Of a DNA stretch of 32,887 nt, positions 1 through 32,887 are shown one piece after another. Source of the stretch: a bacterium (GTDB taxonomy: Bacteria > Sysuimicrobiota > Sysuimicrobiia > Sysuimicrobiales > Humicultoraceae); the NCBI GenBank assembly GCA_050695215.1, contig JBOGSD010000015.1, positions 1 to 32,887 of the forward strand. The letters are read 5' to 3'. The stretch's first letter is position 1. Every line of letters begins with the position of its first letter. Under the pieces are notes generated by a model, which was not told the DNA's origin, did no database searches, and worked only from the letters and a program-made list of their open reading frames with translations. A program made the position numbers and the translations under genes.

Positions 1-24
1 AAACCGTGAGCTCGTAGTTCGGTT

Positions 25-432
25 TCAGACGGTGTGGCCCTTAGCCTGCGTGTTTCTCCGAACAAACCTGATCGCGATCACGATCCCGGCCGCGAGCACG
101 GCTGCGGGCGCCAGCCAGACGACCCACCCCAGGCCGCGGCGCGGCGGGTCGAGGAGAATCCACTGCCCATAGCGGCTGACGAAGTAGGCCGTGATCCCCT
201 CGGGCGACTCCCCTTGCCCGAGGCGGCGGCGGATTTCATCGCGCATCTGCACCGCCAGCGCGGAGGGCGAGTCGGCGACGCTCTCGTTCTGGCAGACCGG
301 GCAGCGCAGGCGGGAGGCGATGGCGCGCGCCTGCGCGTCGAGGCTCGGAGTCGGGGGAGCCGCGTCTGCGGCCAGGACCAGCGCGGCGATCAGGAGCGCC
401 ACCGCGCCGGCGGCGCTGGCCGCCCGCACCAC
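25..432 (-). CDS. ccmH: Cytochrome c-type biogenesis protein CcmH (thiol-disulfide component of System I)
   Basis: C-terminal 135 codons of the 25..2115 ORF. The predicted signal peptide is followed by the LRCPVCQNESVADS motif (CcmH CxxC signature), then a C-terminal TM helix. The GTG start at 432 lies 2 nt after the ccmF TGA; an alternative GTG lies at 456. The rest of the 696-aa ORF is an overlapping-frame artefact over ccmF. Confidence 0.8.
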   Translation of the reverse strand: MVRAASAAGAVALLIAALVLAADAAPPTPSLDAQARAIASRLRCPVCQNESVADSPSALAVQMRDEIRRRLGQGESPEGITAYFVSRYGQWILLDPPRRGLGWVVWLAPAAVLAAGIVIAIRFVRRNTQAKGHTV

Positions 433-434
433 GC

Positions 435-2405
435 TCAGCCGCGCCGTGTGGGCCACGCGCTGAGGAGGCCAGCCAGGGCCATCAGCAGTCCCCCCGTCCA
501 AATCCAGGTGACCAGCGGGCTGCTGATGATCTTGAGGGCCGCCCCGTGGTCCTCGTCCACGCTCAGCAGCACGAGATAGAGATCCCCGCGCCAGCTGGAA
601 CGGACCGCCGGGGTAGGGATGGGGGTGCGCTGCTGAGGATAGTGGTTTTCCGAGGGGCGCAGCACCTCGAGAATACGGGGGGCGGGCGCGCCCTGCGGCG
701 CCGCTTCCAAGGCATCCCCCGCCAGCACGGCGACCTCGGCCGCGACGACCACGCGGTCGGGCCGCTGCGTGATCCGGGAGCCCTCGTACCGCAGGAGATA
801 GCCGGGGCCGCGGATCATCTCGCCCGGCCGGGCCAGGTAGTCGCGTTCGCTGCGGTAGGCGAAGGACACCGTCACGCCTGCCAGCATCAATGCCAGTCCC
901 AGGTGCGCCAGGTAGCCGGCGTAGCGCCGCCGGTTGATCGAAAAGAGCGCGGCCAGCGCCGCGGGGTAGGCGCGCCGCTCGGCGCGCATGAGGGCGTGGG
1001 CGCCCCGGTGGAACTCGGTCAGTTGGGCCAGCGCGGTGAACCCGATCACCGCCAGGGCCAGCAGCGTCGGGCCGCGAACGCCGACGAGCGCCAGCGCGCC
1101 GGTCCCGGCCACGGCGCCGGCCCCCGGCCAGCGAAACCGGCGCAGGGCGTCTCGTGGCAGGGGACCCCAGGGCAGGAGGGTGGCGATCGCCATCAACAAT
1201 AGCAGGAGCAGACCGAGGGGCCCGATCAGCCGGTTGAAATAGGGCGGGCCGACGGTGAGTTTCACCCCGGCCACCGCCTCGGCCAGAAGCGGGAACATCG
1301 TCCCGATAAAGACCGTGGCCGCGATCGCCAGCAGGACCAGGTTGTTCAGCAGGAAGACCGTCTCCCGGCTGAGGACGGCGGGAAGCGTCCCGGTGTCGCG
1401 CACCTCGTTCCGGCGGGCCACCAGCGTCGCTACCGACACGGTGAGGACCAGCGTCATGAAGCCGAGAAAGATCGGGCCGATCAGCGATTGGGTGAAGTCG
1501 TGCACCGATCCGAGGATGCCGCTGCGCGTCAGAAAGGTCCCAAAGATCGTCAGCAGAAAGGTGACGATGACCAGCGCGTGGTTCCAGAGGCGGAGCAGCC
1601 GGCGCCGTTCCTGCACCATCACCGAATGGAGAAACGCGGTCGCGCCCAGCCAGGGCATCAGCGCGGCGTTCTCCACCGGATCCCACGCCCAGTAGCCTCC
1701 CCAGCCGAGGACTTCGTACGACCACCAGGCTCCCAGCACGATGCCGGCGCCGAGGAACGACCAGGCGGCCAGCGTCCACCGGCGCGTCGCCAGCATCCAC
1801 TCGTCCCGCATGGTGCGCGACAGGAGGGAGGCGAGGGCGAAGGCGTAGGGCACCGAGAAGCCGACGTACCCGAGATAGAGCAGCGGCGGGTGGATCGCCA
1901 TGAGCGGGTGGTTCTGCAGCAGGGGATTGAGGCCGCGGCCTTCCGGCGGAACCGGGTCGAGCCGCACGAAGGGGTTGGCCGGACCGAGCATCAAGAGCAG
2001 AAAGAAGATGGCGATGGACAGCAGCACCGCCAGCGCAAAGGGGGTGGTCTCCGGATGGCGGTGGCGGTAGCGGACGGCGACCAGGACGGTGTAGCCGGCG
2101 AGCACCCAAGCCCACAGCAGGATCGAGCCCTCCAGGGCGCCCCAGAGCCCGATGACCCGAAAGAGGAGTGGGGTGCTGCTATGGATGTTCAGCGCCACGT
2201 ACTGGACGGAAAAGTCGACGCCGATCAGCGCCCGCTCCAGGGCGACGACGGCCACCGTGACCGCCCCGAACATGATGCAGACGGCCCGCGTGCCGGTCTG
2301 GCGGCGGCGCGGATCTCCGCCCCGCGCGCGCACGAACGCGACCAGCGCCACCACGGCGGCGGCGGCGGCGACGGCGACGGCGAGAAAACCGGCGGTGGCG
2401 TTCAC
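435..2405 (-). CDS. ccmF: Cytochrome c-type biogenesis heme lyase CcmF
   Basis: 656 aa polytopic membrane protein. The N-terminal TM1-loop-TM2 arrangement matches E. coli CcmF. Tryptophan-rich WWD motif (WGGYWAWDPVEN) and conserved His residues are present. Confidence 0.9.
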   Translation of the reverse strand: MNATAGFLAVAVAAAAAVVALVAFVRARGGDPRRRQTGTRAVCIMFGAVTVAVVALERALIGVDFSVQYVALNIHSSTPLLFRVIGLWGALEGSILLWAWVLAGYTVLVAVRYRHRHPETTPFALAVLLSIAIFFLLLMLGPANPFVRLDPVPPEGRGLNPLLQNHPLMAIHPPLLYLGYVGFSVPYAFALASLLSRTMRDEWMLATRRWTLAAWSFLGAGIVLGAWWSYEVLGWGGYWAWDPVENAALMPWLGATAFLHSVMVQERRRLLRLWNHALVIVTFLLTIFGTFLTRSGILGSVHDFTQSLIGPIFLGFMTLVLTVSVATLVARRNEVRDTGTLPAVLSRETVFLLNNLVLLAIAATVFIGTMFPLLAEAVAGVKLTVGPPYFNRLIGPLGLLLLLLMAIATLLPWGPLPRDALRRFRWPGAGAVAGTGALALVGVRGPTLLALAVIGFTALAQLTEFHRGAHALMRAERRAYPAALAALFSINRRRYAGYLAHLGLALMLAGVTVSFAYRSERDYLARPGEMIRGPGYLLRYEGSRITQRPDRVVVAAEVAVLAGDALEAAPQGAPAPRILEVLRPSENHYPQQRTPIPTPAVRSSWRGDLYLVLLSVDEDHGAALKIISSPLVTWIWTGGLLMALAGLLSAWPTRRG

Positions 2406-2429
2406 GGCCGGACGATCAAGGTTGGCGCG

Positions 2430-2825
2430 TCACGGCGCGGGCGTTGGGGGCTTGTACTCTTCCGAGTGCTTCACGATGATGCTGCGCGCCAGGAAGGTAC
2501 CGTCCCCGCCCAGCGTCCCTTCGACGATGGCGCCCTGTCCCTCCGTGAAGAGCCCGGGCGGCGCGCCCTGGTGGCGCACCGGGATCGCCGCGCCGCCATC
2601 GGTGAGCATGAAGCTCAGCTGCTGCGTGGCCGGATCCCAGCTGCGCGAGCCCGGCTGCACCTGGCCGCCGATGCGCAGCGATTTCCCCTGCGCCGCCGCG
2701 CCCTGCGCGAGCAACTCCCCGGGGGTGATGTAGAAGACGACCGCCCCGCGGATGCCGCCGATGATCAGGTAGATCAGCGCCGCCACGACCACGGCGGCGG
2801 CGAGGGCGATCCGCGCTCGTCTCAC
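2430..2825 (-). CDS. ccmE: Cytochrome c-type biogenesis heme chaperone CcmE
   Basis: 131 aa with an N-terminal TM anchor and the FYxTPGEL motif. VKHSEEY supplies the heme-binding His/Tyr. The ATG overlaps the ccmD stop (ATGA). Confidence 0.85.
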   Translation of the reverse strand: MRRARIALAAAVVVAALIYLIIGGIRGAVVFYITPGELLAQGAAAQGKSLRIGGQVQPGSRSWDPATQQLSFMLTDGGAAIPVRHQGAPPGLFTEGQGAIVEGTLGGDGTFLARSIIVKHSEEYKPPTPAP

Positions 2826-2926
2826 CGAGCGGCCTCCTTCAGCCGGCGGCGGAGGCGAAGCAGGTACAGCAGAATGCCGCCCCAGACAATCGCATACGCC
2901 AGGGCGATGGCGACGGGTGGGGTCAC
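2822..2926 (-). CDS. ccmD: Heme exporter protein CcmD (very small, 34 aa)
   Basis: GTG at 2926 overlaps the ccmC TGA (GTGA). It encodes VTPPVAIALAYAIVWGGILLYLLRLRRRLKEAAR, a single TM helix followed by a basic tail, which is typical of CcmD. It sits at the expected position between ccmC and ccmE. The rest of the 2822..3295 ORF overlaps ccmC out of frame. Confidence 0.5.
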   Translation of the reverse strand: MTPPVAIALAYAIVWGGILLYLLRLRRRLKEAAR

Positions 2927-3594
2927 GCGGGCTCCCCCGCCGCGGCCGCCAGCCGGGTCCTCTCGAGACGGGCGAGGCGTACGCGCAGCGTCAGGAGATA
3001 GGCGTACAAGAGGAAGAAGGCGGCCAGGTTGATCAGGAGCGCGGTCAGCATCGGCGGGGCCATCTGGATGTCGCCGCGTACGATCGAGGCCGGCTGGTGC
3101 AGCGTCCGGAACCAGACCACCGAGTAGTGAATCAGGGGGATGTCGAGGGCGCCGACGATCCCGATGACGGCGGCCAGGCGGGCGCTGCGCTCGGGATCCT
3201 CCGCCAGCTCGCGCACGAGCAGATAGCCCACGTAGATCAGAAAGAGGATGGCGGTTGTGACCAGCCGGGCGTCCCAGGTCCACCAGGTGCCCCACACCGG
3301 TTTACCCCAGATCATCCCGCTGGCCAGCGCCAGTCCGGTGAAGAGCACGCCGATCTCGGCGGCGCCGTGGGCGACGCGGTCGTAGCGCATGCGCCGCTTC
3401 CACAAATACAGGAGGCTGGCGACCGCCACGGTGCCAACGGCCAGGTAGGCGGTAGCGGCGCTGGGCACGTGCACGTACATGACGCGGACGTACTGTCCCT
3501 GAAAGGCATCGGGCGGAGAGGCGATGAGGCCGGCGTAGGCCCCCGCTCCGGCGACGAGGAGGGTCGCCACGCCGAGGAGGCGGGAGGGGTTCAC
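2923..3594 (-). CDS. ccmC: Heme exporter protein CcmC
   Basis: 223 aa with 6 TM segments. WWD motif WGTWWTWDARL. ATG at 3594 overlaps the ccmB stop. Confidence 0.9.
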   Translation of the reverse strand: MNPSRLLGVATLLVAGAGAYAGLIASPPDAFQGQYVRVMYVHVPSAATAYLAVGTVAVASLLYLWKRRMRYDRVAHGAAEIGVLFTGLALASGMIWGKPVWGTWWTWDARLVTTAILFLIYVGYLLVRELAEDPERSARLAAVIGIVGALDIPLIHYSVVWFRTLHQPASIVRGDIQMAPPMLTALLINLAAFFLLYAYLLTLRVRLARLERTRLAAAAGEPA

Positions 3595-4250
3595 GCTTCC
3601 TCCATCACCACTTCAAAGAGCAGCGGCACGATCAGCAGGAACAGCAGATCACATACCCCCAGCACGCCGGCCCAGAGAGAGATGGCTCCTCCGAGCAGCA
3701 CCGCTTCGGTGAGCCGCACCCCCGCCAGGACCACCGGCAGCGACACCGGCAGCAACAGCAGCGGCATCAAGAGCTCCCGGCCGCGCACGTGCACGGCCAG
3801 AGCGGCGAAGGTCGTGCCGAGGGCGGCCAGACCGGCGACGCCCAGCGCCCCCACGGCCAGCAGCGCCGGCAGTCTGCTCCACAGCGCCAGGTTGAACAGC
3901 ACGGCCGTCGCCGGCAACAGCGCCGTCCACAGCAGCATGAGCATCACGCCGAGCGCCGCCCACTTGCCCCAGAACAGGTGCTCGCGGCGCCCCGGATAGA
4001 GCAGCAGCGCCTCTAGGGTGTCGCCCTCCGCTTCCTGCAGCGTCGGCCGCGCCGCCCCCAGCATCGCCGCCAGGGTCAGGGCCACCCAGAGAATGGCCGG
4101 GGCGCGGGCTGGATCGCTGCCCAACGAAAACCCGAGCAGCAGGATGATCAGGAGCGCGGTGACGGCCATCGTGGTGATCGTCTGGCGGGCCCGCCATTCC
4201 GTCAGCATGTCCTTGCGGGCCAGGGATCCCGCCCGCCGCACGCCGATCAC
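3591..4250 (-). CDS. ccmB: Heme exporter permease CcmB
   Basis: Polytopic membrane protein. The likely start is GTG at 4250 overlapping the ccmA TGA (GTGA); an alternative ATG lies at 4208. The ORF-track extension to 4370 overlaps ccmA and is rejected. Confidence 0.8.
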   Translation of the reverse strand: MIGVRRAGSLARKDMLTEWRARQTITTMAVTALLIILLLGFSLGSDPARAPAILWVALTLAAMLGAARPTLQEAEGDTLEALLLYPGRREHLFWGKWAALGVMLMLLWTALLPATAVLFNLALWSRLPALLAVGALGVAGLAALGTTFAALAVHVRGRELLMPLLLLPVSLPVVLAGVRLTEAVLLGGAISLWAGVLGVCDLLFLLIVPLLFEVVMEEA

Positions 4251-4954
4251 GCCGGACCTCCCACGAGCGCGCGCAGCAGTGGAGAGATGCGCTGGACGTC
4301 GGCGGCGTCTACCTGCCGCCCCTCCGCGAGGGCCACGACTCGATCGGCGAGGGAGAGGCCGCGCTGCCACTCCGCGGCGGCCAGGACGGCGGCTCCTCCG
4401 GACGCCCGCACCTCTCCGACCAGCGCCGAGACCAGCGTGGCTCCTTCAGCATCCAACCCGCCGAAGGGGTCGTCGAGCAAGAGCAGGCGCGGGCGGAGCA
4501 GCCACGCCCGGGCGAGGGCGAGGCGCCGTCTCATCCCCTGGCTGTAGGTGCGCACTAGTCGGCCGGCGGCGCGGGAGAGGCCCACGCGCTCGAGCAAGGA
4601 GGCGATCTCGGACGGCCCAGCTGGCGCACTCCCCATCGCGGCGGCGAACGCCAGGTTCTCTGTCCCCGTGAGGGCGCCGTACGCCCCGCCGCCCACGCTC
4701 ACGAAGACGGTGAGACGCCGCACCGCGTCAGCCTCGCGCACCAGGTCCCGTCCGAAGACCGATCCTCGCCCGCGGCTGGGCCGCAGCGCCGTCGCGAGCA
4801 GCCGCAGCAGCGTCGTCTTGCCGGCGCCGTTGGGGCCGGCGATCAGCAGCACCGAGGAGGGGGCCAGGGTCAGCGTGACGTCACGCAGGGCGTCATGGAA
4901 GCCCAAACGCCGGGAGAGGCCCTCCGTGTCAATCGCGGGCGGCACCATCGGCAA
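4247..4954 (-). CDS. ccmA: Heme exporter ABC ATPase CcmA
   Basis: Walker A GPNGAGKTT, ABC signature YSQGMRRRLALA, Walker B LLLDDP. Start is TTG at 4954 or ATG at 4948. Confidence 0.85.
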   Translation of the reverse strand: MPMVPPAIDTEGLSRRLGFHDALRDVTLTLAPSSVLLIAGPNGAGKTTLLRLLATALRPSRGRGSVFGRDLVREADAVRRLTVFVSVGGGAYGALTGTENLAFAAAMGSAPAGPSEIASLLERVGLSRAAGRLVRTYSQGMRRRLALARAWLLRPRLLLLDDPFGGLDAEGATLVSALVGEVRASGGAAVLAAAEWQRGLSLADRVVALAEGRQVDAADVQRISPLLRALVGGPA

Positions 4955-4991
4955 GAGGAGGTTCGCGGGCGGGGCTCAGGAGCCTTGCCCG

Positions 4992-6548
4992 TTATTGCCG
5001 CTCCGGTTCCCACCCATAGACGGGAAGGATGTCCACGGGCGCGTAGTCGTCGGTGAGGATGGGGACGTCTGTGGTGGGGACCGCTTTGTCGTACAGGTCA
5101 CCGACGAACCGATCGTAGAGAGGGAAGCTCACTTTCTTGCCGCGCTTCAGTTTCACCCCGGCGTCCACCACCTGGGTCCGGGTCAGTCCCCCCTTCGGCG
5201 ACGCCACCAGGATGATGGTGCGCACCCCGGTCGGCTCCCGGTCGGGGAGGAAGGCCACGGGGAAGGGATAGAGGCCCGGGAAGACCTGACCGTACGTGCG
5301 GTACAGGGCGCGGAAGAGCTTGCTCTCCCGTCCGTCCAGGGCGCCGACGATGTTGGCGGCGATCAGCCCGCCCGGCGTCAGATGCGCCCGCGCCAGCTCG
5401 AAGAACTCTCGGGTCGCCAGGTGGAAGGGGATCCCTTCGGCAAAGTAGGCGTCCATGACGATCAGGTCGTATTTGGCCTCGCTGCGGCGGAGAAAGAGGC
5501 GGCCGTCCTGCACCGTGATGCGCAGCCGCCGATCCTCTTTCACCTCGAAGAATCGTTTAGCGACGTCGACGACGGCCGGATCCAGCTCCACGACGTCGAT
5601 CGTCACGGCGGGGTAATCCCGCCAGAACCTCTTGGGGATCGACCCTGCGCCGAGGCCGATCACCAGCACCCGTTTGATCTGGGGGTGAAAGACCCAGGCG
5701 ACGTGGATGTAGTCGGTGTATTTGAAGGGGCTCTCGTAGATGTTGCTGTGGTACATGCCGCCCTGGAAGGAACGGTCGAAGCGGAGGTAGCGCGCCCCGC
5801 CGTCGTCGACGACCAGGATGCGGTGGTAGATGCTGTCCTTCTCGTAGAGGACCCTCGGCTCGGCCGGCGCGGTCTGCGCGGGCGCGGCCAGGACCGCCAG
5901 CAGGAGCAGGCCCGTCAAGGCGGCGCGGGCCGTGCGGGGGGCCCGCACCCGCACCGCCAGCAGCGCGGCGAAGCCGACGAGGGAGCCCCCCAACAGGTAG
6001 AGGATCGTGCGTACGCCGAGGGCGGGGATGAGCAGGAAGGCGGTGAGCAGGGTGCCCGCGATGCTGCCGGCGGTGGAAATCGCATACAGCATTCCGGCGA
6101 CGTTGCCGACCGTGGCCAGGTCGGTCGCCGCCAGCTTCACGGCGAAGGGAGAGGTCATCCCCAGGAGCAGCGAGGGGGCGACGAAGAGCACCACCGACGC
6201 CAGGAGGGGATTGAGGCGCGGCCCCAGGTCCCAGGCGGCGAAGGTTTCGAGGATGGGGCGCGAGAGCAAGGGCAGCAGGAGGATGAGGACGCCGGCCAGC
6301 GACAGCGCCGCGGCCAGGACCCCGCTCGTGGGACGCCGGTCGGCCAGGAGGCCGCCGCTGTAGTAGCCCGCGCTGAGGGCCGCCAGGAAGATGCTGATCA
6401 GACTGCCCCAGACGTACACCGAGGAGCCGAAGTACGGCGCCAGGATCCGGCTGCCGACGATTTCCAATCCCATCAGCACCGCGCCCGCGCCGAAGACCAC
6501 TACTCGCAAAATCACCGCATCGCCTCCTCGGACATCTTGCCGCAGCAC
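4992..6548 (-). CDS. Fused polytopic-membrane / spermidine synthase-like aminopropyltransferase
   Basis: 518 aa. The N-terminal ~230 aa are multi-TM. The C-terminal part carries the class I MTase-like fold of SpeE: VLVIGLGAGS and DLIVMDAYF...EGIPFHLATREFF. Confidence 0.75.
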   Translation of the reverse strand: MLRQDVRGGDAVILRVVVFGAGAVLMGLEIVGSRILAPYFGSSVYVWGSLISIFLAALSAGYYSGGLLADRRPTSGVLAAALSLAGVLILLLPLLSRPILETFAAWDLGPRLNPLLASVVLFVAPSLLLGMTSPFAVKLAATDLATVGNVAGMLYAISTAGSIAGTLLTAFLLIPALGVRTILYLLGGSLVGFAALLAVRVRAPRTARAALTGLLLLAVLAAPAQTAPAEPRVLYEKDSIYHRILVVDDGGARYLRFDRSFQGGMYHSNIYESPFKYTDYIHVAWVFHPQIKRVLVIGLGAGSIPKRFWRDYPAVTIDVVELDPAVVDVAKRFFEVKEDRRLRITVQDGRLFLRRSEAKYDLIVMDAYFAEGIPFHLATREFFELARAHLTPGGLIAANIVGALDGRESKLFRALYRTYGQVFPGLYPFPVAFLPDREPTGVRTIILVASPKGGLTRTQVVDAGVKLKRGKKVSFPLYDRFVGDLYDKAVPTTDVPILTDDYAPVDILPVYGWEPERQ

Positions 6549-6549
6549 C

Positions 6550-7563
6550 TCATTGTGACATAGCCGACGACCCGCGCAAGGCGACCCAGAGCGGGTCCTC
6601 AGGACGAAACCCGCGGTAGGGGACGATGCGATCGATCACGCCCCCGGCGCGGCCGCGGAGACGGGTGCCGATCGTCCCATCGTCCACCACCAGCGCGAAG
6701 GTCTCCAGCATCTCGTCCGTCACCAACCCCGGCATCTCCTCCCAGCGGCCCGTCACGGCCAATCGGCTGAGCCGCTCCCCCACACGCTCCCAGCCGTGGA
6801 GGGACAGGATCCGGCGATAGGAGGGGGTGGAGGCGTAGAAGGCGATCGTGCGGCGCGCGGCCGCAACGACGCGGTCGCGGGCGGACCCGGACTCCGCCAC
6901 GATGATGACGCTGGCCGCCACCGTCAGCGCGTCGCGGGGACGGCCGGCGAGCCGGAGGCCCCGGTCCACCGCCGGCAGGACGATCTCCCGCACGTATCGT
7001 TCGGAGTGCAGGGGATGGACGTGCAACCCATCGGCCACCTCCCCGGCGAGACGGCACATCGCCGGGTTGACCGCGGCGAGGTAGATGGGGATGTCGCCGA
7101 CGAGGGGGGGCGGCGGGGTGAAGAAGGGTGTCATCAGCGACAACGAATAGAAGGGACCCTCGTAGCGCAGCGGGGTCCCGTCGCGCCAGGCCCCCCACAC
7201 GGCGCGGATAGCCTTGATGACGTCGCGCATGCGGGCCACCGGACGCTCCCAGGCCATCCCAAAGCGCCGCTCCACGTGGGCGCGCACCTGCGAGCCCAGC
7301 CCCAGGATGAACCGTCCCCCGGAGAGGCGGGCCAGCCCCCAGGCCAGATAGGCCAGTGAGGTGGGGCTGCGCACGAAGGCCAGGGCCACGGCGGTCCCGA
7401 TCTGCACGCGGGTGGTGTGCTCGACCGCCAGCGCGGCGGCCAGGAACGGATCGGCCTCGGTTTCGCTGAACCAGATCCCGTCGAGACCCTGCGCCTCGGC
7501 CGCCCGGGCGAGGGCGCCCACGGCCTCCAGCTCGCCCGCCCCCAGGGCGGCGTCGATCCGCAC
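6550..7563 (-). CDS. LLM-class (luciferase-like) F420-dependent oxidoreductase
   Basis: Homology begins at (V)RIDAALGAGELEAVGALARAAEAQGLDGIWFSETEADPFL, the typical LLM N-terminus. GTG at 7563 lies 4 nt after the band-7 stop. The upstream part of the ORF-track call overlaps the band-7 gene. Confidence 0.75.
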   Translation of the reverse strand: MRIDAALGAGELEAVGALARAAEAQGLDGIWFSETEADPFLAAALAVEHTTRVQIGTAVALAFVRSPTSLAYLAWGLARLSGGRFILGLGSQVRAHVERRFGMAWERPVARMRDVIKAIRAVWGAWRDGTPLRYEGPFYSLSLMTPFFTPPPPLVGDIPIYLAAVNPAMCRLAGEVADGLHVHPLHSERYVREIVLPAVDRGLRLAGRPRDALTVAASVIIVAESGSARDRVVAAARRTIAFYASTPSYRRILSLHGWERVGERLSRLAVTGRWEEMPGLVTDEMLETFALVVDDGTIGTRLRGRAGGVIDRIVPYRGFRPEDPLWVALRGSSAMSQ

Positions 7564-7567
7564 GGCG

Positions 7568-8488
7568 CTATCGCTGGGGTTCGGGGCGGAAGACGTCCAG
7601 CAGGGGGACCGGCCCGCTGCCGGTGACGACCTGGGGGAGCCGGCCGTCCCATTTCTCGATCGCCCGCATCTGCGCCTCGATGCGCCGCAGCGCCACCAGC
7701 TCGGCGGTGACCTGCTGCTTCTGCACACGCAGGGCCTCCGCCTCGGCTTTGGCTTTTTCGATCTGCTGCTGCGCCTCCAGTTTCACCCGCTGCAGGTCGC
7801 GTTCGGCCTTCAGCGCCAGCTGCGTCGCCGTCACTTTGGCCTCGATGGCCTTGGTGAACTCTTCGCTGAAGTCGAAGTCGGTAATGGAAACCGTGTCCAA
7901 CAGAATCCCGTGCAGGGCGAGCCGGGTGCGCAAGACGTTTTCGATCGCGGCCTTCACCGCGTCCCGCCGGGTGATCAGCTCCTCCGCCTTGAAGCGGGCG
8001 GTGCTGGCCTTCACCGCCTCCAGCACCGCGGGCTTGACGATGCGCTGCACATAGTCGCGGCGCAGGCTGCGGTAGACTCGCACCACCTCGGCCGGGTCGA
8101 GCGCGTAGTTGAGCGTGACCTTGGTGTGCACCACCTGCAGGTCGTTGGAGGCCGCCTCCGCGTCCGCTTCGTAGGCCTCCGTCTGTACCGACATCTCGAC
8201 GACGTTCTCCACCAACGGGGTGATCAGGTAGATGCCTTCGGGCAGAATCCGGCCGGTCGGGCCTCCGAATCGCACCACCACCCCCCGCGTGCCGGCGGGG
8301 ATCTGGCCGACGGCGCTGAGGAGGCCGAGGACCAGGACGAAGAGGACCAGACCGATGAGCAGTCCGGCCGGTCGCAGGGTGGGGCCGAGCCGCCCGTCGC
8401 GATCGCGGTCGCCGAGCCGGAACGCGCCGGCCCACGCTATCCACAGCAGAAAAGCCCCGAGGCCGATGAGCCATTTCAACACGGTCAC
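7568..8488 (-). CDS. SPFH/band-7 (prohibitin/HflKC-like) membrane protein
   Basis: GTG start at 8488 is preceded by GGAGGTGA with a 7-nt spacer. An N-terminal TM helix is followed by an SPFH domain and a C-terminal coiled-coil (KAERDLQRVKLEAQQQIEKAKAEAEALR). Confidence 0.8.
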   Translation of the reverse strand: MTVLKWLIGLGAFLLWIAWAGAFRLGDRDRDGRLGPTLRPAGLLIGLVLFVLVLGLLSAVGQIPAGTRGVVVRFGGPTGRILPEGIYLITPLVENVVEMSVQTEAYEADAEAASNDLQVVHTKVTLNYALDPAEVVRVYRSLRRDYVQRIVKPAVLEAVKASTARFKAEELITRRDAVKAAIENVLRTRLALHGILLDTVSITDFDFSEEFTKAIEAKVTATQLALKAERDLQRVKLEAQQQIEKAKAEAEALRVQKQQVTAELVALRRIEAQMRAIEKWDGRLPQVVTGSGPVPLLDVFRPEPQR

Positions 8489-8695
8489 GTCAGCGTCACC
8501 TCCGACCCTTTGTTCCGGGTGTCTGGTCGAACCTCCTCGCCGGGGCGGCGCCGCGCGGGGCGGGTGTCTAGCGGAGCGAACGAGACGGGTATGTGCTGGA
8601 GGAGTCCACCACGTTCCCCGGCAGGATTCGCCGCCCCCCGGCGCGAACGGTGCCGGTCGCGGGAAAGGCTGCAGGGACGACAACTCAGGTGCTGG
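8489..8695. promoter_or_regulatory. Divergent intergenic region between the band-7/ccm block (-) and the amidase block (+), presumed promoters
   Basis: 207 nt non-coding. It contains an imperfect direct repeat CGGGTGTCT..CGAAC at 8516-8534 and 8560-8582. No clear -35/-10 can be assigned by eye. Confidence 0.3.
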
Positions 8696-10450
8696 ATGAA
8701 GCTGGCAGGAGCGCTGCTCCTGGCGGTGGTGCTGCTCGCATCACCGGGCCGTAGCGCCAACAGTCAAACCTCTCCCGTCCGCGTCATCGTCCACGGCCAG
8801 GAGGTCTCCCTGGCCGCGCCGCCGATTCTGTATGGCGGCGTCCTGATGGTGCCGCTCCCCGGGCTCTTCGAGCCGTTAGGATCCTCCGCGGTGTGGCTGC
8901 CGGACGAGAAGGCCATTCTGATCAGCAACCGCACCCGGACCGTGATCCGGATGCGCATCAACGATCCCTACGCGCACGTCGGGACCGAGCCCCGCCTGTT
9001 GCCGATCGCGCCGGTGCTGCTGCGGGAGATTCCCTTCATTCCCGCCCAGGCGATCTTCAGCCTGCTCGGCGCGTTCGTGCGTTATGAGGAAGAGGAGCGG
9101 GTCCTGCGGGTCAGCGCCATCGTCAGCGCCGTCTCGGTGCAGCGCGCCGGGGGGACCCTCCGGCTGATCGCGCGCGCCAGCGGACCGGTGCGGGCGGAGA
9201 CGCGCCATTTCACGCTCCCCGAGCGGGTCGTCATCGACCTGCGCGACGCCGTGTTCCGGCTGCCCGATCAAGAGATGGCGATCGGGGAAGCCGGGGTCGC
9301 CCGCGTGCGCATCGCCCAATTCCAGGCCAAGCCGGCGATCACGCGGATTGTACTGGACCTGACCCACCCCGTGGACGTCCGGGTGTCCGACTCCGTGAAC
9401 GCCTTCGACCTGACGATGGAGGTGCGTCCGCGCGCGGCCTCCTCCCGCCCCGCCGCGGCCGTCGCTCCCGCGGCGCCGCCGGGTACATCGCCCGCTCCGC
9501 CCGGCGGGACCGATCCCGGCGCCCCGCCCCCACCGGCTCCGCCCCCCGCCGCGGCAGGTGCGGAGTCGTTGAAGATCATGCAGGTGCGGGTCGATCAGGC
9601 CAGCGGCACGACTCGGGTGCTGGTGGAGGGGACCGCGACGATGCAGTACGTCGTCCGGGAACTGGTCGACCCCGACCGCCTGGTTGTGGACATCATGGAG
9701 GCCGTCTTCATCCCGGTGAAGCAGGAGATCCCCGTCAACAGCGCCGTGGTGGAGAACGTCCGCGCCGCGCAGTTCCAGGCCGATCCCGACATCGCCCGCG
9801 TCGTGGTCACGCTGAAACGCAAGGCCGCCTATACGATTACCGCCGACGCCGGGGGCACGGCGCTGGTGATCGCCGTCGCCGACGCGCCGCTGCGCGGCCA
9901 CGTCGTCGTCCTCGATCCAGGGCACGGCGGCAAAGACCCGGGGGCGATCGGGCCGACGGGGTTGATGGAGAAGCACATCACGCTCGACGTCGGCCTGCGC
10001 GTGCGCCGCCTGCTGGTGGAAGATGGGGTGCGCGTGATCATGACGCGGGAGACGGACGTCTACATCGAACTGGCCGACCGGACGCGCCTCGGCAGGGAAC
10101 GCGGCGGCACCGTCTTCGTCAGCCTGCACACCAACGCCAACACGCTGGCCGCCGTCAACGGCTCAGAGACCTACTACCTGACGCCGCTCAGCCTCTCCCT
10201 GGCGCAGATGATCCAGGACGAATTGGCGCGCGCGCTGGGGCTGCCCAGCCGCGGCATCAAGACCGCCAACTTCTTGGTGCTGCGCGAGAACAACGCCATG
10301 CCGTCCGTGCTGGTGGAGGTGGCCTTCATCTCACACCCCCAGGAGGAGGCGCGCCTGCGGGAGGAGACCTTCCGCGAGCGCATCGCCGCCGCCGTCACCC
10401 GCGGGATCACGCGCTTCCTGGCGATCTATCCCGTCCCCGCTGGGCTCTAG
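8696..10450 (+). CDS. Secreted N-acetylmuramoyl-L-alanine amidase (Amidase_3) with an N-terminal copper-amine-oxidase-like 'stalk' domain and two AMIN domains
   Basis: ATG at 8696 is in frame with the tail of the spurious 7361..10450 ORF. Signal peptide MKLAGALLLAVVLLASPG is followed by a Cu_amine_oxidN1-like segment (ILYGGVLMVPL...WLPDEKAILI). Two AMIN-like repeats follow (GTLRLIARASGPV..., GTTRVLVEGTATMQYV...). A Pro/Ala-rich linker precedes the Amidase_3 core (VVVLDPGHGGKDPGA...FVSLHTNA). Confidence 0.85.
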   Translation: MKLAGALLLAVVLLASPGRSANSQTSPVRVIVHGQEVSLAAPPILYGGVLMVPLPGLFEPLGSSAVWLPDEKAILISNRTRTVIRMRINDPYAHVGTEPRLLPIAPVLLREIPFIPAQAIFSLLGAFVRYEEEERVLRVSAIVSAVSVQRAGGTLRLIARASGPVRAETRHFTLPERVVIDLRDAVFRLPDQEMAIGEAGVARVRIAQFQAKPAITRIVLDLTHPVDVRVSDSVNAFDLTMEVRPRAASSRPAAAVAPAAPPGTSPAPPGGTDPGAPPPPAPPPAAAGAESLKIMQVRVDQASGTTRVLVEGTATMQYVVRELVDPDRLVVDIMEAVFIPVKQEIPVNSAVVENVRAAQFQADPDIARVVVTLKRKAAYTITADAGGTALVIAVADAPLRGHVVVLDPGHGGKDPGAIGPTGLMEKHITLDVGLRVRRLLVEDGVRVIMTRETDVYIELADRTRLGRERGGTVFVSLHTNANTLAAVNGSETYYLTPLSLSLAQMIQDELARALGLPSRGIKTANFLVLRENNAMPSVLVEVAFISHPQEEARLREETFRERIAAAVTRGITRFLAIYPVPAGL

Positions 10451-10459
10451 CCGGTTCGC

Positions 10460-11224
10460 GTGCGCCTGACCGTCCTCGGCCGGTGGAGCCCCTACCCTCC
10501 CGCGGCGGGGGCCTGCCCCGGCTATTTGGTCGAGACCGGCGACCAGCTGCTGCTGCTGGACTGCGGTCCGGGCGTGCTGGCCAACCTGCAGCAAGTGGCC
10601 TCCGTCTTCGCCCTCACCGGCGTGGTGATCACGCACCTCCACCCCGATCACGTCCTCGACCTCTTCGCGTTGAAGCAGGCGCTCGAGTTCGGCCGCTTCC
10701 CCGCCAAGGCGCCGCCGCTGCGCTTCTTCGGCCCGCCCGGGGCGGCGGAGATCTTGCCGGCCTGGATGGGCGAAGCCGACCAGGCGTCCTTCCGGGCGCG
10801 GTTTCAGTTCTTCCCCATCCGCGGGGGCACGGCCGCGCGCCTCGGCGCCGTCGTCCTGCGCTTTGGGGAGACCGCGCACTCGCTGCCCTGCTTCGCCGTC
10901 CGCGTGGAGGGGGAGGGAGGCGTCCTGACCTACTCCGCTGATACCGGGCCGTCGGCGGCCGTGGCCACCCTGGCCGAGGGGGCCGACCTGTTCCTCTGCG
11001 AGAACACGCTGCCGCCCGGCGAGGAAGCCCGCGCGGAACTGATGGGCCACCTCTCCGCCGGCCAGGCGGGGCACATGGCGGCCCGCGCGAACGCGCGGCG
11101 GCTCGTGCTCACGCATTTCTTCGCCCCGGCCGGCGACTACGCCGAGGAGGCCGAGCGGGCCGCGGCGAAGGAGTTCGGCGGCCAGGTGGCGATCGCGCGG
11201 GAACTCGACCGGCACGACATCTAA
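10460..11224 (+). CDS. MBL-fold metallo-hydrolase
   Basis: GTG start. HxHxDH motif ITHLHPDHVLDL. C-terminal His in LVLTHFF. Confidence 0.8.
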   Translation: MRLTVLGRWSPYPPAAGACPGYLVETGDQLLLLDCGPGVLANLQQVASVFALTGVVITHLHPDHVLDLFALKQALEFGRFPAKAPPLRFFGPPGAAEILPAWMGEADQASFRARFQFFPIRGGTAARLGAVVLRFGETAHSLPCFAVRVEGEGGVLTYSADTGPSAAVATLAEGADLFLCENTLPPGEEARAELMGHLSAGQAGHMAARANARRLVLTHFFAPAGDYAEEAERAAAKEFGGQVAIARELDRHDI

Positions 11225-11262
11225 CGCGCCACACCTGAGCGTCACCCAGGCGAGGACACGGC

Positions 11263-11997
11263 ATGGACCGCGCCGACGGCCGCCGCCCTGACGAGCTGCG
11301 GCCGATCGCCATCACCCGCAACTTCATCCCCCACGCTGAGGGATCGGTGCTGATCGCCCTCGGCGCCACACGCGTCATCTGCACCGCCACCGTCGAAGAG
11401 CGGGTGCCGCACTGGCTCCGCGGCGCCGGTCAGGGATGGATCAGCGCCGAGTACGGCATGCTGCCGCGGGCCACCACCGAGCGCACGCCGAGAGACGGGG
11501 GGCGGCCCGGAGGTCGGACGCAGGAGATCCAGCGCCTGATCGGCCGTTCGCTGCGAGCGGCGGTGGATCTGCAGAAACTGGGCGACCGCACGATCTGGAT
11601 CGACTGCGACGTGCTGTCCGCCGACGGCGGCACGCGCACCGCGGCGATCACCGGCGCCTTCGTCGCCCTGGTGGACGCCCTGCATCTGTTGCGGCGCACC
11701 GGCGCCCTGAAGTGGTGGCCGCTGCGCGAGTTCCTCGCCGCTACTAGCGTGGGCATCGTGGACGACCAGCTGGTCATGGACCTGGACTTCAAAGAAGATT
11801 CCAGCGCCCGCGTGGACATGAACCTGGTCATGACCGAGTCCGGGCGCCTGGTAGAGATCCAGGGGACGGCAGAGGGGTTGCCCTTCACGCGGCAGGAACT
11901 GCTCACCCTGCTGGCGCTGGCGGAAAAGGGCATCAAGGCGCTCATCGGCGCGCAGAAGACCGCCCTGGCTGACGTCCTCACCGCAATCCCGCGCTGA
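11263..11997 (+). CDS. rph: Ribonuclease PH
   Basis: [35 protein letters not shown]...[19 protein letters not shown] matches RNase PH throughout. An AGGCGAGGA SD lies upstream. Confidence 0.9.
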
Positions 11998-12007
11998 CGC
12001 GGTCTCG

Positions 12008-12637
12008 ATGACCACCACCTCTCTGCCGGTCGTCGTGCTGGCGACCCGTAATCCGGGGAAGGTACGCGAACTCTCCGCCCTGCTGGCCGATCTGCCGCTG
12101 GAAGTGAAATCGCTCCTCGATTTCCCCGACATGCCCTCCCTCGTGGAGGAAGGCGCCACCTACGCTGAAAACGCCATCGCCAAAGCCCTCACCGTCAGCC
12201 GCGCCACCGGACAGGAGGCGCTGGCGGACGACTCGGGGATAGAGATCGATGCCCTCGATGGCGCGCCTGGCGTGCATTCCAGCCGCTGGTTGGGCGAGGA
12301 CGCGAGCGACGCCGATCGCAACGCCGCCGTGCTCGAGCGGTTGCGCGGCGTCTCGCCGGACGCTCGGACGGCGCGGTTCCGGGCCGTCGTGGCAATCGCG
12401 CAACCCGACGGCACGGTGCGGACCTTTGAGGGAGTGGTGGAGGGGCGCATCGCCGAGCGTCCCGCCGGCCGAGAGGGGTTTGGCTACGACCCAATCTTCC
12501 TGGTCCAGGGAGAGGGGCGGACGATGGCGGAGTTGGGCTCCCAGATCAAGAACCGCATCAGTCATCGAGCCCGCGCGGTGCGCGCTGCCCGGAGCGTCCT
12601 GGCCGCGTTAGCGGGCGACGATACCCGAAGCGTCTGA
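12008..12637 (+). CDS. rdgB: Non-canonical purine NTP (dITP/XTP) pyrophosphatase RdgB/Ham1
   Basis: VVLATRNPGKVREL...GFGYDPIF signature. The rph-rdgB pairing is conserved. Confidence 0.9.
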   Translation: MTTTSLPVVVLATRNPGKVRELSALLADLPLEVKSLLDFPDMPSLVEEGATYAENAIAKALTVSRATGQEALADDSGIEIDALDGAPGVHSSRWLGEDASDADRNAAVLERLRGVSPDARTARFRAVVAIAQPDGTVRTFEGVVEGRIAERPAGREGFGYDPIFLVQGEGRTMAELGSQIKNRISHRARAVRAARSVLAALAGDDTRSV

Positions 12638-13440
12638 TGCGGCGGTACACCGAGGCCAACCGGGCCGATTGGAACGAGCGGGTGCCGATTCACGTCCGCT
12701 CGGCATTCTACGATGTCGAGGCGTTCAAGGCCGGCAGGTCGACGCTGAACCTCATCGAACGGGGGGAGGTCGGCGATGTCTCCGGGAGGTCGCTCCTCCA
12801 CCTGCAGTGCCACTTTGGCCTGGACACGTTGTCCTGGGCCAGGTTGGGCGCGCGGGCCACGGGCGTCGATTTTTCCGAGAAGGCGATCGCCCTGGCCCGA
12901 ACCCTCAGCGACGAACTGGGCATCTCCGCCGCCTTCATCTGTGCCGATATCTACGACCTGCCGCAGCATCTCAAGGAGACCTTCGATCTCGTCTATACCT
13001 CACGGGGTGTGCTCTGCTGGCTGCCGGACATGCCACGGTGGGCGGAGATCGTCGCGCGCTTTCTGCGTCCGGGCGGCACCTTCTACCTCTTCGAGGACCA
13101 CCCCTTCGCTGGTGTCTTCGAGAATGAGCGAGACACCACAGATCTGAAGCTCGCGTATGGATACTTTCATCGGCCCGATCCCCTCCGCTTCGAGCCGGGC
13201 GGCAGTTACGCTGACCCCACGGCGACGCTCACGACACCGACCTATGAGTGGCAGCACAGCCTTGCCGACGTCCTGAACGCCCTGACCGGGGCCGGACTGC
13301 GGGTCGAGTTCCTCCACGAGTTTCCGATCTGCTCGTGGTCCCGCTTCCCCTTCATGGAACGGAGCGAGGACGGTTGGTGGCGACTGCCCGAGCGCTTTCC
13401 CCCGCTTCCGCTCACGTTCTCCCTCAAGGCTCTCAAGTAG
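12637..13440 (+). CDS. Class I SAM-dependent methyltransferase
   Basis: ATG overlaps the rdgB stop (TGATG). Motif I-like LLHLQCHFGLD. 267 aa. Confidence 0.7.
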   Translation: MRRYTEANRADWNERVPIHVRSAFYDVEAFKAGRSTLNLIERGEVGDVSGRSLLHLQCHFGLDTLSWARLGARATGVDFSEKAIALARTLSDELGISAAFICADIYDLPQHLKETFDLVYTSRGVLCWLPDMPRWAEIVARFLRPGGTFYLFEDHPFAGVFENERDTTDLKLAYGYFHRPDPLRFEPGGSYADPTATLTTPTYEWQHSLADVLNALTGAGLRVEFLHEFPICSWSRFPFMERSEDGWWRLPERFPPLPLTFSLKALK

Positions 13441-13487
13441 CGGTCTTAGGCGGGATCTTCGGACGGCCGGACGGTCCGTACCGAGCA

Positions 13488-16329
13488 CTAGCCCAGCGCG
13501 AGCATCGGCCCGGCGAGGGCCATGCTGACGGCTTCCTCAGGGGCGGCGGTCGCCTCCGCCCAGACCACCGTGAACCGGTTCTCCTCAAAGGCACCGCGGA
13601 TAAGGCTGAACGTCCGGTCGAATTCAGGGCGATCGATCGGCGGCATCGAGGAGCCCATCCGGTCTCGCAGCGCCGTGGCGGCGGCGAGTAGCCGCGCCGC
13701 GGCCTCGTAGCGTTCCCGCGATGCCGCCACCAGACACAGCCGCTCCAGGGACTGCGCGATGCCGAGCGGCTCCCCCAGCTCTCGGAACAGGGTCAGGCCC
13801 TCGCGATGCAAAGCGAGCGCCCGCGCGCTGTTGCCCTCGTGATGCGCAACTCGGCCCAGGATGTTGAGGGCCCGCGCGACCACGGCCTTCTGTCCCGTCT
13901 CCCGGGCGAGGGTTAGGGCTTCGTCGGCCAGGTCGCGCGCGCGCGCCCAGTCGCCCCGATCGCAGGCGATCAGGGCGAGGCTGTTGAGGGACGCCGTGAT
14001 CCCGAACCTGTCCTTGAACCCTCGGGCCAGTGCCAGTCCCTCGGCGCAGAGCGCTTCCGCCCGCTCGAAGTCGCCTCGATTTCGGGCAACCAATCCGAGA
14101 GCATCCACCGCTGTTCGCTCACGCCGCCAGTCACCCACCTGCCGACTCAGCTCCAGGGCCTCGGTGCCAAGCGCATCGGCACGGTCGTAGTCTCCCCGGA
14201 GCCGGGCGACGATGCCGAGCAATTCGATCGGGAACGCTAGCTCGCCCAGCTTCCCCGCCTGCCGCGTCAGGCTCAGGCTCTCTTCCAGCAACGTCTCGGC
14301 CCGCGGATACGCTCCCTGCCGGTAGACCAGGATGGCCAGGAAGTTGAGGGAAGCGCTGATCCAGCCCTGAGCGCCCAATGCTCGAAACAGGGCGAGACCA
14401 CCCTCGAGGTGCGCGATTGCCTGCTGATTGTCCCCCTGATGCCAGGCGAGCACCCCCGCGTAGTATTGGACACGTGCTCGGAGGAATGGGGGCGTCTCCT
14501 CGTCTCCGCCCGCGAGGGAAACCTCGAGCCAGTGACGGCCTTCGCTGAAGTGGTCCCTCCGGTTCCAGAATGGAGCCAGGGCTCCGGCAAGCTGAAGGGT
14601 TATGCTGAGATCGTGCCTCGTCCAGGACCACTGCAGGGCTGCCCGAAGGTTGTCGTGCTCCATATCGAACGCTGAGGTCTGCGTATCAACACCACTCTCG
14701 GCGTCCTCAATGATTGTGCGCCGCGCCTCGGCCCAGGCCAGATAGAAGTCCCGTTGCCGGGAACGCCGAGCGTCGTGCTCCCCGGCTTCCAGCAGCCGGT
14801 CGAGCGCGTACTGGCGCACCGTCTCCAGCAGGAGATAGCGCCCCTCCCCGTTGTGTTCCTCGAATAATACGAGCGATTTGTCGACGAGTCTCGTGAGCAG
14901 GTCTAACACTTGGGCGACGTCGAGATCGGATCCCACGCAGACGGCCTCGGCCGCGTCCAGTGAAAAGCCTCCGGCGAAGACGGCCAGCCGCCGCAGCAGT
15001 GTCCGCTCCGGCTCGGTGAGGAGGTTGTAGCTCCAGTCGAGCGCCGCCCGCAGGGTCTGGTGGTGCGGCAGGGCTCCCCGACCACTCCCGGTCAGCAGGC
15101 GGAAACGGTCGTCCAGCCGGACCGCGATTTGTTCCACGGAGAGAGCCTTAACCCGGGCGGCAGCGAGTTCGATGGCGAGGGGGATCCCGTCCAGGCGGCG
15201 GGCGTTTACTGAAGATCGCTCGTTCATTGAACAACCGTACCGCTTCGAACTGGATCAGCTCCTCCGCCGAGGGGAGGCGCTCGACATCAGGCAGCGACAG
15301 CGGGGGCACGGGGTAGGTCAGTTCTCCGGGGAGGCCAAGAGCTTCCCGACTGGTAGCGAGGATCCGCAGGTGGGGACAGCGGCGAAGCATCGTCGCCGCC
15401 AAGTCGGCGCAGGCGGCGGCCAGATGCTCGCAGTTGTCGAGGATCAAGTGCAGGCTCTTCGGCCGCACGAAATCGCTCACCGTATCGATGAGCGACCGTC
15501 CGCCCTCTTCCCGAACCCCCAGGACCGCGGCGACCGTCTGAGGGATCGGCGCGGGATCCGTCAGTGGTGCGAGTTCGGCCAGCCACGCGCCGTCGGTGAA
15601 TTGTCGAAGCACCTCCGCCACGACCTGGAGCGCCAGTCGGGTCTTGCCCGCTCCTCCTATCCCGGTCAGGGTGACGAGACGGGCGGAGGTGAGAAACTCT
15701 CTGACTTCCCCGATCTCCCGTTCCCGCCCGACAAAGGTGGTGAGCTGGACGGGGAGGTTGTGGGGCCGGGCGTCCAGCGACTGCAGTGGGGGAAACTCGG
15801 CCGGCAGTCCCGGAGCCACGACCTGATAGAGGCGCTGAGAGCGCGCCAGGTCCTTCAGACGGTGCAGCCCGAGATCGAGCAAACGCACGTCCGGCGGGAG
15901 ATCGTCGCGGACCAGCACGGCCGTGCTCTCCGACAGCAGGATCTGACCGCCGTGCGCTACGGCGGAGATGCGCGCAGCCCGATGCACGTCGAGCCCGACA
16001 TAGCCCGTTTCTGCGGTAACGGCCTCTCCGGTATGCAACCCCATGCGCACTCGCAACACGATCCCCTCCGGCCACGGATACGCGGCGAGGGCCCGCTGAG
16101 CGTCGATGGCGGCGAAGACCGCGTCCTTCGCCCGGGGGAAGGTGACGAAGAAGGCGTCTCCCTGCGTGTCCACTTCCTGCCCGTGCCGCTCCTGGAGGGC
16201 CGATCGAATCAACCGGTGGTGCGCCGCCAGAACGTCCGGGTACCCGTCACCGAGTGCCTGCAGGAGTCGCGTCGAGCTTTCAAGATCGGTGAAGAGAAAC
16301 GTGGTCGTGCCGACTGGCTGGGGGAGCAT
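13488..16329 (-). pseudogene. Disrupted paralogue of the nucleotide cyclase - STAND/NB-ARC NTPase - TPR protein (two ORF fragments, 15148..16329 and 13488..15227)
   Basis: Fragment 1 carries the cyclase homology domain (TTTFLFTDLESSTRL, DTQGDAFFVTF) and a P-loop (GIGGAGKTRLALQ ... LILDNCEHL). Fragment 2 carries the helical third domain and ~10 TPR-like repeats. Alignment to the intact upstream paralogue shows a ~50-nt deletion between ...FNERAIFSK and [11 protein letters not shown], which shifts the frame at 15150-15230. Confidence 0.7.
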
Positions 16330-16331
16330 AT

Positions 16332-19166
16332 CTACGGGGCCGGGACGCCCTCGATCGCCTGGGCGACGGCGTCCTCTAGCGTCACACTCTGCCCCTTCGC
16401 CCACAGCTGAAGATAGCGTTCTTCCCCCAATGAGGCACGTGTGGTCGAGAGGAGCCCCTCGTGCTCCTTCCGGATGAAGGGCGGAAGCGGGACGCTGATC
16501 GCCTGTCGCAGCGCATCGGCCACCGCAAAGAGGTAGGCCGCGCGTTCAAAGTCCCCGCGGTGTGCGGCGACGGCCGCCAGTCCGAGCAGCGAGGTGGCCA
16601 TGCCACGTTTGTCCCCCAGCTCCGTCCGAAGTACCAGGCTCTGCGTGAAGAGCTCATCCGCTCGGGCGAGATCACCTTGGTACCATGCGACAATCCCCAG
16701 GTTGCTCTGGGCAAAGGCGGTCCCGGCTTTGTCCTTGAGCTCCTGCGCCAGGACCAGCGTCTCTTCGAGCAGCGCGGTCGCCCGCGCATAGTCTCCCTGC
16801 TCGCGTCTGATCAGGCCGAGATTGTTCAGGGCTTCGACCAGCACCCATCTGTCACCAAGGGTCCGGGCCTGGACCACAATCTCCTCGAGGAGCTCAGCCG
16901 CGCGGGTAGCGTCGCCCTGCGCCCGCGCGACGAAGGACTGGACGGCACGGGCGTCCAGGACGCCAAACTGATCCCCGGTCTCACGGCTGAGGGCGAGGCT
17001 CTCCTCACTGAGGGCTGCGGCGCGGTCGAAGCGCTCCAGCCGACAGGCGTCGATCCCCAGGATGTTCAGGCAGGAGGCAGTGCCGCGCTTGTCCCCGAGT
17101 TCCCGGCTGAGCCCCAGGCTCTCTGCGGCCAGGGCGGCGGCCCGCTCAAAATCCCCCTGGAAAAACGTCAGGTAGGCGGCGCCGATGAGGGCCTTCGCGC
17201 GGGCCTCCGTGTGTACGTCGCCGCCGCGGGCAATCGCTGCCTCCAGCCAGCCGCGGCCCTCCGTCCAATACCCGCGCACTTTCCAGAACCGCCACAGGGC
17301 GCCCGAGAGTCGGCGTCCGAGGTCGGGATCTTCTGTCTCTCGCCGACACCATTCCAGCGCTGCGCGCAGGTTGTCGTGTTCCACTTCGAGCCGGTCGAAC
17401 CAGACCGCCTGCTGCGCTCCCTGCAACAAGGCCTCCCCCTGCTCGGCTAGGTGGAGGAACCAGTCGCGATGCCGCGCCCGCACCCGCTCCGCTTCTCCGG
17501 TTTCTGCCAGCCGGTCCCGGGCATACTGGCGGACGGTTTCCAATAACCGGTAGCGTGTCTCCCCATTGGGCTCCTGGACCAGAACGAGGGACCGGTCCAC
17601 GAGGCGCGAGAGCAGATCGAGGACCTCCTCGCCCTCGAGCCCGTCGGCGGCGCAGACCGCCTCGGCCGCTTCTAGCGTCCACCCTCCGGCGAAGACCGAA
17701 AGCCGCCGCAGGAGCATTCGCTCATGCTCGGTCAGCAACTCGTAACTCCAGTCCATCGCCGCCTTCAGCGTCTGGTGGCGGGGTGCTGTGGTGCGGCCAC
17801 CCGTGGTGAGCAGGCGGAAACGATCGTCCAGTTTGGAGGCGATCTGTCCGACGGACATGACCTTTGTTCTCGCCGCTGCCAGCTCGATGGCCAGGGGGAT
17901 GCCGTCGAGGCGGCGGACTACCTGCGCGACGAGCGGGGCGGTGCCGGCCGTCATGTGGAAGTCGGGCTTGCTCAGCACGGCCCGGTCAATGAAGAGGCGG
18001 ACGGCTTCGAACTGCGTGATGTCCTCACCTCCGACCACCCGGTCAGGATCGGGGAGGGAGAGGGAGGGGACGGCGTAGGCGACCTCGCCGGGAACACCCA
18101 GGACCTCCTGACTGGTCGCCAGCACTCGCAGAGTTGGGCACTTCCGGAGCAACGTCTCTGCGACCTCTGCGCAGGCTGCGGAGAGATGTTCGCAATTGTC
18201 CAGCACGATCAGCGCGGTCTCCGTTCGCAGGTAGTCGGCCAGCGCGTCCGTCAGGGTTTGCGCTATGGTCTCTCGCACGCCGAGGGTCGAGGCGATCGTC
18301 GGCAGCACCAGGGCAGCATCGGACAGCGGGGCCAGTTCCACGAGCCACACGCCGTCGGGGTAGTCGTCCATGATCTCGGCCGCCGCCTGCAGCGCCAGCC
18401 GGGTCTTTCCCGCGCCTCCCGCCCCTGTCAGGGTGAGGAGCCGGGTTACGCCCAGCAGGCGCCGGACCTCTGCCAGTTCGCGTGATCGGCCGATGAAGCT
18501 GGTCAGCTGCACCGGCAGATTGTTGGGAATGCGTGCCAGCGTGCGGAGGGGCGGGAACTCTCCGGGCAGGCCCATGCCGATGACCTGATAAATGTGCTCC
18601 GGCCGCGCGAGGTCGCGGAGCCGGTGCTCGCCGAGATCACGCGCCGTCACTCCCTCGGGGAGTGCGTCGCGCACGAGCTCATGGGTGCTCGGCAGAAGCA
18701 GGATCTGCCCGCCGTGTGCAGCACGCATCAGACGCGCGGCCCGATTGAGAGGCGGCCCGAAGTAGTCCCCCTCCCGTTCGTCCGCTACTCCCGTCGACAG
18801 CGCCATGCGAACGCGCAGCCCTCCTTGCACCACCCATGGTTCTTCAGCGAGCGCACGCTGAGCAGCCACGGCGGCAGCCAGGGCATCAGTGGCTCTGACG
18901 AAGACGGCGTCCACGGCATCCCCGACGGTCTTGAAGATGTGGCCCGAGTGGGTTTCGACGGCCTCACGCAGGAGCGCGTCGTGCCGGGCCACCGCCGCCT
19001 TCATCTGGTCGGGGTGCGCTTCCCAGAGCCGCGTGCTGCCCTCGATGTCGGTGAAGAGGAAGGTAACGGTGCCGGTGGGCAGTTCAGCCAATTCGTCTAG
19101 CTCTTCTGACCGGTAGCCGCCAGAGCCTCTTCGAGTCTCTGGCGGAGCTTCCCCATCTCCTTCCAT
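16332..19166 (-). CDS. Nucleotide (adenylyl/guanylyl) cyclase domain - STAND/NB-ARC P-loop NTPase - TPR repeat protein
   Basis: Class III cyclase homology domain (TVTFLFTDIEGSTRLWE, KTVGDAVDAVF), Walker A GAGGAGKTRLALQ, LIVLDNCEHL, and a long TPR-like C-terminus. No HTH is recognisable. ATG at 19166 overlaps the ligD 3' end. An alternative TTG at 19091, 5 nt after the ligD stop, gives an N-terminus (M-AELPTGTVTF) that matches the paralogue (MLPQPVGTTTF). Confidence 0.8.
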   Translation of the reverse strand: MEGDGEAPPETRRGSGGYRSEELDELAELPTGTVTFLFTDIEGSTRLWEAHPDQMKAAVARHDALLREAVETHSGHIFKTVGDAVDAVFVRATDALAAAVAAQRALAEEPWVVQGGLRVRMALSTGVADEREGDYFGPPLNRAARLMRAAHGGQILLLPSTHELVRDALPEGVTARDLGEHRLRDLARPEHIYQVIGMGLPGEFPPLRTLARIPNNLPVQLTSFIGRSRELAEVRRLLGVTRLLTLTGAGGAGKTRLALQAAAEIMDDYPDGVWLVELAPLSDAALVLPTIASTLGVRETIAQTLTDALADYLRTETALIVLDNCEHLSAACAEVAETLLRKCPTLRVLATSQEVLGVPGEVAYAVPSLSLPDPDRVVGGEDITQFEAVRLFIDRAVLSKPDFHMTAGTAPLVAQVVRRLDGIPLAIELAAARTKVMSVGQIASKLDDRFRLLTTGGRTTAPRHQTLKAAMDWSYELLTEHERMLLRRLSVFAGGWTLEAAEAVCAADGLEGEEVLDLLSRLVDRSLVLVQEPNGETRYRLLETVRQYARDRLAETGEAERVRARHRDWFLHLAEQGEALLQGAQQAVWFDRLEVEHDNLRAALEWCRRETEDPDLGRRLSGALWRFWKVRGYWTEGRGWLEAAIARGGDVHTEARAKALIGAAYLTFFQGDFERAAALAAESLGLSRELGDKRGTASCLNILGIDACRLERFDRAAALSEESLALSRETGDQFGVLDARAVQSFVARAQGDATRAAELLEEIVVQARTLGDRWVLVEALNNLGLIRREQGDYARATALLEETLVLAQELKDKAGTAFAQSNLGIVAWYQGDLARADELFTQSLVLRTELGDKRGMATSLLGLAAVAAHRGDFERAAYLFAVADALRQAISVPLPPFIRKEHEGLLSTTRASLGEERYLQLWAKGQSVTLEDAVAQAIEGVPAP

Positions 19167-21901
19167 GGATCCGCCGACTTGCGCAGCCGGATGGGGACGG
19201 TCTGATATGTGAACTCCAGAGGATCGAACCCGCGCTCGAGCTCCTTCCATGTCACGGGAGTGGAGACGGTTGCCTGAGGGGTGGGGCGGAGGCTGTAGGC
19301 GCTGGCCAGCGTGGCGCCGAGGCGGTTCTGGTTGTAGTCGAGAAAGACCTTCCCCACGCGCCGGTCCACCGCCCAGTCCGTCGTCAGCCGCTCCGGATGT
19401 TCGGCGGCCAGGAACTGGCAGATCGCTTTCGCGAAGGCGTGAGTCTCGCCGTAGGTGTACCGGCGGGCGATCGGCACGTAGATGTGCAGGCCCGTCTTGC
19501 CGCTGGTCTTGATGAATGTGTCGAGTCCTAGCTTCTCCAACAGCCGGCGCAGCTCCAGGGCGGCTTCCCTGGCGGCTTCAAAGCCGCGCCGGGTGTAGTC
19601 GGGATCCTTCTCCCCCGGCCCCTGCCGCGGTCCCTGCCCCGGGGGAAAGATGTAGGGATCGATGTCGAAGACCAGCTGGTCGGGGACATTGAGGACGCTC
19701 TCGCGCAGGGACGCCTCCGACGAGGAGAAATCGGTGCCGGGCGCTTCCCCGGCGCCCTCGCCCCGCCGCGCGGGCGCGACGCGGCTGTACCAGGGATGCA
19801 TCTCGATGTCGGCGATCTGGGCCAGCCAGAGGAGGGTCGCGAGGCTGTTGCACACGGGTGCCGCATTGGTGGTCTTGGTCGTCTCCGTCCAGACGTGCGC
19901 GATGGTGACGTAGTCGGGGGCGTCAGGATAGTCCTTCTGATGAAAGTTCTCCCCGTGGATGCCGTCGGGGAACCGCCGCAGGGTGAGCGGGCGGTCACGC
20001 AGGTGCGGCAGGATCGTCTCTGAGACGGCCAGGTAATAGGCGATCAGATCGCCCTTGGTCAAGCCCAGCCCGGGCCAGTAGATCTTCTCCAGATTCGTGA
20101 ACTCGACCGGGAGGCGGCGCTTCGCCACCTCACGTTCCAACGGGGAGGGAGCGGCGGCGGCACGCCGGCTCCGGACCCTGGTGCTCTTCCCAGCGGCGGC
20201 CCGGGGCGGGCCACCGTCAGGTGACGGTTCGTCGGGGATTTGCGGCGACCGGAGGTTCTCGAGCAGACAGTCGTGGGGAGGCACGTCGGCGCGCAGCCCT
20301 TTGAAGACGGGAACGCGGAGGAGGCCCTCGTCGGTCCACTCCGCGTACTCGACCTCTACCACGATCCGCGGCTCCACCCAGGTGGCCGGCTCCATCGTCG
20401 CCGGCTGCGCGGCGAACGGCGAGGTCTTGCGCACCGACGGGCGCAGCAGCGCGAGGACCTCCGACAGTGCGCGGTCAGTGAAGCCCCCGCCGACCTGGCC
20501 GATGTGCTGCAGCCGTCCGCGCCCGTCGTAAAGACCCAGGACGAGTGCGCCGAAGTGGCTGCTCCGTCCGCGGCGGCCCTGCGTGAATCCGCCCACGACC
20601 GCCTGCAGGGTGCGCCGCAGCTTGATCTTCACCCAGGCGCCGCTGCGCCGTCCCGGCTCATAGGGGCTGGCGGCGCGCTTGCCCACGACCCCCTCCAGCC
20701 GCTGGTCCTGCGCCGCCCGGTAGAAGGCCCTCCCATCGCCAGGGAAGGCTTCGGAGACGCGCAGGATGGGACCGGCGGGGAGCACCGCTTCGAGGATCTG
20801 GCGCCGCTCGCGCAGGGGCCGCGAGGTCAAATCGTGCCCGTGGTAGTGGATGATGTCGAAGACAAAGTAGAGAACGGGGAACTTTGACCGGGCCTCGTCC
20901 ACGTCCTCGCGGCCCTGCAGGTTGATGCGCTGCTGCAGCCGCTGAAAACTCGGCCGCCCGTCTTCGTCCGGCGCCACGAGCTCTCCGTCCAGGACCACAT
21001 CCGGGAGGCCGGCGGCGTAGAGGGCGTCAACCACCTCGGGGTACTGCCGGTTCATCGGGTGCAGGTTGCGGCTGTGCAGCAGGACGCTGCGTTGCGGTCC
21101 CTGCGTCTGCAGGATCGCAATCGCGCGCACGCCGTCCCACTTCGGTTCGAAGAGCCAGGCCGGGTCGTCGAACGGCTCGTCGATGAGCTTCGCCAGCATG
21201 GGAGCGACGTTCTTGGGCACCCGCGCCTTGCCGGGCTTGTCTAATCCCCACTTGCGCAGCGCCGCGGGGCGGCGGCTCGTCCGCTGGGCGGCCGGTTTCG
21301 GTGGCGGTTCGGAGGAGTGCCACCGCGCCGATTCCTCGCGCCGGATCTCCTCGATGGTGCGGCCGCTCTTCACCGAGCGCGAGGGTTTCGGCAGCACCCA
21401 GCCGGTCACGGCGTCGCCGTCGCGCTTCTTGAAGAGCAGCCAGTTGGTGCCGTCGGGGCCGCCGCCGCGGCCGCCCATCCGCGTGCGCACGAGGTGGAAC
21501 TCGCCCTGCAGCTTCTGGCCGCGGAGGACCACGGCCAGTTTTCCTTTCTGAAACCCCTCGTCCGGGTCGCCTTCGAGCGACTCGTAGGTGCCGCGGTCCC
21601 AAACCATCACCGCCCCCGCGCCGTAGTTGCCCGCCGGGATGTTTCCTTCGAAATCGATGTAGTCCAGTGGATGGTCTTCGACCGCGACGGCCAGCCGCTT
21701 GTCTTCTGGATTGAGGGAAATCCCCTTGGGGACCGCCCAGGAGCGCAGCACTCCGTCCATCTCCAGGCGGAAATCGTGGTGAAACCGGGTGGCGTGGTGT
21801 TCCTGGATGACGAAGCGCATCCCCGAGCGGGACCGTCCCTTGCCCTCGGGTTCGGGCGTCCGGGCGAAGCGGCGTTTGCGGCGATACTCCTCCAGCGGCA
21901 T
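19097..21901 (-). CDS. ligD: Multifunctional NHEJ DNA ligase D (phosphoesterase - ATP-dependent ligase - polymerase/primase domains)
   Basis: ATG at 21901 has GGAGGAA upstream. PE domain FVIQEHHATRFHHDFRLE. Ligase KxDG motif EPKWDGVRAI. C-terminal LigD polymerase domain. The 80-codon N-terminal extension in the ORF track is rejected. Confidence 0.9.
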   Translation of the reverse strand: MPLEEYRRKRRFARTPEPEGKGRSRSGMRFVIQEHHATRFHHDFRLEMDGVLRSWAVPKGISLNPEDKRLAVAVEDHPLDYIDFEGNIPAGNYGAGAVMVWDRGTYESLEGDPDEGFQKGKLAVVLRGQKLQGEFHLVRTRMGGRGGGPDGTNWLLFKKRDGDAVTGWVLPKPSRSVKSGRTIEEIRREESARWHSSEPPPKPAAQRTSRRPAALRKWGLDKPGKARVPKNVAPMLAKLIDEPFDDPAWLFEPKWDGVRAIAILQTQGPQRSVLLHSRNLHPMNRQYPEVVDALYAAGLPDVVLDGELVAPDEDGRPSFQRLQQRINLQGREDVDEARSKFPVLYFVFDIIHYHGHDLTSRPLRERRQILEAVLPAGPILRVSEAFPGDGRAFYRAAQDQRLEGVVGKRAASPYEPGRRSGAWVKIKLRRTLQAVVGGFTQGRRGRSSHFGALVLGLYDGRGRLQHIGQVGGGFTDRALSEVLALLRPSVRKTSPFAAQPATMEPATWVEPRIVVEVEYAEWTDEGLLRVPVFKGLRADVPPHDCLLENLRSPQIPDEPSPDGGPPRAAAGKSTRVRSRRAAAAPSPLEREVAKRRLPVEFTNLEKIYWPGLGLTKGDLIAYYLAVSETILPHLRDRPLTLRRFPDGIHGENFHQKDYPDAPDYVTIAHVWTETTKTTNAAPVCNSLATLLWLAQIADIEMHPWYSRVAPARRGEGAGEAPGTDFSSSEASLRESVLNVPDQLVFDIDPYIFPPGQGPRQGPGEKDPDYTRRGFEAAREAALELRRLLEKLGLDTFIKTSGKTGLHIYVPIARRYTYGETHAFAKAICQFLAAEHPERLTTDWAVDRRVGKVFLDYNQNRLGATLASAYSLRPTPQATVSTPVTWKELERGFDPLEFTYQTVPIRLRKSADPWKEMGKLRQRLEEALAATGQKS

Positions 21902-21926
21902 GGGAAGAGATATTCCTCCGGCTCGT

Positions 21927-22637
21927 TCAGGCGCCCTCCAGCAGCGCGGGAAGCCGCCGCGCATAGTCGGGGGCGGGCGCACCCTCCTCATGGGTGAAGT
22001 AGGCGTAGACGTCTTTCTTTCGCCCCAACTGCTCGCCGATCCGCGTGGCCCAGGCGTCCATCGCGGCCGGTGGATACTGGGAGCGGTGCAGCCGCAGATA
22101 GGCGAAGGGGCCGACGAACTGGAGCACCGGCTCGTCCTCATCTGATTCCATGATCGTCAGGGCGGTGTGCTGCTCCTCCAGCAGCGCGTACACGGCGTCT
22201 TGATACCACGACGGATGGCGGAATTCCACCGTGCGCCGGCGCGGGGGCAGCAGGTAGAGGAAGTCCCGCAGCAGCGCGAGATCGGCCTTCAAGGACGGCG
22301 GCAGTTGAAAGAGCAGCGGGCCGGCGCGGTCTCCTAGATCGGTCAGCCGTTCCAGCTGCGCGGAGAGGGCCTCCTCAGCGTTCTTGAGGCGGCGGATGTG
22401 GGTGATCAGTCGGTGGACCTTGATGCTGAATCGAAACCCGCGCGGCGTGGCCTTCCGCCACTGCTGGACGTGCGCCGGCTGCGGAAAGCGGTAGAAGGTG
22501 TTGTTCAGCTCCACGGTAGAGAAGACGCGACTGTAATACTTGAGCATCTCCTCTTGGGGGAGCTTATTCGGGTAGAAGTCGCCCCGCCACTCCGGATAGC
22601 TAAACCCGGAGGTACCGGCGTACAGACGGGCGGCCAT
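21927..22637 (-). CDS. DUF72 (YecE/UPF0759) family protein
   Basis: 236 aa. MAARLYAGTSGFSYPEWRGDFYP...YYSRVFSTVELNNTFYRFP is the characteristic DUF72 N-terminus. Confidence 0.85.
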   Translation of the reverse strand: MAARLYAGTSGFSYPEWRGDFYPNKLPQEEMLKYYSRVFSTVELNNTFYRFPQPAHVQQWRKATPRGFRFSIKVHRLITHIRRLKNAEEALSAQLERLTDLGDRAGPLLFQLPPSLKADLALLRDFLYLLPPRRRTVEFRHPSWYQDAVYALLEEQHTALTIMESDEDEPVLQFVGPFAYLRLHRSQYPPAAMDAWATRIGEQLGRKKDVYAYFTHEEGAPAPDYARRLPALLEGA

Positions 22638-22676
22638 CGGCGGGCGAAGACAGGGCGGCCGGGGGGGCGCGCAGAC

Positions 22677-23525
22677 CTAGCGGTGCCGCTCCCGCATCGC
22701 CGCGGCGGCGACAGGGCGCGCCGCTCCTCGACGGACCGCCTGCGGCTGGGGCTTCGGTTTGCGGGCCTGCTCTAGGCTGCGCCGCAGCGCGTCCATCAGG
22801 TCGACGACCTTCTCCGGCCGTGGCCCCGATGCCGCGGTGACCGCCTCGCCGGCCTCCTTGGCCTTGATGGCGGCCATGACCTTGTCCCGGTAGGTATCGG
22901 TGAAGGCGTCAGGCTGGAACTCCGCGCTGAGGCCCTCGATCAACTGCACCGCCATCTTGCGCTCGTTGGGATGGATCCGCGCGGCCGGGATCTCCTCGGT
23001 CTCCAGGGCACGAATCTCGTCGGCGTAGAAGAGGGTGGACATGACCATGCCGTCGTCGCCGTACGGGCGGACGGCCACGAGGTGCTCTTTCTCGCGGATC
23101 ACCACTTTGCCCACCGCGATCTTGCCCGAGTCGCGCATCGCCGCGCGGAGGAGATGGTAGGCCTTGCCGCCGCCCTCGTCGGGCGCGAGGTAGTAGGACT
23201 TGTCGAAGTAGATGGGATCGATCTCTTCTAGTTGGACGAACTGGGCGATGTCCAGGGCGGGGCCGCTCTCAGGCGCGCCGCGCTCCAGCTCTTCCGCGCT
23301 GAGGAGGACGAAACGGCCGCGGGAGACTTCGAAGCCGCGCACCGTCTCCTCGGAGGGCACGATCGCCTCGTGCGTGGGGCACCAGCGCCGGTTCTGGATG
23401 GGTGTGCCACAGGGCTGGTGCAGCAGACGGAACCGGATGTCTTTGGGATCTTCGGCGGTGTGGAGGCGGATCGGAATCGTGACTAGGCCGAAGGTCAAAT
23501 ACCCTTTCCAAATGGGCCGTCCCAT
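22677..23525 (-). CDS. ku: NHEJ DNA end-binding protein Ku
   Basis: ATG at 23525 has GGGGAGGA with a 5-nt spacer. MGRPIWKGYLTFGLVTIPIRL is the canonical bacterial Ku start. Basic C-terminal tail. The ORF-track N-terminal extension is rejected. Confidence 0.9.
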   Translation of the reverse strand: MGRPIWKGYLTFGLVTIPIRLHTAEDPKDIRFRLLHQPCGTPIQNRRWCPTHEAIVPSEETVRGFEVSRGRFVLLSAEELERGAPESGPALDIAQFVQLEEIDPIYFDKSYYLAPDEGGGKAYHLLRAAMRDSGKIAVGKVVIREKEHLVAVRPYGDDGMVMSTLFYADEIRALETEEIPAARIHPNERKMAVQLIEGLSAEFQPDAFTDTYRDKVMAAIKAKEAGEAVTAASGPRPEKVVDLMDALRRSLEQARKPKPQPQAVRRGAARPVAAAAMRERHR

Positions 23526-23576
23526 GGCGGTCCTCCCCTTTTCGCGCGGGCGGGCTCGGGGCGATGTCCCCCAATT

Positions 23577-23624
23577 ATAGGTGGTAGGAGTGGACTGTCC
23601 ACCCGCATAATAGGGTGGTATGGA
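23577..23624. promoter_or_regulatory. Candidate operator/promoter: overlapping palindromes GTGGAC-T-GTCCAC (23590-23602) and CCACCC-N8-GGGTGG (23599-23618), plus direct repeat ATAGG(G)TGGTA
   Basis: Read directly in the unusually AT-richer divergent region between ku (-) and the 23620 ORF (+). A CATAAT -10-like hexamer at 23606-23611 lies 9 nt before the ATG at 23620. Confidence 0.4.
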
Positions 23625-24195
23625 GGCGCTCAGACCCTTCCTGCGGTACTGGTCCCTCACGCTCGCGGTGTTCGTGTTCTACGTCTTCATGTTCCTGGCC
23701 GCCGCCGTCGACGTCGCCATGGATGTCCGCGAGCAGATGCGCAAGAAGCGGGCCGCCGCCAAGCCGCGCACCGGCCCCCTGCTCGACCCCAATCCGCTCA
23801 AAGGGAAGACAGTCGCCCAGACCTTCTCCAGCCCCGGCCAGCAGCTCGACGCCAAACGGCGGTGGGTGCGAGACCACGTGGCGGTGATTCTCAGCGAACT
23901 GGGCATCAGCGGGGAGATTCTGATCCTCGAGGACTCGATGCACCATCCGTTTCTTCAGGTCTCCGATGGGACGCGGCTGCGCACCTATCGAATTCCCAAG
24001 GAAGCGGTCGAAGCCGGGCGGGGCGGGGATACCAGCAAGATCGAGGCGATCAAGACCTTCCTGCGCGGCCATCTCGCGGCGGACTTTCTGGGCCAGGAAG
24101 AGCGACGTCCTCCCGTGACCACGGAACTGGCGCGCGAAGCGGCCGCCAAACCGTCGTCGGCCCGACCGGCCGCAGGGACCTCCGAGTCGTCCTAG
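23620..24195 (+). CDS. Hypothetical single-pass membrane protein (191 aa)
   Basis: N-terminal TM helix WSLTLAVFVFYVFMFLAAAV, then a Lys-rich segment whose composition is not GC-artefact-like. Its stop shares a CTAG with the convergent LLM gene. No family recognised. Confidence 0.55.
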   Translation: MEALRPFLRYWSLTLAVFVFYVFMFLAAAVDVAMDVREQMRKKRAAAKPRTGPLLDPNPLKGKTVAQTFSSPGQQLDAKRRWVRDHVAVILSELGISGEILILEDSMHHPFLQVSDGTRLRTYRIPKEAVEAGRGGDTSKIEAIKTFLRGHLAADFLGQEERRPPVTTELAREAAAKPSSARPAAGTSESS

Positions 24196-25136
24196 CTCAG
24201 CTGCGGCAGGACCTCGCCGGCGATCAAACGCAGCATCTCGCGTTCTCGCCCGTAGGGGAAGAGAAACATCACCTGGGAGACCCCCAGCGCCTGGTAAGCC
24301 GCCAGGCGCTCGCGCACCTGTGCGGGTGTCCCCACGATGGCTTCGCCCATCCGCTCGGCTTTTTCTTGCGGCGAGCCGGCCCAGCGGGCCATGACCTCGG
24401 CGGCGACGGCGTCCACGGCCGCCCGGGTCGCCCCGACGATCGCGTAGGATCCGTGGGTCTTGCGGATGGCGTCGTACGAGCGGCCCTCGCGGGCGCACGC
24501 CTCCCGCAGGCGGTTTAGCGCCTCGCCGTAACGGGCCGGGGAGAGAAACCAGCCGCGGACATTCACCGCGTCGGCGTAGCGGGCCACCACACGGAGCATC
24601 CGGTCGCCAAAGGCGCCGATGAGGATGGGCGGATGCGGCTGCTGCAGCGGTTTGGGGGCGCAGAGCGCATCGACGACGGAATAGTGCCGGCCGCGATAGG
24701 TGGCGCGCTCGGTGGTCCACATGGCGCGGACGATCTCGAGGGTGTCCACGAGTTGGCCCACCCGCACGCCGGCGGGAGGGAAGGGCATCCCATAGGCCTT
24801 GTACTCCACTTCCTTCCAGCCGGCCCCGACGCCGAACTCGAGCCGCCCTCCGCTCATCACGTCCACTCCGGCGGCTATTTTCGCGAGGAGGGCGGGTGAG
24901 CGGTAGGACTGACAGGTGACCAGCGTCCCCAACCGCAGGCGGGAGGTGGCCTGCGACAGGGCGGCCAGCAGCGTCCACGCTTCGAGGCAGCCGGTCTGCG
25001 GCTCCTCGGGACGGAGAAAGAAGTGGTCGGAGGTCCAGAAATGCGAGAAGCCCAGCGCCTCCGCCTCCCGCGCGATGCCGGCGATCTCCTCGTAGGAGTA
25101 GCCGAACTGCGGCTCGATCTGGATGCCCGCGTCCAT
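24192..25136 (-). CDS. LLM-class F420-dependent oxidoreductase (second paralogue)
   Basis: MDAGIQIEPQFGYSYEEIAGIAREAEALGFSHFWTSDHF. The TIM-barrel luciferase-like fold is recognisable throughout. Confidence 0.8.
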   Translation of the reverse strand: MDAGIQIEPQFGYSYEEIAGIAREAEALGFSHFWTSDHFFLRPEEPQTGCLEAWTLLAALSQATSRLRLGTLVTCQSYRSPALLAKIAAGVDVMSGGRLEFGVGAGWKEVEYKAYGMPFPPAGVRVGQLVDTLEIVRAMWTTERATYRGRHYSVVDALCAPKPLQQPHPPILIGAFGDRMLRVVARYADAVNVRGWFLSPARYGEALNRLREACAREGRSYDAIRKTHGSYAIVGATRAAVDAVAAEVMARWAGSPQEKAERMGEAIVGTPAQVRERLAAYQALGVSQVMFLFPYGREREMLRLIAGEVLPQLS

Positions 25137-25164
25137 GGCGAGCCCGGTCTCCGCCGGCCGGCCG

Positions 25165-26862
25165 CTACAGGAGGGCGCCGCCGGGCCGTTGCAGCAGCGC
25201 CTGCCGGGCCAGCGGGAGGGGCGGGGCGCCGAGGGAGATCAGCGCGTCGTGGAAGCCGCGCAGCGTGAAGCGGTCCCCCTGCTCGGCCTTCACGTCGGCC
25301 CGCAGTTTGCGCACCATCAGTTTCCCCAGCGTGTAGTTGAGGTAGCCGGGGTCGAAAGTGCCGCGCACCGCCTCCTTGCGCGCGGGGAGTTCTTCCATGA
25401 ACGCGTGCTCGCGGAACATCCGCGTCGCCTGATCGACCGTCATCGCTCCCCGGTGCATCTGGATGGCGGCGAGATACCGGACGTTGCGCACCAGCGCCTC
25501 CGCCAGCTGCGCCAGGCGGAACTTCGGCGACGGGTCGACGCCCTCGTCCAGCATCATTTCCTCCGTGTAGTGGGCCCACCCTTCGATGAAGGAATAGGAC
25601 GTGAAGATCCGCGCGGCCGCCGAGGGGGCGTTCTTCACCTGCAGGAAGTGGACGTAGTGGCCGGGGTAGGCCTCGTGGATGCTGACGGCCTTCAGCGTGT
25701 AGTGGTCGAACTTGGTCAGCCATTCCTCCTGCTGCTCCGGCGGCCAGTGCGTTTCGGGCGGTGTGACGTAGTAGAACGATTCGGTGGCCGTCTCCTCGAA
25801 GGGCCCCGCCGTGTCCATCATCGCGAAGGCCCAGCGGGCGAAGGGCGGGGTTTCCTCGACGGCCGGCCGCACTTCGCTGGGAATCGTGACCAGATCGCGC
25901 TCGATCAGGAACTCGCGGAGCCCCTCCAGGAGTTTCCTGGTGCTGTCCAGCAGTTCCGCGGCGGAGGGGTGCTCTTTGCCCATCTCGCGCATCACCTCGA
26001 TGGGGGTGCGGTGGCGGTCGATCGTGCCCACCGCCTCCGCCAGCGCCTGGCTGTTGCGCGCCAGTTCCTCTTCGCCGATCTTGACCAGGCGGTCCAGCGG
26101 CACGTCCACGAGTTCTCCGCTGGCCAGCATCTGGCCGTAGAGGCGTTCGCCGATGGCGAAGTCGTCCGTGGCGCGCGGGGCGGCCTCGTCGCTCAGCCAG
26201 GTGACGAACTCGCGCACGGCCTCGACGGCGGTGCTGTTGCTGCGGAGGAAGGAGTCAAAGAGCGCCCGGTCGGCCAGCCCGTTCAGCGCCGCCGGGAGGT
26301 TCTCCTCGTAGAAGCGCGCGTATCCCGTGTAGACCTCCAGGGCGGTCTCGACGAAGGGGCGCGGGATCGGCTGCTCGTTCAGATGCTGCCGCGCCTGGGC
26401 CAAGACCCCGGCTACCCCATCCAGGTGGGCGGTCAGGGCGTGCACGCGCTCGGGCAGGGGCGCATAGTTGCGCTTGATGTACTGGGTGACGTCGAGGAGG
26501 TAGTTGTAGGCCAGGGGATTCCTCTGGTAGTCGCGCAGGCCGGTCCAATCGAACAACTCATTCTTGGCGGACCGCTCCACCAGGGCCAGGTCGAGGCGGT
26601 CTTGCGCCGAGAGGGGGGCGCGGTCGATCGACCCCGCCCGGCGCCCAAACTCGCCCAGGGCCCGGACGCGCGCGTCGATGGCCCCGGCGGAGTAGTCAGC
26701 CACCTGCCCGTCGTACTCGTGCAGGCCCAGCCAGGAGCCGTAGGGGGGATAGGTGGTCAGAAAGGCGTCAATGTATTCTTGGAGGAATCGCTGAATCTCG
26801 GTGGACACATAGACCTCCGGTGGGGGAACGTCCTCCGACACCTTCCGCGGGCCGGATGCCAT
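25165..26862 (-). CDS. DUF885 family putative metallopeptidase
   Basis: 565 aa. HEAYPGHYVHF carries the HExxGH motif that is characteristic of DUF885. Confidence 0.75.
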   Translation of the reverse strand: MASGPRKVSEDVPPPEVYVSTEIQRFLQEYIDAFLTTYPPYGSWLGLHEYDGQVADYSAGAIDARVRALGEFGRRAGSIDRAPLSAQDRLDLALVERSAKNELFDWTGLRDYQRNPLAYNYLLDVTQYIKRNYAPLPERVHALTAHLDGVAGVLAQARQHLNEQPIPRPFVETALEVYTGYARFYEENLPAALNGLADRALFDSFLRSNSTAVEAVREFVTWLSDEAAPRATDDFAIGERLYGQMLASGELVDVPLDRLVKIGEEELARNSQALAEAVGTIDRHRTPIEVMREMGKEHPSAAELLDSTRKLLEGLREFLIERDLVTIPSEVRPAVEETPPFARWAFAMMDTAGPFEETATESFYYVTPPETHWPPEQQEEWLTKFDHYTLKAVSIHEAYPGHYVHFLQVKNAPSAAARIFTSYSFIEGWAHYTEEMMLDEGVDPSPKFRLAQLAEALVRNVRYLAAIQMHRGAMTVDQATRMFREHAFMEELPARKEAVRGTFDPGYLNYTLGKLMVRKLRADVKAEQGDRFTLRGFHDALISLGAPPLPLARQALLQRPGGALL

Positions 26863-26883
26863 CTCCTCTGCGGCCGACGGCGT

Positions 26884-26913
26884 TTGACCCTCGCCGAAAC
26901 AGCATGGTAGCGT
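26884..26913 (+). promoter_or_regulatory. Candidate promoter for tRNA-Pro
   Basis: TTGACC at 26884-26889, an 18-nt spacer ending in TGG, and TAGCGT at 26908-26913 (TAnnnT). The predicted transcription start falls 2-3 nt before the tRNA 5' end. Confidence 0.25.
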
Positions 26914-26922
26914 GAGGAGAGA

Positions 26923-26999
26923 CGGGGCGTAGCGCAGTATGGTAGCGCGCCTGGTTTGGGACCAGGAGGTCGGCGGTTCGAATCCGCCCGCCCCGACCA
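26923..26999 (+). tRNA. tRNA-Pro (anticodon TGG), encoded CCA
   Basis: Hand-folded cloverleaf. Acceptor CGGGGCG/CGCCCCG, D arm GCGC-AGTATGGTA-GCGC, anticodon arm CCTGG-TTTGGGA-CCAGG, T arm GGCGG-TTCGAAT-CCGCC, discriminator A. Confidence 0.9.
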
Positions 27000-27030
27000 G
27001 TTGGCCTTCTTTAGCGATGGGGCGTGAGCG

Positions 27031-27056
27031 GCCGGCTCTGCTCGGGCTGAGCCGGC
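27031..27056 (+). terminator. Hairpin downstream of tRNA-Pro (GCCGGCTC-N10-GAGCCGGC)
   Basis: Perfect 8-bp inverted repeat read in the sequence, followed by GCTTGCGTTGTGG, which is only a weak U-tract. Confidence 0.3.
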
Positions 27057-27065
27057 GCTTGCGTT

Positions 27066-27524
27066 GTGGGGCGAAAGGGTGCGGTGCGTCGCTTCTGGAA
27101 CCGGCTTGATCGAGCGATGATTTCCCTCATGCAGGCGCAGGGCGTGCGCCTCCTGCGCATGGCGCTGGGCGTGGTGTTCGTGTGGTTTGGGGCGTTGAAG
27201 GTAGCGGGGATCAGCCCCGTGGCCGACATGGTCTCCCAGACGGTGTACTGGGTCCGCCCGGAGGTCCTGGTGCCGCTCCTCGGCGTCTGGGAAGTGGCCG
27301 TCGGCCTGGGTCTGCTTTTTGGGGTGGCGCTCCGGCTCGTCCTCTTGCTCTTCTGGCTGCAAATGGCCGGCACGTTTCTGGTCCTGCCGCTGCGTCCGGA
27401 ATTGGCCTTCCAGTCTGGCAACCCTCTACGCTTGACGGCCACGGGTGAGTTTGTCGTGAAGAATCTGGTCCTCATCGCGGCGGGTCTCGTCGTGGGGAGT
27501 ACGGTCTCGAAGCCGAGAGACTGA
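27066..27524 (+). CDS. DUF417/DoxX-like small polytopic membrane protein
   Basis: LLRMALGVVFVWFGALKV motif with 4 TM segments. GTG at 27066 or ATG at 27117. Confidence 0.6.
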   Translation: MGRKGAVRRFWNRLDRAMISLMQAQGVRLLRMALGVVFVWFGALKVAGISPVADMVSQTVYWVRPEVLVPLLGVWEVAVGLGLLFGVALRLVLLLFWLQMAGTFLVLPLRPELAFQSGNPLRLTATGEFVVKNLVLIAAGLVVGSTVSKPRD

Positions 27525-27539
27525 CGGAGCAGACCAACC

Positions 27540-28088
27540 ATGGAGAAGAGACTTCTGCACGTTCAGCCCCTTCCGGGATTCGACCCCCAGATCGGGACAT
27601 GGCTATGGGCCATGCAGCAGGTGCGGCGGCGGACACTCCGGCTGGTCGACGGGCTGGATCAGCGGGTGCTGGACTGGGAGGGTCTCGATGAGCGTGAGAA
27701 CGCCATCGGGACGCTCCTCTACCACATTGCGGACGGCGAGATGGGGTGGCTCTTTGGGGACCTTCTGCTGCAGCCCCACTTCCCAGAGCGCGTGAAGCCA
27801 GACTTTCCCTATCCTCCGCGCGGTCCTGATAAGCGACTGACCCCTGTGCTCGGAGAGCCGTTGGAGTCACATCTCGGCCGTCTCGCCCGCAGCCGGAAGG
27901 TGTTCCTGGAGACATTCAAGGAGATCCCGGCGGAGGAGTGGCGGCGTCTCCGGCATCCCGAGGGCGAGGATTACGCTGTGACGCCCGAGTGGGCGGTTTT
28001 CCATCTCATCGAGCATGAGGCCGGCCACGCCTTCCAGATCAGTTCGCTGAAAGCCAGAGCCGGCAGGCACTTCGGCCCCCGGGTCTAA
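27540..28088 (+). CDS. DinB/YfiT-like (DUF664) four-helix-bundle metalloprotein
   Basis: LLYHIADGEMGWL ... HLIEHEAGHAFQI places the conserved His residues as in the DinB_2 family. Confidence 0.75.
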   Translation: MEKRLLHVQPLPGFDPQIGTWLWAMQQVRRRTLRLVDGLDQRVLDWEGLDERENAIGTLLYHIADGEMGWLFGDLLLQPHFPERVKPDFPYPPRGPDKRLTPVLGEPLESHLGRLARSRKVFLETFKEIPAEEWRRLRHPEGEDYAVTPEWAVFHLIEHEAGHAFQISSLKARAGRHFGPRV

Positions 28089-28198
28089 CGCGTCCAAATG
28101 GACCATCCCGGAGGCGTCGTCTGAGAGCGTCTGCGCGTCGTGACCTGGTCGCGGGGGCGGCCGCCGGTCTAATCGGCGGGGTCGTCTTCAGTTGGGCG

Positions 28199-29932
28199 AT
28201 GGCCGCGCAGGGGTTGCGCGCCTCGGTGGCGGGACTGGCGGGCCTGCCGCAGGGTCCGGCCGGTCCGATCCCCGACCTGGCAGCGGCAGTGGTCATCGGC
28301 GCCGGGTTCGGACTGCTTTTTCGGTATCAGCCTCTCGCCTATGCTGCGACGATCAGCAGCGGCGTGCTCTACGGGCTGCTCTGGTGGATCGTGGGTCCGC
28401 TCACGCTCGCGCCGCTCTTGGCGGGGCGCGGGCCGACCTGGGCGCTGGCGGAGGCGGGTGCGGCCCAGCCCAGTCTCGTCGGACACATCATCTTTGGGGC
28501 GCTCATCGGCCTGACGTTCTACGTCATCGTGACGGCCTATCTGCGGAGGCGTCCCGAGCCCGCGCCCCTCGCCGTGGCGTCCCCCCCCAGCACGCGGATT
28601 GTGATTCTGGGAGGGGGCTTCGGAGGCGTGAGCGCGGCGCAGCGCCTCGAGCACCTCCTCTCCCGGCGGCCGGCGGTGAGCCTCGCCCTGGTCAGCCACA
28701 GCAATTACCTCTTGTTCACGCCGATGCTGGCCGAAGTCGCCGGCAGCGGCCTGGAGGCGCAGCACATCAGCGCGCCGGTGCGCGCGGCGCTGCCGCACAC
28801 GCGGTTCCTCCGCGGCACGGTCGAGGCCATCGACGCCGCCGCTCGCACGGTGACCGTGCGCGAGAGCGCCTCGGGCGCCGCCGAAGTGCTGCGCTATGAC
28901 CATCTCATCCTCGCCCTCGGTGCGGTCCCGAATTTCTACGGATTGGGCGGGATGGCCGAGCACGCGTTCACCCTGAAGACGCTCGACGACGCCACACGCC
29001 TGCGCAACCATGTCATTGCGCTGCTGGAAGCCGCCGACGTCGAGCCGGACGCGTCTCGCCGGCGCGCCATGCTGACCTTCGTGGTGGCCGGCGGGGGCTT
29101 CGCCGGGACGGAGATGATCGCCGAACTCTTCGATCTGGTGCACGGCGTGCTGCGCTACTATCCCCACGTCGAGCCGGAGGAGACCCGTTTCGTCCTCGTG
29201 CACTCCGGCGGACGCATTCTGCCGGAGATCAGCCCGGCGCTGGCCGACTATGCGCAGCGGCGGCTGGCCGCGCGGGGGATTGAGTTCTTCCTGAACACCC
29301 GGGTCGGCGGGGCCGTGGCGGATGCGGTGCGCCTGGCCGGCGCCGGAGAGCTGGCCACGCGCACCCTCGTCTGGACGGCGGGGAACCAACCCCATCCGCT
29401 CCTGGCCACGCTGCCCTGCGACCGCAACCGCTCTGGGGCCGTCATCGCCGATGAGACGCTGCGGGTGGGCGGGCTTGACGGCGTGTGGGCGGTGGGGGAT
29501 TGCGCCGAAATCCCGGATCTCAACAACGCCGGGAGGCCGTGTCCGCCGACCGCCCAGCATGCGCTGCGAGAGGGGCAGGTCGCCGCGGAGAATATCGTCG
29601 CCGCGCTGCGGGGAGCGCCGCCGCGGGCGTTTCGCTTCCGGACCATCGGCACGCTGGTGGCGTTGGGCCACCGCACCGCGGTCGCGGAAATTCGCGGCTG
29701 GAAGTTCTCTGGCTTCCTGGCCTGGGTGATGTGGCGGACGGTCTATCTGAGCAAACTGCCGGGGTTGGAGAAGAAGGTGCGGGTGGCGCTGGACTGGACG
29801 ATTGACCTGTTCTTCCCGCGAGACATCGTCCTCACCGGTTCCATTCCAACCCCCACGCTCGCCCAGACGTTGGGGACCCGGCCCGACCCTGCTCTTCCAG
29901 TGGGCGGCCGGGGCCAGGAGGCGGGCTCATGA
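28199..29932 (+). CDS. ndh: Type II NADH:quinone oxidoreductase (NDH-2) with an N-terminal ~110-aa two-helix membrane module
   Basis: Two Rossmann GxGxxG motifs (IVILGGGFGGV, FVVAGGGFAGTE) and a C-terminal amphipathic membrane anchor. The N-terminal extension VVIGAGFGLLF...YGLLWWIVGPLTLAPLLAG is the same repeat unit found three times in the next gene. The start may lie upstream of the ATG (see findings). Confidence 0.8.
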   Translation: MAAQGLRASVAGLAGLPQGPAGPIPDLAAAVVIGAGFGLLFRYQPLAYAATISSGVLYGLLWWIVGPLTLAPLLAGRGPTWALAEAGAAQPSLVGHIIFGALIGLTFYVIVTAYLRRRPEPAPLAVASPPSTRIVILGGGFGGVSAAQRLEHLLSRRPAVSLALVSHSNYLLFTPMLAEVAGSGLEAQHISAPVRAALPHTRFLRGTVEAIDAAARTVTVRESASGAAEVLRYDHLILALGAVPNFYGLGGMAEHAFTLKTLDDATRLRNHVIALLEAADVEPDASRRRAMLTFVVAGGGFAGTEMIAELFDLVHGVLRYYPHVEPEETRFVLVHSGGRILPEISPALADYAQRRLAARGIEFFLNTRVGGAVADAVRLAGAGELATRTLVWTAGNQPHPLLATLPCDRNRSGAVIADETLRVGGLDGVWAVGDCAEIPDLNNAGRPCPPTAQHALREGQVAAENIVAALRGAPPRAFRFRTIGTLVALGHRTAVAEIRGWKFSGFLAWVMWRTVYLSKLPGLEKKVRVALDWTIDLFFPRDIVLTGSIPTPTLAQTLGTRPDPALPVGGRGQEAGS

Positions 29933-31362
29933 GGAGCGATCTCTGGCGGCGCGGGATCTGGCCCGGGGCGCTCGCGGGGCTCATCGGCGGCGGCATCTCT
30001 GCGGCGGTGCTCTCGCGATGGGCGGCGCTGCCGCCGACGGCGTCGCTCGTGCGCGCCGATGCCGCCGTGGCGGGCTTCCTGCTCCATCTGGCCTTCGGCA
30101 TCATCCTGGGCGCGGGGTTCGGGCTGCTGGTCTGGCACCAGCGCCCCGGCGCGGGGGAAACGCTCTTCTGGGGATTGGCCTGGGGCGCGCTGTGGTGGTT
30201 CCTCGGACCGCTCACGTCGCTCTCGCTGCTGCTGCTCGGCTTTCTCGCCTGGGATCTCCATTCAGCGCAGGAAGCCTTCCCCAGTTTTCTCGGGTATCTG
30301 CTCTACGGCGGCATCACCGGGCTCACCCTGGCGGTGATCCGCCGCGATCGGACTAAGGCCGTGGGTCGGCGCGGAGGCGCGCTGCTCCGCGGTGGAGCGG
30401 CGGGCTTCGCCGGAGGGGCGCTGCTGGCGTGGCTGCTGGGTGTGCAGGGTTTGCTGGACGCGTTTCCAGTCATGGCGGCCGGCCGGGGTTCGGCCTGGTT
30501 GCCGCTCCTGCTGAACGGCGCGCTGGCCGGCGTCCTCTATGCGCTGCTGTATCCGCGGGCCCCTGAAGGGACCGGTCCGGGATTGATCCGGGGGATGATC
30601 TACGGCTACGCCTGGTGGGTGGTCGCCTCACTTCTCCCCACGGCGACTGGAGGCGAGAGGCCCCTGGGCCCCGCCGCGGGCGACTTCTCCATGCTGCCAG
30701 GCTACCTGCTCTTTGGCGCCGCGACCGCGCTGTTCTACGCCTGGCTCGATGGCCTCGGGCGTCTGCTTTTCTCCGACATGGTGCCGGGGCGCGACGCCGA
30801 AGGTATCGGCACGGAAGGGCTGCGGGCGCTGGGCCGAGGCGCCGTCGCCGGCCTGATCGGGGGAACGTTCTTCGCCCTGATCATCGTCCAGATCGGCGGC
30901 CTCTCGGCGATGGACCGCCTGATCGGCTCTACCTCCGTGTGGGGATTGATCGCGCAGGTGCTGCTAGCGCAGGTGATCGGGATCAGCTACGGGGTGCTCT
31001 TCCGCCGTCAGAGTTACGACGTCGGGTCGGGTCTGGGGTGGGGAATCTCCTACGGCTTCTTCTGGTGGGTGCTAGGGCCCCTGACGCTGACGCCACTCTT
31101 CCTGGGGTCGGCGCCGCGGTGGAGGGTGGAGGCGGCCGCCGAACTCTTCCCGTATCTGATCGGACACCTCGCCTTCGGCGCCGCGCTCGGTGTGACGTTC
31201 CACCTGCTCGAGGCGCGACACAATCCCTGGTGGATTCCCCGCTCGACAGCCGAAGCGGCGCGGGTGGCCCTGCGGCGAGAACGCGTCCTGACGTCGGCGC
31301 CCGCGCTGTGGGCGATTGTGGCGGTCATTGCGCTCACCCTGCCGGTACTATTGGCGCGCTGA
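29929..31362 (+). CDS. Uncharacterised polytopic membrane protein built from three tandem ~125-aa repeats (AGLIGG ... YGxxWWxLGPLTLxPLxLG ... FPxxLGxLxxG)
   Basis: ATG overlaps the ndh stop (ATGA). The three repeats are visible by eye in the translation (residues ~12-139, ~155-275, ~293-420). No family recognised. Confidence 0.7.
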   Translation: MRSDLWRRGIWPGALAGLIGGGISAAVLSRWAALPPTASLVRADAAVAGFLLHLAFGIILGAGFGLLVWHQRPGAGETLFWGLAWGALWWFLGPLTSLSLLLLGFLAWDLHSAQEAFPSFLGYLLYGGITGLTLAVIRRDRTKAVGRRGGALLRGGAAGFAGGALLAWLLGVQGLLDAFPVMAAGRGSAWLPLLLNGALAGVLYALLYPRAPEGTGPGLIRGMIYGYAWWVVASLLPTATGGERPLGPAAGDFSMLPGYLLFGAATALFYAWLDGLGRLLFSDMVPGRDAEGIGTEGLRALGRGAVAGLIGGTFFALIIVQIGGLSAMDRLIGSTSVWGLIAQVLLAQVIGISYGVLFRRQSYDVGSGLGWGISYGFFWWVLGPLTLTPLFLGSAPRWRVEAAAELFPYLIGHLAFGAALGVTFHLLEARHNPWWIPRSTAEAARVALRRERVLTSAPALWAIVAVIALTLPVLLAR

Positions 31363-31409
31363 CCAGACGCTCGTGCTGCTCCCACTCTGGGGTCAGTAGT
31401 TCAAAACGT

Positions 31410-32240
31410 CTACCCTTCTACAAAGGCGACGAAACGCGCGAAGGCCGCTTCGCCACCTTTGAACCGGAAGGGGAAGCAGCCGATCCAAATCTTCTGATCC
31501 AGCACCTTGTCGATCTCGCCCCCCACGTTCTCCACGTGGTAAATGCCCTTGGGAAAGAGCATCGTGTGCGTCGCCTGGTAATCGCGCGGCCAAGGGAAGG
31601 CTTCTTCCAGCGGCATCCCGATCTTCTTCTCCACGTCGGGGACCAGGTCGGGGCGGGCCCGCCGCACGTTCGTATTAAAGGGATGATCCGTGGAGATGGC
31701 GTCCACAGCCAGCCAGCGGATGCCCCGGTCGAGAACCCAGGTACAGAACTCCGCGCGCGGGCCGGGGTGGCGGAGGAAGGAGCGGGGAAGATTGGGGCCG
31801 GCGTCCTGGTGGCGCTCCCGCGTGGCCGGCGACCAATCCTCGTTGTAGTAGGCATGATAGCCGGTGTGGATGACCAGGATATCGCCCCGATCGATCGTGA
31901 TGCGGTGCTTGCGTTCCCACTCCTCAAAGTGTTCGGGTCCGTAGATGTCGTAGTCGCCGATGCCGAACTGCTGTAGGTCGACGATGCAGGCCGGGCCGAC
32001 GAGTTGGGCGATCGGGATGCCGGAGACGTCCGGCCCCGGGTCGTGGAAGTGCAGCGGGCTGTCCAGGTGGGTGGCGATGTGGTTCGTCGACGAGATCAGC
32101 TGGGCGTTGACGCCCTCGAAGGCCAGCTTCTTCACCCACTTGATCGTGGGCCCCTCGTAATACGCGAAGGGCGGCGAGTCCGCGCTGAAGTTCTGGGAGA
32201 GGTCCAGCACCTGCATCCGGCTGAGATCGGCGGCCTTCAT
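31410..32240 (-). CDS. Putative cyclase family protein (PF04199; kynurenine formamidase-like)
   Basis: HIATHLDSPLHF matches the HxGTHxDxPxH metal-binding motif of the family. 276 aa. Confidence 0.75.
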   Translation of the reverse strand: MKAADLSRMQVLDLSQNFSADSPPFAYYEGPTIKWVKKLAFEGVNAQLISSTNHIATHLDSPLHFHDPGPDVSGIPIAQLVGPACIVDLQQFGIGDYDIYGPEHFEEWERKHRITIDRGDILVIHTGYHAYYNEDWSPATRERHQDAGPNLPRSFLRHPGPRAEFCTWVLDRGIRWLAVDAISTDHPFNTNVRRARPDLVPDVEKKIGMPLEEAFPWPRDYQATHTMLFPKGIYHVENVGGEIDKVLDQKIWIGCFPFRFKGGEAAFARFVAFVEG

Positions 32241-32270
32241 CGTTCCCCCGTCACCTCCCGAAGGTGTGCC

Positions 32271-32887
32271 TCACACGAGCGCTTCCGCTGCCGCCTCCAG
32301 GGCGGCCTCAAAACAGGCCAGCGGCGCTCGCACCAGCCCGGCGCCAACCTGGCCGATGCCCGCCCGGCGGTGGGCGATGCCGGTGTTCACCCGCGGGGTG
32401 ATGCCGGTGCGCACCACCTTGCGGACGTCGATACCGGTGGGCGTCCCGCGGAAGCCGAGAGCCGGGATGGACCAGGCCGGGTTCTCGGCCACCGTGATCT
32501 CGTACATCTCCTGGGTGGACTCGAGGGCCATCTGCGGCGTCCCGCCGACGAACTGGACGATCGCGGGGGCGGCGGCCATGGCGAAGGCTCCGATCCCGGC
32601 GGTCTCGGTAATGGTCGAATCCCCGATGTCCGGATTGGCGTCGCCCTGGGTGAAGCCGGGGAAGAAAAGCCCCTCCGGCACCTCCGCCGCCGCGGTGAAC
32701 CAGCGGTCCCCCAGGCCGCTGACGCGGATGCCAAAGTCCGTGCCGTTGCGCGCCATGGTGGTGACCAGCGTGCTGCCGGCGACGCCGTGGGCGGGATCAC
32801 ACAGCGCCTTGCAGGCCGCCATCACCGGGTTGAGGGCGGCCAAATCGGTCTCCGCGAAGTAGCGCAGGATGCGTCCCAGGTCGCCGG
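32271..32887 (-). CDS. Hypothetical protein, C-terminal part only (gene continues past the window end)
   Basis: The ORF is open to the window edge. Its composition looks protein-like (GDANPDIGDSTITETAGIGAFAMAAAP). It possibly resembles DUF1116-type proteins, but I am not confident. Confidence 0.4.
   Translation of the reverse strand, partial: GDLGRILRYFAETDLAALNPVMAACKALCDPAHGVAGSTLVTTMARNGTDFGIRVSGLGDRWFTAAAEVPEGLFFPGFTQGDANPDIGDSTITETAGIGAFAMAAAPAIVQFVGGTPQMALESTQEMYEITVAENPAWSIPALGFRGTPTGIDVRKVVRTGITPRVNTGIAHRRAGIGQVGAGLVRAPLACFEAALEAAAEALV

Follow-up and report, generated by a model that had tools for sequence, protein, structure and literature searches.

A predicted NDH-2 fused to a four-helix membrane module and its three-module partner form a gene pair conserved across bacterial phyla

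Two open reading frames on the + strand of the window (i.e., the whole stretch of 32,887 nucleotides that was analysed) lie exactly where the original prediction had placed them: 28199..29932, annotated as an NDH-2 of 577 aa, and 29929..31362, which encodes a membrane protein of 477 aa, henceforth referred to as the partner. Both proteins contain copies of a four-helix membrane unit, which we call a module (module N in the NDH-2 protein; B1, B2 and B3 in the partner). The features of the pair are as follows.

28110..28114, + strand: Shine-Dalgarno-like GGAGG, 6 nt 5' of the CTG, read directly from the sequence
28121..28123, + strand: CTG, probable true start of the NDH-2 fusion gene (start position of the relatives; no in-frame alternative)
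28121..29932, + strand: NDH-2 fusion gene from the probable start, 603 aa (N-terminal module, linker, complete NDH-2, disordered tail)
28121..28555, + strand: module N, aa 1-145 (blastp against the partner modules, AF2 helices, module HMM)
28556..28591, + strand: end of helix 4 and linker, about aa 146-157 (low pLDDT, poorly conserved)
28592..29812, + strand: predicted NDH-2 catalytic body, aa 158-564 (Pfam, 4nwz alignment, Foldseek, conservation)
29201..29215, + strand: codons H361-S-G-G-R365 (in the 4nwz alignment, His for Glu and Arg for Thr of 'VEAAPT')
29929..29932, + strand: ATGA overlap of the partner start codon and the NDH-2 stop codon, read from the sequence
29929..31362, + strand: partner gene, 477 aa (three modules and a conserved tail, 13 transmembrane helices)
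29929..30366, + strand: module B1, aa 1-146 (37% identity to module N; helices 2-30, 45-67, 75-103, 110-138)
30367..30804, + strand: module B2, aa 147-292 (greatest divergence among the copies; helices 148-172, 186-207, 215-235, 253-281)
30805..31215, + strand: module B3, aa 293-429 (highest conservation among the copies and nearest to module N, 39% identity)
31216..31296, + strand: NPWW motif and amphipathic helix (438-453), predicted cytoplasmic, aa 430-456
31297..31353, + strand: 13th transmembrane helix, aa 457-475 (structure model, conservation)

The annotated start of the NDH-2, ATG 28199, probably lies within the gene. Upstream of it the frame is open, and the encoded '...RRDLVAGAAAGLIGGVVFSWA' lines up with helix 1 in all repeats; there is no in-frame ATG, GTG or TTG between the stop codon ending at 28018 and 28199. 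The NDH-2 genes of relatives start with ATG (9) or GTG (5) exactly 5 codons 5' of a conserved RRD; at this position both the window and its closest relative (locus L003) have CTG, ahead of which L003 has GGGGAGGGAG where the window has GGAGG. Given the open upstream frame, its alignment with helix 1 and the start position of the relatives, we conclude from the sequence that CTG 28121 is probably the true start and that the gene thus spans 28121..29932 (603 aa). In the present record the start codon therefore appears to be mis-called, and the N-terminus carries no domain in the current annotation. The N-terminal extension had been described as a two-helix segment of about 110 aa; an extension is indeed present, and it spans an entire four-helix module (about 145 aa) and the linker behind it. 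In the AF2 model its transmembrane (TM) helices lie at aa 3-29, 50-67, 74-100 and 116-143, with a WW..GPLTL.P core in helix 3 and a GH in helix 4.

We found three tandem copies of the same module in the downstream protein. Specifically, blastp aligned the N-terminal extension with partner residues 299-427 (39% identity, E 1e-28), 7-137 (37%, E 2e-24) and 152-270 (30%, E 1e-13), so the predicted 1+3 architecture (a single module attached to the enzyme, three in the next protein) holds. A motif skeleton is common to the copies, while position-specific signatures are kept across homologues. As anticipated, the most conserved element in each module is its WW-x-x-GPLTL-x-P core, which in TM3 of every module lies mid-membrane and contains helix-breaking Gly and Pro; conservation in B3 reaches 0.85 in loop 2 and 0.88 in TM3. 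The partner continues beyond its three modules: a strongly conserved NPWW segment is followed by an amphipathic helix and then by a 13th TM helix. Among 114 partner homologues, P433, W434 and W435 vary little or not at all, and P458 and W461 of the 13th helix are invariant. The structure model of the partner places all 13 helices in one compact body (pLDDT 87.6, pTM 0.90), indicating that such modules indeed pack against one another.

The remainder of the first protein is a predicted NDH-2 enzyme whose modelled fold is intact and complete. In the annotated 577-aa ORF, Pfam located the NDH-2 body between residues 133 and 542 (Pyr_redox_2: 7.9e-42, 144.1 bits against a cut-off of 26.1; NDH2_C: 1.1e-11, 45.1 bits against a cut-off of 27.7) and assigned no domain to the N-terminus of that ORF. 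The catalytic body comprises, in order, FAD and NAD(P)H Rossmann domains, a C-terminal beta-sheet and two membrane-facing helices (aa 531-564); it matched C. thermarum NDH-2 (4nwz) with an E of 9e-50, and Foldseek gave a TM-score of 0.90 to that protein over the whole target. The Rossmann motifs GGGFGG and GGGFAG are invariant among 107 fusion homologues, and no stretch of the protein is more strongly conserved than the C-terminal membrane-facing helices (0.88). In the linker, by comparison, AF2 confidence drops to a pLDDT of about 70 or less and mean column conservation is 0.42; with a pTM of only 0.71 for the fusion protein, the model does not pin down how module and enzyme are placed relative to each other.

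An acidic residue that ends the second Rossmann beta-strand selects NADH in NDH-2. This residue is absent here: in the alignment, the Glu of C. thermarum 'VEA' is matched by His361 and the Thr by Arg365, and both are at least 90% conserved in the 107 fusion homologues, which suggests a different nucleotide preference rather than exclusion from NDH-2. The quinone-site motif AQxAxQ reads AQHALR (i.e., with Arg instead of the second Gln, the first being retained), as it also does in the clade consensus. Judging from these positions, the substrates may differ from those of textbook NDH-2. A related explanation sees the enzyme as an NADPH-dependent reductase acting on quinones or other lipophilic electrophiles, with a part in detoxification or redox homeostasis rather than in respiration, and the modules as presenting or sequestering its substrate. 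The replacement of both nucleotide-site residues and of the second Gln would fit such a role, as would the doxX-like and DinB/MST-like genes that precede the pair (gaps of 15 and 32 nt) in the window and its closest relative; NADPH-preferring NDH-2 do exist, S. aureus NDH-2B being a precedent (PMC11302666). However, the doxX-DinB context is absent from the other 78 loci compared, and in both its overall fold and its C-terminal quinone-site helices the enzyme matches canonical NDH-2. Moreover, that His and Arg at 361 and 365 determine NADPH use is our assumption, made by analogy. We consider a non-respiratory NADPH reductase rather unlikely. This explanation concerns the physiological role of the enzyme and is compatible with a two-protein complex.

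To assess the link between the two genes we compared 80 loci from reference genomes, 74 of which have sequence upstream of the partner. In all 74 the NDH-2 gene lies directly upstream on the same strand, and reverse look-ups agreed in both cases (2/2). The co-occurrence, a check that the original prediction had called for, is thus complete across several phyla and supports the proposal that the downstream protein is a dedicated NDH-2 partner. The two genes overlap by ATGA at 29929-29932, as originally noted, and overlapping junctions were found in 54 of the 58 assessable loci (38 of 58 by the same 4 nt), in line with the suggested translational coupling. The module HMM matched 65 out of 65 N-terminally complete NDH-2 orthologues, and one more has the module across a frameshift. 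With loci labelled as Armatimonadota, Chloroflexota, Acetothermia, Trueperaceae, Actinomycetota and Bacillota, conservation of the two-gene unit extends to at least five or six bacterial phyla. All-against-all clustering of the flanking ORFs of the 80 loci revealed no other conserved neighbour, so we regard the NDH-2 and its partner as a functional unit. Cultured species carrying the pair are found in Actinomadura, Nocardia, Nonomuraea and Thermocatellispora.

These data bear on two further explanations. One is that fusion and adjacency arose by chance, module and downstream protein being functionally unrelated to the enzyme. All that speaks for this is the module family's want of a known function; an adjacency of 74/74 and a fusion of 65/65 across distant phyla contradict it, as do the overlapping junctions and the want of any other conserved neighbour, making chance extremely improbable. 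The other is that the partner acts transiently on the NDH-2 fusion, as an assembly, insertion or stabilising factor or as a regulator, and is not a stoichiometric subunit. Strict synteny and coupling would be expected equally of a dedicated chaperone, and homologous modules could recognise each other at membrane insertion. On the other hand, 13 TM helices, 50-80% identity of the partner homologues across phyla and position-specific signatures look like those of a structural subunit, and translational coupling favours equimolar synthesis; we thus find a transient factor improbable.

The division into one and three modules also recurred in an exhaustive module-profile search of 1.84 billion representative proteins, which gave 1,274 matches. 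Among the best 150 of these, the best-scoring matches carry three modules (a few scored as four stretches yet are shorter than 500 aa), the NDH-2 fusions carry one, and there were no four-module chains or full fusions. Several apparent split or stand-alone partners were rejected: one is a fragment at a contig edge (P0329), one a three-module gene with a frameshift (L089), one lies on a fragmented contig labelled 2x coverage (L090), and two (L091 and L092) belong to a decayed copy interrupted by in-frame TAG codons and by a frameshift. The only candidate for a true single-module protein, P0364, sits on a 1.3-kb contig.

The module had been taken for an undescribed family, and this did not hold. 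Pfam gave no match for the 477-aa partner itself, and neither the partner nor the NDH-2 N-terminus of the window matched DUF1440 (PF07274) at E<=1; of 23 partner homologues, by comparison, 21 matched DUF1440 at E<=0.01, and all four homologues that were scanned individually scored 34.8-47.3 bits against a gathering cut-off of 34.7. DUF6789 (PF20587) matched 5/23 homologues over profile positions 2-141 of 144, with scores of 25.9-29.3 bits that straddle the gathering cut-off of 27.1, and gave no match in the window's own partner. The matches of the relatives to both families map to module B3, and one module corresponds to one such domain (about 135-144 residues, four TM helices). A typical member, E. 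coli YagU (204 aa), has a single domain, whereas here three stand in tandem and a fourth is fused to an enzyme. JGI labels many homologues 'YagU', and in current annotation the partner goes under either this name or 'hypothetical'. Similarity to E. coli YagU (NC_000913) was not significant in hhalign comparisons, either for the 4-module profile (probability 6.6%, E 0.0055) or for a 160-sequence module profile (probability 0.4%), and we therefore did not transfer YagU's 'acid resistance' label. Given merely 1,274 representatives in 1.84 billion proteins, the module set is a compact subfamily. To our knowledge, the module family has no known quinone-binding motif; our literature search found no functional work on DUF1440 or DUF6789, and the NDH-2 fusion and the 1+3 arrangement are not annotated in the databases searched. 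Nor did we find the pair described in the literature, where a 2016 survey of NDH-2 diversity might mention N-terminal TM extensions (PMID 27105286).

Structural comparison, made with solved structures only, gave no fold match for the partner model, and a PDB sequence search with the partner profile returned noise only. The model bears no likeness to solved transporters (MFS, CLC and others); a known transporter fold, which the original prediction had named as evidence that would count against it, was thus not found among solved structures. The partner contains no conserved buried charges. At the equivalent position of TM4, a His is nearly invariant in modules N and B3 and is replaced by Tyr in B1 and B2. 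Heme ligation was set aside on the grounds that this TM4 His is Tyr in B1/B2 and that TM2 has no conserved His, with Asp and Gln taking its place in the window.

A membrane domain of 17 helices might, alternatively, be active in its own right, with this activity coupled to turnover of the NDH-2 (e.g., ion translocation, or transport of quinone or another substrate), which would make the pair a new energy-conserving or transporting dehydrogenase. The domain is large, conserved and obligatory and exceeds the anchoring needs of an enzyme that itself binds membranes; the mid-membrane WW..GPLTL.P core with its helix-breaking Gly and Pro in every TM3, and the nearly invariant TM4 His of modules N and B3, would also suit such an activity. 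We nevertheless judge it quite unlikely. Slightly more doubtful still is a broader claim that the pair represents an unrecognised class of respiratory NAD(P)H dehydrogenase, with a 17-helix pseudo-tetrameric heterodimer domain that goes beyond anchoring, perhaps coupling NAD(P)H:quinone turnover to ion translocation or holding a cofactor or quinone where modules N and B3 meet. The position proposed for that site is where the equivalent TM4 histidines are nearly invariant. If true, this would add a further enzyme class beside complex I, NQR and classical NDH-2.

The explanation we favour, with a probability of roughly 55%, is that the pair encodes an obligate two-subunit integral-membrane NAD(P)H:quinone oxidoreductase, in which 1+3 modules anchor the enzyme and shape quinone access without pumping. 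Subunit 1 would be the complete NDH-2 with its N-terminal four-helix membrane module, and subunit 2 the three paralogous module copies followed by the NPWW/amphipathic segment and the 13th helix, the two being synthesised in step via the overlapping codons. The positive-inside rule fits an N-in topology of the modules. Module N is predicted to run N-in, C-in, which places the enzyme in the cytoplasm, and the six Lys/Arg of the NPWW/amphipathic segment (aa 430-456) suggest that this segment faces the cytoplasm as well. Module conservation is highest at the cytoplasmic TM2-TM3 loop and in TM3, i.e., on the enzyme-facing side, a pattern consistent with the quinone-handling or scaffolding role that was originally suggested. 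We infer that the two proteins associate physically, module N packing on the three modules of the partner as those pack on each other. The result would be a 17-helix pseudo-tetrameric (1+3) membrane domain directly beneath the enzyme's quinone entry, which would fix the position of the enzyme in the bilayer and might form or gate the route of quinone to the flavin and the exit of quinol; it would not pump ions. Given that the NDH-2 retains membrane-binding helices of its own, it may need no partner for quinone access. If the two proteins do form a complex, the pair would offer the first functional context for the DUF1440/DUF6789 module and an example of how one fused and three tandem repeats can make up a membrane domain, and NDH-2 quinone access could be tested in the cultured carriers.

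NDH-2 is the textbook single-subunit, monotopic, non-pumping respiratory enzyme, and is used as a drug target and as a tool to bypass complex I. With C. thermarum NDH-2 (4nwz) the fusion protein shares the fold, the domain order, both GxGxxG motifs, GDCA, the C-terminal beta-sheet and the two membrane-facing helices. It differs from the canonical enzyme in its N-terminal four-helix TM module and in the 13-helix partner found at every locus, and in having His/Arg and AQHALR in place of the NADH-selecting Glu/Thr and AQxAxQ.

A functional analogy is offered by B. subtilis, whose Ndh has lost membrane-binding residues and depends for both activity and quinone transfer on Ncp, a protein encoded in the same operon; Ncp carries a DUF1641 domain and assembles into lipid-filled tubes and filaments, and this system is confined to Bacillota (PMC13524794, 2026). 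Both systems combine an NDH-2 with a dedicated accessory protein in an operon, and both show strict synteny within one NDH-2 clade, a likeness of function only. By contrast, the partner described here is polytopic and built of DUF1440/DUF6789-like modules, one further module being fused to the enzyme, and Pfam found no DUF1641 match in either protein of the window. The NDH-2 of the window keeps its C-terminal helices, highly conserved, and the pair spans Chloroflexota, Armatimonadota, Actinomycetota and others. The Ndh-Ncp finding had already challenged the single-subunit view of NDH-2; the present pair would represent a different solution, in many more phyla.

Finally, the 'clade D' NDH-2 of Bacillota is transmembrane-anchored and linked to extracellular electron transport (PMC13524794). 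It resembles the fusion protein in being held by true transmembrane helices and not by amphipathic ones alone. The helices of 'clade D' NDH-2 are C-terminal and few, and we know of no repeat-module partner described for it, whereas the fusion protein is anchored at its N-terminus by a four-helix DUF1440-like module and accompanied by an obligate three-module partner.

The NDH-2 gene and the partner gene downstream of it in the window (G+C ~69%) overlap by ATGA, as originally predicted, and have the following annotated extents:

28199..29932, + strand: NDH-2 ORF as annotated, 577 aa
29929..31362, + strand: partner ORF, 477 aa

Residues 133-542 of the 577-aa ORF were assigned to NDH-2 by Pfam (Pyr_redox_2, 7.9e-42; NDH2_C, 1.1e-11), and neither Pfam nor NCBIfam gave an assignment for the NDH-2 N-terminus or for the 477-aa partner. 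We found that the N-terminal extension matched three consecutive segments of the partner, namely residues 7-137 (37% identity, E 2e-24), 152-270 (30%, E 1e-13) and 299-427 (39%, E 1e-28). Judging by these alignments, one module plus enzyme (module N) followed by three modules (B1, B2 and B3), the arrangement put forward in the original prediction, is the true architecture, far above chance.

The frame of NDH-2 is open back to 28018, with no in-frame ATG, GTG or TTG between 28018 and 28199. The part upstream of ATG 28199 encodes '...RRDLVAGAAAGLIGGVVFSWA', a match to helix 1 of every repeat, and the 577-aa call in the public record, starting at this ATG, loses most of that helix. In close relatives the start codon, ATG in 9 loci and GTG in 5, precedes a conserved RRD by exactly five codons. 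Both the window and its closest relative (L003) have a CTG at this position, with no canonical alternative nearby, and a GGAGG 6-8 nt 5' of it (window region 28110-28201). CTG initiation in bacteria is rare. Given the position of the relatives' start codons, the CTG present in both the window and L003, and the upstream GGAGG, we placed the start at CTG 28121; the fusion then appears to be 603 aa long and the public annotation short by 26 codons. With this start the extension, previously described as two helices in ~110 aa, becomes a full four-helix module of ~145 aa.

We scanned one genome per species and obtained 80 loci, whose labels include Armatimonadota, Acetothermia, Trueperaceae, Chloroflexota (Dehalococcoidia, Anaerolineae, Limnocylindrales and Thermomicrobiales), Actinomycetota (including cultured Actinomadura, Planotetraspora, Thermocatellispora, Nocardia and Nonomuraea) and, for Bacillota, one MAG. 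Cultured strains with the gene pair include Actinomadura scrupuli KCTC 19488, Thermocatellispora tengchongensis DSM 45615, Nocardia albiluteola and Nonomuraea salmonea JCM 3324. Six of these were cut by contig ends; all 74 loci with upstream sequence had an NDH-2 gene directly upstream on the same strand, meaning that the expected co-occurrence in other genomes was borne out. The module HMM matched all 65 NDH-2 ORFs complete at the N-terminus; beyond these, the module spanned a frameshift in one locus, and the NDH-2 genes of two others were 5'-truncated. Among 58 assessable junctions the overlap was 4 nt in 38, 1 nt in 9 and 8-29 nt in 7. A reverse look-up from two NDH-2 fusions led in both cases to an unannotated membrane gene immediately downstream, and fusions of ~600 aa are numerous in the protein database, with the N-terminus annotated in none. 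No other conserved flanking genes were found across the loci. What is conserved is the two-gene cassette, in which a complete NDH-2 is fused to one module and an obligate, translationally coupled partner carries three paralogous modules; that this pairing is due to chance is scarcely credible.

Upstream of NDH-2 on the same strand are genes for a DoxX-like membrane protein (27066..27524) and, directly before the NDH-2 start, a DinB_2/mycothiol-S-transferase-like protein (27540..28088); the successive gaps are 15 and 32 nt. The two genes and the NDH-2 pair may make up one operon of four genes that hints at thiol or quinone stress; these two upstream genes are common only to the window and L003.

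Partner homologues number more than 568 (50-84% identity), many with precomputed PF07274 (DUF1440) and some with PF20587 (DUF6789). In individual scans 21 of 23 homologues matched DUF1440 and 5 of 23 matched DUF6789, with no match to either from the window's own partner. The profiles, 135 and 144 positions long, respectively, each align to one module. The relatives' DUF1440 scores exceed the gathering cut-off, so the earlier view of the module as an undescribed family does not hold. Many partner homologues carry the JGI label 'YagU', yet a profile comparison of the module with E. coli YagU was not significant. A search with a four-module profile returned only 1,274 matches among 1.84 billion representative proteins. 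Based on these profile matches, the YagU comparison and the small number of relatives, we place the module as a compact, divergent subfamily inside a catalogued superfamily of unknown function; literature searches found no functional work on DUF1440 or DUF6789.

The best-scoring matches of this exhaustive search contained three modules in ~450-530 aa, a few of them scored as four matched stretches (all <500 aa), and the NDH-2 fusions listed had a single module each; no longer or fully fused chain was present in the best 150 of the 1,274 matches. Shorter relatives that seemed to have one or two modules proved to be fragments at contig edges or frameshifted versions of this same architecture, and these, too, lie downstream of NDH-2. 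The only candidate among them for a true single-module protein is P0364 (L087, 126-734; 202 aa), with one B3-like module and a tail TM helix. Its ORF is preceded by an in-frame stop and by no sequence that resembles a module, and lies on a contig of only 1.3 kb; the protein may be a stand-alone relative not associated with NDH-2. In another locus (L091 2304-5453, with L092 identical) the NDH-2 gene contains two in-frame TAG codons, of which one stands in place of the conserved Trp of VWAVGDCA, and the partner gene is frameshifted within module B3. Decay of the cassette or a faulty assembly is the probable cause, with TAG recoding as a possible alternative.

The structural model of the partner (pLDDT 87.6, pTM 0.90) has an all-helical body with the following helices:

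three units of four helices each
438-453: amphipathic helix
457-475: last helix

Positive charges are concentrated on the predicted cytoplasmic loops, which fits an N-in topology for each module and hence a cytoplasmic location of the NDH-2 body. The four modules have in common the motifs GA.AGL.GG in helix 1, G..(F/Y)G in helix 2, G..YG..WW..GPLTL.P in helix 3 and L.G(H/Y)...GA in helix 4; in addition, a distinct signature is retained among homologues at every module position (N, B1, B2, B3). The peaks of conservation are the NPWW/tail segment and, within each module, TM3 with the cytoplasmic loop between TM2 and TM3, B3 reaching the highest values. The conserved module residues are mostly Gly, Trp, Tyr, Pro and Thr, with no conserved charged residue deep in the membrane. 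At equivalent helix-4 positions, module N has His122 (28484-28486) and the partner His413 (31165-31167), both nearly invariant, and Tyr occupies the position in B1 and B2 of the window. The histidines of N and B3 might act as ligands, should the two modules form an interface.

In the fusion model (pLDDT 82.7, pTM 0.71) the four-helix module is joined by a weak linker to a complete NDH-2, which ends in a disordered tail. The NDH-2 body superposes on C. thermarum NDH-2 with a TM-score of 0.90 (sequence E 9e-50), and the C-terminal membrane-facing helices, which are kept, are conserved more strongly (0.88) than any other part of the protein. The quinone motif AQxAxQ is AQHALR in the fusion. Where C. 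thermarum NDH-2 has 'VEAAPT', with a Glu that we take to be the NADH-selecting residue, the window has 'VHSGGR' (29201-29215, aa 361-365), i.e., His361 for Glu and Arg365 for Thr, both at least 90% conserved among 107 fusion homologues. The fusion clade may have a preference for NADPH or a different mode of quinone binding. These substitutions count in favour of a role as an NADPH-dependent quinone or electrophile reductase, as does the existence of NADPH-preferring NDH-2 enzymes (PMC11302666); we consider such a role a minor possibility.

We propose that the module of NDH-2 would dock on the partner's three modules as these pack on each other, giving a 17-helix, 1+3 pseudo-tetrameric membrane domain beneath the quinone entry. 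This domain would fix the enzyme in the bilayer and shape quinone access and quinol release, with no ion pumping. The most conserved surfaces (the NDH-2 C-terminal helices, cytoplasmic loop 2 and TM3 of the modules, and the NPWW segment) share the cytoplasmic membrane face where both proteins would meet, which supports such docking. To the whole reading (1+3 docking, anchoring, quinone access, no pumping) we give a probability of roughly 55%; a coupled transport or pumping function is unlikely, and that the partner is a transient assembly factor seems quite improbable.

Elsewhere in the window, ccmF (435..2405) and ccmE (2430..2825; both within 435-2825, - strand) are System I genes for the maturation of cytochrome c. 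The organism thus produces c-type cytochromes, and most likely it respires. Two ORFs, 2917-3999 (+, 360 aa, GC3 0.77) and 4548-6563 (+, 671 aa, GC3 0.73), had no Pfam match at E<=0.001, and their coding status is less certain because most neighbouring genes have a higher GC3. A cell-wall amidase of unusually large size, 1029 aa (7361-10450, +), combines Cu_amine_oxidN1, AMIN and Amidase_3.

The enzyme belongs to an established family, and the module falls within a catalogued DUF. For the fused anchor, the 1+3 module arrangement and the invariant pairing, annotation was absent from the databases queried and no description was found in literature searches. The fusion and its partner run against the single-subunit, monotopic picture of NDH-2, and the gene pair is widespread and directly testable in cultured actinomycetes. 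In the Ndh-Ncp system of B. subtilis, NDH-2 depends on an operon partner for quinone transfer (PMC13524794). That partner, however, is a DUF1641 protein which is unrelated to the one in the window and forms lipid-filled tubes, and the Ndh-Ncp system is confined to Bacillota (PMC13524794).
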